The notes under the pieces were generated by a model. The model was not told the DNA's origin. It saw only the letters and a program-made list of their open reading frames with translations, and did not search any database. From Tortispora ganteri (Eukaryota), in the NCBI GenBank assembly GCA_003707115.1, contig PPNB01000003.1:310001-374000 (forward strand): a stretch of 64,000 nt of DNA, in the 5' to 3' direction. Positions 1 to 64,000 of the stretch are shown here, piece by piece (positions within the stretch are counted from its first letter, which is position 1; the number at the start of each line of letters is the position of its first letter). The translations under genes and the position numbers were made by a program.

Positions 1-1064
1 ATTTGGCCTCGCTGATGGACCCACAGCAGGTTGCCGAACAATCCGTCGACCTCAACTTAAAACTAATGCGCTGGCGCTTGATTCCTGATCTTGACCTTGA
101 AGCTATTGGATCTAATAAGTGTCTCCTGCTTGGAGCAGGAACCCTTGGGTCATATATATCACGCGGATTGATGGCATGGGGAGTGCGCCATATCACTTTT
201 GTTGACTCTTCCACTGTTTCTATGTCTAATCCTGTTCGTCAGCCATTATACACTTTTCAAGACAGTGTTGAGCAAACTCCTAAAGCATTGAAAGCAGCTG
301 AAGCTTTAAAAGCAATTTTCCCTGGTGTGATCTCTGCAGGTCATAGTTTGTCTATTCCTATGATTGGACATCCACCTAGCTCTTTTAACGTTGACTCTAT
401 TCAGAAAGACTACCAGAAACTAGTGGACCTCATTTCATCACATGACTGTATATTTTTATTAACTGATTCGCGAGAATCTCGCTGGCTTCCTACAGTAATC
501 GGAGCTGCTTTGGGGAAGACCGTCTTTACTACAGCATTAGGGTTTGATTCATACGTTGCATTAAGACATGGTGGTAAGGTTGATACGCCCGGAAGACTTG
601 GTTGTTACTTCTGTAACGATGTTTATGCACCGATTGACTCTACTACAGATCGAACCCTGGATCAAATGTGCACAGTCTCTAGACCTGGAGCTGCTATTTC
701 AGCGTCGTCTCATACTGTCGAGTTATTCGCAGCTTTGATGCAACACCCTCTCAAAGTGGATGCGCCTTCAGATGGAAGTACTTCTACTTTGGGAAACTGT
801 CCCCATCAGATTCGCGGATTTCTGCATAATTTTAGCACGATTACAGTTCACGGTCCTGCTTATGATGCTTGTTCGGCATGCAGCCCTAGCGTTGTTTCTG
901 AATGGAAAGCGTCAGGATGGGATTTTGTAATTAGAGCATTGCAAGATCCTGGGTACGTTGAGAACTTGTGTGGATTGAGAAAGCTGCGGCAAGATGCCGA
1001 ACAATACGCAGATAGTGAATTTGATATTGAGGAAGAAGACGATGAAGAAAATTGCATTATCTAA
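1..1064 (+). CDS. ATG7: Autophagy E1-like activating enzyme Atg7, C-terminal part (5' end lies before the window)
   Basis: VDLNLKLMRWR, ThiF motif LLLGAGTLG, SNPVRQPL, LLTDSRESRWLP, GCYFCND, catalytic DQMCTVSRPG. Confidence 0.97.
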   Translation, partial: LASLMDPQQVAEQSVDLNLKLMRWRLIPDLDLEAIGSNKCLLLGAGTLGSYISRGLMAWGVRHITFVDSSTVSMSNPVRQPLYTFQDSVEQTPKALKAAEALKAIFPGVISAGHSLSIPMIGHPPSSFNVDSIQKDYQKLVDLISSHDCIFLLTDSRESRWLPTVIGAALGKTVFTTALGFDSYVALRHGGKVDTPGRLGCYFCNDVYAPIDSTTDRTLDQMCTVSRPGAAISASSHTVELFAALMQHPLKVDAPSDGSTSTLGNCPHQIRGFLHNFSTITVHGPAYDACSACSPSVVSEWKASGWDFVIRALQDPGYVENLCGLRKLRQDAEQYADSEFDIEEEDDEENCII

Positions 1065-1217
1065 TCGGCTTTTATGCCCTTTTATATGCTTTGACTATTT
1101 CAGTGGCAATCATAGACTAATTATTCTTCTCTCGTTGTTGTTCTGATGGCTCTTTGGGTGAAATTTATGGGGTACCCACTTCTATTGCTAGCGAACGAGT
1201 CGGTTAAATCTCTAGAT

Positions 1218-2420
1218 CTAATCTTCTTTAGTAGAATTAGGAGCGGGAGGGGCACCTAAACCATTCGCGTTCCTGAACATTTTAACGCCCTTTGGACCTT
1301 CCACGAACTGACATCTTCTATTGACAAACCAGAGACTTTTTATCAGATTGGTTGAATCCCGGCGATAATGTTTGCCCATAACCTTCTTGATAGCTTCAGT
1401 AGCCTCTTCTGCATGATAGAAGGGGATTTTGGAGCAGTAATGGTGGGCTACATGTGTTTCAATGATCTTGTGGAAGCAAAAGTCGCCAATAAATCCAAAA
1501 TCTCTGTCAATCGTTGCAGCAGCTCCTTTAGCGAAAGTCCACTCCTCGTTGGTGTAGTGAGGAAGAGAAGGGTCAGTATGCTGAAGGTAAGTGATGCAGA
1601 CAAGCCAGTGGTTAACCCATAAATAGGGAACGAAGTAATAAATGAGGAAGTTGGATAGGCCGAACTTGTTGATTGAGAGATAAGCGATATAAGTAGCGCA
1701 AGCAATTCCGACATCAGAAAGAATGATATTGAAAACTTTGGCAGAGTCAAAGAGAGGCGACCAGGGCCAATAGTGGTTCACGAAGATCTTCGGTACATCA
1801 GGGTGAGGTTGACCAGTAACGTTCGAAATAAGATGCCAGGGCCATCCAAAGAGTTGCTGCGTAAGCAGCCAGAAGAGAGAAGCAGCCGGCGATTCTTCGG
1901 TGAGCTCAGTGATTTGGTTCACAGACATGAACTTTTCGCGGGACTTAGGGACGAACACGGTGTCTTTGTGCAAGTTACCAGTGTAGTGGTGGTGCTGAGC
2001 GTGAGTGTACTTCCAGCTGAAATAGGGAACGAAAAGAGAGGTGTGCATAATCCACCCGCAGATATCATTTATAGTGTTTGACGAAGAAAATGAGCCGTGT
2101 CCGCATTCATGGGCCAACACCCAGATTCCAGTGCCGAAGAGACCAGTGACAAAACCGTATACGGCGTAGACCACACCCCGGAGAATCTGGCTTTCGATGT
2201 AGGCAGTGAGCGTTAGCGTTGCGTAGAACGTCAACGCTATGCAGAGCAGGTCCCTGGCAACAAAAAGAAGGCCATGGGTTGCGCTTCGTTGAAAGCAGTG
2301 GCGAGGAATAGACTTCAGGATGTCATTGAAGGAATAGTCGGGCACCTCGAAGGGATTACCGTTACCGTCAACGAGCTGGAGATCAGTTTCCTGAGAAGTG
2401 ATAGTTACAGTTGACACCAT
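1218..2420 (-). CDS. FAD2: Delta-12 (omega-6) fatty acid desaturase
   Basis: Three His boxes HECGH, HAQHH, HVAHH; IPRHCF, WLVCITYLQHTD, IPFYHA. Confidence 0.93.
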   Translation of the reverse strand: MVSTVTITSQETDLQLVDGNGNPFEVPDYSFNDILKSIPRHCFQRSATHGLLFVARDLLCIALTFYATLTLTAYIESQILRGVVYAVYGFVTGLFGTGIWVLAHECGHGSFSSSNTINDICGWIMHTSLFVPYFSWKYTHAQHHHYTGNLHKDTVFVPKSREKFMSVNQITELTEESPAASLFWLLTQQLFGWPWHLISNVTGQPHPDVPKIFVNHYWPWSPLFDSAKVFNIILSDVGIACATYIAYLSINKFGLSNFLIYYFVPYLWVNHWLVCITYLQHTDPSLPHYTNEEWTFAKGAAATIDRDFGFIGDFCFHKIIETHVAHHYCSKIPFYHAEEATEAIKKVMGKHYRRDSTNLIKSLWFVNRRCQFVEGPKGVKMFRNANGLGAPPAPNSTKED

Positions 2421-3536
2421 TTCAAGACGATGGACAGTTCGAGAAGGGGAATCTTTATATATATATACCTCTCGAGAGTCTATACGAATAATCTAAAAAG
2501 ACTAGTCTTCTATCGAGGACACAGTTTCTACTGTCCAGAGCAGAGTGCAGATAAAAGAAGGGGGATGGAAGCGAGGGTTTAGATTTATTATTTTTTTTTG
2601 AGTTTTTTACCCCAATGAAACAGGAGAAGAGGGTGAGGGTTTTTTGTTTAGCGCTTTATTCCCATTTGGGAGTGGAGTGATAAGACTGGTCACTTATGGT
2701 TTCCTATTTCATGCAACTGCTTATCGGCGATCCTTCGGCGAAGCCCTAATTGACTGTTTATGAGGTATACGTTTGAGTGTGAGACTTATTACTATCGAGG
2801 CTTGCTATGAAGTAGAAAATGAAGGCCTGGGTACTGGTGAGGTTTCAATCGAAGTGCGGTCTTTTCTCTCAATATAGGAAAAGCTAGTTCTTCTACCATT
2901 AAAAAAAGCCAATAACAACATTTACATTACTCATAAAGTTCAGAACTACCCGCCGGAACTGAACGGAATTGGTACGGGAAAGCAATAAACAACAATTGTC
3001 AACTCGGTTTTGACAACTCTAGTTCGTTGTGTAATGATCGATTTACATCTTCGCATTTGGGCAATATGAGCACTTATATTGCTTGATCGATTCAATAAGC
3101 AATAAGAATCAACATACATTTATATAGAGCGATCAAATATCTCACAATTGATACTAACGTGCGTCAATTTGCCCGTTTAACAACCGTACCTTTAACCGTT
3201 CGACTGCTTTCAGTACCAACGATCATGAATATACATCCAATCAAAGATACAGACCCAGTTTGCGTATTACTACTACGTTATACACTACTTACACGGTTTA
3301 AAAAAATATATTACTGATATCGGGCTTATTTGCACGTTGTATTCGCCTGCCTGAACGACTGGAAAGAGTCGGTAGGTTGCTAAACTTCTGTCAGTAAACT
3401 CTAAATACTATAGAGGTTTATTAAGGTTTATTAGCGCGTTGTTTCAAGTACTTGCATCAACTCCTACCACTGTTGGGAATCGATTACATATCATATATTC
3501 GCTCAACGATATCAGTGCTTCACTATAGTGGCTAAG

Positions 3537-3983
3537 ATGATTCAAGCATTTCAGGAGACAATGAAGTTAGCCTGGAAGCAGGCCAACGAGACGGTAAACA
3601 GTATGGTTAGCATGCCCTCCGTGGACCGGAGTGCTGATAAACAAAGCGTGTCAACAAATGCTCCTGGTCCATCTAGTGCATCTAAACCAGAGACTAAACT
3701 CCGGGCAAAAAGAGTTAGTAGACAGTCTGTGAATTTACAAGCTAATTCAAGTAGTACACCTGTTTCTAAGAACTCTAGCAAAGTCAAGTCTGCTGCCAAG
3801 AATCGCGTGCATAAGCCTTTTCACGATATCAATCAAGCAAATTCTAAGATCTCAGAGCTAGAAACGCACATAGCTTCACTAAATTCAGAAATTGATACTC
3901 TGAAGAAACAACTTAAAAATATTGAGACTGCATCAGTTATTAAGAACAACGAGTCTCTGTCTCCAGTGAAAATACAGAAATGA
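3537..3983 (+). CDS. Hypothetical Ser/Lys-rich protein with C-terminal coiled coil; may have upstream exon(s)
   Basis: Frame open from 3435; first ATG 3537; heptad pattern ISELETHIASLNSEIDTLKKQL; no family recognised. Confidence 0.5.
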   Translation: MIQAFQETMKLAWKQANETVNSMVSMPSVDRSADKQSVSTNAPGPSSASKPETKLRAKRVSRQSVNLQANSSSTPVSKNSSKVKSAAKNRVHKPFHDINQANSKISELETHIASLNSEIDTLKKQLKNIETASVIKNNESLSPVKIQK

Positions 3984-4457
3984 TAATGGCGGATCCAATT
4001 CACAGATCCAATTCGCAGAACTTCACAAGTGTTATAAAAGTACTAATTTATCTACACTATCTATTGCATTTTAACCGCTTGAATTAATTTTATTCTGATC
4101 GCTGATATTGCTGTTTGTAGCCTATTTATTTGCATCTTACGTCTTCTAGTAGCACTGATGTACTCTTTATAAGCCATTCATCCGTTCAACAATGTGAGTA
4201 CCTCTTACAACAACAATCAGATCCTGGCTTCTAAGGTGAATTTCAAATACGGGTTATTAATACTGCAGTTATATTTTGCCAGTATATATAATATTTCTTA
4301 CGATATCTGCAGTAGCCCGCAAGTTGTTTGTATACGCATATCATTATTACCCGGTCCATCAACCTAGACTCCCAATCTGGGATAACTGACCTTCGCCTTA
4401 TCAACAACAGCATATGAACGCCCCATTTTTATCGTGTACCTCCTATAACTAATCGTA

Positions 4458-5264
4458 ATGAGTGTTCTATTTCAAAGACTTTCATCGCTATCTGCATGCA
4501 TCTCACTTACTTCATGGCTCTGCGCTCAGCTGCCACAAGTCATAGAGAATCATCATATGAAATCAGCTGCTGGCTTATCGTTATCTTTCCTCACAGTATG
4601 GCTTGCTGGCGATCTGACTAATTTGATAGGTTGCATCTTAACTAAACAGCTCATTTTTCAAACTTTGCTTGCATGCTACTACACTGTAATAGATTTGATC
4701 TTGCTGTCACAATATTTCTACTACACAAGATACGCCCCAAATTACGTCCATTGGAGTCGCGTTCCGTATGGCTCTATACCTCCACCTCCATCGCCAACAG
4801 TCCTGTCGCCTCGACCTGCATCCTTTCATAAGTCAACATCAGTCGTATCTGTAATAGCTCTTTCGCGTTCTGTCTCTGCTTTGGCAACTTCACGCTTATC
4901 TGCAAATTCTGATCCTGTTCAGGTTCTCGGAACTGCAATCGCTTGGGTTTGCACTGCCCTGTATTTGTGCTCTCGCATACCGCAGATCATTCATAATTAT
5001 AAGCGCAAATCTACAAGAGGTTTGTCTCCTCTTTTATTTGCTGCCGCTATGACTGGTAACCTTACTTACACACTGTCTATTTTGTTCTCTGTACCTTCTA
5101 TGCCTCAAGCAGATAGAACATCCTTCTTGATACGAGAACTGCCGTATCTTCTTGGCTCAGCAGGTACTGTCGGCTTTGATATAACAATTCTCACACAAAC
5201 ATGGGCTTACAGAAATCGTTTACCTATAAAGAGTTCTGAAATGTCACAGCTTATTAACGACTAG
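4458..5264 (+). CDS. PQ-loop vacuolar cationic amino-acid transporter (Ypq/PQLC2 family)
   Basis: Two PQ loops (AQLPQVIEN, SRIPQIIHNY), GLS motifs, LPYLLGSAGTV, multiple TM segments. Confidence 0.92.
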   Translation: MSVLFQRLSSLSACISLTSWLCAQLPQVIENHHMKSAAGLSLSFLTVWLAGDLTNLIGCILTKQLIFQTLLACYYTVIDLILLSQYFYYTRYAPNYVHWSRVPYGSIPPPPSPTVLSPRPASFHKSTSVVSVIALSRSVSALATSRLSANSDPVQVLGTAIAWVCTALYLCSRIPQIIHNYKRKSTRGLSPLLFAAAMTGNLTYTLSILFSVPSMPQADRTSFLIRELPYLLGSAGTVGFDITILTQTWAYRNRLPIKSSEMSQLIND

Positions 5265-5376
5265 TTATCCTGATTCATGATTTCATGACGTTGCTCACCT
5301 CTATGCATTCCCGATTCTACTATAACCATCCTACCATAAATTCAAGCCATAGTATCACATCTCATTTTCGTATTTC

Positions 5377-7893
5377 TTAATTAACTATATCATTTTTAGC
5401 CTCACTCTCCACCACTGATTTCTCCTTAGACCCTGAGGTTAGATTGTGCATTTCAATCGTTTCTGGTTCGTTTTCTCTTTCAACAACAATACTTGCAAGA
5501 TGCGACTTGATGGTAGCCTTCAGTGCTTTGAATGACTGCCGAGCTACAAACATAAACTGGTTCCACAATCCTAATGACCATACCACAATTAGCGTACTGG
5601 CAATCAGAATAATGAACATTAAAGTAAAAGGACTTGAGAATAAAAACCTGAAAAATGCCGTAAGTTCGTTCCATCCAAAAAATAACAGCAAAAGATAAAG
5701 GTAAAGCGGCACATTTGCGAGTGATTTTGCTCGTGCTTCACTAGCCTTCGCTGCCGCAATCGCTGCTCTATTAGCTAATTCGGTTGCTTCCCGGGCTTTG
5801 CTTGCGTTGGCATAAGCCTGCCGAGCATCGATATAAGTAGAATCAGCAACTTTGAGAAGTTGATGCTTTATCTCGTCAAGTTGATCTGATGTTAATGGTT
5901 TCACAAAAGCCGCTGTTTTAGGTGTGATTTCACTAAATATTCCTAAAGTTGTCAGAGGTGCAGAAGGCAACTTTATGGCAGGGGAATGCGAAATATAATC
6001 AATAACTGACAGCGCAGTTCTTTTGGAGGAACGATAAAGTTCTTGAATCTTCTCATCGGTCCACAAATTATCGTCAGAGAAAATATTAGGCATCCCTTCA
6101 GTATTGTATTTGAATATGTCTTCATAAACTTCTCGGGCTTTGATCAGTATACTTTCACTAGATGCATATTTCCTTACTTGCTTTTGGAATTCATTCCATA
6201 TGTCAAACTCCAGGGCCGTAGTCGCTTCTTGTTTTTCTTCATCCGTAGCGCCCAGGACTTCTAGATTGGCATACAACTGGCTTTGAGCGTTAGACAGAAG
6301 AGCTGTGGTATCAGTAACTGCAGTGTCCCATAACCGCATGGCTTCTTCTACAACCGGCTGCACTTCCAAGTCGTCTTTGTATTCATGGTTAGCAGCAGGC
6401 TGTGGAGTACGCTTTGAGGAACCAGACAAATTCTGAATCAGGCTAGATACCTTTGATTGCATAGTTTTAACAGTATCTGCCACTATTTTCTCAGTGACTT
6501 GGATGATCAACTTTCGTCGATGTTCAGTCACAATATCTTCAATATCGACATTCAGAGTGTCTAAAGACTCTTTCAAAGTAATAGACTGAATATTAAACTT
6601 GCTGGGGTCAGCAGATTTAACATATTTTACATAGGAATCCTTCGCGGATGCTGCAGCAGAGGTGACCGTTTCTGTGAACGATTCGGCATCTAACGCGGAG
6701 CTCAATTCAGAGCGAAAAGTGTTTTCGACCGTGGAACGTACTGCTTCAAGATATTGGGCAAATATAGAAGAAGTGTGCTCAGACATGAGCGCAGTAAGGT
6801 CATTCTTTTTCAGGTTATATATTTCATCAGGATAGCGGGAAGCATATTTATCATAATGAGCAAGTGCGGATGAGTATGCAGTATGCAAAGATGAACAAAT
6901 TGATTCAGCGTGGGCTATATCATAAGGAGGTGGAGGCAAGGCTGAAGAGAAGAGTTTTTGAGCATCATTTGCAATTTCATCGCATCGGAACTGAGCGACT
7001 AGATGTTGCTGGGTAGGGAGGTCCAAATCTTTGTTCTGTATAATTTGCTCCCAGATATTTGAGGCGTATATGGGCCAACCATCTAGAGGAACATTTCGTG
7101 AGTATTCTTGCGAAAACACGTAATCTGGTAAAGAGCTGTCGGAAAACTTCAGAGAAAGATCAGATATGGCGATATCGAACTCCTCAGGTTTGAGCAATTT
7201 ATGTGGGAGGCCTACGAACTGGAAATCGAACCAGTCGCTGATACTGTCGTTGTTTGATGTACCTTCCCATAGGCGATTCATATCTGCCATTATGGTTGAT
7301 TTAAGGTCCTCAAGCGGAGTGATACCTAGGAAGTCGCGTATGACGAACATGATGAGAGACTTAGACTTTGATGTGGCAGAAGAGGACTGAAAGAGTAAGG
7401 CGTTTACTTCAAAGACAGTTTTCAGAAGCGCCATATTTGCTCCTTGGTAGAGGCCTACTTGGTTCTCCCAGAGGTTTATGATCAAAATTTGAGAGGTAGC
7501 TAGAGCGAACAAAGCGGCTTTGCGTTCAAAGTCCTGGTCTTCACCGCGTTCTCTGCCGTCTGAGCCCTCAACGTCGAGAATTATAGTTGAGCTCGAATGG
7601 TTTATAGACGACAAAGATAGCCAGATACCCTTCGTAGTCTGACGTCTGTGTTTCTCATCCATTATCTCAAAATTAGTATGAAACAAGGAATTCAACAGGG
7701 TGCTTTTGCCTGTGCTTTGTGAGCCAAAAACAGCAACAACATTGTACGCAGAATGTGTAGAGTTATTCAAATAGTTCTGGATATTATTTCTTTTTTTCGC
7801 TGTTAGAAATTATTGTTGTTATTTTTTGATATGCAATTTCACTTACAAATGGAAGACTTTCTCTTCATCAATCAGTTGTACATTTGATGACAT
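5377..7893 (-). CDS. SEY1: Sey1/RHD3 ER-fusion GTPase; exon 1 7893-7847, intron 7846-7790, exon 2 7789-5377
   Basis: VFGSQSTGKSTLLN, RRQTTKGIW, DVEGSDGRERGEDQDFERK, C-terminal TM hairpin. Exon 1 MSSNVQLIDEEKVFH ends at GTAAGT; branch CTAAC; in-frame AAG acceptor. Confidence 0.95.
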
Positions 7894-7934
7894 TGTGAAT
7901 GTCGAATTCTACGTACTAAAACTGTAACATCAAA

Positions 7935-8267
7935 ATGAATAATGTAACGCCATCAGTAATGCTTGATTTAAGAGCAAGCCAAAGAACTTATGAAGGTGCA
8001 TATATCAGATCGGCATTAGGTCAAATTGTTTTATCATTGTTATTCTTACGAATCTTCGACAAAAAGCTCATCTCTATTGCTGTAACATACTCTATCACAG
8101 GCATAATATTGATACTCGTATCTCTGCAACGAAGGACAATATCGAATAAAGTCCTTTATTATGATCCAAGTGTTTACTTTACTACTGCTGGTCAATCAGT
8201 CGTTTTAATTACTGCATCTTTATTAATTGTCTATCTGGCCTTGATCGCCCTTTTATTCTCATTATAA
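7935..8267 (+). CDS. Small membrane protein, DUF202-like
   Basis: RASQRTYEGAYIRSALGQ followed by three hydrophobic segments. Confidence 0.7.
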   Translation: MNNVTPSVMLDLRASQRTYEGAYIRSALGQIVLSLLFLRIFDKKLISIAVTYSITGIILILVSLQRRTISNKVLYYDPSVYFTTAGQSVVLITASLLIVYLALIALLFSL

Positions 8268-8476
8268 CTATTCCACGCCACCCTCCACAACAATATTGAA
8301 CCACTTTCACTAATATTCATTTTTTCAATACTCCTGCATATGCTTTCTGCATATATTATTGATTTTTTTATAAAACCCTCAGTAGTGTGTTGATTTCGCC
8401 CCTCCTAGCTTCCTTGTATGCCACATATTTCTGGCCCTCTACTATATTACTCACTCTCTTACACACTTACCATCAC

Positions 8477-11400
8477 ATGGCTACTGAAATAGGCGTCACT
8501 GTCTCATATTACGACCCCTTTGGGGCCTACTCCATAATCCAATCTGACCTGGAAAAACTCTCCCCGCTAAATAACTTGCACTGGAAATGCGCCCCGAGGC
8601 CCTTGCGATCAATTGGCTCATTGCCGCTAAACCTCATAGAAGAAGCACCTCTAACATCAGTGCCCCAAAAACATCAGCTACCTGGCATGGACCAGTCACC
8701 TTTCGTGAAGATAATTGTTATACAATGCGATGATATAGACATATATAGAGCTTCTGTCCGTAATATTACTCGTGAATGGCTTAATATTAACGTGAAAGGT
8801 TCAAGAGATCCAACAGAGTGGTTCATCTTGTACATCCTGCCCGCCGATCCCAAAAAATCTCTCTATGAGAAAATTAAGTCAAATTTCTGTCCTGACACTA
8901 ACAGATGTATTGCCATTCCTCACGACTCGAGCAACTCTCGCGTCTGGTCTTCGGTCACTGAGCTACTTAAGACATCTGTGCTTAACGCTCTCACTCAACG
9001 CGTTACAGTTTACGAATCAGAGATATCTAAACTGTGGGACCAAAAAGCTTTACCTGGCTGGAACTTTGGCTCTTTTTTTGTAATGAAAGAATCTTTGGCT
9101 CTGTCTTTTGAAAATATGACCCTCTTGGACGATGCTCTGGCTCAGTACGACGACCTCGAAGCTACGTTTAATGAATCAAATCAAACCACCCAGTCTTTCC
9201 TTGCTTCAGAAGCGCCAGAGTCTTTTCTGCTCTCTTTTAATCCATTTACTTTACATGACCAGAAAAATACGCGCTTAAGCATTATTGAGAACAGATTGTC
9301 TCTTCAGGAATTTCTATTCTATCTGTTTTCAAGACAGTGCCAAGTTCTCTTCAAAATGTCGAAACTGGCTCCCACACTCTCTGCAAGCTCCACGCACTTA
9401 GCAGATATAGTAGCCCGAACTCGTGATTTTGTTCTCAAACTACGACCTGGTTTACGGTTTAATCATGCTCTGATTTGTGAATGGGCGCTGCAGCTTCTAG
9501 CAACTGTTTTGGATCAGATGGAAGTAGACACTTCCAACCCCAAAAGCTACGCAACGCTGCTCTCTGCTAAGTCAGACATGGTACTCTTTGCCAGAGATTT
9601 CATAATTGAGTTAGGCGAAATGAAAGGATGGTCCCTGCCTTTGGAGCAAGAAATAGACCTTTCCAGACAGCCTGCAGACCAAGCAGGTGATCCTAGTTTA
9701 ATCTCGTCACATTTAGTAAAAGCCATTTTGAAATCAGAAAATTCATGGTTTGAGAGCTTTCAGACTTACTCAAGGAAGTTCCTTGAACTGAACGGTGCTT
9801 GCCATGAGAGTTCTCACGCTGCGGATTTGGTAAATTGTCAGTTAGCATTGGCGTTTTATGAGCGCGAAGATTATGAATCTGCAGCCAAATATTTTGCATC
9901 AATTCCTCTATCCATATCCTTGCAAAAATGGGAGTCTCTTTCGATATCTCTTCTCACAGCGTTTGCCGATACAATGTGGAGAACTAAAAACTATTCGTTT
10001 TTTGCTAGAGGTGCAGTCGCATTAATATTCAGGCATAAGCATGTTTTACAAGATTCTAAGCTTCAGCAACTCAGCGAAAATCTTGCTGCCTGTAGTAGAA
10101 TGATCTCGGAGTCCCTTTCATTTGGTGTTTTTGATGCTAAGGTTTTCTTTGATATTAATTTTGCTGAAGCCATTCACTTTAATGAATTTGACGATGCTAC
10201 CTTTCTAAAAGCTTCGTTGAATAACCTTCTTCCGGTTGATTTGCATATAGACACTATAACTACTGATCTCTTGTCTGATGTTCCTATGGGCGGAAGCTCC
10301 AATTCCATAGTTTTACCATTCTCGGCTCATGATATTTATTTGAAACATTCTGACTCAATCGATCTAGATCTTCGATGCACAACTATAACTGCAGGGTTGT
10401 ACAAAGTTGCTCGAGTGCGGATAGTTAGTGGAAAATTCACCTTTGTTATGGAATATAAAGTGCATCAAGAACTCATTATTGTGCAGAATCCTAACGGAGT
10501 TGATGTCTTCCCTTCTTTTCCTTCTAACCAGGATCTGAAAAATCATAAATATCTAGTATTTGGGGTGAAAGCTGGCTGCAAGGATATCAGTTGTGCTAAG
10601 ATTGAACTGAACTCTCCTTCCCTTGGACGTAACTTTGACTTGACTCAAATCAAGATACCTGAAATATCTAATTACAAGGTCGAAGATCATGTCATTCATA
10701 TAGAAGAGCCTATAATCTCAGGTGCTTCCATCGAGATTGTCGTTCCTCTAGACGCTCAATTTCAGCTTAGTATTCTGAATACATTTATTAAAGTGAACTT
10801 TTGTGAGAATGATGAGAATTTTATATACATGGATACAATAAGCAGCGTGATCGATGCGCCTATCAGTATCCTTGTGCAAGATGTATTTTGTGCCAGTTCA
10901 CTTTTATGGAAGTTTTCATTTTCAGTTGGCAAAGCAAAACGGTTGAATAATGCATTTCGACTTATATTTTCCAAAATCAAAGGCAATGACTGTTTCTCCA
11001 TCGATGGACCGGGAAATAGCATGCGAACATTGCTGGTCACAGAAGGACGCCCTGTCACGAATGTGTATCGAATTAAGAGAACCACTAAGCCATTAACAAG
11101 CGAGAAACAGTCATTAACTTTAGAGCTTCAATATTCAAGTGTTAACAACGATGTCAGACAGACCTTTGTTAATAGATTGGGGCAATCACTGAAGGAGCAT
11201 GGATGTTATGACTTTTTCAGACTCTTTCGAAGAGTTGTTCATGAAATGTTGATTGACGACCAGATAGAATGTTCTCCATGGGGAGAAATCAAGTTGCCCA
11301 GCTTGCTTCGGCCTACCCTTGAGAAACGCTTGCAGTCTGTTAAAGTGTCGGCTGATACTCAGAGCAAGATATTGGACAAGGTGCTGACAGATTACTTGTT

Positions 11401-11935
11401 AGAGGAATGTGAGCATCAGGTGTCTTCACTTGAGATCCAGGTGTCAATCCCTAGCATGGAGTATTTGTATGAAGCTGAGCTTCTTATACCATGTGATTTA
11501 CGCATAACTGTGGGCAAGCCTGTGAAAGCTATCTTAAAAATCACTCCTAACACTATATGGAAATTAGATCAAGATGAGGCCAAAGACGATGATGATTCAC
11601 TGAAGGATGCTCAATGCTTTTACGAAGTCATTGCTGATAGTTGGCTTATTTCTGGCCCTAAGCGTGCGCACTTTGGATTAAACGATTCCGTGTATGCAAA
11701 TTTCGAGTTAATTCCTATAAAGGAAGGACATCTGAATGTCCCTCAAGTTTTCATTTGGCCCCAGCAGAAGATAGCCGACAAAATAACAATTGGCTTAGAC
11801 TATACCAGTGAAAGTGTTATTGTGCCTGTGTTTTCTGAGTATGCAGTTGGTTTCTATTCAGTTAATTACTCGGACGAGAATCGAGGAGCAAGTATGACTG
11901 CTAGTGTTGCAAGCGGTATGTTTGTTAACCACTAA
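8477..11935 (+). CDS. TRS130: TRAPPII subunit Trs130/TRAPPC10
   Basis: VTVSYYDPF, PLNNLHW, LPGWNFGSFFVMKESLALSFE..LLDDALAQYDDLE, C-terminal WLISG..LIPIKEGHLNVP; first ATG 8477. Confidence 0.92.
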   Translation: MATEIGVTVSYYDPFGAYSIIQSDLEKLSPLNNLHWKCAPRPLRSIGSLPLNLIEEAPLTSVPQKHQLPGMDQSPFVKIIVIQCDDIDIYRASVRNITREWLNINVKGSRDPTEWFILYILPADPKKSLYEKIKSNFCPDTNRCIAIPHDSSNSRVWSSVTELLKTSVLNALTQRVTVYESEISKLWDQKALPGWNFGSFFVMKESLALSFENMTLLDDALAQYDDLEATFNESNQTTQSFLASEAPESFLLSFNPFTLHDQKNTRLSIIENRLSLQEFLFYLFSRQCQVLFKMSKLAPTLSASSTHLADIVARTRDFVLKLRPGLRFNHALICEWALQLLATVLDQMEVDTSNPKSYATLLSAKSDMVLFARDFIIELGEMKGWSLPLEQEIDLSRQPADQAGDPSLISSHLVKAILKSENSWFESFQTYSRKFLELNGACHESSHAADLVNCQLALAFYEREDYESAAKYFASIPLSISLQKWESLSISLLTAFADTMWRTKNYSFFARGAVALIFRHKHVLQDSKLQQLSENLAACSRMISESLSFGVFDAKVFFDINFAEAIHFNEFDDATFLKASLNNLLPVDLHIDTITTDLLSDVPMGGSSNSIVLPFSAHDIYLKHSDSIDLDLRCTTITAGLYKVARVRIVSGKFTFVMEYKVHQELIIVQNPNGVDVFPSFPSNQDLKNHKYLVFGVKAGCKDISCAKIELNSPSLGRNFDLTQIKIPEISNYKVEDHVIHIEEPIISGASIEIVVPLDAQFQLSILNTFIKVNFCENDENFIYMDTISSVIDAPISILVQDVFCASSLLWKFSFSVGKAKRLNNAFRLIFSKIKGNDCFSIDGPGNSMRTLLVTEGRPVTNVYRIKRTTKPLTSEKQSLTLELQYSSVNNDVRQTFVNRLGQSLKEHGCYDFFRLFRRVVHEMLIDDQIECSPWGEIKLPSLLRPTLEKRLQSVKVSADTQSKILDKVLTDYLLEECEHQVSSLEIQVSIPSMEYLYEAELLIPCDLRITVGKPVKAILKITPNTIWKLDQDEAKDDDDSLKDAQCFYEVIADSWLISGPKRAHFGLNDSVYANFELIPIKEGHLNVPQVFIWPQQKIADKITIGLDYTSESVIVPVFSEYAVGFYSVNYSDENRGASMTASVASGMFVNH

Positions 11936-12180
11936 TCGCTAGTTTTAAGGTATTCACAGCTGCTACAACTCCTCTTTAAAATTTAATGACTATTATGAGT
12001 ATTAAAATAGTGGATACTGCTATATATCCACGCTTTTATGTATCTAATTTATCTTGCAAACGCGCAACTAAGAATATAAGTGTGACATTTTTGTAAATAT
12101 TACTTTATTGTAATATTATTAATAATAGCATAACATAGTAAACATGCCCAAAATGGGTATTGTCTTTTCGACTCTATATA

Positions 12181-12252
12181 GCTCACAGGGCGCGGTGGCT
12201 GCGCATGAGATTGCAGATCTCCAGGCCGTCGGTTCGAATCCGGCTGTGAGCT
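12181..12252 (+). tRNA. tRNA-Cys(GCA), intronless, with non-canonical G8/G14/U21
   Basis: Cloverleaf: acceptor GCTCACA/TGTGAGC, D stem GCGC/GCGC, anticodon GCA at 12213-12215, T loop TTCGAAT, discriminator T, followed by an oligo-T terminator. Confidence 0.9.
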
Positions 12253-12755
12253 TTAATTTTTATTTTAATTTTTTGGCTTTTAACTTCCTTGACGAGACCG
12301 TTTAATCCTTTGGCGCAGCCGGCTAACACGTAACTAATCGAAACTATCCGTGCTTCTTAAAATATATTCTTCATACTTGATTGCTTTTTATTTATGTTAT
12401 TAATTAACTAGAAAAGCGCTTGTATACGCTTAAAGAGCGTTATTGAACAATGAGATCTAAATCGGCTAATGTGTGGAGAAACCGGAGATCTTCCCAGCGG
12501 GTAGTTAGCCGTATGATTTGTATAGCCGAAATATGAGGTTATATATATTTAACCCTCGACTTCGTTTCTCACCAATACTTCGTATATATTATCTAGAATC
12601 TAGAATCCGGGAGAAACTTAGTTGTTTGAACTTTTATTTAGCTTCTTCTAGAAGAATTCGCCGCCGTCAGTTCTACGTGTAATATCTAGTTCACAAAAAG
12701 TAATTATTTGAAGGCAGAATCTCCTAAATATTGGTTCCTATAAAAAAATATCATT

Positions 12756-14462
12756 ATGCTAAGAAATATTGCTGGTACTAAGAGTGTGAAAGCAGTAATG
12801 TCTGGCTCTAAAGGCATAACCACACTATCACGATTCCCCTATCCGACGCTTGATGATGAGGAGAAGTTCTTGGCCGAGCAAGTGGCCGAGATTGAAAAGT
12901 GGTGGGCAAGTGACCGATTTAAGGATATCAGACGCCCTTATGATGCGCAGACAGTAGCCTCGCTTCGAGGCACTTTACCACAATCCTATCCTTCTAGTGT
13001 GCAGGCCGATAAGCTATTCAATTTATTCAAAGCTCGATTTGACGCCAAACAGCCTGTTCACACTATGGGCGTTGTTGACCCTGCTCAAATGACGCAACAG
13101 GCCCCCAACCAGGAAGTAGTCTATATTTCTGGATGGGCCTGCTCATCCCTCTTAACTACGACGAACGAAGTCAGTCCGGACTTTGGTGACTACCCTTACG
13201 ACACTGTACCCAACCAGGTAGAGCGCATATTTAAGGCCCAGGATCTGCACGATCGTCGCTCGTGGGAAGAATGGATGTCGTTCTCTCGCGAAGAACGTGA
13301 AAAACGTACAAGCGAAGGGCGAGGACGCACAGATTATCTTCGCCCTATTATCGCTGATGCGGATACGGGACACGGTGGACTGACTGCTGTAATGAAGCTA
13401 GCCAAACTTTTTGCCGAACGCGGAGCTGCAGCTATTCACATGGAAGATCAGCTTCATGGCGGTAAAAAGTGTGGACACTTGGCTGGAAAAGTTGTTGTAC
13501 CTGTTTCAACCCATATTTCTCGATTGAATGCTGCGCGCATGCAGTGGGATATCATGGGCACTTCTAACTTACTGATTGCTCGCACAGATTCACAATCAGC
13601 CAAGCTTCTCTCATCGAGTGTTGATCCCGCCGATCACAAATACATACTTGGTGTGACGGATCCGTCAATCAAACCATTGGCTGAAGAACTGCTTGTTGCT
13701 TCGTCGAAGGGCGCCACGGCCGCGCAAATGTCGGCTGTTGAGGCTAAATGGACGGATGCAGTAAAACTTGTGACGTTCGAGGAAGCTGTGGCTGCCGAAT
13801 TAGAGAAGGAAGGTCGCGGTGCTGAGATTTCTGCTTTCAAAGCTGCTACTGAAGGATGTGTTCCGCTCACGGCTATGCGCGAGGAAGCTGCTAAAGTTGT
13901 CGGCCGCGAAGTTTTCTTCGATTGGGACGCTGCAAAGACAATTGAGGGACATTACCAAGTACGTGGAGGCATGGAGCCTGCTGTGGCTAGATCCATTGCG
14001 TTTGCGCCGTATGCTGATATGCTTTGGATTGAGACGGCTACGCCTGATATTTCTGAAGCCAAGGCGTTTGCTGAGAAGATTCATGCTAAATATCCTGGCA
14101 AGTGGTTAGTTTACAACCTGTCGCCGTCGTTCAACTGGTCTGCGCACGGATTTTCGGAGCAAGACTTGAAAGACTACGTATGGGAACTTGGCAAGCTTGG
14201 CTACGTTCTACAGCTTATTTCCCTTGCTGGTCTGCACTCGAATGCCGTGATGACGCACAAACTTTCTCAAGCATACAAGACCGATGGTATGTTGGCCTAC
14301 ACCAACATGGTACAGCTCGTTGAGCGCGAGACCAAGTGTGATGTCCTAACGCACCAAAAATGGTCTGGAGCCAACTATGTAGACAAAATCGTTCAGGCCG
14401 TACAGGGTGGTTCATCTGCCACCGCATCTACCGGCAAGGATTCGACTGAAAATCAATTTTAG
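12756..14462 (+). CDS. ICL2: Mitochondrial 2-methylisocitrate lyase (ICL family)
   Basis: [10 protein letters not shown] active-site loop, [35 protein letters not shown]; basic N-terminal presequence. Confidence 0.9.
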
Positions 14463-14597
14463 AGTAATAAAATTGATTAGAAGTAAAATAAAATATATAA
14501 AAAAAAAAATCTATAACCAACCAGCCAACCAACTCACCAACATGCACAACACCCCCCAAACACTACAAATACTCCCCAGACACCTACCGCGTCTATT

Positions 14598-17552
14598 ATG
14601 GGTAAACGCACCGCGTCAAGTTGCTCTACCAATGTAAAACGGCGCAAATTTTGCAAAACCAGAATCAAAAATACTCACAGAAATCTGCTAAATAGTTATC
14701 CTTATAGACAAACGCTGGGTGTCCTTATACATAACACGTTTGGCGATCCTGACGCGATTGTATGGAATATCGTGAATCAATACGAGGTGTATTACAATGA
14801 ACCTTTTAACCCAGAAAAACTCTCTACAATAAATTTTTCAGGCACTGCAAATATCACTGAGATTCTTAGCAAAGCAGTAGATTATTGTGTTTGCACCAAT
14901 CAGAATAACATACTCTCCGTGTCGTTCTCATTCAGTCAACTGCACACGAGTCGACTTAAACAAACTTGGGAACCTGTACACATTAAAACTATTCGTGAAG
15001 AATTCAATTTTCTAATAAAAGCTTCTTCGCCTTTATTTGTTTACTGGTTGCTGACACGAACTGCTGTGATCCGCAGAGTGCAATCTGACAATTATATACA
15101 CATATGTGGGCCCCGTCTTACCTCTTCATTTTCTGCGAAACGTAATGCGATCTCCGCTAAACCAGCACCTATTTCTTTCTCGCAGACTGATCTCTTGAAC
15201 AGTCATTACTCTCCTTTAAATCCGAAGGTCGGTCCAAAAACGGAACCTATAAAAGAAAACTACTCCACACTTCTCCATCGCTCATTGTCTATCAACTACA
15301 GTGACCCTTCAGATCTCTTGGATCTTATTAAATTTGTGTTTCCAAAGGAAGTCTGCTTCTCGAGAGGGAAAAGTTCATCTTTCTCTGGAATCATCATACC
15401 ACCGCTAAAAACTTCGCAGTTTCCTCCAGAAATGCCGTCGCCTGAGAAACTTACCGACCGTATAAACAACTGCATCATTCCATTGCTGCAGCAGATATGC
15501 ATTAGGTACAAACGTACCAGATTTTATATGATCTTCAGGTATCATATGTGGGAAACGTGGCGTCAGAGAGGTATAGAGAGTGGCCAGATGAGAATTATTC
15601 CTGCAGAGTCTGTTTATCTCTTCGTTAAAGCATGCACAAAAGCTCTTTTTCCTTTTAGAACATTTGGATCAGACCATAATTGGTCTATTATGTTTTGTAA
15701 AATGAGAAAATTCATCTACTCACGCCCCATTTTCTCTTTTAAACTTCATGAAATAATGAAAGACATCCGCGTTACTGACATCTCATGGCTGGGAAATCCA
15801 ACTACATCAAAATTATCACTGCACGAATATGAAAAACGCCAAAGTATACTCTCTGAATTTATGTGCTGGTTCTTTCACATCTATTTATGTCAGGTTATAA
15901 GGGGCTACTTCCATGTTGCGTATTCTCGATCTTCTGAACATTTGCAATATTTTTTCCATGAAGATTGGGCGAGTACGTCCAACTCCCTTGTGAAAAATCA
16001 CTGCTCTGATCTGCTCACATCTACCAATATTGCTGGAAATAATGCATATACTAATATACTCTTCTCGGGCAAAAGTAATCCATCTCTTCGCCTCCCTTTT
16101 GGCCGTTTACGATTCGTCCCTAAAAACAACGGAACGGGTCTCAGAATGCTTGTTCCCGCTCTATCTGTACCTAAAGGAGACTATAAATCTGATCTGTATA
16201 AGTACAAAGAGTGCATATTTTTATTGCAGCGCATCCTCATACACGAATTTAAAACCAGTAACACATCTGTCACTGAACGGTTCGGGGCAGTGGCAGACTG
16301 CTGGCGATGTCTTCATAACTTTAAAGTCTCTTCTCCGAGTACCGAATATTATATGGTGGCTATGGATGCAAAGGATTGCTTCAACTCTCTTCCATTACCT
16401 TTAGTGGATTCTCTGCTGACTAGCTTACTTCGTAGCGAGAGCTATGATGTTTATAAATATCACGAGGTCCTTACTAATGAGTTCAGAACTGCTTTGAAGG
16501 TTTTGCATTCCGTTCTTCCTCGTATAGGCGCTAATACTGACGACTCTACAGAAGCCTTACTGTCTGAGTCGTCGTCAAATAGTGCCTCGGCTTCATACAA
16601 GCCTTTGCATAGAACTAACCGCATTTTGAGTCAGTTCGGTATTGCGAAAAATCCTCTAAAGGGCACCTCTGCCGATTTTGAATTGATAACAAGAGATTTT
16701 CTTGCGGCTATAATACATGCTCAGCTATACCAGAATAATGTATTGCATCGGAAACAATCTTACAGGTTTAAGCAAGGAGTACCTCAGGGATCTTCTCTTT
16801 CGGTTATATGCTGCAATGTATTGTATGCTGCCCTTGAACATGAATGGCTGGCTGATTTCATTCGTAACCCGAATGCCAAACTTATTCGCTACATTGATGA
16901 TATCCTATTTGTCACTACTGAAAAAGAGGTAGCTGAAGCATTTGTAGCTCGAGTTGAAGCTGGAAATGAAAAGTATAATTTTTACGTTAACTCAGATAAA
17001 ACAAAGCTCAATTTCTCAGATCTAGGTATCTTGGACAATGTTGGCATTTCCTTTCTAGGTCATACAATTGATTCTAAGACCCTAACTCCAACTCCGCGTG
17101 AGTTTAATTATTCTGGATATAATACTGGGCTGTTTCCGCTCAGTTTTGGTAATTGTCTCTATGAAGTTTTCTTGAAAACTAGAATATCGATTCTCAGTCT
17201 ACTTCAGACTGCGTTTGCCATTACATCATCTCAAAACTTCCTTTCTTTCTCATTATATTTGCGCAATTCATTTATATCACAAGGCTGGAAGTTGTTCTGC
17301 ACGTTAGAAAAGATACAGCCATATCCAGGAATGCTTAGCCTAGTAGCGCACTTTCGCAAACTCATTCTGCGCGTTTGCATGTATATACTTGGTCGCTCGA
17401 CGAACAGCTATAAGCTGGAAAGCTTAAGAAAGATTTGCATATTTGGTTTATTCAAAGCTATTGATGGGCCTCCTGGACGCATGGATACTTCAGTTTCGCG
17501 AAAATGCCTTTCTGGTGCGAAGACTTTGCGACGAGCAATTTCTCGAATATGA
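14598..17552 (+). CDS. EST2: Telomerase reverse transcriptase (TERT), divergent
   Basis: QFP-like (FPFRTFGSDHN), T region, motif 1 FGRLRFVPK, motif A MDAKDCF, B' GVPQGSSLS, C LIRYIDDILFVT, D VNSDKT, E SFLG; 984 aa, basic. Confidence 0.9.
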   Translation: MGKRTASSCSTNVKRRKFCKTRIKNTHRNLLNSYPYRQTLGVLIHNTFGDPDAIVWNIVNQYEVYYNEPFNPEKLSTINFSGTANITEILSKAVDYCVCTNQNNILSVSFSFSQLHTSRLKQTWEPVHIKTIREEFNFLIKASSPLFVYWLLTRTAVIRRVQSDNYIHICGPRLTSSFSAKRNAISAKPAPISFSQTDLLNSHYSPLNPKVGPKTEPIKENYSTLLHRSLSINYSDPSDLLDLIKFVFPKEVCFSRGKSSSFSGIIIPPLKTSQFPPEMPSPEKLTDRINNCIIPLLQQICIRYKRTRFYMIFRYHMWETWRQRGIESGQMRIIPAESVYLFVKACTKALFPFRTFGSDHNWSIMFCKMRKFIYSRPIFSFKLHEIMKDIRVTDISWLGNPTTSKLSLHEYEKRQSILSEFMCWFFHIYLCQVIRGYFHVAYSRSSEHLQYFFHEDWASTSNSLVKNHCSDLLTSTNIAGNNAYTNILFSGKSNPSLRLPFGRLRFVPKNNGTGLRMLVPALSVPKGDYKSDLYKYKECIFLLQRILIHEFKTSNTSVTERFGAVADCWRCLHNFKVSSPSTEYYMVAMDAKDCFNSLPLPLVDSLLTSLLRSESYDVYKYHEVLTNEFRTALKVLHSVLPRIGANTDDSTEALLSESSSNSASASYKPLHRTNRILSQFGIAKNPLKGTSADFELITRDFLAAIIHAQLYQNNVLHRKQSYRFKQGVPQGSSLSVICCNVLYAALEHEWLADFIRNPNAKLIRYIDDILFVTTEKEVAEAFVARVEAGNEKYNFYVNSDKTKLNFSDLGILDNVGISFLGHTIDSKTLTPTPREFNYSGYNTGLFPLSFGNCLYEVFLKTRISILSLLQTAFAITSSQNFLSFSLYLRNSFISQGWKLFCTLEKIQPYPGMLSLVAHFRKLILRVCMYILGRSTNSYKLESLRKICIFGLFKAIDGPPGRMDTSVSRKCLSGAKTLRRAISRI

Positions 17553-17915
17553 ACCCATCTATTATCGTTCGTGTGAACGGATCGCTGGACGAACAATATT
17601 TATTCTACAAAAGTTTGTGTAAAATGTGGCTTTTACTTGAGTTTTCTGCTTTTTTTTTTTTTGGTTTATTTTGGTCTTGGCATTGTTTGATAATTGTTTT
17701 AAGAATACGAAATGAATATGCCAATGCGCAATTTCAAGGGTCTTGCGCATTGCCTTTATGAACTGATATTCTCCAATTTGATTGAATATCCCAGAAAATT
17801 TTGATCTTGTTTTTTTGTCATTTTTATCAAGGAATTCTCTTACTAAATTGTATTTTGTGGGTATTATCTTATCTACAGATCTTCTACTCTTGAACCGTGA
17901 TCGCATAACCTTCCT

Positions 17916-19328
17916 ATGACGTTGTTCGGACTATTTAATGAAGGCATAGCAAAGGCACACAATATTAACATTTTTCGCCTTTTGTTAATATGTTCTCTGC
18001 TATTCTCTTCTGTAACTGAAACTGTGGAGATCGATACTGGCTCTGTCGTCTCCATAAAAAACATCTCCAGTGCTATTGCATCTAGCATTATGGCGTTTTA
18101 TCCTCCTTATAAGGGTATTGATGCTGCAATCGGAGTGTTTCCGCGGCCCCATTATTGGTGGCAAGCCGGTGCCGTTTGGGGTGCTATGATTGACTACTGG
18201 GCGTTCATCGGTGATGATAGATACAATGAGTTGATCTCAGAGGCTCTTTTGTCTCAGACTGGACCATACAACAACTATATGCCACCTGCAATGTTTGCGG
18301 AGCTAGGTAATGACGATCAAGCCTTCTGGGGATTTGCAGTGCTTGAAGCGGCCGAAAGAAAATTCCCTGATCCTCCTTCGTCTGGGCCACAATGGCTGGA
18401 ACTTGGGCAAGCGGTATTTAACACTATGGCTATTGAATGGGACGATGCGACGTGCAATGGTGGGATTCGTTGGCAAAAATTTGCATTTAATAACGGATAT
18501 AGTTATAAAAATACAGTGTCAAATGGTGGTTTTTTTCTGATTGGGGCCCGTTTAGCTCGATACACTAAGAATGAAACATATGCGGAATGGGCAACAAGGA
18601 CGTGGGATTGGACTGTCGAAGCAGGTCTGCTGGACAGCAATACGTATGCAGTCTATGATGGACTTCATATTGGCGATGGAATGTGCAATGACTTTGATCA
18701 CTTGCAATGGACATATAATATAGGGTCTTATATGGCTGGTGCTGCGTACATGTATAGTTTCACTACATCGCCTGTATGGAAAGAAAGAGCTCAAAGATTA
18801 TTTGAGCATGTTAAACAAACATTCTTCTCTGATGGTATTATGTTTGAGGCTGCCTGTGAAACGGTTGGAACGTGTTCGACAGACTCACGTTCCTTTAAAG
18901 CGTATCTGTGCCGATACCTTGGAATGACAGCTGATTTAGTTCCCGAACTGCGCGCAGAGATTCAATCTCTTATGCGAACTAATGCGGGTGCCGTGGCTAG
19001 GTCATGCGTTGAAGGATCTAATGGTTTAGAGTGTGGCCAAAAATGGACTATGCAAGCATTCGATGGAGTTACTAGTCTCGGTGAATGTCAATGCGCTCTT
19101 GAAGCCGTTGTAAATACGGCTAGATTTGTGGACAGTGGTGTGGGTCTGCCAGCTGATATTAAGACCGGCACATCTCAAGGAAATCCTGCCGCTGGACTCA
19201 GCAAAGGGGCAGAGGCGGACTGGTCTATGAGAAACTCGACTAGGGGTGATAAAGCATTCGCTTGGATTTTATCTATCAGTGTGATTGCATGCTTAACTGT
19301 TTCAACATGGTGGTTGTTAACAGGCTAA
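17916..19328 (+). CDS. GH76 mannan endo-1,6-alpha-mannosidase (Dcw1/Dfg5 family), GPI-anchored
   Basis: YWWQAG, GNDDQAFW catalytic DD, CNGGIRWQ, YKNTVSNG, SFKAYL; hydrophobic N- and C-termini. Confidence 0.95.
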   Translation: MTLFGLFNEGIAKAHNINIFRLLLICSLLFSSVTETVEIDTGSVVSIKNISSAIASSIMAFYPPYKGIDAAIGVFPRPHYWWQAGAVWGAMIDYWAFIGDDRYNELISEALLSQTGPYNNYMPPAMFAELGNDDQAFWGFAVLEAAERKFPDPPSSGPQWLELGQAVFNTMAIEWDDATCNGGIRWQKFAFNNGYSYKNTVSNGGFFLIGARLARYTKNETYAEWATRTWDWTVEAGLLDSNTYAVYDGLHIGDGMCNDFDHLQWTYNIGSYMAGAAYMYSFTTSPVWKERAQRLFEHVKQTFFSDGIMFEAACETVGTCSTDSRSFKAYLCRYLGMTADLVPELRAEIQSLMRTNAGAVARSCVEGSNGLECGQKWTMQAFDGVTSLGECQCALEAVVNTARFVDSGVGLPADIKTGTSQGNPAAGLSKGAEADWSMRNSTRGDKAFAWILSISVIACLTVSTWWLLTG

Positions 19329-19414
19329 TGCATTTAAGTCGATAAAAATATATGCATTTTGATGAGTTAAAGCTTGTCATTCATTTCCAATGACGTTTAA
19401 TTGTTTCCTACAGC

Positions 19415-21775
19415 TCATGGTAACTTTGAAGCACGAGTGGCCCTCATGCAAGGAACAGTGTACTTTGGCCCCGGACGGCGCAGTGACTCCAAAGCAATCA
19501 GCTGCGCAAAATCTCTGTTGCTCCAATACGAAAAATGAGCGCTTAGCATACTAATGTAATGGCTCTCGAGTGTGCTTGGATAAATGGTATAGTCGATCTG
19601 ACCATTTTCATTCAAGTTCATCATTCGCTTTTCAGCCACGGTTTCACGCAAAAAATCTCTGGTGTCAAGCTCCACTTCTTTGGGAAGAGCTTTGGGGTCC
19701 AGTGATATCTCAGAACTGAGAGGAGCCACTCCGTCACTGCTCTGTGCGTGGAAGGACTCTGTGCGCTTTGACTTCTTAGTAGTGATAAAAGTGGCCAGAA
19801 ATCCCGAGCTTGTTGGAGGGTCTTTACCTTTGCCTTCGGTAATGTAGGCCTCGTACGATTCGGCGGTAGTTAGCATGCTTCCAGGTAAAGCTGCCGGCGT
19901 TATCTGGCTCGCCAACATTGTATCAACACATGGGTTCAGTTTGTATGCAATCGGGTCGCACAAATGCATTATGTTGTATAGATTATCAACAAGTGGACAT
20001 CCATATTCTCCTACTTTGTCCGAAGCAACTGTTAAGTCTTTTTCGTCTTTCCGCAGCCTGCTTCTTCTCGGTATTAACGTCTTGCGGTTAAGCAGAAAAA
20101 ACAAGGCAACTGGAGACCCCACGCAAAAGAAATTGCGCACAGGGAACCGCAGGAAAGCTGATATATCAGCTTCGGAACTGTCTATAGAATATTCAGGATT
20201 GTCTGGCTGACGACATAGTATATCCAAAGTCATTATAGAACCCAGACTATGGCCTATGAGGCTAACTTGCCCGTAACTCTCGAAGCCTGGATTGTTAACG
20301 CACCACTCACCGTAGATGCGATTGAGCTCTTCAGTTAAACATTGTAGCAGGGTTTCTTTATGGTGGCTCAAATAATATGGTATGTCCAATACCACGTCTG
20401 TCACGAGAGACCTCACCGATGGGATAGATTCGATGGTTATATCTTGAACATTTACCTCGCGGCGTTGCACGATGTTCATTTCATCTGTATCATCTATTAC
20501 TGCAGCACTTGAAAGAGACATCGGATAAGTTCCTGTATTCTTTGTTGTTGAACCTATAGAAGAGTTAGAAGACAAAATATTCTTCTTATTAGTCGCTGTA
20601 GGCATAGATCTGAACGGGTCATCTTCGGGTTTTATTCTTCGACGCCAGTTCACGGGCAGCACCATTAGCCTGTTTCTACCTTTCGTGTTCGGAAGAACAT
20701 TGTTACTAAGAACTTGATTATTAACCAATTGCCTTAGACGGCTGGTAGCATAAGTAAACGAAGACTGTTCGTTCTTTTCACTACGCTTTTGTCCTATTCC
20801 ATGGATAACAAGAACAAGCTGTGTGACCTTGCGGTTACGGAGTTCTTCATTGAGGATTGCGGTCGGAGGTTTACCGTGCTTATCTATCCACAGATCATAG
20901 TTAAAGTATCTTTGTATAGGCGTACCATTTGACTTACCTGCAAGCATTGCAGCTAATGGAGTTGAGCGAGAGAACAGCGAAGAAGGATTAAGAGTCGATT
21001 CGGTGTAAATGTACCCTTTCTTTATGGTTTCCTTATGTAAATGGTTAGACAAAGTTATTGCCTGAGTTTCGGGCTCAAACAATACGTATTTTGATTTATC
21101 CAGAGGATATCTGAGTTTGGATTCAGCTTCTATTCCATACTTTAAAGCTGTCTCACATTCTATGGCATAAACCTCGTTCCATGGTTCGATATCATGATAA
21201 GCATTGTTCAACGCTGACTCCAAAGGTTCCAAGACTGGTTGTAGTGAGTTTGAGTATACCCATGTGGTTCGAATGACTACTGCGGCATCGCCAACTAAAG
21301 GAGTCCAGTATACGGGGCTCATTACCATGGTGGAGACGTCAACCTGATAAACCTTGTCAATGCCTACTAGTACCGAGACATTCTGAGTTGATGCATGCTT
21401 GGATGAGTCAGGCATTGATTTTGAAGCAATATGTTTCTGGTAGGCCTTTTCTAACGCTGCATTGTCTTCGGAATCAAAAGGCTTCCATTTGGGGCAGTCT
21501 TGAATGGCGGCTTCTACTATAGGTTTGAGCTCTATAGCAGACAGGTTGCTGTTCAGCGCTGATGTTATGTTTTCTGTGTGCGGATTGATATATGAGTTAT
21601 TAGGATTGATGAGTTCTGGAGGGCCAGTAGGGTCGTCTAGCGGGTATAATGAGTTGTGGAAAAACCATGGCTGCTGTGGTGGAGCGACAGACTGCAATTT
21701 TCCCCTAGCTTTATCGGCTAGAACTGCGCGTTTATCATTAACAGAAGGTGCTGGAGTTCCTAGAGTACGACTCAT
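19415..21775 (-). CDS. DDL1: DDHD-domain phospholipase A1 (Ddl1-like)
   Basis: LVIHGIGQ, LPVNWR, GHSLGS lipase motif, FFCVGSP, DPIAY, SAHFSYW. Confidence 0.88.
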   Translation of the reverse strand: MSRTLGTPAPSVNDKRAVLADKARGKLQSVAPPQQPWFFHNSLYPLDDPTGPPELINPNNSYINPHTENITSALNSNLSAIELKPIVEAAIQDCPKWKPFDSEDNAALEKAYQKHIASKSMPDSSKHASTQNVSVLVGIDKVYQVDVSTMVMSPVYWTPLVGDAAVVIRTTWVYSNSLQPVLEPLESALNNAYHDIEPWNEVYAIECETALKYGIEAESKLRYPLDKSKYVLFEPETQAITLSNHLHKETIKKGYIYTESTLNPSSLFSRSTPLAAMLAGKSNGTPIQRYFNYDLWIDKHGKPPTAILNEELRNRKVTQLVLVIHGIGQKRSEKNEQSSFTYATSRLRQLVNNQVLSNNVLPNTKGRNRLMVLPVNWRRRIKPEDDPFRSMPTATNKKNILSSNSSIGSTTKNTGTYPMSLSSAAVIDDTDEMNIVQRREVNVQDITIESIPSVRSLVTDVVLDIPYYLSHHKETLLQCLTEELNRIYGEWCVNNPGFESYGQVSLIGHSLGSIMTLDILCRQPDNPEYSIDSSEADISAFLRFPVRNFFCVGSPVALFFLLNRKTLIPRRSRLRKDEKDLTVASDKVGEYGCPLVDNLYNIMHLCDPIAYKLNPCVDTMLASQITPAALPGSMLTTAESYEAYITEGKGKDPPTSSGFLATFITTKKSKRTESFHAQSSDGVAPLSSEISLDPKALPKEVELDTRDFLRETVAEKRMMNLNENGQIDYTIYPSTLESHYISMLSAHFSYWSNRDFAQLIALESLRRPGPKYTVPCMRATRASKLP

Positions 21776-22061
21776 TTTTGGAAAATCATTGCAAAGCCCG
21801 TATATATGATCTGTTATAATGTCTCAGGCGTGTGCAAGGAAAAGGGTGATTGGGCAAATGCAAGTAATAAGTGTATGTGCTGACAAACAAAAAGAAGAAG
21901 AAAAAAGATTTAAAGAAATAAAAACAGCAAATTAAATGTCTGTATTGCAATTAGTCTAATAATTATCTATCAAAGAAAGAGCTATAGGCCGCTCGTGAGT
22001 AGAGGCGAGGAGTTTCAATGAAAATGTGGTGTATGTGGAAGGGCGCCGCTGCCATCGCCGT

Positions 22062-23543
22062 CTATTTGGTTTGCAAAGCAGCAGCAGCGGAAGTGACAGC
22101 AAAGGGACGAATATCAGTAGGTCGCTTGCCGAGAAGAGCCAATGGAACGATTCCAGAAACGTGCATGTCGGGACCGAAAATCTCCATAGGCAAATCCAAC
22201 TCCTCAGCACAAGCAGTGATAAGTCTCAGACCTTCTTGCCAGTTAGGTCCACCACGGCGAACGTACATGCGAACCTTGTGGGCATGAAGAAGCTGCTGAT
22301 ATTCCTTAAAGGCTCTAATAATACCTTTGAAAGTGGAACCGACTTGGGTAAAGTTAGCAATTCCACCTCCGATAAACAAAACCTTACCGTCTGGATGAGG
22401 AGTATCACGGGTCATGAGATCCAAAATAGTGCGAGCGTATTCATAAGTTTGGGTTTCAGTTGGCGCACCAGAATATTCGCCATAGTTAGCGAGCTCATCA
22501 GCAAATCCAGCAGAAGCAATAGCGTCGGCGTATACGACCGAAGCACCACCGCCAGCGACGAGAGTCCAGATGCGGCCTTTTGAGTTAAGAACGGTGAGTT
22601 TCAGAGAAGCACCGGTTTTAGCATCGAGTTCGGCAATGTAAGCCTCCTCCTTGCTAAGTTCGCGACCGAATGGAGCGGGAAATTCCATAGGAGGACCTTG
22701 GTCGATATTAGTGATCGACTGAGACTGGGGAGCGCTAGCGATACCAAGGGCTGTATCTGAACGAGCAACAGCCCATTTAGCACCACACTCAAATTCTGCA
22801 GTTTGATCTAATTTAGCAGCGAGATCTAAATACTCGACAGCGACAGTGCCATCGGGTTGAGGAATGACGACGAGTGGGTTAATCTCGAGATATGTGAACT
22901 GAAGATCGACGTAGACAGCATAAAGGCGGTTTATGAAGTCAAGGAGGACAGAACGCTGTTCCTGCGGGATGTTTTGAAGCAAGGCTTTTTCTAGCTCTTC
23001 GTTAGATGGATAGTTTTTGAGGTCTACAGGGATGAGAATCTTGGAAGCCTTTGCGTCAACATCACCAACATCCACGCCTCCCTCGTGGTAGAAGAGGATC
23101 CAATCGCCTTCGCGGACCGAGTTGATGTTGATATAATACTCCTGGTCCTGTGAGTGAGGAACAAAAGGTTCTATGAGGAAGGAATGAAGCGGGGCTGAAA
23201 TGGAACCAACCGACACTTCTTTGTTGGCACGCTCGGCGACCCATTGCTTAGCCTCGGGCCATGTCTTGTTGAGTGCGACAAGGCCAAGTTTGCCTCTGCG
23301 CTTAATGAGTTGGTCAGGTTTAGCAACAAGTCGCTGTTCGGGGCTGAATACCCAAGGGAACTTTTGTTCGGCTTCGGCGAAAATAGCGTCAGCAGAGTTA
23401 CCGCTGTCGAAACGCAGAGGCACAAGTCTGGGAAGGGACGAGAAAGTAGTTGACGGTTCAGAATCGCTGTACACTTTAGACCTGCTAAGGAAATAGGCAA
23501 GAAGGGCCTTTCCATCGGCTTCATAAATTGATTTGGCTGACAT
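22062..23543 (-). CDS. ACL2: ATP-citrate lyase, ATP-grasp (beta-type) subunit
   Basis: MSAKSIYEADGK (ATG 23543), KPDQLIKRRGK, VAGGGASVVY, NYGEYSGAP, GGGIANFT. Confidence 0.97.
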   Translation of the reverse strand: MSAKSIYEADGKALLAYFLSRSKVYSDSEPSTTFSSLPRLVPLRFDSGNSADAIFAEAEQKFPWVFSPEQRLVAKPDQLIKRRGKLGLVALNKTWPEAKQWVAERANKEVSVGSISAPLHSFLIEPFVPHSQDQEYYININSVREGDWILFYHEGGVDVGDVDAKASKILIPVDLKNYPSNEELEKALLQNIPQEQRSVLLDFINRLYAVYVDLQFTYLEINPLVVIPQPDGTVAVEYLDLAAKLDQTAEFECGAKWAVARSDTALGIASAPQSQSITNIDQGPPMEFPAPFGRELSKEEAYIAELDAKTGASLKLTVLNSKGRIWTLVAGGGASVVYADAIASAGFADELANYGEYSGAPTETQTYEYARTILDLMTRDTPHPDGKVLFIGGGIANFTQVGSTFKGIIRAFKEYQQLLHAHKVRMYVRRGGPNWQEGLRLITACAEELDLPMEIFGPDMHVSGIVPLALLGKRPTDIRPFAVTSAAAALQTK

Positions 23544-24616
23544 TATTACTAGGAGAAAGAACAATGAGTGCAAGTGCTGCCTTTAAAAACCGAAAAGAGG
23601 TTCGCAATAAGTTGGGGGGTTACAGTGAGAATAAGAGGGGAATCTTTTTATAAAGTCTTTAGGGAAACGTTGGGTAAAAGAAGAATAAGGTTTAATTGGA
23701 CTTCATTTTTTTATTTCTCGGATACCTCAGGGATGTTAGAGGTGGAGGGGGGCCACGGTTTCGTTATTGCAATGCTATAAAATTGGCGCGCACAAGTCAA
23801 CATTCACTGATTTAGTGTATTTATTTTGCAACCAATTGCATTAGATAGCGTGGTTTATGCGGATACAAGGCACTGTAACAGGTAAGATAGGTCTTGACAT
23901 ATGCGATATGAGGGTAACCGTGCACTCTGGACTAGGTCTCTGAGCTTACTAGTTCTCCAAAGGAGATATAAAGAAAACCAATAACCCAACAAAATACAAT
24001 CATTCGTTCACTGATATATTGACTTTACTATTACCTAACTAACCGCCGATGTGTAGCAAATTAAAATTATTGCTCATCGAGTTACGCTGCTTTAGTGGAA
24101 CAATATAAAACCTTAACCTCATATACTTTCTAGATGCCATTAGATGATCATTACGCGACGCAAGGGTTTTCAGCGTATGTACCTGTACCGCTTAAACAAA
24201 AAGTTTTCTTTAATTTCCATCTATTTGTTTTTGGAGCCAATTTTTGAGATCTCCAATCTAACTACCACAACCCTCAATTTCGATAACTGAAGTGACGACT
24301 TTACCTCGGATAGAAAGCAAAGTTTTCAATCATTTAAAGTTTAAATTTTCCTATATAGAAATGACCTTTGCTTTTCCCCAACCAAAGCCAACCCTTACTG
24401 TCTTTTCAAGCCTCTGGCCTTTTAAATACTCTTTAACTTGCTCGTTTTAGCCAAATTAAACCGGTTGCTGCCTCCTTCCCCTTTTCTTTTTTTTTACCCC
24501 AAGCCTTTTTCTACCCCCTCTAAAAAAAAAAGAAAAAGATTAATAACCTTTGTTAATAGAAATAATCTTACACCGACCCAAGTCTTTCTCACTTCGTCAT
24601 CACGTCCACTCTGACA

Positions 24617-26566
24617 ATGCCTTCCACTGCCCCTCAGTCTGCTGACGCCAATATCAGGCGCTTCGAACCTCCCACTGCGGCATCGTCTCCCGCACCAAAC
24701 TATCAGCTCTTCCACGCTAAGACCCGTGCTTTCGTCTATGGCCTCCAGCCGAAGGCCTGCCAGGGTATGCTCGACTTCGACTATATCTGTCGCCGAACTA
24801 CTCCTTCCGTGGCCGGTATCATTTACCCCTTCGGAGGACAATTCGTCTCCAAGATGTACTGGGGTACCAAGGAGACACTCCTCCCTGTCTACCAGGAAGT
24901 AGAGAAAGCCGCCTCTAGACATCCCGAGGTCGACGTCGTTGTCAACTTCGCTTCCTCTCGCTCGGTCTACTCGTCCACAATGGAGCTTTTGGAATACCCA
25001 CAATTCAGAGTAATTGCTATCATTGCTGAAGGTGTCCCTGAGCGCAGGGCGCGTGAGATTCAGCATCGCGCACAAGAGAAAGGTGTCACCATCATCGGCC
25101 CCGCGACTGTCGGAGGAATCAAGCCTGGTTGCTTCAAAATCGGCAATACTGGCGGTATGATGGACAACATCGTCGCATCTAAACTTTACCGTCCTGGTTC
25201 TGTCGCTTATGTCTCAAAGTCTGGCGGAATGTCTAACGAACTTAACAACATCATCTCTCATAACACTGATGGTGTTTACGAAGGTGTTGCTATTGGAGGT
25301 GATAGATATCCTGGTACAACCTTCATCGATCATATCCTTCGCTTCGATGCCGATCCCAACTGCAAAATTATCGTGCTCCTGGGTGAAGTTGGTGGTGTCG
25401 AAGAGTACCGTGTTATAGAAGCTGTCAAGAATGGTATAATCAAAAAACCCATTGTTGCTTGGGCAATCGGTACGTGTGCCTCTATGTTCAAGACCGAAGT
25501 CCAGTTTGGACACGCCGGCTCATTCGCTAATTCGCAACTTGAAACTGCCGTTACTAAGAACCAGGCAATGCGAGACGCTGGCTTCCATGTCCCAGACACT
25601 TTTGAGGAACTTCCATCTGTTCTTGCTGCTGTTTATAAAGATCTCTTGGAAAAGAAAGTTATCGTTCCTGCTGCCGAGCCTGAAGTTCCCAAAATCCCTA
25701 TGGACTACTCTTGGGCCCAAGAGCTCGGACTCGTTCGTAAGCCTGCAGCCTTCATTTCTACTATTTCTGATGATCGAGGCCAAGAATTGCTCTACGCTGG
25801 CATGCCTATCTCGGACGTTTTCAAGGAGGATATAGGTATAGGAGGCGTCATGTCTCTCTTGTGGTTTAGACGTCGCCTACCCGTGTATGCTACCAAATTC
25901 TTGGAGATGGTCCTCATGCTTACTGCTGATCATGGTCCAGCTGTCTCAGGTGCTATGAATACTATTATTACTACTCGTGCAGGTAAGGATCTCATTTCTG
26001 CACTTGTTTCTGGTCTTTTGACTATTGGTGAACGTTTCGGTGGCGCCTTAGACGGTGCTGCTAATGAATTTTCTGCTGCCTATGACAAGGGTCTCTCTCC
26101 TCGTGAGTTTGTTGACACTATGCGCAAACAGAATAAATTGATTCCAGGAATTGGCCATAAAGTAAAATCTCGCAACAACCCCGACTACCGCGTCGAATTG
26201 GTTAAGGAATATGTTCGTAAGAACTTCCCCAACTGTTCAATGCTCCAGTATGCTCTTGCTGTCGAGACTGTCACTACTAGCAAGAAGGACAACCTTATTC
26301 TTAACGTCGATGGATGCGTTGCTGTCTGTTTCATAGATCTTTTACGCAATTGTGGTGCATTCTCTGCTGAAGAAGCGGAAGATTACCTCAGAATGGGTGT
26401 CCTAAACGGCCTTTTCGTGCTAGGCAGATCTATTGGTTTAATTGCTCATTACCTAGATCAAAAACGTCTTCGGACTGGTCTTTATCGTCATCCTTGGGAC
26501 GATATTACGTACATGTTGCCTGATTTGCCCGGTAGTGGTTCTTCGCGTGTTGAAGTCAACATTTAA
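24617..26566 (+). CDS. ACL1: ATP-citrate lyase, CoA-binding/citryl-CoA lyase (alpha-type) subunit
   Basis: [20 protein letters not shown], phospho-His [28 protein letters not shown]. Confidence 0.97.
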
Positions 26567-26825
26567 GTATAAAGCTTATTCTCGTGGAAATGAAACCGCT
26601 ACTTTCTACGCATGTTCTTTTTCCACTTTACATAGATAGTTATTCCTAAATGACTTGCTCTTGCCGATTTTTTAAGTTTAAAGGCGCTATTCAACATATA
26701 ATAATTATAAAACGCTATAATAGATCTGGACATCTTACGATAGTATAATTCAGGTTTTCAACGACGTACTTTTGAAAATATTGACCATTAGTAAGTATTA
26801 GTAATCATCGGATTCCTTGGACGTA

Positions 26826-28385
26826 TTACTGACTAATAAATCTCATCTCGGCCGGTTGAACAGGGATAGGATTTGGCTTGTCGACCTTCAGACCTTCAGC
26901 AATTTGTTCGCCAAGTTTTTGATCCAAGATTGCAAACATATCCGCCACTCTTTGCTTAATTTCAGGATATTGAATATTGGATGCATGGTTGATGATATTC
27001 TCGCGGAACCTCTTCTTTGCAGCATCGTCAAAAACCTTCATATACAAGGCACGAGGTTGTTCATAATCTCTCTCATCGACATGTTTCAAAAAGTATCTAA
27101 CGCCATCTCTCATGATTCCATCGTGTTTATCGGCCGAGAAGTCGCCAGCAGTAACATCCAGTTTTTCATTTCCAAAGCCGTTATCTCTGGTTTGAGCTTG
27201 GAATGGACGGTAAGTAGAGAAATAATTGGGGAAATCACCCTGACTCTCTATTACGTTAGCACCATCTCTTTGCATGTTTCCAAAACCAAATGGACATCTC
27301 GGTCTGTTGACTGGAATCTGTTGGTAATTTACACCAAGACGATAGCGATGAGTATCAGGATACGAAAACAAACGCGACTGAAGAACTGGATCAAGAGATG
27401 GCTCGATACCAGGAGTCAGGTGGCTAGGTGAGAAAGCAAGTTGTTCAATTTCCGCGAAGTAATTTGTGACATTCCTATTCAGGACGATTCTGCCAAACTT
27501 GCGCAAGGGAAACTCCTTATGGGACCAAACCTTTGTAAGATCGTTAACTGAGTAACGAAACTTTTCTGCCTGATCTGCAGTCATAGTTTGAATATAACAG
27601 TCCCATTCAGGGAACTCGCCCTTCTCAATATGTTCGTAAAGATCAGCCTTGTGAAAATCGGCATTCTCACCAGCTATTTTGGCGCCTTCTTCGGTTGTAA
27701 AACCTTCAACACCTTGTTTGGAAAGGAGATGGATCTGCACATATACCATTTCATTCTTGGCGTTTATAAACTTGAAAGTATGGCCAGAGTAACCGTTCAT
27801 CTTGCGCCAGGACTTCGGGATACCACGGTCGCCGAACAAGTAAACGAATTGATGAAGAATTTCATGATTCTGGGTAGCATAATCCCAGAAAACTGTTGAG
27901 TCATAGCCATGGCCCATATGAGTTTTCGGGTTACGCTTTTGAGAATGTATGAAAGGTACGAACTTCAAGGGATCACGTAAAAAAAAAACAGGAGTGTTGT
28001 TGAATACCCAGTCCATGTTTCCTTCGACAGTTCTGAACTTGATAGCAAATCCTCTAGGATCACGAACGGTATCAATACCACCAGTTTCGGGTGCGACAGT
28101 AGAAAATCGGATAGTGAGATCGGTTTTCTCGCCGACCTGAGTGAGCATTTTGCACCTCGTAACATCTTCGAGCGAATCAGTCAATTCGAAAAAGCCATGG
28201 GCACCGCCGCCTGAAGCATGGACAACACGCTCAGGTATACGTTCACGATCGAAGTGAGCCAGCTCATCAATTAGATGAAAATCGCCCAGATTAAGATAAC
28301 CATCTGAGGTTCTTTGACTTTCGTATGGATGACCTTCATAAGGGACGCCGTTAGATGTCGCATACACAGGTTTAGATGAACTCAT
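26826..28385 (-). CDS. Small-subunit heme catalase, probably cytosolic (catalase T-like; no PTS1)
   Basis: FDRERIPERVVHA, RFSTV, RDPRGF, NNTPVFF, proximal ligand RLFSYPDTH; C-terminus FISQ. Confidence 0.96.
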   Translation of the reverse strand: MSSSKPVYATSNGVPYEGHPYESQRTSDGYLNLGDFHLIDELAHFDRERIPERVVHASGGGAHGFFELTDSLEDVTRCKMLTQVGEKTDLTIRFSTVAPETGGIDTVRDPRGFAIKFRTVEGNMDWVFNNTPVFFLRDPLKFVPFIHSQKRNPKTHMGHGYDSTVFWDYATQNHEILHQFVYLFGDRGIPKSWRKMNGYSGHTFKFINAKNEMVYVQIHLLSKQGVEGFTTEEGAKIAGENADFHKADLYEHIEKGEFPEWDCYIQTMTADQAEKFRYSVNDLTKVWSHKEFPLRKFGRIVLNRNVTNYFAEIEQLAFSPSHLTPGIEPSLDPVLQSRLFSYPDTHRYRLGVNYQQIPVNRPRCPFGFGNMQRDGANVIESQGDFPNYFSTYRPFQAQTRDNGFGNEKLDVTAGDFSADKHDGIMRDGVRYFLKHVDERDYEQPRALYMKVFDDAAKKRFRENIINHASNIQYPEIKQRVADMFAILDQKLGEQIAEGLKVDKPNPIPVQPAEMRFISQ

Positions 28386-29634
28386 TGAGATAAATAAATT
28401 ATTGTTATTTGATTATGCAACTGCCAAGAGGTGCAGCAGTATTTATATATTCTGTGTCACCCAATTGGTTCTCCGCTATCCAGGCGGTTTTGAGTTTCAC
28501 ATTGTGGATTAAATCAGCAGGTTTCCGCTATTTACACGTGATGATGTAATTGGCAATTAATCCAGATCCACGTATTAAGTCTCTTGTATTAGTAAGTAGG
28601 TAAATTCGGATCGTTTTGGGTTTATAAGCTTTTTTGCGGCTTTTAAAGTTGTGCTGGCGCTAGCATGGCCACTTCATGAGGCCGCTTTCAACTGCGTTCT
28701 ACAAGCCTTTAGTGCCCAGTAAGCAATTAATTCGCACAATATAATACCAATTGCTGCTAATATCCAGAGACTATTACTGTGGTGCTCATTTGTACCCAGC
28801 AACAGGTAAGAAAGATGATGAACCTTACTCGTGTGATTTTGCAAAAGATACGTTCGATTGGTAAAGGCTAATGACATCAGAAGACTAGTTTTCAAAACTA
28901 CCAGTGAGCCGCTTAGAATTACAATGCCCTTGATTCGTCAGAATAAACAAACCGCGTGACTCCGTAAGTTTGATCCAGTATCTCCTGAACTACGTGAGCC
29001 TTGATTGGACTCGCAGCTAAAAATTAGCCAGACGCTTTAAGAGACCCCTCCTATTTATCCCCACCTCAGATCTGCTTGGTTCCTGGATCTAACAGAAGGT
29101 GCTGCTACAGTACATACCATCATTCTTCAGAAATACTTTCCAGATTTTTGCAGGTTAATTATTATACTGTATTTTGTTAAATACGGCGTAAAGTTACCCT
29201 TTTATAGCTTGCCTATGGCCAACTTAATGATCGTTCCAAATCGATCACATACCAATCTCTTTGGAGGCAAATGACCTGGCAGGGTGGCGGCACTTGGGAG
29301 TTTCGTTCCTGGGACCATACTTCTCTCCCACCCGCAGTTATCAATTCCCCACCCTTGTATGTATCTAATAAGATATTATTCATCACACCATACCAATTTG
29401 ATCGCTTTCTACCGCTTCATCATCCCTTGAATCCTAAATATTCTATTTTAGTTGTGGTATTAATCTTATTCCTCTCTTGATTTATACTAGATAAAATAGT
29501 CTGTTCTACACCTTCATTTTTATCAACAGCTTCTATATCTTTGCATAGCCCTATCTTCCCACCCCATTTTGATCTGGTCAAACCCTCCTAATCTGTCTTC
29601 ACTGTCACTTTTCGGCGATAACAAATTCCCACTG

Positions 29635-30309
29635 ATGGCTACTTTACGCTCAATACCTACATGGCAGGCTGACTCTGAAGCGAATCAGTGCCCTTTGTGT
29701 AAAGCTCCTTTTTCTTTCTTCAACAGAAGGCACCATTGTCGTCAGTGTGGCAGGGTCGTCTGCAATAGCTGCTCAACTTCTCGTCTTGTCTACCCGACTG
29801 TTATAACTCCTCCTAATGATCAAAATTCAGAAAATACACAAGGTACAGTTACCTCTAATCGCTATCTTATGCCTCTACGGACTTGCGATCAATGCTCTGC
29901 GTCACTACTTTTATCTCGTAGTTGTGACGACCCGCCTAAACTCCAAGGGGGTGCGCGCGCTATACCGACAGCTGTAGTAGATGATAGAGATCAGTGCCCT
30001 ATATGTGGAAAGCGACTAGATCTGATGCGCTCTGAGGATGCACGTATAAAGCACGTTTCGGATTGTCTTACCGCAGCAGAGTTCAGCGGGTCGCCCGATC
30101 GGCACCGCCGATACCATAATAGAATGGTTTCGTATCCCGTTACCGCCGTCGAGATCGGTAAAGAATGCATTGTCTGCTTTGAAGAGTTTAAAGAAAACGA
30201 TATTATCGGTCGATTAGAGTGTTTATGCTTTTTCCACAAGCAGTGTATAAAGGATTGGTTTAATCGCAAAGGTCCAGGAAACTGCCCTGTGCATGCGATT
30301 CCTCAATAA
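29635..30309 (+). CDS. PIB1: FYVE + RING-H2 E3 ubiquitin ligase
   Basis: WQAD, RRHHCRQCG, RTCDQC (FYVE); ECIVC..LECLCFFHKQCI..CPVH (RING-H2); ATG 29635. Confidence 0.92.
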   Translation: MATLRSIPTWQADSEANQCPLCKAPFSFFNRRHHCRQCGRVVCNSCSTSRLVYPTVITPPNDQNSENTQGTVTSNRYLMPLRTCDQCSASLLLSRSCDDPPKLQGGARAIPTAVVDDRDQCPICGKRLDLMRSEDARIKHVSDCLTAAEFSGSPDRHRRYHNRMVSYPVTAVEIGKECIVCFEEFKENDIIGRLECLCFFHKQCIKDWFNRKGPGNCPVHAIPQ

Positions 30310-30465
30310 CGCCATGTTCAAGCCAAAGATCGATATCTACAGATGAGATTCATTACCTTTCCCTCCCCTTTAATTTATGATTCATTAATGTTGCATTATG
30401 GAAATCTCACTATAATAATTATATAACCATCGTAATCGTTCGTCACAATACAGTTTTGAGAGTGT

Positions 30466-33258
30466 TTACATGCCATCAGTGTCTATGGATAATCCTAACA
30501 GCTCAAGCGCTAACCTGTTACCGTAGAATTCTTTAATAAATCCTGGTAGTTCATTGAGTTCTTTCAGTATTTCCTGTATTTTAGTCCTACCACTCAAATA
30601 AGCAGCCAGATCCTTGTTCCCATATATGTCTTTACCTTTATCGTAAGATTTCTCCGGCTGGTCACGCCAAAATATATTCACAGATATGCTCGGCTTCTTT
30701 CCTGATTTAGTGGCATGAAGCCACATAGGGGGTATGAATAACATGTCTCCAGGTTTCATATTCACTTCATATGGCGACACAGGAAGCCCAATATCTTCCG
30801 GTGGCTGTACAAATACGTTCTCCACGCTGCTTGAAGAAACTCCTGGTTCAAACTTCAAATAAATTGCATCTCTTGGTGGATATAATTTGATCTTCTTTTC
30901 TCCTTGCACTTGAAATAGAACATTAGCCATGACGTCGTAGTGTAGCCAGACAGATACCTCGGCGCTGCTGATCCTCAGGCACGATGAGAACAGTTTTTCA
31001 CCGATATAATCCTGTACAGGGACTTCAAAGTCGTTTCTCAGCGCAGGAAAATCTTCCCAGAAATTCGATGCAGCGTTCTTCTTGTCATCCTTAGATAATG
31101 CGCGAAAGTATAAGTTACATTTCTTCATTTCTCCGTAAATCTCTTGAATAAATTCACCAGCACTCATGGTCTTATAAACAAAGTTTTTCCTGACAAAACT
31201 AAGGTCGTGATAACTAGATTCGTGCAGAATTATCTGTTCATCTCTGCCTATAGAATTAATCAAGTACTCGGGAGTCCATTTATACACACAGCTGCCAATA
31301 TTCACTGTGCGAAAAATCACGGGAATATTATTTGCAATGCTTTCTTTGAACGATTCAATAGGGCATTCTTGTACTGAGACTGCTTGACTAGCCCTCTTGA
31401 TGTTTATATTATGAATTGTAGAAAGGCTAGGTGCTGAAAGCGGCAGCGATAAAGAATAATAATGCCAAGTAGTGTCAAAAGCAGCATCTTTGAAGCCAAA
31501 CTGCTGGATATCCACCTGAGGTGTTCCATATACAGAGTAATCTAGCCAGTTAGAAAAAAGAAGACCCACTGAGAGAGCTTGACCAAAATATATCGACTTC
31601 CCCCATATTTGCACCCCTGTGTCAGTATATCGTATAGTATTGTCGTTGTCAACAACGTTCAGAATAAAAGCATTACTTAGCATGCTTTTATTATCTAGTG
31701 AGATTCCGCTAGACAGCAAGTAAGTGTTATGAGTCAATTTTGTGAGGTGTGATCCTAGAAAGGTGCAATTCGCTTGGGGTCGAGGCGAAGCAGGCTCCAA
31801 CATCAGTTCGCGTTTCTCTGGAGATAGCTTCCAGGTGAACATTTCTTGAGAAAGTTTCTTCCGTTTATTCTCAAGAAGCAAAATGCCTTGAAGCCCTGAT
31901 GCTTTAACTGAAAGTACTCTGCTACACTCAATTGGTGACCCTTGCTGGCGAATATTTAGTGCAATGAAGTCCTTGGTCAGGTCATCCATGAGTAGACAGT
32001 TAATTGTGTCCCCTGCGCTATAAAATATCAAAACTGACATCTCTGAGACTAAGCAAGATTGATGTTGAAATATATTGTAAGGAATAGAAACCATTTTCGT
32101 CCATGCGCATCTTCTGTAACTGGAAGCAGTAGGTTTGTCAATTTGTAAAATATAACAGTCGGACGATTCAGTTTCCATGGATTTTCCATTAACTAATAAA
32201 TACTTGTCTTCTGAAATTGCGGTGAATGAACAGCTCGTTCCAACTTTAGGAATATCTGTGAAATCATCGAATTCCAGCTTCCAGTCATTTTTAGAATCGT
32301 ACACGCTGATAATGCCGTCTTTATCCATTGTGATAGCAAAAGAAGCTTCAAGAGCACGATCTAGATAGTTATCAAAGGTAGATATCGATTTTGGCTGTGA
32401 GAGTAAATTAGCCGACCGGACAGTTAAGAGAGTGATGGAAGGTATGGTCGACGTACCTTCTTCTGCAGGATTACTATAATCGATGATTGCGGTGTGTTTT
32501 GCTAGCATGTAGAACTCGTTGAGTTCACGATCAGTAGGCTGTAAAAAGTCGGTTTTCTCGCTGATCCAGTAATCGAGTATAGTTCGAATACGCAATGCCT
32601 CCGATTGGTGTACTGGCCTTAACGCACAGTGGCAATTGCGCTTTTTCCAGTACGAAACCAATGAGCGGGCTAACGGATCATTTGGGTATTCTAGGCGCTC
32701 AATTGATAATATTTTCGCATCGGAAAACATTTGTTGTATTGACTGCAAAAGATCGCTATATGAATTAAAATCCATTGAGAAAAGAAGCTCATCTAAGATA
32801 ATTGTGGCCTGTGGCTCATCGATATCCTTCAAGATTTGAAGGATTGATTGCGGCGACATGTCAGATTCATGCCAATGAAAGTGGCCAAACTTTTTGTTTT
32901 GAATAACTTCAGGAAATGAGAATAATGTTTGTTCATATTTGGAACATCGATTGTTGATTGTAATTGGCAAATCAAGGACATGCACTGCAGACACCGAATC
33001 GATGAAGTTTGTGTTTAGCAGTTCGTAAAGAGAACCTATATAAATGAAAACATTTGAATCATCTTTCAGCGTATTATCAAGCTCAATTTCCAATGCTCTT
33101 TGTTCAATATATGAAAGTAAATCAACAACTAGAGGATACTTTTTCAGCTTTGGAACTAGATATCTATATCTATGACTGTTTATATCCTTGTATATAAGTT
33201 TCTCAAAAGATCTAAACCTGGACAATTTATCGTTTCTGTAAAATAAACTAGATGTCAT
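30466..33258 (-). CDS. Tyw4/Ppm2-like protein: degenerate LCM methyltransferase + kelch-like region + JmjC (Tyw5-like) domain
   Basis: C-terminal JmjC WLHYDVMAN..PGDMLFIPPMWLHA..SVNIFW..DIYGNKDL; N-terminal remnants RSFEKLIY, DELLFSM, LEYPND..SYWKK. Confidence 0.8.
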   Translation of the reverse strand: MTSSLFYRNDKLSRFRSFEKLIYKDINSHRYRYLVPKLKKYPLVVDLLSYIEQRALEIELDNTLKDDSNVFIYIGSLYELLNTNFIDSVSAVHVLDLPITINNRCSKYEQTLFSFPEVIQNKKFGHFHWHESDMSPQSILQILKDIDEPQATIILDELLFSMDFNSYSDLLQSIQQMFSDAKILSIERLEYPNDPLARSLVSYWKKRNCHCALRPVHQSEALRIRTILDYWISEKTDFLQPTDRELNEFYMLAKHTAIIDYSNPAEEGTSTIPSITLLTVRSANLLSQPKSISTFDNYLDRALEASFAITMDKDGIISVYDSKNDWKLEFDDFTDIPKVGTSCSFTAISEDKYLLVNGKSMETESSDCYILQIDKPTASSYRRCAWTKMVSIPYNIFQHQSCLVSEMSVLIFYSAGDTINCLLMDDLTKDFIALNIRQQGSPIECSRVLSVKASGLQGILLLENKRKKLSQEMFTWKLSPEKRELMLEPASPRPQANCTFLGSHLTKLTHNTYLLSSGISLDNKSMLSNAFILNVVDNDNTIRYTDTGVQIWGKSIYFGQALSVGLLFSNWLDYSVYGTPQVDIQQFGFKDAAFDTTWHYYSLSLPLSAPSLSTIHNINIKRASQAVSVQECPIESFKESIANNIPVIFRTVNIGSCVYKWTPEYLINSIGRDEQIILHESSYHDLSFVRKNFVYKTMSAGEFIQEIYGEMKKCNLYFRALSKDDKKNAASNFWEDFPALRNDFEVPVQDYIGEKLFSSCLRISSAEVSVWLHYDVMANVLFQVQGEKKIKLYPPRDAIYLKFEPGVSSSSVENVFVQPPEDIGLPVSPYEVNMKPGDMLFIPPMWLHATKSGKKPSISVNIFWRDQPEKSYDKGKDIYGNKDLAAYLSGRTKIQEILKELNELPGFIKEFYGNRLALELLGLSIDTDGM

Positions 33259-33377
33259 ATAATTTTTGATCTCTCGAGTGTATATTACAAAACAACCTAA
33301 AAATAAAAGAAATTAATGAAACGTAATAATGCTATTATAAAATCCTGACCTCACCGTAAAATATCCAAATTTTGCTA

Positions 33378-34283
33378 TTATGAAGAAGAAAGAATATTGG
33401 GAACAGCCAAGTCCGCACCTATATCAGGGAACTCAAATTCAAATAAATCTTTCAACTCTTGCTGTGACCAATGATATATTTCAATAATATCCCATATCTT
33501 GCTTCTCGGATTAATGCCTTGGTACTCAATGATAGCCTTGTTGACTTGCGAGGCAACTTCGAGCCTTAATGAAGGATGCAACAGTTTTGTCAACTCTGGT
33601 ATGTTTTCCAAAGTGTCTTTCGGAAAACACAACAATGACATCGTATATTCTAGAGTTTGAAGGAAACTATTCGATGGGTTATCTTCGGGTATCCGAGGTG
33701 CTAAGACCTCCGAAGCAAAATCTAGCGCTTGTTTGAGATATTTGTCGTCTTCGTTCGCTTTCTTAATCAGCTCTATCAGCTGAAGTCTTAGCAGCGAGAA
33801 ATGCAAGCTAGGCTGCTTCTCCAGCAACTCTGGTTCCAAATCCGTAATCCTTTCAATTGCCCCCACGATATTCCCCGATAGTATGCAATCCCTAATATCG
33901 AATCTCGCCTTAATTGACTTAAAGGCAACGGGAGTTTTCAGTTGCGCTTCTTCTGCAAATTTCGCCGCCGTCGATGCATACCCTTCAGTCGCAAGATAGT
34001 TTATTATCAGATTATTTAAATCGCTATTTAGGTTAGTAAATGATAACTAGTAATCAGATTCTATTCAGACAGGAGTATCTAATTCCTGCAATAATAAATG
34101 CATTCTCCACGGTTTGTCAGAGAGATTCCCAACATTCTTTATGTCATCATTATAGAATCAAAAAATAATAAATCAATTAATCAATTAATTTCAGAAAAGA
34201 AAAAAAAATAGAACTCACATTTGGCTCACCTCAATCTCGTTTAATTTCCTCGCAAATTCTTCATTGTCTATATTGAACGCCAT
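33378..34283 (-). CDS. GID8: GID/CTLH complex subunit Gid8 (LisH-CTLH-CRA); exon 1 34283-34219, intron 34218-34024, exon 2 34023-33378
   Basis: Spliced product MAFNIDNEEFARKLNEIEVSQIDLNNLIINYLATEGY (LisH); LHFSLLRLQLIELI; GTGAGT donor, TACTAAC branch, TAG acceptor, frame preserved. Confidence 0.9.
34057..34159 (-). ncRNA. Intronic box C/D snoRNA, SNORD79(U79)-like
   Basis: 8-bp terminal stem GATTCTAT/ATAGAATC; box C ATGATGA (34150-34144); D' CTGA (34120-34117); C'-like GTGGAGA; box D CTGA (34068-34065); D' guide TGGGAATCTC complementary to LSU rRNA GAGAUUCCCA. Confidence 0.88.
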
Positions 34284-34441
34284 TCTGTTGATGGTCAAGT
34301 CGGTGTCTAAATTATGTTGACCCTCCCAAACCCTTCCTTCGCTCTATTCTGTAAATTACCTATATCTGTTTCTCTGATCTGGCATATATCTTCAGACATG
34401 TTTTAGCTTAATACCTTTCCGTGCTTTCTTTTATCTCGTAT

Positions 34442-34931
34442 TCAAAGAAAAACTAATTTTGGGCTACCCGGAATTTCTTGTACTCCACTGTATCGAAAAA
34501 ACGGGAACTTGAACTCGCGCCGTGCCATTGTTTTAGAATACGACTTTTCAAAGAACTTCCAATCCTGTACAATACATGTACTGATATGGATAGATGCAAT
34601 AGCGATTTTAGCTATATTGTTGGTGAAATCAACTAGCTCTGAGTACGGCAAGTCTTTGTATATTACATCTAAGAGATTGATAGTAGCTTCGTTGAGTTTA
34701 TTCGCACTATAGTTTAGACGATAAGAGTACCTCGCTTCATATATTTCACTCATGAAAGGAAACTGGTACAGGAAACTTCCCACGCATGTTCACTATATAC
34801 GGATTCTCTTCGAATTCCTTCTCTGGTTCTAAGGCATGGGTGTATTCCAGTCCGCTGTCATTGTCGCATTCTTGCTCTTGAATTGCAGCTTTCTTTGCCA
34901 TGTTTTTCGGAAATCCTTCAACATAGTGCAA
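34442..34931 (-). pseudogene. Possible frameshifted gene remnant of unknown family
   Basis: Two protein-like ORFs (34931-34746, 34783-34442) overlap in different frames with no splice signals at the junction. Confidence 0.3.
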
Positions 34932-35441
34932 CTTTTTGTTTAAATTCTTCTTGGTCGAATAACATTCCTCAGTTTTTCTTTAATCGACTGAAAGAATGGT
35001 TGTAAGACATAGACTCCATAGGGGTCTAAATATGAAGCTACGCGGTTTGACGAATCTCCAAAAAGTCTCATATTCACACCTTGCAATAGTTAATTTTATG
35101 CTTGGTGATATGTCTCTATTGAAGTATAGAGACATATATATTAAATTACAGTTACTGCTGTCTGGCGCTTAAAACCGTCGATTTATATACGAAAAAGAAT
35201 ACAGTGAGTTTGACCTGTTGTATGTGGAATTGACTTTTAGTAAATCTGCACCTTCGCCAATTGGCTGCCTCTTACATTTCGACAGCACTTCGACGATACC
35301 TAGTCTATAAATTATTCGATCTATATTAAATAATGCAACTCATTTATTATATATATAATCTTATAGCAAACCTGCCATCGACAATTCTTCTAGGACGGCA
35401 GAGATCAATCCGGGTAACGTTCTCCACAAAACCTTATCTAT

Positions 35442-38231
35442 ATGGTGATGATAGATCCACCAGAAACATTGATGGAGGCAGATAACATAGATGGCTTCCC
35501 CCTTCATGGATCTGTAGCTCCTTCTTTGGACATTCTTAGTTCTGACTCTTTTATGAACTCAGATGCTGTTCCTCCAGATACTTCTATGCCTCCTAACGCC
35601 TCTAAGGACACAATGGTCAAGTTCACCATTTATGAAACATCTAAACATTGGTACATTGTTGCCTCCAATTCTGATGAATCTCGCTTTAGATGTCTTGTAA
35701 TTGATCTACTCGATTCTAATTACAACCTTTCTATACAAGAGAACTACATGATATATAATACAAAGTCAATAGGCTCCTATATTGACAACGTACGCAAACA
35801 CAATCCTGACTCGTTTCGTAAACGCATATCGGCATGGGGTCTAGTTGGATTTATACGCTTTACTGAACATTATTATTTATGCATTATTACCAAGAGAAGC
35901 CGCATAGCTATGCTAGGCGGGCATTACATTTACCATATAGATGCCACTGAGTTAATCCCTGTTTGTTATTCTCCCTCATATCACACCCCTGACAGGAAAT
36001 CGGAGGAGGCGAGATTCCTCTCCTCTTTTCATAATCTGGATTTATCCCGCACATTTTATTTTAGTTACTCTTACGATGTCACCAGCACACTTCAAAGTGT
36101 TCTAACTAAAGCTCGCAGGGCTGATGCAAGGCACTTGCACCAGTCTTCTGTAGCCGATTTTAACGACATGTACATGTGGAATCATCATTTGCTTGAGCCG
36201 TTTATTTCCAGCTGTACTCAACCTTTTGTATGGTGTGTACCAATAATTCATGGCTTTGTGGATCAAGTGAACTTGGGTGTTTACGGCAAGAACATATATA
36301 TCACCATCATTGCTCGAAGATCTCGTTATTTTGCTGGCGCTCGATTCCTCAAGCGAGGTGTGAACGACGCGGGGTATGTCGCAAATGAGGTTGAAACTGA
36401 ACAAATAGTTGCTGATATGTTGCTTTCTTCTTTTCACGATCCTAGATATGGCCAGTTCTCTAGTAGTAGATATACTTCTTTTGTTCAGCATCGCGGTAGT
36501 ATTCCGCTATTTTGGAATCAAGATACATCAGGAATGACTCCTAAGCCTCCGATTGAGCTGACTTTAGTTGATCCTTATTTCCGATCGGCAGCTTTGCATT
36601 TTGACGATCTATTTCGTCGATATCATACCCCGATTATTGTTCTAAATTTGATAAAGACGAAGGAACGCAACCCTCGCGAATCAATCCTGCTAGGAGAATT
36701 TGAACAGTGTATTGCCTATCTGAATCAGTTCTTGCCCCCCGAAAATAGAATTCTCTACACTTCCTGGGATATGAGCAGGGCTTCTAAGAGCGATGGGCAG
36801 GAGGTAATTAGCTTCCTAGAAGAGTACGCTGGACGTGTTCTCAATTCTGTTGGCTTTTTTCATAATGGAGGGGAGAAAGATCGGTTACAGCGCGGAGTTT
36901 GTCGTACTAACTGCATTGATTGTCTTGATAGAACAAATGCTGCACAGTTTGTCATTGGTAAAAGGGCATTGGCGTTTCAGCTTAAGGCGTTGGGGGTAAT
37001 TAGAGATACAGACATCCCCTATGATTGTGATGCTTCTAATCTTTTAACTGAAATGTTTCATGATCATGGTGATACTATTGCCTTGCAATATGGTGGCTCG
37101 CATCTTGTGAACACTATGGAGACCTATCGCAAACTCAATCAGTGGAGCAGTCATTCGAGAGACTTGGTCGAGTCTATAAAACGCTTTTACAGTAACTCTT
37201 TTGTTGATGCTCAACGTCAAGAGGCCATAAATCTTTTTCTCGGAAATTACGTCTGGGAAAAGGGGAAAGAAATGTTGTGGAATATGCCTACAGATTATTA
37301 CCTCCATCATAATAACGCTGTCCACATATCATCTTCTAAACGCCGCAGTTACAGGGTATGGTGGATTCCTCGAAATTTGTTTCCCTTTCCTGTTGAATTA
37401 AGATTTCCTGCCCCCATAAAACCTTTAAGTAATAGCGACTATTACGATGAATTTTACAGACCTCTTACATTGACTGCATTGCATAGCGAATACGCTAGTC
37501 GGATGAATTCATCTGTGAAATACCTCAACTCTTCAGTAGGCCAAACCCTGTTGGGATTAAAGGGCGGTTTAAGCCCGTTTGTTGTAAGAGGTGGACCTCT
37601 TGGTGATAATTCCGTGCTGCGCCTTGAAGGGCAGATAGATCCTAGAATTGTCGCAAAGACAAAAGAGGGGAAATCAAGGAAACAGAGGCATAAATTTGGT
37701 CAAAACATAGGTATTCGGAGCTGGTCTAAACTTTTACCATTACATTTGGGTAACCACAGAGCATCTGCAGCATTTGAGCCTATTCCTGATGCTACAGGGG
37801 GCAAAGCCATTGATGGAAAGTTTGCAGAAGCTCTTCCTGTGACATCCTCTACGCTGCAAAGCCTTACGAAAACTCCTGCGTGGGCTGCGAACCCGAATGT
37901 TATTCGTGCTGTGGAGCAAAGTCTGCAGCCATCATTAGATTCATTCGAGTTGAAGGAGTACGAGAAGTACGTTCAGCATCCATTAAAACTGTCGCAGGTT
38001 GCAGCAGTTATTGAGGAGAAGCCTAGTTCTTATGAAGAATTTGAACAATACGTGAAGAATAAAACCAGCGTATTTTCAGTGTACTCCTTTGGTGTGCATA
38101 ATGAATCTCTTGAGATATACGAAAAGCACGTGAATACCGAATTTCGAGCATTTTCAGAAGACGATAAAAAGAGTAAGCTGTATTCGAATTGGCTTATTCC
38201 ATATACTTGGCCTAGTACATTATCAGTCTAG
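35442..38231 (+). CDS. FIG4: PtdIns(3,5)P2 5-phosphatase (SAC domain)
   Basis: FYFSYSYD, ARRSRYFAGARFLKRG, VANEVETEQI, catalytic RTNCIDCLDRTN, HGDTIALQYGGS. Confidence 0.96.
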   Translation: MVMIDPPETLMEADNIDGFPLHGSVAPSLDILSSDSFMNSDAVPPDTSMPPNASKDTMVKFTIYETSKHWYIVASNSDESRFRCLVIDLLDSNYNLSIQENYMIYNTKSIGSYIDNVRKHNPDSFRKRISAWGLVGFIRFTEHYYLCIITKRSRIAMLGGHYIYHIDATELIPVCYSPSYHTPDRKSEEARFLSSFHNLDLSRTFYFSYSYDVTSTLQSVLTKARRADARHLHQSSVADFNDMYMWNHHLLEPFISSCTQPFVWCVPIIHGFVDQVNLGVYGKNIYITIIARRSRYFAGARFLKRGVNDAGYVANEVETEQIVADMLLSSFHDPRYGQFSSSRYTSFVQHRGSIPLFWNQDTSGMTPKPPIELTLVDPYFRSAALHFDDLFRRYHTPIIVLNLIKTKERNPRESILLGEFEQCIAYLNQFLPPENRILYTSWDMSRASKSDGQEVISFLEEYAGRVLNSVGFFHNGGEKDRLQRGVCRTNCIDCLDRTNAAQFVIGKRALAFQLKALGVIRDTDIPYDCDASNLLTEMFHDHGDTIALQYGGSHLVNTMETYRKLNQWSSHSRDLVESIKRFYSNSFVDAQRQEAINLFLGNYVWEKGKEMLWNMPTDYYLHHNNAVHISSSKRRSYRVWWIPRNLFPFPVELRFPAPIKPLSNSDYYDEFYRPLTLTALHSEYASRMNSSVKYLNSSVGQTLLGLKGGLSPFVVRGGPLGDNSVLRLEGQIDPRIVAKTKEGKSRKQRHKFGQNIGIRSWSKLLPLHLGNHRASAAFEPIPDATGGKAIDGKFAEALPVTSSTLQSLTKTPAWAANPNVIRAVEQSLQPSLDSFELKEYEKYVQHPLKLSQVAAVIEEKPSSYEEFEQYVKNKTSVFSVYSFGVHNESLEIYEKHVNTEFRAFSEDDKKSKLYSNWLIPYTWPSTLSV

Positions 38232-39767
38232 CAATAATATATCCATAAACTCCCTTTTCAGTGATATTAGATCTTGAGTGAACGATTCTTCTCTCACTAT
38301 CGCATCTAGTATTTGAAATATATATTGGATTTTCTGTTTTGAGTTTTCACTTATGCTAGAGTTTTCTTCTGAAATTGTCCTTTGACGGTACACCAAGCAG
38401 CTGTCGACAATATCGTACTTATATTGGTTAATTCTCGGCCAAGCAGTTTTAATAAGGCTTGTGAGCGCGTTTAGTGCTGAGTCTGCTAGTTCAGGGCTGG
38501 CTGTAATGAATGGATCAGCTAGGGTCTTCAACGGTATGTCCAATAGAGGCATCAAATGACGGATAATATAGATACCCATGGTGTCACAATAAATGGGAAT
38601 CTGATTAAGAATCAATATATGTATTGAAAGATTAGTGCCTGCCATGTTGTAAATTTTCAGCAATCCTTGCCGGATCACTGTTTCATCTAGCTGTGAAATA
38701 ATTTTGTCCTTTTGGAGATGTAGTGACTTTTTGGCCAAGCTATTGGCACACTTGAACGTGGCAGTAAGAAGAGCTGTAGACTCACTGGCTGGGGTCATTG
38801 GTGGTATAAAAGACATGTAATTTTGAATAGATTCCCAGTAAACATTATGGATGCCAGTTTTAGTCCAAAACTGATCCGAGATTACATCCAGCAGAGACTC
38901 GATGGCTATGCAACCTTGTATTCTGAACCAGGAATTTGTGTCATCTAGTAGATTGAGTGTTATCATTGTTATATCACGCCAATTGTTTTTAACCTGCGGT
39001 TCTGTGAGTAATGCTAGTACCGCAATAAAAATAGGCACACCCCAGTATCGTTGTACTAGTGCAGGGTCGCTTTCTTCTGTCGCATCATAAGTGCGGGGCT
39101 CTGTTAAAGAAAGTAATGGAACCTCTTTAGATATTCCAGAATTTAGTGGCTTAGTCTGTGCTTTGATATTTTTGAAGATCGGTACAACAATCTGCATGGT
39201 GATTGAACTTGCCTCTTCAGCAGATGCCATTATATTCAGAATGGGTTGAGGAGACTCAGAGGTCCAAGGGGCATCTGAACTGGCCCAAGCATTAATCATT
39301 AGAGACACTTTCGGATTAAATGATAAATTATGTGTATATAGGTTATTGGCAAGCTTCGTTGCTGCAGAGAAACAGCGAGTGAATGCCAACTGAACTGGCG
39401 ATGGTTTTCTGGTGAGACCTTGAGAATCGACATCGAACTGATTGATCCAGACTATAGGTATTGGTTTCATTAGGTGTGACAGTGCAAGTTGTAACTGATT
39501 TGATTCTTCATTACGTAAATCTGTATCTACTGATGTTAGAATAGAGTCGAAGATAGTAAGATACTGAGACAGTTTGTTGTAGAAAGACTGATCATTGAGA
39601 GTGGAAGGAGATTCTAGTGGAGCCGGTTCGACTAATGATTCAAGGGTTGTCGATAATTCTCTAAACCAGTGTTTATCTCGTTCTATGGTATCCAAATTGT
39701 CTACTGTAGCTTTCTCATCTATTGTAACTCCATCAAGGAATTGTTTCAGTAAAACATTCAATAACAT
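38223..39767 (-). CDS. TTI2: Tel2-interacting protein Tti2-like (ARM-type)
   Basis: LNLLDD..FRIQGC, TGIHNVYWESI, LADPFIT, LIKTAWPRI patterns resemble the Tti2 family; first ATG 39767. Confidence 0.75.
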   Translation of the reverse strand: MLLNVLLKQFLDGVTIDEKATVDNLDTIERDKHWFRELSTTLESLVEPAPLESPSTLNDQSFYNKLSQYLTIFDSILTSVDTDLRNEESNQLQLALSHLMKPIPIVWINQFDVDSQGLTRKPSPVQLAFTRCFSAATKLANNLYTHNLSFNPKVSLMINAWASSDAPWTSESPQPILNIMASAEEASSITMQIVVPIFKNIKAQTKPLNSGISKEVPLLSLTEPRTYDATEESDPALVQRYWGVPIFIAVLALLTEPQVKNNWRDITMITLNLLDDTNSWFRIQGCIAIESLLDVISDQFWTKTGIHNVYWESIQNYMSFIPPMTPASESTALLTATFKCANSLAKKSLHLQKDKIISQLDETVIRQGLLKIYNMAGTNLSIHILILNQIPIYCDTMGIYIIRHLMPLLDIPLKTLADPFITASPELADSALNALTSLIKTAWPRINQYKYDIVDSCLVYRQRTISEENSSISENSKQKIQYIFQILDAIVREESFTQDLISLKREFMDILLLD

Positions 39768-40020
39768 GCGAACCAAAAGCAGCAAGGTGTAATGAGAAGA
39801 TGGTAGGCTGAAGTCCCCAATTTCCCAATCAGGACAACTACATAGTTAAATGCACCTTTTTGTTGCGTTTTATCAGAACAATATAATTTTATGAAAATGA
39901 CAAGATATATTTATATAAATATATTAAACATTAAAACCCCAAAGTAAGTACAAAAGAATATCAATTACTATTATCACATAAGAAGGAAAGGATGGCGGGA
40001 GGATAGTGGTGGGTGCAGGC

Positions 40021-40411
40021 AGAGTTCGACTATTGCGATATGTTACTTTCCAAGAGTCTTTGTCAAAATAAACTCTGGCACCATCCTAAGTCAGTCTGTT
40101 GGCTGAGAGGATGTTTATATTTCCTAATTCAGGAAATGTGCGTACTTTGGAGAGTTTCAATGTACGATAGCCTTGAAGTGCAAGTGCTGTCGAACCAATT
40201 AGGTCTGAGAATGTGTTGTATCCTCCAAACTGCATATTTATGCCGTTTGCGCGTTCGACTGTCTTTTAAAGCATTGTCCACCACTTACGCGAGCAGATGC
40301 ACCACTGTCAAAGATCCAAACATTTCACGATGAGATTGTCTTTCGGTTTTGATGGATGCATTGAGCGTAGTAAATTGCAATGTGACAGGATCAAATTTCG
40401 GATTCCACAGT
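40021..40411 (-). pseudogene. Decayed copia-type aspartic protease (pol 5' remnant)
   Basis: WIFDSGAS (DSG at 40309-40301) in the gag frame after TGA stops; then a shifted frame VERANGINMQFGG...LKLSKVRTFPELGNINILSANRLT*DGARVYFDK. Confidence 0.8.
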
Positions 40412-41590
40412 TCAGGGACTCGATTTTTGGGACGAATTTTGCTTTGATTTGGATCGATCAAGGGCGTGACATTCTTGGGCAGAGTGTCCTTGTTTGAAGC
40501 AGAATTTGCACGTGATTGGACCAGCAATATTCCGATTTGAGCGACCTCGTTTCTTCTTGGAATTCTTGGAGATTTTATACGAGGATACAGGCTGATTTTG
40601 ATGAAGTACAAACGGCCTGGAAGTTGTCGAATTGCCACTGTTATGGTAAAATTTGGCACATTGAAAATATCTGTCAGTGATTGACTGTATAGAAGGGGCA
40701 CGCTCACCTCTTTTGTAAGCCTCGTCCACTTCATCAGTCATTTTCGAAACTATCTCTGACACAGAGAAGTTTGTTGGCAGGATTTGCAACAAGTGATTGA
40801 TGACAGTGTAGTTGTAGCAAGGCTTAAGAGTATAGATTCTACGTGCCATTATCAAGTACTCTCCCACTGCATCTGTTACTTCTTTAAAGGTTGGATTAAA
40901 GTTGTTAATCCTAAAAGACATGATTTGAGTCATCAAGTCATCAGCAGCTTGTCCGCTTGAGGCATAAGTACCAATGCACGCTCTGTACATAATTTGACGC
41001 AAAGTTGGAGTAGTATGTCCACGAATTGTGCCCAGTTGATTGGCATATTCAGGCGGGCCAGATAATTGGCGTTCAATTTGGTTTAGAGAACTTGGAGTGA
41101 TAATTTCAGAAAGAACCAATTTGGCTTCATTATGTTCAATAAAACGCCAATCTCTTGGAAGTCTTAGGCCATCAGTGGAAATGATTGAATGTTCTTCCAA
41201 ATAAGGATCTTCGTGTATCCAACGAGAAAGCTTTGAATTACCTTGGCTTGAATTTTTAAGATAAAGTCTTCTTGTTAAGAGAGCCAAAACATCGACATAG
41301 GTTTCACCATTTAGAACACATGGTTTCTCGTTGAGGGGATAGGGAAATTTAAGTCCTTTTCTTAAAGAGATAGATAAGTTTTTGGAGTTGATCTGTTCAA
41401 GTTTTGTTATTGCTTCGGAAGTGCTATAAAGATCATGAATTTCTTCTCGAGTTAGCAAGGCAGGGTCAGAAAGACGTGAGGATGCTGTAGGAACCTCAGA
41501 TGCTTCTGAAGCATCAAGGTTATTGTCTGCTCCGGTTGAAACTTCTTCACCTTGAATGTTGCGACGGCCACGTCCTCGAGTTTCAGTCAT
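40412..41590 (-). CDS. Retrotransposon Gag-like protein, 392 aa, with CX2CX4HX4C zinc knuckle
   Basis: ATG 41590 lies 7 nt after the PBS; uninterrupted ORF; basic linker KKKRGR then CKFCFKQGHSAQEC. Confidence 0.85.
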   Translation of the reverse strand: MTETRGRGRRNIQGEEVSTGADNNLDASEASEVPTASSRLSDPALLTREEIHDLYSTSEAITKLEQINSKNLSISLRKGLKFPYPLNEKPCVLNGETYVDVLALLTRRLYLKNSSQGNSKLSRWIHEDPYLEEHSIISTDGLRLPRDWRFIEHNEAKLVLSEIITPSSLNQIERQLSGPPEYANQLGTIRGHTTPTLRQIMYRACIGTYASSGQAADDLMTQIMSFRINNFNPTFKEVTDAVGEYLIMARRIYTLKPCYNYTVINHLLQILPTNFSVSEIVSKMTDEVDEAYKRGERAPSIQSITDRYFQCAKFYHNSGNSTTSRPFVLHQNQPVSSYKISKNSKKKRGRSNRNIAGPITCKFCFKQGHSAQECHALDRSKSKQNSSQKSSP

Positions 41591-41610
41591 TGATATTTCG
41601 GCTTTTAACC

Positions 41611-42044
41611 TGTCGGAAAACTTAGATTGGTATATCTTAACTTTAGGGTTGTGAGCACGATGAGAGAAACTACCTGTAAGTACGTGAAGTATCAAGAAGA
41701 GAGAAACCTTGACCTGTAGTGAAGTTGGGGCTAAAACCCTCTGATCGGTACGTTATTTAGATAGAGTAAGATGAGTTAGTGATGCAGATGTCTAAATCTG
41801 CTGAGAAGTGATTCTCCTGTCTTCAATTTTTCTCGCCTGGTCAGGGACAATTTTGATATCTATTTATAACGTTAGTGGGTATCTGAAGGTTACGCCACTA
41901 AAAGTGGATCAAAGAATTATTTTAGGTTCTCTAGTGTGTGATACGAGAGAGCTCAGAAGTATGCATTGGAAGACTGTTGCTAAGGGCATAGTTCCGGAAC
42001 CTTAAACCTAGCACTGCAACTCCCATTCGCAGCCTTGCATGACA
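41611..42044 (-). repeat. 5' LTR of the gag element (gag-proximal end firm; distal end tentative)
   Basis: TGTC...GACA termini; TATAAATA on the minus strand at 41868-41861; similarity to the second copy at 42078-42493. Confidence 0.7.
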
Positions 42045-42077
42045 TAAGTCGAACCCGCTTCGTATACAAATACGAAA

Positions 42078-42493
42078 GCATACTTCTGAGCTCTTTCGGA
42101 TCACACACTAGAGACCTCAAAAAAAAAAGGGCTTATGCACATCGCATAATGATGTACTAAACACATAGTGGTGTGATTATACGAATCCCACTGAATATTA
42201 TAGATAGACGTCAATTTGTCTTTGATCAAGAGACAGAGATTGAATAGTCAACAAGCGTACAGTGACAAGCTTCAGTTCAAAGTCTAGCTTAAGACACAGA
42301 CCGCTCCCCTGCAGATTAAGACATCTGCATTGCTAAGTCAGTGTACTTTATCAAGAATATTGTACGACAAGAGGTTTTTAGCCCAGACTCAACTCCGTGT
42401 CAAGGTTTCCCTCTTTCTAACACTTACACGCAGTTTCTCTCATTGTGCTCAAAACCCTAAACAACATTACCATATCCGGGTAGTATTCCAACA
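42078..42493 (+). repeat. Diverged solo/partial LTR of a related family, inverted relative to the first
   Basis: Reverse complement aligns collinearly to 41611-41965 (CTCTAGTGTGTGAT, GAGCTCAGAAGTATGC, TGAGAGAAACT, GAAACCTTGAC, TTTAGGGTT); ends TTCCAACA; no PBS after it. Confidence 0.75.
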
Positions 42494-43680
42494 GTATGCT
42501 GTTATAGATCAGCAGGTTCAACTTTCATTTCAGAAGGTCAGGTGAAACAATATTAGTACTAAATTCACGATCTGCAACTTGTGACCCTGAAAACCGCCTT
42601 CTAACACTTTCAGCAACTAAAGTTGTGCCTGGAACTGTAACACTAGCGGAGTGGAGGTCAATCGTTGCCTTCAACGCGACTTCCGTCACTTCGGAATGAA
42701 CTGTAAGACGCGCTATATTTCTCATAGGAAAAGATCGAATATAGTTAGCCAAACACTCCCGGCCAAGAGCATTTTTATAGCTGTGGTTGGCATTGAACGG
42801 AACTCAATAGCTTTGCCGTCAAGGCCAAAGCAGTCCTGAAATGTTAACATGACAGCATAATGTATACACTAAATCAGAATTAAAACTTTATTTTCACCAT
42901 GATCATACGGAATCTTTTTATATTTTCGATCTAAGTTTTGATTTTCCCGCACAGCCCCGTATGACGATTGCAGCTTTCCTTCACGCTATCTAGATCTGCC
43001 TCAAATTAAAGGGCTCAAATCGAAGCAACACAAAATCAAGGGCACCTGTAAACGTATAAAGAAATCATTATGCATTCTTCGGCTACGAATATTTTTTTTT
43101 TAGCTTAACACATTTCTATAGAAGAATGTTTAGGCAACAGCTTAAAATTCCTTATTAGCCGGCAATACAACACCTTGCCGCTCCTGTTTCCAATGAGCGA
43201 GGTCAAAGAAGGTTAACTTTACCCTTATATTCCCTCATTGCATGCACCGAGCTCTTTCTATTGGCTAAATGTCAATTTTTAGTCCCATTTTCATAGTCAA
43301 AAACGCGCTTCTGCAACTCTATCTCTTTAAATGTTACGCTTTATTTCCACATATAGATATACTGCATCCCGGCATCTTTGACCGTCACGCATTGATATAT
43401 TGCTGTAAAAAAGTGCAACGTCCTGCTCTTCGCTGTACACACACCAATAAACCAAACCTTTCGCCATCTCCTGTCTACGCTGGACCCAAATTCACCTCTT
43501 TGTGCTAATTAGGGTCTATTCTGTACAGCTTTAGAACCACTAAACTAAAACCCCTGGATACTGTATCTGCCTGTACGCAGGGTTCATTTCTTCTCGGAAA
43601 CACCCTCGATTGCATCTATATTATAAGAACCTAACGCACTTGGTATTAGAAAAAACTACAATTTCAACTCTTACAGCACA

Positions 43681-44952
43681 ATGTTCTGGTCTGTCATATT
43701 ACTCGCTTGCGCAGTATTCTGCGCCTCTGTATCTAATTTACACACACCCGCGCTCTTGCTTACGCGAAGAAGCACCAAGTTCGACAAAATGCGCGGCGTG
43801 AATCTAGGTGGCTGGTTTGTACTTGAACCATACATGAACAATAACCTGTGGAATGAGTTTACTGATGCATCTAATATACCTGTGGACGAGTATCACTTCT
43901 GCTCATACTACGGCAAAGATACAGCAACCGCGAAGCTAACCAACCATTGGGATACTTTCTACACCGAGTCCGACTTTGTTCAAATCAAGGCCGCAGGTCT
44001 TAATACTGTAAGAATCCCCATCGGATACTGGGCTTTTGGGAACTTTTACGACGAGCCTTATGTCCAGGGCCAAGTCCCCTTTATTCTCCGTGCCTTGCAA
44101 TGGGCTCGCAACCAAGGACTGGAAGTAATGTTAGATCTGCACGGCGCCCCCGGATCTCAGAACGGTTTTGACAACTCCGGCCTTCGTGATACTATTCAAT
44201 TCCCTTACGGAAGCAACCCCGATTATACACTGACTGCTCTTCAGCGTATGGTCAACATGGTGTTCGATAATGGCTACAGCGATGTTGTCACTTCCGTTGA
44301 GATTTTAAACGAGCCTCTTGCACCTTCCTTTTCTGGCGATGCCCTCGCAATGCTTAAGGACTTTTATCAAAAGGGCTACAATATTATCCGCTATCGCCCC
44401 GACGGGACTATGACAGACCTGACTGTCGCTTTTCACGATGCTTTTTACGATCCTGCAAGCTGGAACAACTATCTTCCTGCCTTTGCAAACTCTTATGAAG
44501 ATAATCACCACTACCAAGTATTCACCCCTGACCTAAATGCTCTCACTATTGATCAGCACGTTGGAATGGTCTGTGGGCATTATTACGCCTTGAAAGCCGT
44601 CAATTTGCCTGTCATAGTGGGTGAGTGGTCTGCCGCCCTAACCGACTGCTGTCCTATGCTGAATGGCGTTTATAGAGGTGCTCGTTACGATGGTACTTAC
44701 GGTGGAGGCTGGTGGATTGGCGATTGCTCAGATAAATACGATCCTGCCAAGATAACCGGTGACTATTACAACAATATGAGAAGGTTCGTTGAGGTACAGT
44801 TAGATGCATGGGAAAAACTTGGCGGTTGGATTTTCTGGGCATGGAAGACAGATCTGTGTGCTGAATGGAGCTTTCAGAAGCTTCTTGCAATGGGAATCAT
44901 GCCCCAGCCTCTGACGACCGATCGCAGATATCCTAACCAATGCAACTTCTAA
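43681..44952 (+). CDS. Secreted GH5 exo-1,3-beta-glucanase (Exg1 family)
   Basis: Signal peptide; RGVNLGGWFVLEP, RIPIGYW, DLHGAPGSQNGFDNSG, catalytic NEP and VGEWS. Confidence 0.95.
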   Translation: MFWSVILLACAVFCASVSNLHTPALLLTRRSTKFDKMRGVNLGGWFVLEPYMNNNLWNEFTDASNIPVDEYHFCSYYGKDTATAKLTNHWDTFYTESDFVQIKAAGLNTVRIPIGYWAFGNFYDEPYVQGQVPFILRALQWARNQGLEVMLDLHGAPGSQNGFDNSGLRDTIQFPYGSNPDYTLTALQRMVNMVFDNGYSDVVTSVEILNEPLAPSFSGDALAMLKDFYQKGYNIIRYRPDGTMTDLTVAFHDAFYDPASWNNYLPAFANSYEDNHHYQVFTPDLNALTIDQHVGMVCGHYYALKAVNLPVIVGEWSAALTDCCPMLNGVYRGARYDGTYGGGWWIGDCSDKYDPAKITGDYYNNMRRFVEVQLDAWEKLGGWIFWAWKTDLCAEWSFQKLLAMGIMPQPLTTDRRYPNQCNF

Positions 44953-45152
44953 CAGTTGTGATCGAGATATGTGTTTCAACTCATCGAAATCTTTATATAT
45001 CTTGAAGGAAGATCACTAATATTCCTTATTTGAGAGTCTTAATTCGCCTCTTTTATTTTCTATTTATTATTCACTGCTTAATGATACATACACAGAATCA
45101 TATTCCTTGATATTCATCTAGTACCCAGTTTCCCTAGCAATACATGTGTCCG

Positions 45153-46460
45153 TTAGAATAGAAAGCTCTTTCGTCGATCAGTATAATACTGAGACGACGC
45201 AGCTAATGATCGTAGACGCTGGACTGATTCTGATGGGTCCATGGTCACACCTCTTGAGGACTTTCTTCGGGTCTCAACGGTCTCTGGCAATACAAAGACA
45301 GAAGATTCGGATGTTGAGATGGAACCAGCTGTATATCCTGGACTTTCGCTGGTAATAATAGAAGCAGAAGCAGACGGAGGGTTAGATAAAGGTTGCAAAC
45401 CTTCCGAAAGCCTGGAATTACTTAGAGGTCTTACTGGCGTCTGGAAACGACCCGAAGCAGATCGAGAGATGCTAACGTCAGCAGGTGAGTCAAACGCTGT
45501 TGTAAAGTCATGGAATGTTCGATCGAGATCAGGGGTTAACACAAAATCCCCAGACTGTGCTTCGCTAGTGCTGTGATTTACGGGGAAAGATGTGGCAGTA
45601 GTAAGCTTGGCTGGCTCAGTAAGATCAACAAAAGTTAAGTCATCGCGGGGCATAACGGGTTCATAAGAATTTGCCATTTGCATAATAGAAGTTAATGACG
45701 TAGAAAATAGATCACAAATTGTATGAGCATCCATATTTCGCGAATTGAAATAGGAAACAATTTCTTTGTATTCAGCTGTTGATTCAGGCACAATTTCACC
45801 AGTAGTACATTTAATTTTGATCAGGCTGTCATATAATGTGGACAGAAGCAAAGAGTTATCACTTTTCAAGTTCGAATAGGTCGAAAGCAAGTCAGAATAG
45901 CATTTTAGGATATTAGGGTCGGTCACTGTAGTTCTCATTGGAGGGCATGTTACTAGCACATTTCTTTTGGACGAGCGTGCTTGATCTTTCCTGATTCTGT
46001 CTTTTAGGCTGACTAGTTCCTTATTCTTCGCCCTAATTTCTGTAGCCCACCTATTTCGATTGTTTTCCATTTGCGACTGGAATCTTTCAGATATCTTTTT
46101 TAGTTCATCGCTGTACTGTTTGGAAGTCATCGCTTCAGACTTCGATTGTCTAAGCTGAGACTGCAGACTTCTAACCTGATTCTGTAACTTATCAACTTCT
46201 TCTGATAGTGCCTTAATTGATTTAGAATTCTTATATATCGATAAATTGGAGTCATGTAGTATTCGCTCTTCTTTGCGCTTTGTTGACTGTTCCTGCTCGT
46301 TTAAGATCTTGTAAAGGATACGCAAAACGCGCAATGTATCTCTTTTTGATTTGTCCGAATGAGAAAACGACTTAAAATCAATAAAATCTTCAAACCTTAA
46401 GTACCCTTGAGAAGCGAAATAGTTATTCACATAGGCTTCTAAATCGGATAATTCGCCCAT
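45153..46460 (-). CDS. Coiled-coil protein, ADIP/Msd1/TinA-like spindle-anchoring family
   Basis: N-terminal YVNNYFASQGYL..IDF followed by a long coiled coil; Ser/Thr-rich tail. Confidence 0.6.
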   Translation of the reverse strand: MGELSDLEAYVNNYFASQGYLRFEDFIDFKSFSHSDKSKRDTLRVLRILYKILNEQEQSTKRKEERILHDSNLSIYKNSKSIKALSEEVDKLQNQVRSLQSQLRQSKSEAMTSKQYSDELKKISERFQSQMENNRNRWATEIRAKNKELVSLKDRIRKDQARSSKRNVLVTCPPMRTTVTDPNILKCYSDLLSTYSNLKSDNSLLLSTLYDSLIKIKCTTGEIVPESTAEYKEIVSYFNSRNMDAHTICDLFSTSLTSIMQMANSYEPVMPRDDLTFVDLTEPAKLTTATSFPVNHSTSEAQSGDFVLTPDLDRTFHDFTTAFDSPADVSISRSASGRFQTPVRPLSNSRLSEGLQPLSNPPSASASIITSESPGYTAGSISTSESSVFVLPETVETRRKSSRGVTMDPSESVQRLRSLAASSQYYTDRRKSFLF

Positions 46461-47074
46461 TAGTGGTTGTTTATTTACTTCGATCTAGCAGCTTTTACCA
46501 GCCTGTATGAAGTTGGGAGTGCAATTTGTACTGACCAATCTGAAAGCGTATACTTTGTTGCTATGGAGGAAAGGCACCTTACATGATTTTTTTTTTGTGA
46601 ACCAGTAGTCTATATAGTGCTTTTGAAAACGGCATTTACTGCTAAATTCTTACCCTGAAAAGACATTTATCGAATCTCTTTAGAGTACTTAAGAAAATGA
46701 ATAACAAGGACGCCGTCACCAATGGAAACGAAAACAGCATACTCTCTACTGTTTGGCAAATAGTTCGATCGCCAGACGTCTCACCGATTATCTGGTCCGG
46801 TTTCTGCTTTATAGCCGGAATAGTGTTTATCAAATCCCCTATGATGGATGCCGCTGTTCCTCCTGTTTAACGAGATACTGTAAATAAAATATACGACAAT
46901 AGGAATACTTCAAGTAGCATGTACTCCAGGCGGACAGTTTATTGTAGTCGGGCGTTGCCCTCACAGGCGTTTTTCGGGTTACACCTCGATCGGCCTACAC
47001 GAATTACATCATTTGTTAGGAAGGTATATCTAAAAACAATATCGATTCAAAAAAAATCTATCAAATCAGTGCAG

Positions 47075-47898
47075 TTACAAATCAACATCATCCTCATCAG
47101 GAAGAGGCATAGCTTGAGCTTGGTCCATCTCTTGTTCGTATTGCTTCATAAGATTGGCATCAACAGCAGCCTCAGGGGGAGCAAGTGCAGGAGAAGCAAC
47201 AAATTCAAGGTTAGATTTTCCTGAGATTTTGCGAGCAAGCCACAAAAATGGCTTCTCAAAATTGTAGTTAGACTTAGCAGAGATATCATAGTACTGCAAA
47301 TTTTTCTTGCGATGGAAAGTGATGGTCTTAGCCTTGACCTTACGCTCCTTAACATCGACTTTGTTTCCGCAAAGAACAATAGGGATATTTTCGCAGACAC
47401 GAACAAGATCACGATGCCAGTTAGGAACATTCTTATAAGTAATACGTGAGGTAACATCAAACATAATGATACCGCATTGACCATTAATGTAATAACCGTC
47501 ACGTAATCCTCCAAATTTTTCTTGACCAGCTGTATCCCATACATCAAATTTAATCTCACCATAGTTGGTGTGGAAAGACAAAGGATGAACCTCTACACCA
47601 AGAGTGGCAATATATCTTTTTTCAAATTCACCTGTCAAGTGTCTTTTAACAAATGTGGTCTAGTTTATTCAGTTAGAATCCTGTCATAATTACAGCGGCA
47701 CAAAAAAAAGGAGAACAACCATCATGGCGAAAGGGGAAAAACCCGTACAAAAAGGATCCCCTCTTTTTGACCGTTTAATCAAAGCATTTCGCCTATTTTT
47801 TGGTTCTTGAGTCCAGATTTTTTGCGTTTACTTACCTTTCCGGTACCACCGTCTCCTACAAGGACGAGCTTGAAAGTGGGAACCTCTGCTTGTGCCAT
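47075..47898 (-). CDS. GSP1: Ran GTPase; exon 1 47898-47836, intron 47835-47660, exon 2 47659-47075
   Basis: [39 protein letters not shown], acidic tail DEDDVDL; GTAAGT/CTAAC/TAG splice signals in frame. Confidence 0.98.
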
Positions 47899-48107
47899 TT
47901 TTTGTATTTTTAAGTCGTTTCCTGTAAATGAAAAGGTGTGTTTGTATCGCTTCGAGTAATAGAAAGTGAAGTATGTTCCATGGCAACCTCGAGGCAAATC
48001 AAAAAAAAAGTCTGTTTGAGCCGGGTAACTACCATCAACATATATAGCTAATCATATTCTATTGGTTCTTGTAGACCAGGCGCTCGTGCAACCATCAAAA
48101 TGTGCCT

Positions 48108-48875
48108 ATGAGCGGGAAAGAGTCACACGAAAAAGGAACGTCAAGGGACGAATTGATCTCGACTATAAGAAAGTACGCTCATAGAGCAGACTACGGACCT
48201 GAGGTGGGCAAGCGATTGGTTGATCGCAGATCATCGCGCAACACTACCGCAACTATCGCAGTTGGCAAGGCTAATAAGACCACTAGGCAAGTGAAGCTAT
48301 ATAATCACTTGAATGGCGTACCTGATATACTCGCTGAAGGTTTAGCTTGTATATTTGTAGGAATCAATCCCGGTGTTCAGACATCTATAAGGGGTCACCA
48401 CTATGCTGGCCCGGGCAATTTATTCTGGCCTTTACTTTATGAGTCACACTGCGTCAATGAGAAGGTCACATACGAATCGGATACTGAACTTCCATCTAAG
48501 TTTCAACTAGGACTTACTAATTTGGTAGATCGGCCCACTGCTCAGGCCTCTGAGCTATCAGACCAGGAGATGTTAAACGCAGTGCTAACACTGGAATCAA
48601 AGATCAAGCGGTTTCAGCCACAATCTGTTTGTTTTGTGGGTAAGTCTATCTGGCTTGCCGTATATACAGTTATAGCTTGCGACAGACAACCTAAATCAAT
48701 TCGAAAGCCGAAAAATTTCGAGTGGGGTTGGCAACCTCAACTTATTGCTTCGACGCCCGTGTACGTTGTTCCTTCCACATCAGGAAGAGTAGCTGCTTAC
48801 TCAAGAGCGCAGAAACTTGAAATGTGGTTACCTCTAGGCCAGTTCATCACCTCTCACAGATCTAATAGCGACTAA
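48108..48875 (+). CDS. G/U mismatch-specific DNA glycosylase (TDG/MUG family, Thp1-like)
   Basis: FVGINPG, GHHYAGPGNLFW, GLTNLVDRPT, CFVGK, VPSTSG. Confidence 0.93.
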   Translation: MSGKESHEKGTSRDELISTIRKYAHRADYGPEVGKRLVDRRSSRNTTATIAVGKANKTTRQVKLYNHLNGVPDILAEGLACIFVGINPGVQTSIRGHHYAGPGNLFWPLLYESHCVNEKVTYESDTELPSKFQLGLTNLVDRPTAQASELSDQEMLNAVLTLESKIKRFQPQSVCFVGKSIWLAVYTVIACDRQPKSIRKPKNFEWGWQPQLIASTPVYVVPSTSGRVAAYSRAQKLEMWLPLGQFITSHRSNSD

Positions 48876-49185
48876 TAAGCGTTTAATGGATGTAATAGTG
48901 ACGTATTCGTTAGCATAGACGACACTCGACTAGTCGCGAAATGCTCAACCCCAACCCCAATAAATATCATTATTGTGATCACGCCAATTATTGACGAGAC
49001 GTGCTTCCACTTCGAATAATACTTATCAACGATATTGATCTGGTTGAATTTATTAGTTTCTATAGTTTAGGTGTTTTATTGTTTAGTATTTCCTTTTTAT
49101 TTACCAACCCAGATATCGTGGGCGCCTGCGACGCGAATATACGAAAGCAAAAGGTGTAACTTCGGGTATATATATATATGTCGTT

Positions 49186-52100
49186 ATGATGTCCCTGGAC
49201 GATATGGAATCAGAGATATCTGAGCTCGAGCGTAAATTGAAATATAACCAAGATTTGCTGAATGCTACTTCTGCTCAAATCGCGAAGTGTAAAGAAAGCA
49301 CAGCTCCTTCATCAAACGCTGGTCGAAACCCTCAGCAACAACTCAGATATTTGCAATCACGCCAAATGGTATTTAGCGAGAAAGTCCTCGAGCTTCAGAA
49401 GAAGCTAAAGGAATTGACCGGACAAAGAGATGCTCTTATAGATGCTAGTGATAACATAGATATGTCTCAAAATAGTGGCGATATCGCGTCCGCTGAATCA
49501 ATAGAATCCTTTGATAATGTTGTGCCAGCTTACTCAGAGCAACAAAGTTGGGATCATGGCACTTTTCTCAAAGCTACGTCCTCAGATTCAGATACAGACG
49601 ACTCATTATTCATGGGAATTTCAAATCTTTCTTCTAAATCAAAAAGTAAGGAGCCTGATATCCCGCATATTCCTTTTGCCAACTCAACAGAACTCGCCAC
49701 GCCTGCTGAAACGCCTAGTTTGCATCCACCAAGCGCAATAGAGTCAGGAACAGGCTCTGTTATGGAAGTATCTAGCTCTTCTCCTTCAGTTATTATTGAT
49801 ATCACAGACGATGCTGATGATGACTTCCATTCGTTGCCCCAGAAAAGATCCACAAATGAAAGGCAATTACCCCAGAAATATCAACATCACGCTCCCAGCT
49901 CTACCAAGGGTAAGGACACTGCCGAAAATTATAGTAATAACCGTGGAGTTAACAAAGAAGGCGATGAAAAAAACGAAGAAGGTGACGACGACGATGACGA
50001 AATACAGCTTATCGAATCCAGGCCTGCAACAACCCCCAGGTCATTTATACCAAGGCAAGCACATCTGCCTAACAATAAGGCAAATTTACCATATCCTGTT
50101 GTTCATCAATATCCTGCTGCGGCACAATATTCAGCAGTTTCACACCCACCAATTGTCCCTAGGCCTTTAGTTGCCCCTAACAATATTCTACCTGTATTAA
50201 ATGGCCATGATATGTCCAGACCTGGGATCAATTCTACCACCAATGGTCAGCAGTCATTGTCAGTCACTCCATTTGCTGCTCATCAAATGAGTTCGAATAA
50301 TCCAGCGGCCAGTTCATATCTTAGTAGCATATCGAACTTGGCGAATACAATGGTTCCCGTGGGTAACCCTCAAACAATGGATGACATTGATTTGTGTGCA
50401 CCACTTCAACCATATATGGAAAAGAATGCTTCATTAATAATAGAACAGTTGATGCAGCGAATTGAATATACTCAGAAAATATGTCGCAGAATTGACCAGC
50501 AGCTCTTGACTGCCCAGACCCACCAGGACTTCAATTTAAGACACCGAAAACTCGCAATTGATCAGATGGTCAATAGAAGTCTGGAGAACATTACACGAGT
50601 AAAATCTATGAGCCCTAACACTCCTCAGGCCAAGGATGCGGCTAAACAAGAGTTAAATATATTTGTCCGCACGATAAAATATTATTTAGACTCCTGGAAT
50701 ATAAAAAGTCTCAAAGAACTTGGCGCACCAAAAGAAAATACTCAAGTATCTGATCAGACAAAATACCCATGGGAACTAGGAGCTTTAACCGGTGTAAACC
50801 TTCAGAAAGAGGTAGAGAAAGATCTACAGAAGATCTTGAAGAACCTCGAAACGTCCGCTGATGACAGCTCCTCGCAACGTTTAGGTACTCCGGCGTCCTT
50901 AAATGTCAAGTTACTTCCCCATCAACAGATAGGGCTAACCTGGATGACGAGGTTAGAAGATTCTGATCAGAATGGCTTGCTAGCGGATGAAATGGGTCTT
51001 GGAAAAACAGTTCAAGCTCTTGCTTTAATGATGAAAAACCGCTCGAAAGACATAACCATGCGTACCACGCTGATTGTTGCACCTGTCTCATTGATTTATC
51101 AGTGGCAGAGAGAAATTGAATCTAAGGTGAGGCCTGAATTCAGGCTAACCACTCTTGTTTACCATGGAACGATGAAAAGAAATTTAAATTTCCAAGCATT
51201 TTCTATGTATGATGTTGTTATCACTACATATGGAGTGATCACATCCGAACATAAGAAGTACATAAATAAGACAGGCCGTGGGAGAGGAAACACTTTTTTC
51301 GGGGACGATTGTAAGTGGTTTCGTATAATATTGGACGAATCGCAAATGATAAAAAATGTGAGAACGCAGGCAGCAGCAGCCGCATTTAGTTTAAAGGCAC
51401 AGCACAAGTGGTGTTTAAGTGGAACTCCGATGCAGAATAGCGTGGACGAGTTTTACAGTACGGTGAAATTTTTGGACATAAAACCTTACAATTCTAAAGA
51501 CTATTTTAATCGTGTGATTGGAAAGCCTCTAAAAATTGGAAGCCAACCTTCAAAGACCGCAATGCAACACCTGCAGGTGCTACTGCGCTCTATGTGTCTT
51601 CGCCGTACTAAGGACTCTACTGTTGACGGTCAACCGGTCTTACAACTCCCTCCAAGGAATGATGAGGTGCTTTATGCTGAGTTTGACACTGAGCATAAGC
51701 GATTTTACGAGTTAATGGAGCAGAAGGTTGGACAGTTAGCTGACCGATACATGGAAAGGCAAGGTCTGAATAACTATGCGCACATGTTGGTCTTACTTTT
51801 GCGATTAAGACAAGCATGCGACCATATGTGGGTTTGCCGAGATAAAAAGAAGATGCAAAATGCAGACGTATTGGCGTGTGCTGACGAGGATACCGAACAA
51901 GAATCAAGCAAAGTTGACAGAATAGATAGCTTGAATGCCAATATGCTCTCTGATGAGGCAATCAAAAGACTTAAAAGCCTTAATGAAGATATCGAGTGCT
52001 GTTCTTGCTTAGACGTGCTTGAGAACGAAGATGTGCGGATTATTTCGCCCTGCGGACATATACACTGTGTTGAATGTCTACTGAAAATAGAGGAGCGGGC

Positions 52101-52911
52101 GAATCTTGATTCTCTGAGATCAGGATCTACAAAACTTGAATTGAATTGCGACTATTGTGGAGGAAGATTTGAAATGGATAGCGTACTTACAATGCACAGT
52201 TATACTCAGAAGCATGGTCCAATTGTTGGAGAATCAAGTACATCTGAAAGTGATGGAGATGAGAGTGCTGTCATGAATCAAGTTCTCAATAAAGTAGAGC
52301 TCACAGCAGCGAGAGAAGGGTTTTCGAATGAAAAACTGAAGAAGAAGATCAAGCAGAAGCTACACATTCATTGGAAATCATCAGGGAAACTAGACAAAGC
52401 AGCTGAAGTTGTGGAAGAAAACATCTCGAAAGGAGTAAAGACACTTATTTTTACGCAGTTTCTTGATATGATAAGGCTCATCGAGATTGTGTGCGAGACT
52501 AAGGGATGGAAGAGCATTTCTTTTGATGGCAGCATGTCGTCAGCGGATCGTGAGAAAGCTATATCCTCTTTCAACAGTGATCCGACAACCATGGTTATGA
52601 TCATGAGTCTGAAGGCCGGCAACACTGGATTAAATTTAACGGTTGCAAGTTGTGCAATTATCTTTGATCCATTCTGGAATCCGTACGTGGAAGAACAAGC
52701 TATTGGACGTGTACATAGAATCGGTCAACAGATGCCAGTGTCGGTTAAGAAGTTGATTGTGCAGAATACCGTTGAAGATAGGATTTTGACGCTGCAAGAG
52801 AAGAAGAAATTAGTCATCGATGGAGCGCTCGATGAGAAAGGGTTGAAAGCGGTATCAAGGCTGTCTCGGAGCGAATTGCGGTTTTTATTTGGACTTTCGA
52901 GCAGTATTTAA
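49186..52911 (+). CDS. SNF2-family ATPase with internal RING finger (Uls1/Ris1-like)
   Basis: [38 protein letters not shown] CxxC..PCGHIHCxxC..CxxC, QAIGRVHRIGQ; SIM-like VIIDI and IQLIE with acidic flanks. Confidence 0.88.
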   Translation: MMSLDDMESEISELERKLKYNQDLLNATSAQIAKCKESTAPSSNAGRNPQQQLRYLQSRQMVFSEKVLELQKKLKELTGQRDALIDASDNIDMSQNSGDIASAESIESFDNVVPAYSEQQSWDHGTFLKATSSDSDTDDSLFMGISNLSSKSKSKEPDIPHIPFANSTELATPAETPSLHPPSAIESGTGSVMEVSSSSPSVIIDITDDADDDFHSLPQKRSTNERQLPQKYQHHAPSSTKGKDTAENYSNNRGVNKEGDEKNEEGDDDDDEIQLIESRPATTPRSFIPRQAHLPNNKANLPYPVVHQYPAAAQYSAVSHPPIVPRPLVAPNNILPVLNGHDMSRPGINSTTNGQQSLSVTPFAAHQMSSNNPAASSYLSSISNLANTMVPVGNPQTMDDIDLCAPLQPYMEKNASLIIEQLMQRIEYTQKICRRIDQQLLTAQTHQDFNLRHRKLAIDQMVNRSLENITRVKSMSPNTPQAKDAAKQELNIFVRTIKYYLDSWNIKSLKELGAPKENTQVSDQTKYPWELGALTGVNLQKEVEKDLQKILKNLETSADDSSSQRLGTPASLNVKLLPHQQIGLTWMTRLEDSDQNGLLADEMGLGKTVQALALMMKNRSKDITMRTTLIVAPVSLIYQWQREIESKVRPEFRLTTLVYHGTMKRNLNFQAFSMYDVVITTYGVITSEHKKYINKTGRGRGNTFFGDDCKWFRIILDESQMIKNVRTQAAAAAFSLKAQHKWCLSGTPMQNSVDEFYSTVKFLDIKPYNSKDYFNRVIGKPLKIGSQPSKTAMQHLQVLLRSMCLRRTKDSTVDGQPVLQLPPRNDEVLYAEFDTEHKRFYELMEQKVGQLADRYMERQGLNNYAHMLVLLLRLRQACDHMWVCRDKKKMQNADVLACADEDTEQESSKVDRIDSLNANMLSDEAIKRLKSLNEDIECCSCLDVLENEDVRIISPCGHIHCVECLLKIEERANLDSLRSGSTKLELNCDYCGGRFEMDSVLTMHSYTQKHGPIVGESSTSESDGDESAVMNQVLNKVELTAAREGFSNEKLKKKIKQKLHIHWKSSGKLDKAAEVVEENISKGVKTLIFTQFLDMIRLIEIVCETKGWKSISFDGSMSSADREKAISSFNSDPTTMVMIMSLKAGNTGLNLTVASCAIIFDPFWNPYVEEQAIGRVHRIGQQMPVSVKKLIVQNTVEDRILTLQEKKKLVIDGALDEKGLKAVSRLSRSELRFLFGLSSSI

Positions 52912-52966
52912 ATGCGATTATTATGCATGCGTGTATTTATAGAGGAATGAGAGAGCAATGGTAAAT

Positions 52967-53479
52967 TTACTCTAATAAAGATATAGAATTTTCTAGAACT
53001 TTTGATTGTTCTTGTTCGTAACCAGACAAGTTATTATTAGCTATGAAATGGACGACTGCGACCCTCAAAGACTGTGCGAGATTAGAGAGGCGGACTTTAT
53101 CAGTAGCAGATAAGGAGGGAGCTAGGGAGGAGATGCTGTAATCCAATAAGGAACAGAGATCAAATAGAGAAGAAGGATCATCCTTAACGGGAAAGAAACC
53201 TTCAATGTACTCAATAAAATCACCCAAGACTCTTATAAGGTATTGCGATTGTATGTATGTTGGAGTATTTTCGTTCATAATTAGTTCGACTGTAGTAGTC
53301 AGATCGGAGCAGATATCCGCAAATTCAACAGGCAATTCAAATCTACGTATATATTTTCTTGATATCAGTTTTAATTGTTCATCTAGATAATCGATTAATT
53401 TCAATTCTTGTGGTCCAGTCAACATAATGGTTAAAGTTACGTATAGCTGTATGTTCACATTCAGAAGAAAAGGTGTCAT
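52967..53479 (-). CDS. Tfb6-like (TFIIH-associated) protein; start uncertain (53479 or 53425)
   Basis: ELKLIDYLDEQLKLISRKYIRRF and LSATDKVRL patterns. Confidence 0.65.
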   Translation of the reverse strand: MTPFLLNVNIQLYVTLTIMLTGPQELKLIDYLDEQLKLISRKYIRRFELPVEFADICSDLTTTVELIMNENTPTYIQSQYLIRVLGDFIEYIEGFFPVKDDPSSLFDLCSLLDYSISSLAPSLSATDKVRLSNLAQSLRVAVVHFIANNNLSGYEQEQSKVLENSISLLE

Positions 53480-53505
53480 ATATGGCTTTGGAATTATAAT
53501 AAGTT

Positions 53506-53787
53506 CTATTCTGTCGATTGTGTTTCCAATCGAACACCATGCATTTTTGATATATCGTCCTTTAATATTTCATTAACAAGACGATGCTGTTTCACCATAG
53601 ACAATCCTTTGAACTTCTCTGAGACTATCTTGATTTGGTACATAGAACCGCATCCACCTGATATGTCTTGCACATTTAGCAGTTTTGGCTCAAGTGCTTT
53701 TTCCAACTTTTTGTGCAGTTCTATTTCACCAGAATTCAGCGAATAAAATCGTTTAAATCGTACATTTTTTATCCTCGATCGTATCAT
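53506..53787 (-). CDS. BOL3: Mitochondrial BolA protein
   Basis: Arg-rich presequence; [28 protein letters not shown]. Confidence 0.92.
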
Positions 53788-53970
53788 TAGCTATGTGGTT
53801 TGTATTATGTAAGTTTTATGTAGCCGAAAGTTTACTATTAAGTCTTTTATCGAATCGAAACTACTCGAAAAATGCAATCAGTCAATTCTAGAATTTTGAA
53901 AACTAGTTTCGGAAGAGAAATATAAAAAAAAGGTAGACGCCAAATCTCGCCTTTAATATTCATTAATCTC

Positions 53971-54516
53971 TCAACTCTTAGAAAGCCTTTCAATATCTAA
54001 ATCAAAACTGGATCCACACCCACAACTAGACGTAGCGTACGGGTTGTGTATAGTAAACTGGCTTCCTATTAATTCAGTTGTGTAATCAACACTCGAATCC
54101 TGCAACAGCGTCAATGATCCTTCATCAATAACAATTCTTGCGCCGTCTCTATCAAATATAGTATCTTCATCGGAATCAATGTCTTTGATGCTCTCCAAGC
54201 GGAAAACGTACTGGTACCCGTGACATCCTCCGCTTTCCACTATGATCCTTAGTACAGCATCTGGTTTATTTTCATCCTTCATAATACTTTGAAGCTTCTT
54301 CGCCGCTTCATTTGTAATATTCAACATTAATGGCTTTCCATCCTCACTTTTTCTAGGGTTAATAACTTTTTGCCTGGTTAAGCTGTGTGATTCAAATGCC
54401 ATATATCGCCTTCGCTCATACTGTAGCCATACATTCGTTTGACACTCATTTGCTACAATCCTTCGAAGTAGAGATCCACCTCGAACATTTCTAAAAAATG
54501 ATCGCGACCTTAACAT
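53971..54516 (-). CDS. ISA2: A-type Fe-S assembly protein
   Basis: Presequence; VESGGCHGYQY, ELIGSQF, SSCGCGSSF. Confidence 0.93.
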   Translation of the reverse strand: MLRSRSFFRNVRGGSLLRRIVANECQTNVWLQYERRRYMAFESHSLTRQKVINPRKSEDGKPLMLNITNEAAKKLQSIMKDENKPDAVLRIIVESGGCHGYQYVFRLESIKDIDSDEDTIFDRDGARIVIDEGSLTLLQDSSVDYTTELIGSQFTIHNPYATSSCGCGSSFDLDIERLSKS

Positions 54517-55321
54517 GCTATTATTTCGTTATGTGTTCTGAGCTTGTGATTCCTGCGTATACCTCGTATAGATTTATAAATGGGTATCAGTACCTCTAAT
54601 ACCCGGATCTTCCTCACAACGAATGCTCTACTGCTATTGGTTTATACTAAGTTGGCATGCCAACAACAATTGACCAAACCCTTTTCCCGTGCCACCCTTT
54701 AACTATCTTCACAACACCACCCACTAACCAAACTGACTCCCCCCACTACCGTACTTTTACTATAGTTTCGCGATATAATAGAGTGTCTTACAATTTACCA
54801 ACTGAAATCCGGTAGTTGTGTGCTTATTTTGGTTCAGAAGTTGGTTGTTTATATCATTAATAATAGTTACTTCGGTTTTTTCGGTTGATCTTGCTAGGTT
54901 TATTTTTTCTTCGCGTCAACATCTATATTGGTTTATTCCCACCTGGACGCAATCACACCAAACCCCCCCTTTGATATTTGAGTTACATCGACTCAAATTT
55001 TTGTCATTTCGACCTATCTTATAACTTAAAGTTGCTTTACTTTGCATTGAAAGCTTATAGAGGTATTTAACTGAAGCTTCTACAGTTTTTGGTTTGATTT
55101 GGCTCCGATTAGTACGTTTTCTTTCCTGATCGACGCGTTTCACATTTGACTATTCTTATTCCGAATCGCCGCAAATTTTAGAAGTATTTCCAAATCCTAG
55201 TTTATAAGTCTTTTATTTAAGGCTATTCTACTACTTTGTTTTATTTTCAACTTATCTCCAAAATTTTTCTGACGATTGTTTACTCATTCCGCTTTATACT
55301 GGTCTAGGAATCACATTAACA

Positions 55322-56659
55322 ATGTCCGAGACTAACGTGCAATCTGCGGCAGATCCCAACCAGGATCCCAAAACAACCTTATGGATGGGCGAACTTGAAC
55401 CGTGGTATGATGAACTTTTCATTACTCAACTATGGGCCTCACTGGGTGAAGAGGTGACCGTCAAGCTAATTAGAGACAAGTTTAGTGGAGCAAACGCCGG
55501 CTACTGTTTTGTTAACTTTTCGTCACCTGAAGCCGCTTCAAAAGCGCTTTTGCTATCTGGAACAATCCCTAATGCCTCATCGAAACCCCTAAAGCTAAAC
55601 TGGGCTACTGGATCCGCTGGAACCACCGACAAACCATCTCCAGAGTATTCAATCTTCGTTGGAGACCTTGGCCCAGATACTACTGATTACATTCTTTTTT
55701 CTATATTTCAATCAAGATACCCATCCTGTAAATCTGCCAAAGTGATGCTTGATCCCGTATCAAGGATGTCACGTGGATACGGGTTTGTTCGCTTTTCCTC
55801 GCAATCAGAGATGCAACATGCTATGAATGAAATGCAAGGGTTTGTGGTTGGCTCTAGGCCTTTGCGGATATCGACTGCTACACCAAAATCCAAAACATCA
55901 AACCTTGCCGCTTCTGCTGCTACCACTACTGTCAATATGATGCCTCCTACGATGATGCCTCAAACCGGACCGGTTTATCCAATGGGGTATCCCATGGGAT
56001 ACTATAGTTCCCCGCCTCAAATCATGGCGCCGGCAGAGTCTAATAACACAACGGTATTTGTAGGCGGTCTTTCATCTCGAGTTTCGGAAGAGGAGCTGCG
56101 TTCTTTTTTTACGGGATTCGGAGAAATAATATACGTGAAGATACCCCCCGGAAAGGGCTGCGGATTTGTTCAGTTTGCTCAGCATGAATCTGCTGAGAAT
56201 GCAATTGCTCAAATGCAAGGATTCCCTATTGGAAAATCCAGAGTTAGGTTATCATGGGGAAGACCAAATAGCGGATACCAGACATACCGCAACCATGTTC
56301 CTCCGATATACCCGTCGATGGCTATGGCACCTCAACATCCGTTTTCTGCTTATGCACCTTTGAATCCACAATCAACTATAGTTCATGCTCAAATGGGTGC
56401 TGGATCACCCATGCTAGCTCCTGCTGTTGCCGAACACTCTGTTGAAGGATCATACCCTGCTCATCCTTTTACACCGCTATCGAACCAAGTTGTTGATGAA
56501 CCTAAAGATTTACCGCCAGGGGCGGTACAAGGCTCTACGGATCCTGCTGATACAATACCTGTTGCGAGAATGAATGAGATGTATCTTGCAGCGCGCGAAG
56601 GTCGCTTAGATAGACTAGATGCTGATGGCCGTGGGCAGCATGGGGTTTACGCGCAATGA
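55322..56659 (+). CDS. Three-RRM mRNA-binding protein (Nam8/Ngr1/Csx1 family)
   Basis: TLWMGEL, GYCFVNF, KLNWA, SIFVGDL, RGYGFVRF, NNTTVFVGGL, GKGCGFVQF, RLSWG. Confidence 0.93.
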   Translation: MSETNVQSAADPNQDPKTTLWMGELEPWYDELFITQLWASLGEEVTVKLIRDKFSGANAGYCFVNFSSPEAASKALLLSGTIPNASSKPLKLNWATGSAGTTDKPSPEYSIFVGDLGPDTTDYILFSIFQSRYPSCKSAKVMLDPVSRMSRGYGFVRFSSQSEMQHAMNEMQGFVVGSRPLRISTATPKSKTSNLAASAATTTVNMMPPTMMPQTGPVYPMGYPMGYYSSPPQIMAPAESNNTTVFVGGLSSRVSEEELRSFFTGFGEIIYVKIPPGKGCGFVQFAQHESAENAIAQMQGFPIGKSRVRLSWGRPNSGYQTYRNHVPPIYPSMAMAPQHPFSAYAPLNPQSTIVHAQMGAGSPMLAPAVAEHSVEGSYPAHPFTPLSNQVVDEPKDLPPGAVQGSTDPADTIPVARMNEMYLAAREGRLDRLDADGRGQHGVYAQ

Positions 56660-57160
56660 GAGGAGTCATGACTTAATGTTTAATGGACGCAGCTGTTAGA
56701 CGAGGACTATGTCTTACTTTTCTGAGCGATTCTTTGCTTTTTGAACAGTTACGAATTTGTGTACATTACTATGGAGAAAGTCACCTGGAGTTGAATTGAA
56801 TTGAGCTGACTTGAATTGAACGGAAAACTGTATTCCTTTGCACTTAGAAACAGAACTTTAGAGATTTGATTTATTGTGACCTAAGTTCTTCTTGTGTATT
56901 CTTTTTATTTTTTTTTCCAATTTATTATTATATATGTATTATACAAAGTTTATGTGATATTCAGTTATCTATTAGCTGAATGACTATATATTGTGTAGTT
57001 TATATATATGCACTCATAACATATACTCCGGACACTTTTTAACACCACTGGCATACTCCATTACATGCACCAAATCGAACCACATTTTCCTATCACCAAT
57101 ATATACTGTGCTTTTTAATACCTATATCTATACCTATAGAACAATATCTCGTCGCTATAA

Positions 57161-60100
57161 ATGTCTATACTGGCTGGTATCCGACAGTCATACAATGAGA
57201 CTGATTTAAAGCGCGCGGTTTTTAAATTGATCTTGCTTAATGAAGCCCTTATGGGAAGAAAAATCCATAAAGTGTACCAATATACCCATACCCAACCTGA
57301 AAATAACATAAATATTGATGCAGAATGCCCTAAAATTCTTTATGACATAATGAAAGACCGTATACGGCTAATCGCTTTACAACGTGATGCCAAATACAAC
57401 TCAAAGCTCATACGACGCTCATTCACTGCCTTTCTAGCTACATACCTTGAAAACTCAATTGAAGATTCTTTTGAATTGTTTACGACATGTGAAATAATGA
57501 GTAAATTTAGTCTATCTACTCGGGAAGAGTTGAATCTAATGAAATGCTCTGAGGATAGCGAGAAGCATCACCTATGTATATCTGCCTTTGCTGATTTCGT
57601 TTGCGAATGTCTAATCACAAATTCTCTTGCAACAGCTTCTTCAAATATTGTTACTTCGTTCAGATCTTACGTGTACAGGGAGCTAAAGCGAACCAATAGC
57701 AGTGCTTCGAAGCATCTTTCAACCTCTGCATCGACAGCTTATCCAGTCGAAACAGTCACAACTGAAGCGCAGGGTGACGGTATTAACTCGAACATACTGC
57801 TACTGTTTGATACTGCAAATAGTATTTTTGGTTTTGACGCTAAAGTGCATAACGAATTATCAGATATAACATCTGACAGTATATGCGCATCTTATTACTT
57901 GGACTTGAAAAACTTGCTTCTTAATGTCCGACATGGTAAGGATGATTCTACTCTTGGACGGAAAGACTTTTTTAGTGAAGATGACTTTTTAACTTGGCAA
58001 AGAAAAGAAGCGAACATTATCAGCTCAATGTTGCAGACGACTTCATTGCAATTTAAAGCTACTTCCGCTATTGCATCTTTTGAAGAACAACCGAGGCTCA
58101 ATCAGTGGAAAACGAATGACTCTAGAAGTTACAAGGCTGCTTTATTCCCCCCAAATTTGTACTCTGCTGCTTACCATATTATATACAAGTTTCTACTAAG
58201 AGACGCTGAGAAGTATTCAGAGCACCGTAAACTGGAATTCCCTTCCTGGAATTCTATCGCTATTCTGAAAATGATCCAAAATCTATGGAGAGTAAATCCA
58301 AATGTCATTTTATCGCTATCTTTGGCTGCTCTGTCGAATTTATATGCACATAATCACGATCTCAGGTATGCAATGTCGCACAGTTACAAGATTCTCATTG
58401 CTAGGTTTAACTCCTCTGTTATGTCGAGCAATAGTTGGGCTGGATTTGGCGACATAAAGACAATTACGTCTGTGGATATCCGTCAAAGTGCTATCAGTGA
58501 GATTGAGGTAACATCGCGGCTGTGTTTTGAGCACGATTTGATTGCTATACTAAACAAAGAAAGCTCACCATCGCTGGACGTATACACAGAAATAGTTGAG
58601 AAAGTTATACATGATGATCCTGCATATTCTAGTGCAGGGAATGTTGAGATAATAGTTTCAGCATTCCAAGAATCAGCGAATAAGGCAGCTGATATATATT
58701 ACGAGAAGGTTCTAAACTCATTCTCAGGGGAAGCAGAAATGAATCTAAAACGGGTTACTGACTTTGGCCATTTTATTCTAGATGAATGCAGAAATCTACA
58801 GCAAAAGCTTCCGTCTGCAATACTCAAAAATTTAAATCTGTCCAAATACGTGGGATCGAGATTGATCCGCATGTTCTCTACTGACGCCAATGCAATTTTT
58901 AAATACATAACTTCGATGGCCAAGCGAGGCCGTGTACAGCTTAACTGGGATGATTTTGAGAGGGTGAACGAAATGTGTTTGTCTTTAGAGGAAACCTACA
59001 GCAGTATGAAAAATGATGACACTTCTAATGATGACAATGCTCTACTAGAGCACGAAAAATGGTTCTTCTGTTTTGTAAGAGACCAGATATTGAATCAAGC
59101 CGAGTCTTACTCGCAGACATGGGTAAAGAGCGCAATTATGCAAGATAAATGGATAACTAACGATATTGATTCTGGTACGAGCTCTTCGATCAGAGACTCC
59201 ATGAGTCATGTTTCTAATATGCTTTCTGTGGTCGAGAAACTCAAGTGGAAATCTACATTTCTCATTGCTAAATTATACACTGCAGTTGCACGGCTCAATT
59301 CATGTGTGATTATACATTACTGCGACGAAGTGTACAATCAATTTACAACTGAGATTGACAGCTTCGTGGAAAAGGACGAGTTTAGAAGTAACAAAGTGAA
59401 TGGCTGGCTGCCAAACTCTGAGAAAGTTGTAGCAAGGAGAAATGGGTCGATTCCTTATGCGCTCTCTTGGCTTTCTTGTGTGAAACTAAATAACTTAGAT
59501 GGCGCAATTGTGATGCAAGATACGTTAGAAGCTGATATGCGGTCAGAAGAGACTTATAGCATCATTGAGGCGATAGAGCCACACGATCGAAATCTTAATA
59601 CGTTTGTTATGTCTGTCACTATAATAGCTGGTCAGAACCTACCTATAAGGGTATCGGATTTGGATAAGCGGAAGACACATTTTTCAATTAAATGTACTTA
59701 CTATGATTCTGCTAACGTTTTGAGAAGCTTCTACACAAGAATAGCACCAGATGATTCTAGCTGTCCGAGATGGAATGAGACCATTGAAATTTCTATTCGA
59801 AAGTCTACATGGCTTACTTTGGAGGTTTTAGATCGCTATAATTGCAATTATGGATCTATTGGAAAGGCATATATAGAGCTAGACCCGCGTGCATGTCTTC
59901 CACCAGCTAACAGCCAAGAAAGATGGGTCCGGCTTGATTCCATAGGCAAACTTCTTATCCGTGTCAATATGGACACCGAAAACGACGACATCAGACATTA
60001 CTTTGGTCGATCTATTCGGAGGCTACGGCGCACTCGTGACGATATTATAGCTCTTGCACTAATGAGACCGGCGAATATTATCCAACAAGTGCTCTCTCCT

Positions 60101-60970
60101 ATGACACTCAAGTCTGCTATTGGTGCTAAGAGTAAGATGGCGCCTTGGTTCAACGACGCCATGTTGAAAAAGTCGAATAACACCGTACTTTCTGCCTGGG
60201 ATAATTTGCAAGATACACAGAAGAGCAGCATTAGAAACTACATCGCAGGTACCCTTAGGAGCAACATGCGAAGTGATATGAAGGGGAAGAACGTATTTCA
60301 AGAGGCCAATGAAGAAGCAGCTGAAGCAAGCATAGAACCGCTTTTTGGGTACTTGAATAGTTTTTTCAGCGAAATATCAGCAGCTCTCACTGACGAATTA
60401 AAGGTCTCAGTAATGTTGAAGACATGGAGGATAGTACTTAGTACTATTGAAGCCCTGCTACTTCCACCATTGTCAGAACAGCCGACGTCACAAAAAGTTC
60501 TCACAGACTGTGAGATTGACACTGTGATTATGTGGCTCAGTGCGCTGAAATCATTCTTTTATAACGATGGTCACGGACCTTCGCTGGATGAGCTAAATAA
60601 CTCTAAATATAGGCAATTGGTAAGCTCGCCAGTGTATTTCGACATGAGCGTTGATGACTTAATTGAAGAAAGCCGAAAATTGGCGAAAGCGAGCTATGAA
60701 AGCATGAGGTGGAGAGCTGAAAACGGCATACCTGCGAAACTACTGAAGCAAGACTCTATTATCGGTAACATGAACTTAAAGACTATCAGAGAGATTAAAG
60801 AGTGTTTAAAGGCAGCTGATGAACTACATCCTGCCCACGAAGATACGGTTTTACGTATTCTACGCTTACGCGGTCAGCACGAATATCTGGCGATACATAT
60901 GCGACAGAAAGAACGATTAGCACAAGTTCTTGCTAATGAAGCTGAATATAAAAGCGACTTAACTTTCTGA
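57161..60970 (+). CDS. Munc13-like MHD1-C2-MHD2 protein (YOR296W/git1-like)
   Basis: WVKSAIMQD, SSSIRD, CVKLNN, C2 (PRWNET), RHYFGR..RRLRR, PLFGYLN, EALLLPPLS, LRILRLR. Confidence 0.8.
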   Translation: MSILAGIRQSYNETDLKRAVFKLILLNEALMGRKIHKVYQYTHTQPENNINIDAECPKILYDIMKDRIRLIALQRDAKYNSKLIRRSFTAFLATYLENSIEDSFELFTTCEIMSKFSLSTREELNLMKCSEDSEKHHLCISAFADFVCECLITNSLATASSNIVTSFRSYVYRELKRTNSSASKHLSTSASTAYPVETVTTEAQGDGINSNILLLFDTANSIFGFDAKVHNELSDITSDSICASYYLDLKNLLLNVRHGKDDSTLGRKDFFSEDDFLTWQRKEANIISSMLQTTSLQFKATSAIASFEEQPRLNQWKTNDSRSYKAALFPPNLYSAAYHIIYKFLLRDAEKYSEHRKLEFPSWNSIAILKMIQNLWRVNPNVILSLSLAALSNLYAHNHDLRYAMSHSYKILIARFNSSVMSSNSWAGFGDIKTITSVDIRQSAISEIEVTSRLCFEHDLIAILNKESSPSLDVYTEIVEKVIHDDPAYSSAGNVEIIVSAFQESANKAADIYYEKVLNSFSGEAEMNLKRVTDFGHFILDECRNLQQKLPSAILKNLNLSKYVGSRLIRMFSTDANAIFKYITSMAKRGRVQLNWDDFERVNEMCLSLEETYSSMKNDDTSNDDNALLEHEKWFFCFVRDQILNQAESYSQTWVKSAIMQDKWITNDIDSGTSSSIRDSMSHVSNMLSVVEKLKWKSTFLIAKLYTAVARLNSCVIIHYCDEVYNQFTTEIDSFVEKDEFRSNKVNGWLPNSEKVVARRNGSIPYALSWLSCVKLNNLDGAIVMQDTLEADMRSEETYSIIEAIEPHDRNLNTFVMSVTIIAGQNLPIRVSDLDKRKTHFSIKCTYYDSANVLRSFYTRIAPDDSSCPRWNETIEISIRKSTWLTLEVLDRYNCNYGSIGKAYIELDPRACLPPANSQERWVRLDSIGKLLIRVNMDTENDDIRHYFGRSIRRLRRTRDDIIALALMRPANIIQQVLSPMTLKSAIGAKSKMAPWFNDAMLKKSNNTVLSAWDNLQDTQKSSIRNYIAGTLRSNMRSDMKGKNVFQEANEEAAEASIEPLFGYLNSFFSEISAALTDELKVSVMLKTWRIVLSTIEALLLPPLSEQPTSQKVLTDCEIDTVIMWLSALKSFFYNDGHGPSLDELNNSKYRQLVSSPVYFDMSVDDLIEESRKLAKASYESMRWRAENGIPAKLLKQDSIIGNMNLKTIREIKECLKAADELHPAHEDTVLRILRLRGQHEYLAIHMRQKERLAQVLANEAEYKSDLTF

Positions 60971-61079
60971 TACTGTGACCAAATAAGAGAACAATATATG
61001 GTTAGGCATGGTAAATTATTGGCGTTTTTGTTAGTTTCATTGAATATGTTATTTCATTCTAAAAATCGTAGAATTATAA

Positions 61080-61517
61080 TCAGGCTTCACGAGCAGCCAT
61101 AATATCAGATTTGTCTGAACCATCTGAATAGCCGCCAAGCTCTTTATATAGTCCATTAGGATAAGACCTCTTAACAGCAGGGCGTTCCGGAGCGAAGATA
61201 GTGTAGCAGAGGCCAGTGAATCCTAATATACCAGCGACGAATATCGCAAGATCGCGGCCACCTTTCTTCATATCAACATTAGACATTTCCGGCGACCATA
61301 AATCATATAATTCAGCATTCTCAGGCATATAGTCTCCAAAGTTACGACGTAATTGAGGATCATCGTACTTGCCGTAGGGGTCTTTGAATTGTGCAGGGGT
61401 GAATTCTTCCTCAGGATAGTTTCCATTCATTTTGGGATCTGAGACAGTTGATTGACATCGCCTTATCACCAAGGGAGTAAATACGCTCCTCGATCTAATA
61501 AATTGGCTTCGAAGCAT
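61080..61517 (-). CDS. Complex I accessory subunit NDUFB8/ASHI (NIAM)
   Basis: Presequence from ATG 61517; DPKMNGNYP, QFKDPY..YDDPQLRRNFG, one TM, PAVKRSYP.GL..ELGG. Confidence 0.9.
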   Translation of the reverse strand: MLRSQFIRSRSVFTPLVIRRCQSTVSDPKMNGNYPEEEFTPAQFKDPYGKYDDPQLRRNFGDYMPENAELYDLWSPEMSNVDMKKGGRDLAIFVAGILGFTGLCYTIFAPERPAVKRSYPNGLYKELGGYSDGSDKSDIMAAREA

Positions 61518-61788
61518 TCTTTTGAATTGCCTGTAGAAGAGCAAAAATCGCTTCTTGATAAGTGGTTAATGAAATGGCCCGAAACACTTTGCAAAGCTTC
61601 TAGTTGGCTGTTAGTTGATATGACAACACAGATACTACCTAGTTACCTAAATATGTTGAACATTACCAGTTTTCGACCCCTGCAGACGATCTTTTTGTTC
61701 GTGCTTTAACCCAAAACTCGGCGTTTTCTTGAAAATTAATTACTCGTTATCTACTAGGCTCACTTAATTGTCTAAGAATTGATGGTTT

Positions 61789-64000
61789 ATGGTTTCCCTT
61801 CGCCGAAGACCTCCTGCCTCTTCCGGCGCTGACTCCCCTGCTTCAAAGAAGCGTAAATCTCACGGTTCGAACGCTGTAGCAGACAAACTCGGCTCCTCTA
61901 TTAAACAGACTCGTGAGGATACTATTCAGCAACTAAGGTCAGAATTAACAGATACATATAAACATCATGACGATCTACTAAGGCTGCTGTTCCATTTGGA
62001 TCATTTTATCACCTTAGTGGGATACGACTCTGACGTCGCCCGTTCTGACAATAGCGAAGCATTTCAACAGTATCGCGTTCCATATGATCTCTGGGATAGC
62101 GTAGCCACGGATAAATCAGGTGGTAAGTCGCGTCCTACTAGGAGGCAGCTCTTGGAGCAGAAATCCCTGTTGTTGTCAGACGTACTAGCATCTTCTTCAT
62201 CCAGCGCTACACCGACACCTAAAAGACCGCCACCAAAACCTCAGAAGAATGCGAAGGACAGAACTAAACGAAATGAGCCAGTAATTATAGATCGATCGGA
62301 GAACGATAGCGAGTTCGATTCTGATGAATCAAGCGACAAATCCATATTTGACGCACTCAAGGACGATTATGTTCCTCAATCACCCGAGCCTATACCAAAG
62401 GACAAGTTGGAAGAACTTGGTTTCAATGTTTCTGATAAAAACTTCAAATGGCCCTCTCTTTCGGTGAAATATACTATTAAAGAACCGGTTGTTTTTCACC
62501 CGATGAATATACCAGTTTCCAATTTTAACCGATCGGTGGAAGATTATCTGAATTCTTTTGTAAGTTACGAAAATGACGACGTAACACCTGAAGTACATGC
62601 TGCAAGGGTAGAGAAGGAACGTGAACTTCGTTCTCGCATAAGACATATGCAAGAAACTATATACACTAGAAAGGGCTACGACTTCTCTACTTCACATTCA
62701 AAAAAACCCTTCACTCCTCCATTAGCCCCCTCAACGCACAGAGACTACCTGAATGCTCATGCTACTCATTTTGCAAAACTAATGTTGGAGGAAAAGAGAC
62801 AACATATTGGAACCGCCAGGAAAGTCTCAAATATGATTCAAAACCACTTTAGGCGCGTACAGGGTGCTGAAGAAAGGCAACGAAAACTCGAAGAAAAACG
62901 CATTTTAAAACTGGCCAAATGGACTGCGCAGGAAGTGAAAAAGAAATGGAGATTAGCGGAGAAGGTGGTTTTGCAGAAACAGCGCAAGAAGTTGGAAGAA
63001 GAGCAAAAGGAAGCAGGTAGAGAACAATTAAAGCAAATGCTTGCTCATTCCTCTCAACTTCTCGAGGCTCAACAGGAAGCACCTTGTGAAAGTGGTACAT
63101 CTTCAGACGAACCGATGTCTGATATAAGTGAATCAGATGAATTGAACCTATCTAGCAGCGAGGAATCTGAGGAACAAGAACATGATAGTGATGATATCGA
63201 CCAGACAGATGATGGTTTGCTGACTGCAGAAGAACTGAAGCAAAAGTACAATGAAGTTCTTGATTCTGAAGAGAAAAATGTTATTGTGAATACTAGTGAT
63301 ATTGAATTACAAGTGTCTTCTGATGAAGCTGAGAGAGTAGATGTTGGTTTGAATGGGTTTTATGATGAACCGACCGTCAACTCGTCGGACAGTGAAGATG
63401 CCGACTTCTCTTCCGAAGAAAGCGATTTAGATGACGAGAATATCTCTGATTCTGATACGAGCAACTCGGGGAAGTCGCTTAGCGATGGAAACGAAAGTAA
63501 GCCTGAAAGAAACGGCGTATCAAAAGATCATGGAAGTGCATTGAGTTCATTGTATGATAATTTCTCCGAATCAGCCTCTGATTCTACTGCATCTGTAGTA
63601 GAGTCACCCTCACATTTAAATTCTGACGAAAACATATCAGATGATGATATTGAGAATGCAGAAGTCAGCGCCACGACTCCTGAACCTGAAGCAGGACAGG
63701 CGGATAGCGAAGAAGATGACTCAGGGGGACCTAAGGTGCAAGTCCCTTTTCTTTTGCGTGGAACACTCAGAAAGTACCAATATGAAGGGTTAAGATGGTT
63801 AGTTGGCCTATACAATAGCAATACTAATGGAATATTGGCAGACGAAATGGGCCTTGGCAAGACAATTCAAACTATAGCTTTAATAGCGTATTTGGCATGT
63901 TACAAGCAGATATGGGGACCTCATCTTATTGTTGTGCCAACAAGTGTTATGCTTAACTGGGAAATGGAGTTTAAAAGATTTTGCCCGGGCTTAAAAATAT
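61789..64000 (+). CDS. SWR1: Swr1 chromatin-remodelling ATPase, 5' part (runs off the window; absent from the ORF track)
   Basis: ATG 61789 in frame with [17 protein letters not shown] region, acidic tract, [53 protein letters not shown]. Confidence 0.95.

Follow-up and report, generated by a model that had tools for sequence, protein, structure and literature searches.

An open gag frame in the remnant of a Ty1/copia-type retrotransposon between TTI2 and a GH5 gene in Tortispora ganteri

The locus and its features

The window analysed here is a 64,000-nucleotide stretch of a contig of the yeast Tortispora ganteri. The source assembly comprises 9.6 Mb in 1044 contigs, and copy counts taken from it are lower bounds as it is incomplete. 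The remnant of a retrotransposon sits between TTI2, which shares 82% identity with T. caseinolytica CANCADRAFT_44857, and a GH5 gene. None of nine window proteins looked up had an exact counterpart in the protein collection, and the host is, with this TTI2 identity, a species other than the annotated strain. The features of the locus are listed below in window coordinates.

38223-39767, minus strand: TTI2, flanking host gene (Pfam PF10521)
40005-40028, minus strand: scrap of the integrase-RT linker (about 25 nt), brought next to the protease through the loss of about 1.1 kb of internal sequence (alignment)
40029-40411, minus strand: Gag-protease linker and protease remnant, with a D-S-G motif at 40309-40301 (DNA alignment with four open copies)
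40412-41590, minus strand: open gag frame of 392 codons, the 5' part of a former single gag-pol frame (reading of the ORF)
40469-40510, minus strand: CCHC zinc knuckle, codons 361-374, C-X2-C-X4-H-X4-C (sequence, aligned with the knuckle of the open copies)
41597-41610, minus strand: primer-binding site (PBS) of 14 nt, complementary to spliced tRNA-Lys(UUU) in its anticodon arm
41611-41958, minus strand: downstream 348 bp of the 5' LTR, with TATAAATA at 41868-41861 (best other copy 75-81%)
41964-42493, plus strand: nested solo LTR of the same family, 530 bp, inverted in the 5' LTR (77-79% to the best other copy along most of the solo LTR)
42494-42606, minus strand: upstream 113 bp of the 5' LTR (89-90% to the start of the L030 and L031 3' LTRs)
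43681-44952, plus strand: GH5 glycoside hydrolase, flanking host gene (Pfam PF00150)

The remnant was compared with contigs of runs X1 and X2, which are possibly one data set and possibly related to the source of the window. No differences were found over 40190-40657 and 40937-41581, and the TAG region described below lies in these contigs on a piece that is joined to TTI2. Gag and the lesions are repeated exactly in these pieces, and assembly error in the window was accordingly rejected as the origin of the lesions. The comparison is uninformative on selection (no differences in 891 nt of gag and about 13 in approximately 10 kb of flanks). The roughly 13 differing sites lie within 35407-47000, and the window may accordingly be another strain or carry base errors.

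Elsewhere in the window, the genes for both ATP-citrate lyase subunits lie head to head (22062-23543, minus strand; 24617-26566, plus strand). The RVT_1 match at 14598-17552 belongs to a telomerase RT gene and has nothing to do with the element.

The retrotransposon family

The window copy aligns to the first 519 residues of L028, a relative whose frame, like that of L029, extends uninterrupted for 1407 codons across protease, integrase and a copia-type RT to the end of its contig. L011 and L003 likewise have 747 and 736 open codons, respectively, up to their contig ends. Judged from these frames, the family has a single gag-pol frame. The domain order in L028 is Pol_BBD, gag_pre-integrs, rve and RVT_2, and the open relatives thus provide the PR-IN-RT-RH order and the copia-type RT of Ty1/copia elements (Pseudoviridae). 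LTRs with TG...CA ends, a PBS after the 5' LTR and 5-bp target duplications (at the nested LTR, L033 and L011/L034) are also present, although the window copy's own duplication is lost. The RT-RH region shares at most 43% identity with any of the 120 database matches listed, and a literature search by title for Tortispora and retrotransposons returned nothing on the family. We regard it as a Ty1/copia family with a single ORF, from a Tortispora-like yeast, that is so far undescribed.

The L011 5' LTR (2249-2787) and the L034 3' LTR (639-1177) agree at all 539 nt, and their 5-bp flanks match as well. Going by this identity, they bound a single full-length insertion of very recent date, and the family is recently active.

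Other copies are damaged in different ways. L030:4165-7869 (about 176.7-180.4 kb of C1) has lost approximately 210 capsid codons in frame and retains a 1223-codon frame that is open through protease, integrase, RT and RNase H. L031:3371-5677 is a broken copy consisting of LTR, gag, a deletion, RNase H and LTR; its gag is open for 359 codons with two late stops, and its RNase H remnant carries one stop and one frameshift. The L031 deletion begins at the residue where the gag frame of the window stops, although the deletions of the two copies differ. In the pol-less L032:3700-4484 gag is open for 222 codons, and the stops of both L031 and L032 pile up towards the 3' end. The window copy, L031 and L030 belong to one LTR subfamily (89-90% over the first 113 bp). 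Within this subfamily, L030 is a mirror image of the window copy.

These partial copies suggest one alternative view of the window copy, which we consider unlikely: that it comes from a gag-only, non-autonomous lineage in which the protease decayed while the element was mobile with Pol from full copies and gag served its own RNA. The window copy would then be a late landing that was later truncated, with L031 and the capsid-less, pol-open L030 as complementing partial elements. The shared LTR subfamily and the in-frame capsid loss of L030 with pol left open are consistent with this, and plant TR-GAG elements, which have two LTRs, are reported to transpose in Arabidopsis (PMC8704663). The window copy resembles them in having an LTR, a PBS, a single open gag and no usable pol, with autonomous relatives in the genome; it differs in retaining a protease remnant and in lacking a second LTR around a gag-only interior, as neither a 3' LTR nor a PPT is now present. 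L031 is closer to that structure, although its deletion is not that of the window copy. A search of the genome with gag, as proposed with the original prediction, found seven other places at 54-66% identity. No sibling with the same lesions was found: none of the five other protease matches (76-83% identity, in open copies) carries the lesions of the window copy, a count that is a lower bound in 1044 contigs.

The gag frame

The original prediction described an undisabled 392-codon gag with a perfect CCHC knuckle, and both were confirmed: no stop or frameshift interrupts 41590-40412, and the knuckle is found at codons 361-374. The frame begins at the start codon that the family itself uses, extends past the knuckle and corresponds to a full-length capsid and nucleocapsid. 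It ends at a TGA at 40414-40412. Since the relatives have a single gag-pol frame, this TGA is the first lesion of the copy and no natural end of gag. The prediction had begun its list of lesions after gag; the frame is open as it said, but the codon that closes it already counts among the nonsense lesions. A proline codon precedes this stop, and the +1 frame is open for 43 further codons; a +1 frameshift at this position was nevertheless rejected because the family has one frame and because the stretch, open solely in the interval bounded by two frameshifts that cancel, ends short of a complete protease.

In its own genome the gag matches seven other places at 54-66% identity (eight matches among nine candidates, including itself), several of which run on into pol without a stop; identity to the open copies is 54-65%. 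One outside homologue was found, the 330-residue T. caseinolytica protein ODV90060 (one match among 3,552 candidates and one in 1.84 billion representatives). This protein is annotated as gag, stops just before the knuckle and is missing about 22 internal residues.

Searches by profile and fold add little. No Pfam family matched the window gag at E 0.01, and a profile search returned only the Drosophila copia VLP protein (E = 0.02) over the knuckle region. Neighbours in the ESM Atlas include zf-CCHC and copia-gag clusters at 0.90-0.93, which serve as leads only. AlphaFold runs on seven and five sequences gave weak models (pLDDT of 35 for the whole gag and 50 for codons 190-320, with six helices). 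With these models, Foldseek gave no matches at E <= 0.001, and the best hits in a VIA fold search (Z of up to 5.8) were unrelated helical proteins, with no capsid among the 50 rows listed. A metagenome scan gave 37 pattern matches, none of which was confirmed.

The protease remnant and the 3' end

Alignment with the four open copies places three stops after gag (TGA at 40393, TGA at 40327 and TAG at 40088) and three frameshifts at about 40373, 40342 and 40265. Together with the TGA at 40414, this amounts to four nonsense codons and three frameshifts in approximately 385 nt. The frameshifts at about 40373 and 40342 cancel, so that the stop at 40327 had looked in frame. Two TGAs, a frameshift and a TAG had been predicted for the protease; the three stops are as described, while there are three frameshifts instead of one and seven lesions in total instead of four. 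Reassignment of stop codons was rejected as an explanation, since TGA, TAG and frameshifts all occur and the host genes read normally. The remnant is 76-83% identical to the five other copies. The three frameshifts lie in short runs.

At about 40029 the internal deletion of approximately 1.1 kb removes the integrase; the element then breaks off, and host sequence common to the sister species picks up again at about 40004. No RT, RNase H, PPT or 3' LTR of the element is found in the 64-kb window, in agreement with the predicted absence of integrase, RT, RNase H and 3' LTR. An origin from a spliced subgenomic cDNA was considered and rejected because the ends of the deletion are not GT-AG.

The 5' LTR and the primer-binding site

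The 5' LTR (42606-41611) is 461 bp long, has TG and CA ends with the PBS directly behind it, and is split after 113 bp by the inverted solo LTR. The latter has lost its 5' terminal TG and lies between the two halves of a 5-bp target duplication (41959-41963 and 42494-42498). The 5' LTR had been predicted to keep its TATA box. The box is indeed there, and the first ATG that follows it is that of gag; the LTR, however, is not whole, and the nested LTR separates the upstream U3 from the box. Transposition does not pass on the 5' U3, so the window copy had already landed when the nested element inserted and was reduced to a solo LTR. Dating by LTR changes at invariant columns (10/114 for the outer and 19/124 for the nested LTR) was dropped because the open copy L028 itself scores 8/60.

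Of the four gag copies embedded in scaffolds, three have an inverted LTR or LTR piece immediately upstream of gag (41964-42493; L030:8277-8783; L032:3513-3646), and in both the window copy and L030 it lies approximately 100-115 bp inside the 5' LTR. The family's own LTRs may serve as its insertion targets. None of six family loci has tRNA genes nearby; one lies far away within the window.

The PBS, predicted to be intact, is identical in the window and in five of the seven other copies examined. All 14 of its nucleotides match the anticodon arm of tRNA-Lys(UUU) across the intron junction (gene L044:1472-1558, with a 14-nt intron at position 38). The complementarity is thus to an internal tRNA segment and not to the 3' end, and from this match the family seems to be primed by a half-tRNA-Lys(UUU). 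Some Candida elements reportedly use internal parts of other tRNAs, and we therefore do not claim half-tRNA-Lys priming as new. By titles, nothing was found in the literature on half-tRNA-Lys priming or on Gag cis preference in yeasts.

The site in related species

The original prediction called for a test for a syntenic copy between TTI2 and the GH5 gene. In a sister species (organism B, run X3) both genes lie on one contig of 118,765 nt, which differs from the window by 8.1-8.7% over three mostly coding blocks. The aligned blocks are 974 nt apart, compared with 3,360 nt in the window, and the contig joint skips 40004-42746. As the short side of this joint is only 29 nt, the spacing is the stronger argument for an empty site. 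Pieces of the family are present elsewhere in organism B at 85-90%. The element is absent from the TTI2-GH5 site in this species, where it may conceivably have been lost. A further run, X4, covered 2 of 30 bins and is uninformative on the site. In T. caseinolytica the gag homologue ODV90060 is 1,193 accession numbers away from its TTI2 (ODV91253). Accession numbers usually follow gene order, and the homologue is by this measure probably not adjacent to TTI2. No syntenic copy was therefore found, and the locus is limited to the species of the window among those examined. A domesticated gag would be expected at the same locus in related species, and it is not seen there.

Together with the single gag-pol frame of the relatives, in which the end of gag is a lesion, the empty site in organism B and the displaced homologue in T. 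caseinolytica point to the reading that we favour with moderate confidence: the window copy is a copia insertion confined to this species, now decayed, with a gag that happens to be open. The element landed between TTI2 and the GH5 gene, an internal deletion took its integrase and a truncation all that lay 3' of it, and its 5' LTR received a second family member, of which a solo LTR was left behind. The whole remnant, gag included, would then have drifted without protein selection for roughly 0.045 substitutions per site, with the gag frame by chance unhit so far and the short protease part taking more than its share of lesions. If the LTR still fires, the product would be an orphan full-length Gag without a selected job; of the six sequencing runs listed, none is of RNA. 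The open 1223-codon frame of the damaged L030 is in keeping with a decayed insertion, as it makes open frames in damaged copies less than unique.

Selection on the reading frame

That selection kept gag open while pol decayed was the central claim of the original prediction. The placement of the lesions speaks for it: none of the seven hits gag, and all are crowded into the final quarter of the remnant (P = 2.6e-5, or P = 5e-4 when they are counted as three stops and two frameshift events). Decay was modelled by splitting the tip branches into an active and a neutral part. A single neutral time of 0.045 substitutions per site (95% interval 0.010-0.062) fits both halves of gag and the protease. 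At this age the probability of no stop in gag is 0.17 (0.10-0.15 with frameshifts counted), which a decayed insertion accommodates. The probability of at least four stops in the 122 protease codons is only 0.003 (0.02 for three), which decay at the fitted time leaves unexplained. A protected gag frame is preferred to plain decay by a likelihood ratio of 30-50, although both models fit the protease surplus poorly. The contrast is due as much to the surplus of protease lesions (P of about 0.003-0.02) as to the lack of lesions in gag (P of 0.10-0.17). Moreover, the window copy was picked from many relics for looking extreme, and with a prior of a few percent for a protected frame, which is our own judgement, the odds are near even.

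The lesion placement, the likelihood ratio and the surplus of protease stops are the main points for a second alternative, which we regard as doubtful: that the gag is a young, host-kept gene. An LTR-driven Gag ending near the Gag/protease boundary would co-assemble with active Gag-Pol and spoil or dilute the particles; selection may hold the frame open, tolerate or favour amino-acid change, and have favoured stops that cut off the protease. The knuckle, PBS and TATA box are all intact, a point against plain decay. Two other pol-less copies are open at their 5' ends, L031 with no stop before codon 360 (P = 0.05) and L032 with none before codon 223 (P = 0.38); this pattern and the start of the L031 deletion at the end of the window frame sit less easily with plain decay, and the pattern and the knuckle-less homologue of 330 residues in T. 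caseinolytica are points for a host-kept Gag. Recently active targets exist, as the identical L011 and L034 LTRs show. A search for Piwi domains (Argonaute) gave no candidates in this incomplete assembly, weak evidence that RNAi may be missing and hence a weak point in favour of a host-kept Gag. The nested LTR, in contrast, cuts the upstream U3 off from the TATA box, and the element is missing from the site in the sister species.

The contrast between gag and protease could also reflect a difference in age, with gag refreshed by recombination or gene conversion and the protease an older, dead sequence. The gag is itself a mosaic: in sliding windows codons 171-360 are 85-95% identical to L031, while codons 1-170 are closer to L003. 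The substitutions in the protease, however, give it an age no greater than that of gag (best estimate 0.019, upper limit about 0.065), and we consider this explanation very improbable.

Selection on the Gag protein

The window and L031 have a common 3' half of gag (dS of 0.086), which would suit a gag-only lineage. Over codons 171-360 the two differ by 11 synonymous and 46 non-synonymous changes, a ratio of 1.33. When the changes are polarised with three outgroups, two synonymous and 17 non-synonymous fall to the window and four and 21 to L031, with 13 unresolved; the gag of the window has thus changed much like that of a broken copy, as expected of a decayed insertion.

Codon models were fitted to four or five copies; L029 and L011 were omitted as near-duplicates of L028, and L030 because most of its capsid is missing. 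The branch to the window has a dN/dS of 2.19 over codons 171-380 (P = 0.28 against 1; P = 0.013 against a background of 0.43) and of 0.88 over codons 1-170 (P = 0.75 against 1; P = 0.28 against a background of 0.55). In the protease the branch value of 0.45 is not significantly different from 0.26. Where the other copies agree, pN/pS is 0.71 for the window compared with 0.12 and 0.28 in two open copies (Fisher P = 0.07). At amino-acid columns common to three other copies the window differs at 29/162, compared with 27/162 and 25/160 for open copies. As the window differs no more than the open copies do, the protein is not grossly degraded.

The changes peculiar to the window gag look neutral, and there is no purifying signal since the split from L031, the branches being short and the power low near 0.8. 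Purifying selection after insertion, as expected of a domesticated gag, is thus not seen, which counts against a host-kept Gag; the dN/dS test proposed for gag returned values not below 1. The original prediction is borne out by the contrast in lesions, whereas dN/dS and the site in the sister species, both among the refuting conditions that it had named, speak against domestication. The elevation of dN/dS over the active background in codons 171-380 also argues against a mobile gag-only lineage, although the three protease frameshifts in short runs would fit copying errors in one. L030, although open, is partly relaxed (0.49 compared with 0.20 in PR-IN and 0.22 compared with 0.16 in RT-RH), so that the fitted neutral times may include mild changes from a still-mobile phase.

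Comparison with known systems

The original prediction invoked the p22-type copy-number control of Ty1. According to one report, p22 arises through internal transcription of an intact element and has the same sequence as the C-domain of its target; p22/p18 and Drt2 need a closely matching dimer surface and poison the lattice because their capsid N-domain is missing (PMC13709905). The window frame resembles p22/p18 in encoding a Gag-derived protein that could disturb particle assembly. In contrast to p22, however, it is a full-length capsid and nucleocapsid rather than an N-terminally cut C-domain, and it is 54-65% identical to the open copies. It therefore fails the anatomy of p22 and Drt2, although an internal transcript could still yield a C-domain product. 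The parallel does not hold as drawn, which weakens the case for a host-kept Gag; a dominant-negative or dilution effect of the window Gag is possible.

DRT2, the Ty1' relic 2 of Saccharomyces cerevisiae, is a closer precedent. It has stops in its 5' half, retains only the capsid C-domain frame, is intact in 40/40 strains, is transcribed and is shown to restrict, with a dN/dS of 0.84, and is absent from some lineages (PMC10951436). A true restriction factor can thus have a dN/dS of this size, be species-limited and be lost in lineages, which supports a host-kept Gag and tempers the case for a decayed insertion. Like DRT2, the window copy is a truncated gag segment of approximately 1.2 kb among solo LTRs, species-limited and beside an active subfamily (PMC10951436). 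Unlike DRT2, it has the whole gag open with its knuckle, its dN/dS is not below 1, and it is known from sequence alone at one locus in at most two assemblies.

A wider proposal, which we put forward only tentatively and think unlikely, is that this yeast, apparently without Argonaute, restrains a young copia family by host-kept gag remnants, with full-length Gag acting as a dominant-negative or stoichiometry poison and with L031, L032 and ODV90060 as repeated captures. Budding yeasts would then have acquired a Drt2-like system twice, independently and in distant lineages, here with the whole capsid instead of the C-domain. If the frame is host-kept, Gag-based restriction of transposons would have arisen again far from Saccharomyces and would be seen at a very early stage of domestication, with the donor family, the sister copies and the empty site of the sister species all at hand for comparison. 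The fungal genes Crtg12-13 are anciently co-opted gag genes, syntenic across families and under selection (PMC8321522). The window gag is likewise of Ty1/copia origin in a fungus, whereas its locus is absent in the sister species and the LTR, PBS and protease debris are still present.

Taken as a decayed insertion, the window copy is of minor importance except as a record of a copia family that is undescribed, recently active and seemingly primed on a half tRNA-Lys. Hemiviruses are primed by a short tRNA segment (PMC8515867), and the family resembles Hemivirus-type elements in its single gag-pol frame of order PR-IN-RT-RH, CCHC knuckle, 5-bp target duplication and anticodon-arm PBS. A plant survey lists half-tRNA-Met and half-tRNA-Ile as the only half-tRNA primers (PMC6317226), whereas the primer of the present family would be tRNA-Lys(UUU).

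What the first reader, a model, noticed from the sequence alone, without database searches (positions are those of the whole stretch)
41597..41612. Primer-binding site matching the anticodon arm of tRNA-Lys(UUU): half-tRNA priming with an unusual primer
Seen: on the minus strand the LTR end ...TTCCGACA is followed directly by GGTTAAAAGCCGAA. Its complement TTCGGCTTTTAACC (41597-41610) reads as tRNA positions ~27-40 with anticodon TTT, and matches my recollection of the spliced yeast tRNA-Lys(UUU) arm. Known: Ty5 and Drosophila copia prime from the anticodon region of tRNA-iMet (PBS GGTTATG...), and Candida Tca2 from a tRNA-Arg fragment. Inference: this family primes from a 5' half of tRNA-Lys(UUU). 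I do not recall that primer being described in yeasts, but cannot confirm novelty.
Basis: partly seen in the sequence, partly recalled or inferred. Interest (0 to 1): 0.72.

Follow-up and report, generated by a model that had tools for sequence, protein, structure and literature searches.

The report
Retrotransposon primer site matching lysine tRNA
A decayed jumping-gene copy in a budding yeast carries, exactly where such elements dock their primer, 14 bases that pair perfectly with the anticodon arm of lysine tRNA (UUU), which suggests a half-tRNA primer not reported for yeasts but is only a modest extension of a known trick.

Summary
On the minus strand a 355-bp LTR (41965-41611) ends ...TTCCGACA. 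It is followed directly by GGTTAAAAGCCGAA (41610-41597), a 6-nt spacer and a 392-codon gag ORF with a CCHC knuckle.

A diverged inverted LTR copy (42077-42493) loses similarity exactly after ...TTCCAACA, which fixes the LTR end.

The 14-mer lies, letter for letter, inside a published antisense probe for mature S. cerevisiae tRNA-Lys(UUU) (PMC3568405). It therefore pairs with tRNA positions 27-40. Nucleotide 40 is the printed start point of half-tRNA ("hemivirus") priming (PMC1181622).

Self-priming and chance are not supported.

Limits:
- This copy is a relic: no pol beyond a broken protease remnant, and no 3' LTR.
- No host genome was held, so neither the host tRNA-Lys(UUU) nor the site in other copies could be read.
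- The Ty1/copia assignment rests on motifs only.

Novelty is moderate. Half-tRNA primers iMet, Arg(UCU) and Ile are in print. The fungal FunCo1 copia clade already has a site matching an internal part of a tRNA-Lys (PMC5445492). I found no Lys(UUU) half-tRNA site for yeasts. Verdict: a new variant of a known kind.

The parts
41611..41965 (-). 5' LTR (LTR A), 355 bp, TGCATAC...TTCCGACA. Its 3' end is well fixed. Its 5' end is set only by where similarity to LTR B begins.
   Evidence: The 3' part (about 41546-41836) is multi-copy in the organism's contigs (table 2). TATAAA at 41868.
41597..41610 (-). Putative primer-binding site GGTTAAAAGCCGAA, antisense of tRNA-Lys(UUU) positions 40 to 27
   Evidence: Contained exactly in the S. 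cerevisiae tK(UUU) probe printed in PMC3568405.
41591..41596 (-). 6-nt spacer ATATCA between the site and the gag start codon. The base after the site (A) would not pair with G26 of the tRNA.
40412..41590 (-). Intact gag-like ORF, 392 codons plus TGA. CCHC knuckle CKFCFKQGHSAQEC at 40510-40469.
   Evidence: The only homologue is P0001. No Pfam family passes its cut-off. Protein-atlas leads point to zf-CCHC clusters and one copia-type gag cluster.
39990..40411 (-). Decayed start of pol. DSGAS (aspartic protease motif) lies at 40309-40295 in the gag frame, behind three in-frame TGA stops (40414-40412, 40393-40391, 40327-40325). A protease-tail-like stretch follows in another frame with a further stop. 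The element ends near 40000.
   Evidence: The motif reading is mine. Pfam and a protein search gave no support.
42077..42493 (+). Diverged LTR of the same family (LTR B), head to head with LTR A, ending GTATTCCAACA and followed by unrelated sequence (no such site)

Best explanation
The locus is a truncated copy of an LTR retrotransposon, probably of the Ty1/copia kind. It consists of a 5' LTR, a primer-binding site, gag and a broken protease start. The rest of pol and the 3' LTR are gone. The 14 bases directly after the LTR are the family's minus-strand primer-binding site. In active members, the proposed course is this. A 5' fragment of mature, spliced cytoplasmic tRNA-Lys(UUU), cut in the 3' strand of the anticodon stem after nucleotide 40, anneals through its last 14 nucleotides (27-40) to this site. 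Reverse transcriptase extends its 3'-OH through U5 and R to make minus-strand strong-stop DNA, as in Ty5 and copia but with a different tRNA. The complementarity stops at position 27. That is what one expects if plus-strand strong-stop synthesis copies the primer back only as far as the blocking m2,2G26. Shown: the sequence, its place at the LTR end, the perfect match and register to the S. cerevisiae tRNA, and the gag context. Inferred: that the host tRNA has the same arm, the cleavage, the priming, the role of G26, and the superfamily. In this particular copy the site is a fossil.
For: (1) The site abuts the LTR's terminal CA. That boundary is confirmed by a second LTR, whose similarity ends at the same base. 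(2) The 14-mer is contained exactly in the antisense probe for mature S. cerevisiae tK(UUU) printed in PMC3568405. With the anticodon at 34-36 this is positions 27-40, which includes the 7-base loop CTTTTAA and G30,G31/C39,C40 of the stem. (3) It occurs once in 128 kb of sequence, and 0 of 100 shuffles contain it. A fixed 14-mer at a fixed place has odds of about 1 in 2.7e8 per tRNA and register (my arithmetic). (4) Its first base pairs with nucleotide 40, the nucleotide from whose 3'-OH hemiviruses start cDNA synthesis (PMC1181622). (5) It is followed 6 nt later by a gag ORF with a CCHC knuckle and then DSGAS. The gag N-terminus MTETRGRG is shared with the only homologue. (6) The family is multi-copy in the organism: 52 and 53 contig pieces of runs X1 and X2 were laid at 80% or more. 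(7) S. cerevisiae tRNA-Lys(UUU) is a Trm1 (m2,2G26) substrate (PMC10275265), and the match ends just before G26. (8) In a plant survey, half-tRNA sites were found only in Ty1/copia elements (PMC6317226). The family's LTR terminus ...CAACA is the Ty1-like type (PMC4139406).
Against: The host's tRNA-Lys(UUU) was not seen: no genome is held, and the window has only tRNA-Cys. Only one copy of the site could be read; the contig tables do not print the bases at 41597-41610 for other copies. This copy cannot transpose, having no RT or IN and no 3' LTR. The Ty1/copia assignment is unproven: no Pfam family passes for gag or the protease remnant, and no pol-bearing relative was found. The LTR's 5' end (TGCAT...) does not mirror the 3' end beyond TG/CA, and no target-site duplication could be checked. 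In S. cerevisiae this tRNA carries mcm5s2U34, and t6A37 is described for tRNA-Lys(UUU); both lie inside the paired stretch and might hinder pairing or copying. I recall that the iMet primer of known hemiviruses also has t6A37. No RNA or small-RNA data were available.
Confidence: 0.7

Rival explanations
1. Chance or fossil resemblance. The 14 bases are just leader sequence of a dead element, and the family uses another primer or none.
For: Only one copy of the site was read. The element is decayed. A 2-mismatch look-alike at 12272-12285 shows that loose matches occur by chance.
Against: The match to a real tRNA is an exact 14 of 14, at the one place where such a site belongs, and in the hemivirus register. 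0 of 100 shuffles hold the 14-mer.
Confidence: 0.06
2. Tf1-like self-priming. The 5' end of the element's own transcript folds back on the site and is cut to give the primer. The LTR contains a tRNA-like 11-mer (GGGTTTTAGCC, 41739-41729) that is also kept in LTR B (42373-42383).
For: That 11-mer differs from the tRNA-sense 11-mer at 2 positions and lies downstream of a TATAAA. Self-priming is known in Tf1 (PMC7175516) and is predicted for some plant copia lineages.
Against: Such 2-mismatch 11-mers are no more common than chance: 13 found, 16.65 expected. The longest exact complement between the LTR and the site plus spacer is 6 nt; 397 of 500 shuffled LTRs reach 6 nt or more, and 230 give exactly 6. 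The predicted fold does not pair the two and is no more stable than shuffles, z = +1.31. Tf1-type priming needs perfect complementarity (PMC5445492).
Confidence: 0.03
3. The site binds the anticodon arm of tRNA-Lys(UUU) but not as the primer's 3' end. It might serve tRNA capture or packaging, or act as a decoy for tRNA halves, while priming happens elsewhere.
For: Complementarity alone cannot tell pairing from priming. No other candidate site was tested experimentally.
Against: There is no TGG-type site in the 30 bases after the LTR. The site abuts U5, as a priming site must for strong-stop synthesis. The register is nucleotide 40, as in proven half-tRNA primers.
Confidence: 0.06
4. The same mechanism with a different source RNA: a host RNA that shares the arm, such as another tRNA isodecoder or a tRNA-derived repeat, rather than cytoplasmic tRNA-Lys(UUU).
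For: The host's tRNA set was not seen.
Against: The loop CTTTTAA with U33 and a purine at 37 is the anticodon loop of a UUU-reading tRNA. The whole 14-mer equals the S. cerevisiae tRNA-Lys(UUU) arm.
Confidence: 0.05

Closest known systems
Hemivirus-type Ty1/copia elements (Ty5, copia, 1731, Osser): half-tRNA-iMet priming
   Same: The site lies directly after the 5' LTR and is complementary to the anticodon arm, not the 3' end, of a tRNA. cDNA synthesis starts from nucleotide 40 (PMC1181622; PMC5371799; PMC10275265). Here the first base of the site also pairs with nucleotide 40.
   Different: The tRNA is an elongator, Lys(UUU), not initiator Met. PMC12711049 calls the iMet anticodon-stem site diagnostic of the Ty5 family, so this element is not Ty5 by that criterion. 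RT was not available for a tree.
FunCo1 clade of Copia elements in filamentous ascomycetes (Donnart et al. 2017, PMC5445492)
   Same: A fungal copia lineage whose site (printed as ATTAAGAGTCT) is complementary to an internal region of a tRNA-Lys gene. This is a precedent for half-tRNA-Lys sites in fungi.
   Different: By my reading of the printed 11-mer, its complement holds the loop CTCTTAA, so it is the CUU isoacceptor with pairing starting at position 39. Here it is UUU, starting at position 40, with a different stem, in a budding yeast. Kinship of the proteins could not be tested, because no FunCo1 sequences were held and this copy has no RT.
Candida albicans Tca2-type elements: internal tRNA-Arg(UCU) site
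   Same: Budding-yeast LTR elements with sites homologous to an internal region of an elongator tRNA (PMC4139406).
   Different: A different tRNA. Per that review, the C. albicans classes are internal Arg(UCU), internal iMet, and the 3' ends of Ala, Gln, Ile and iMet. There is no Lys.
Plant Bianca lineage (1/2 tRNA-Ile) and Osser, Bryco and Gymco-II (1/2 tRNA-Met)
   Same: They show that half-tRNA priming has switched tRNA more than once within Ty1/copia (PMC6317226).
   Different: Plant elements, other tRNAs.
Tf1 self-priming (S. pombe)
   Same: A site next to the LTR that does not use a tRNA 3' end.
   Different: Tf1 needs the first 11 transcript bases to match the site (PMC7175516). Here the best LTR complement is 6 nt, which is chance level.

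Membership tests
Half-tRNA-primed Ty1/copia elements (genus Hemivirus in the ICTV sense) | Site adjacent to the 5' LTR, complementary to the anticodon arm of a tRNA, with the primer's 3' end at about nucleotide 39-40 | tested here: met
   14 of 14 pairing with positions 27-40 of S. cerevisiae tRNA-Lys(UUU), directly after the LTR's CA.
Half-tRNA-primed Ty1/copia elements (genus Hemivirus in the ICTV sense) | The host's own tRNA carries the complementary sequence | not testable with these tools
   No genome held. Only tRNA-Cys in the window.
Half-tRNA-primed Ty1/copia elements (genus Hemivirus in the ICTV sense) | Ty1/copia-type pol (integrase before RT, RVT_2-type RT) | tested here: inconclusive
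   Pol is missing from this copy beyond a DSGAS remnant. Pfam is silent. No pol-bearing relative was found. There is a weak atlas lead to copia-type gag.
Half-tRNA-primed Ty1/copia elements (genus Hemivirus in the ICTV sense) | A tRNA 5' fragment is actually used as primer | not testable with these tools
   Needs strong-stop cDNA or small-RNA data.
Ty5 family | [quoted passage not shown] | tested here: not met
   The paired loop reads anticodon TTT (Lys), not the Met anticodon.
FunCo1 Copia clade | Site ATTAAGAGTCT, as printed in PMC5445492 | tested here: not met
   The site here is GGTTAAAAGCCGAA. Clade membership by RT tree is not testable, as this copy has no RT.
Conventional 3'-end tRNA priming (Pseudovirus, Ty1 type) | A site beginning TGG at or within a few bases of the LTR end | tested here: not met
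   The 30 bases after the LTR contain no TGG.
Tf1-type self-priming elements | About 11 bases of the transcript's 5' end perfectly complementary to the site | tested here: not met
   The longest LTR complement is 6 nt, as in shuffles. The fold does not pair them.
LTR retrotransposon (general) | LTR bounded by TG...CA and repeated in the genome, followed by gag with a zinc knuckle and an aspartic protease motif | tested here: met
   The second LTR of this copy is absent.

The most novel reading that the evidence does not exclude
A budding-yeast copia-like lineage, related by its gag only to a Tortispora caseinolytica protein, has moved half-tRNA priming from initiator Met to the elongator tRNA-Lys(UUU). 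I recall that this is the same tRNA species whose 3' end primes HIV-1. The primer would be a 40-nucleotide 5' fragment of the spliced tRNA with a heavily modified loop. The site's length (27-40) would be set by the m2,2G26 block. If so, the anticodon-stem cleavage that makes hemivirus primers is not specific to tRNA-iMet, and primer switching among half-tRNAs is easy.
Probability: 0.55. Interest if true: 0.45.

Novelty: new variant of a known kind. Interest (0 to 1): 0.36.

Why it matters
Half-tRNA priming is the trait that separates hemiviruses from other Ty1/copia elements, and how the tRNA half is made and chosen is still poorly understood. A lineage using tRNA-Lys(UUU) would add a fourth tRNA to the printed list (iMet, Arg(UCU), Ile). 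With FunCo1's tRNA-Lys site it would suggest that lysine tRNAs are recurrent choices in ascomycetes. It would also offer a natural test of two questions: whether the cut after nucleotide 40 depends on the tRNA's identity, and whether m2,2G26 sets the site's length. For annotation, LTR-finding pipelines that look only for 3'-end or iMet-half sites would call such elements site-less. The finding does not change any major picture, and it rests on one decayed copy.

Tried and rejected
- Whole genome of the window: none held.
- Other notes of this scan: nothing on this genome or sequence; word searches gave nothing relevant.
- Other tRNA genes in the window: only tRNA-Cys.
- 3' LTR or further family copies in the window: none beyond LTR B.
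- Sequencing runs: 2 of 6 listed runs hold the stretch, and no RNA holder is listed.
- Contigs of X1 and X2 laid at 80%: 52 and 53 pieces, family multi-copy, but the printed tables do not give the bases of other copies at the site. X3 and X5 laid nothing.
- Relatives of gag: 1 protein among 3552 candidates; 1 hit in 1.84 billion representatives; none among shorter proteins, 542 candidates.
- Protease remnant against longer proteins: none of 61 candidates.
- Metagenome scan with gag: 247 pattern matches, 0 confirmed. Viral contigs: 36 matches, 0 confirmed.
0 had a CCHC knuckle or a D[ST]GA[ST] motif downstream, so they look like chance hits. 37 of the 117 had only about 300 bases of flank.
- Pfam on gag and protease pieces: nothing above cut-off.
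- Structure of gag: mean pLDDT 33.3, unusable, no fold search made.
- PDB sequence search: one hit at E 0.13, meaningless.
- Bacterial-type promoter and terminator scan of the LTR: nothing, and not apt for a yeast.
- Near-match beside tRNA-Cys (12272-12285): no LTR context, chance.
- Papers not held: Neuveglise et al. 2002 and Ke et al. 1999. I saw their titles only in reference lists.
- Supplement file 3 of PMC5445492 could not be searched.
- Searches for the 14-mer or 11-mer in papers gave only the S. cerevisiae probe and unrelated primers.

Full report
**Observation.** On the minus strand the sequence reads ...AAGTTTTCCGACA GGTTAAAAGCCGAA ATATCA ATG....
- The 14-mer occupies 41610-41597. 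Its + strand form, TTCGGCTTTTAACC, is at 41597-41610.
- The exact 14-mer occurs once in the window on both strands, and none of 100 dinucleotide shuffles contains it.
- With two mismatches allowed there is one more match, at 12272-12285, next to the window's only tRNA gene, tRNA-Cys(GCA) at 12180-12253. That match has no LTR-like sequence in front of it, and I take it as chance.

**Anatomy.** The 14-mer sits in a truncated LTR retroelement on the minus strand.
- LTR A runs from TG at 41965 to CA at 41611, 355 bp, with a TATAAA at 41868.
- Directly after it come the 14-mer, a 6-nt spacer, and an ATG at 41590. That ATG opens an intact 392-codon ORF ending in TGA at 40414-40412.
- The ORF has a C-X2-C-X4-H-X4-C knuckle (CKFCFKQGHSAQEC, 40510-40469).
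- In the same frame, behind three TGA stops (including the one that ends gag), lies DSGAS (40309-40295), the aspartic protease motif. A stretch that I read as a protease tail follows in another frame and holds a further stop.
- Near 40000 the element ends. An AT-rich spacer and a host gene of the Tti2 family follow (38223-39845, Pfam E 1.4e-35). There is therefore no room for integrase or RT, and no 3' LTR exists anywhere in the window.
- Pfam gives no family for gag or the protease pieces. The gag and protease readings therefore rest on motifs and order, plus a weak protein-atlas lead: fungal CCHC clusters, and one copia-type gag cluster at 0.90.

**The LTR boundary.** A second, diverged LTR of the same family (LTR B, 42077-42493, + strand) lies head to head with LTR A, about 110 bp away.
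- In the alignment the two are similar from (T/A)GCATACTTCTGAGCTC... to ...TTCCRACA and unrelated from the next base on: GGTTAAAAGCC... after A, GTATGCTGTTA... after B.
- Contigs of two public runs of the same organism (X1 and X2, about 10 Mb each) show that the LTR tails and parts of gag are multi-copy. 52 and 53 pieces were laid at 80% or more; of the 52 pieces of X1, 19 were under 90% alike.
- Three other contigs carry an LTR tail whose printed 30 letters end ...GTATTCCAAC, the table's print limit.
- The 3' end of the LTR is thus well fixed. The 5' end is fixed only by where A and B begin to align, and no target-site duplication could be checked.

**The tRNA.** No genome is held for this window, so the host's tRNA-Lys(UUU) could not be read.
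- A full-text search for the 14-mer found one paper, PMC3568405. I read the passage with its oligonucleotide table. Its Northern probe for S. cerevisiae tK(UUU) is printed as TGACATTTCGGTTAAAAGCCGAACGCTCTACCAAC. The window's 14-mer is contained in it exactly.
- The probe is antisense to the tRNA. Its complement holds the 7-base loop CTTTTAA with anticodon TTT. With the anticodon numbered 34-36, the 14-mer pairs with positions 40 down to 27.
- The two bases on either side do not continue the match. The element has CA where the probe has TC, and A where the probe has C (opposite G26).
- A 14 of 14 match to a real tRNA arm, at the single place where a primer site belongs, cannot reasonably be chance.
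- The simplest reading is that the host's tRNA-Lys(UUU) has the same arm. That step is inference.

**Register and mechanism.**
[quoted passage not shown] Here the first base of the site pairs with nucleotide 40.
- PMC10275265 (passages read) reports three relevant points. The copia primer is a 5' tRNA-iMet half. m2,2G26 is present in 21 of 22 characterised S. cerevisiae cytosolic tRNAs with G26, and tRNA-Lys(UUU) is among the Trm1 substrates. This tRNA carries mcm5s2U34.
- The end of complementarity at position 27 fits copying of the primer up to a blocking m2,2G26 during plus-strand strong-stop synthesis. That m2,2G stops reverse transcriptases is my own knowledge, not a call.
- I also recall, without a call, that S. 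cerevisiae tK(UUU) genes carry an intron after position 37. If the host's genes do too, the first three bases of the site pair with the 3' exon, and the primer must derive from spliced tRNA.

**Rivals.**
- *Self-priming of the Tf1 kind* needs the transcript's first 11 or so bases to match the site (PMC7175516; PMC5445492). The longest exact complement between LTR A and the site plus spacer is 6 nt; 397 of 500 shuffled LTRs reach 6 nt or more, and 230 give exactly 6. An LTR 11-mer that resembles the tRNA arm (41739-41729, also present in LTR B) is one of 13 such two-mismatch hits in the window, against 16.65 expected. The predicted fold of the leader does not pair it with the site and is no more stable than shuffles, z = +1.31.
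- *A conventional TGG site* is absent from the 30 bases after the LTR.
- *A misplaced LTR boundary* is excluded by the alignment.

**Relatives and host.**
- The only protein relative of gag is P0001, a 330-aa hypothetical protein named by NCBI for Tortispora caseinolytica NRRL Y-17796. It is 56% identical by BLASTP and shares the N-terminus MTETRGRG. It was the only hit among 3552 word-sharing candidates and in all 1.84 billion representatives.
- The host is therefore probably this yeast or a relative. I did not pursue its identity further.
- Searches for family copies in metagenomes and viral contigs found none.
None had a knuckle or protease motif downstream, so they look like chance hits.

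**What is in print.**
- Passages read: C. albicans site classes are internal Arg(UCU), internal iMet, and the 3' ends of Ala, Gln, Ile and iMet (PMC4139406).
- An iMet anticodon-stem site is called diagnostic of Ty5 (PMC12711049; also PMC13017519).
- In plants, half-tRNA sites are 1/2 tRNA-Met (Osser, Bryco, Gymco-II) or 1/2 tRNA-Ile (Bianca), and only in Ty1/copia (PMC6317226).
- The ICTV profile separates hemiviruses by their short tRNA segment (PMC8515867).
- Most relevant is PMC5445492. [quoted passage not shown] By my reading, its complement contains the loop of the CUU isoacceptor and starts at position 39.
- An internal tRNA-Lys site therefore has a fungal precedent, though with another isoacceptor, another register, and outside the budding yeasts.
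- My ten full-text searches found no Lys(UUU) half-tRNA site in yeasts.
- The key survey of yeast LTR elements (Neuveglise et al. 2002) and Ke et al. 1999 are not held. Repbase and GyDB could not be consulted, and one supplement file of PMC5445492 was not searchable. The absence is therefore not proven.

**Verdict.** It is untested for the host tRNA, for other family copies and for function, and the copy at hand is a fossil. It is a new variant of a known kind and of moderate interest.

Noticed in passing
window 42077-42493 (+) and 41611-41965 (-): Two diverged LTRs of one family lie head to head about 110 bp apart (75% identity over 161 bp of the tails, 88% over 51 bp at the heads). LTR B has no primer site or internal region after it and looks like a solo LTR. 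Repeated insertion at one spot, or a rearrangement, is possible.
   Followed up: partly
window 40325-40414 (-): Between gag and the DSGAS motif, in the same frame, there are three stop codons, and all three are TGA (counting the one that ends gag). This could be decay, or a remnant of a read-through arrangement. I did not pursue it.
   Followed up: no
window 40412-41590 (-): The gag ORF is intact (392 codons) although the rest of the element is destroyed. Its only relative in 1.84 billion representative proteins is a gag-only 330-aa protein of Tortispora caseinolytica that lacks the knuckle. It is an orphan gag lineage. Whether gag-only copies are kept for a reason is open.
   Followed up: partly
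window 41729-41739 (-) and 42373-42383 (+): Both LTRs keep an 11-mer (GGGTTTTAGCC, GGTTTTTAGCC) that differs at two positions from the tRNA-sense 11-mer of the site. By frequency this is at chance level (13 found, 16.65 expected) and it is not paired with the site in the predicted fold.
   Followed up: yes
window 42029, 42138, 42147: The contigs of both public runs differ from the window at these three bases in the stretch between and within the LTRs, while the rest of that 815-base contig is identical. These could be strain differences or assembly errors.
   Followed up: no
window 12180-12253 (+) and 12272-12285 (-): tRNA-Cys(GCA) is the only tRNA gene in the window. 20 bases behind it lies a two-mismatch look-alike of the 14-mer with no LTR context, which I judge to be chance.
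   Followed up: yes
window 35442-38231 (+) and 38223-39845 (-): The host genes flanking the relic are a SacI-homology-domain phosphoinositide phosphatase (Pfam Syja_N, E 9e-88) and a Tti2-family protein. The relic ends about 200 bp upstream of the Tti2 gene's start.
   Followed up: no
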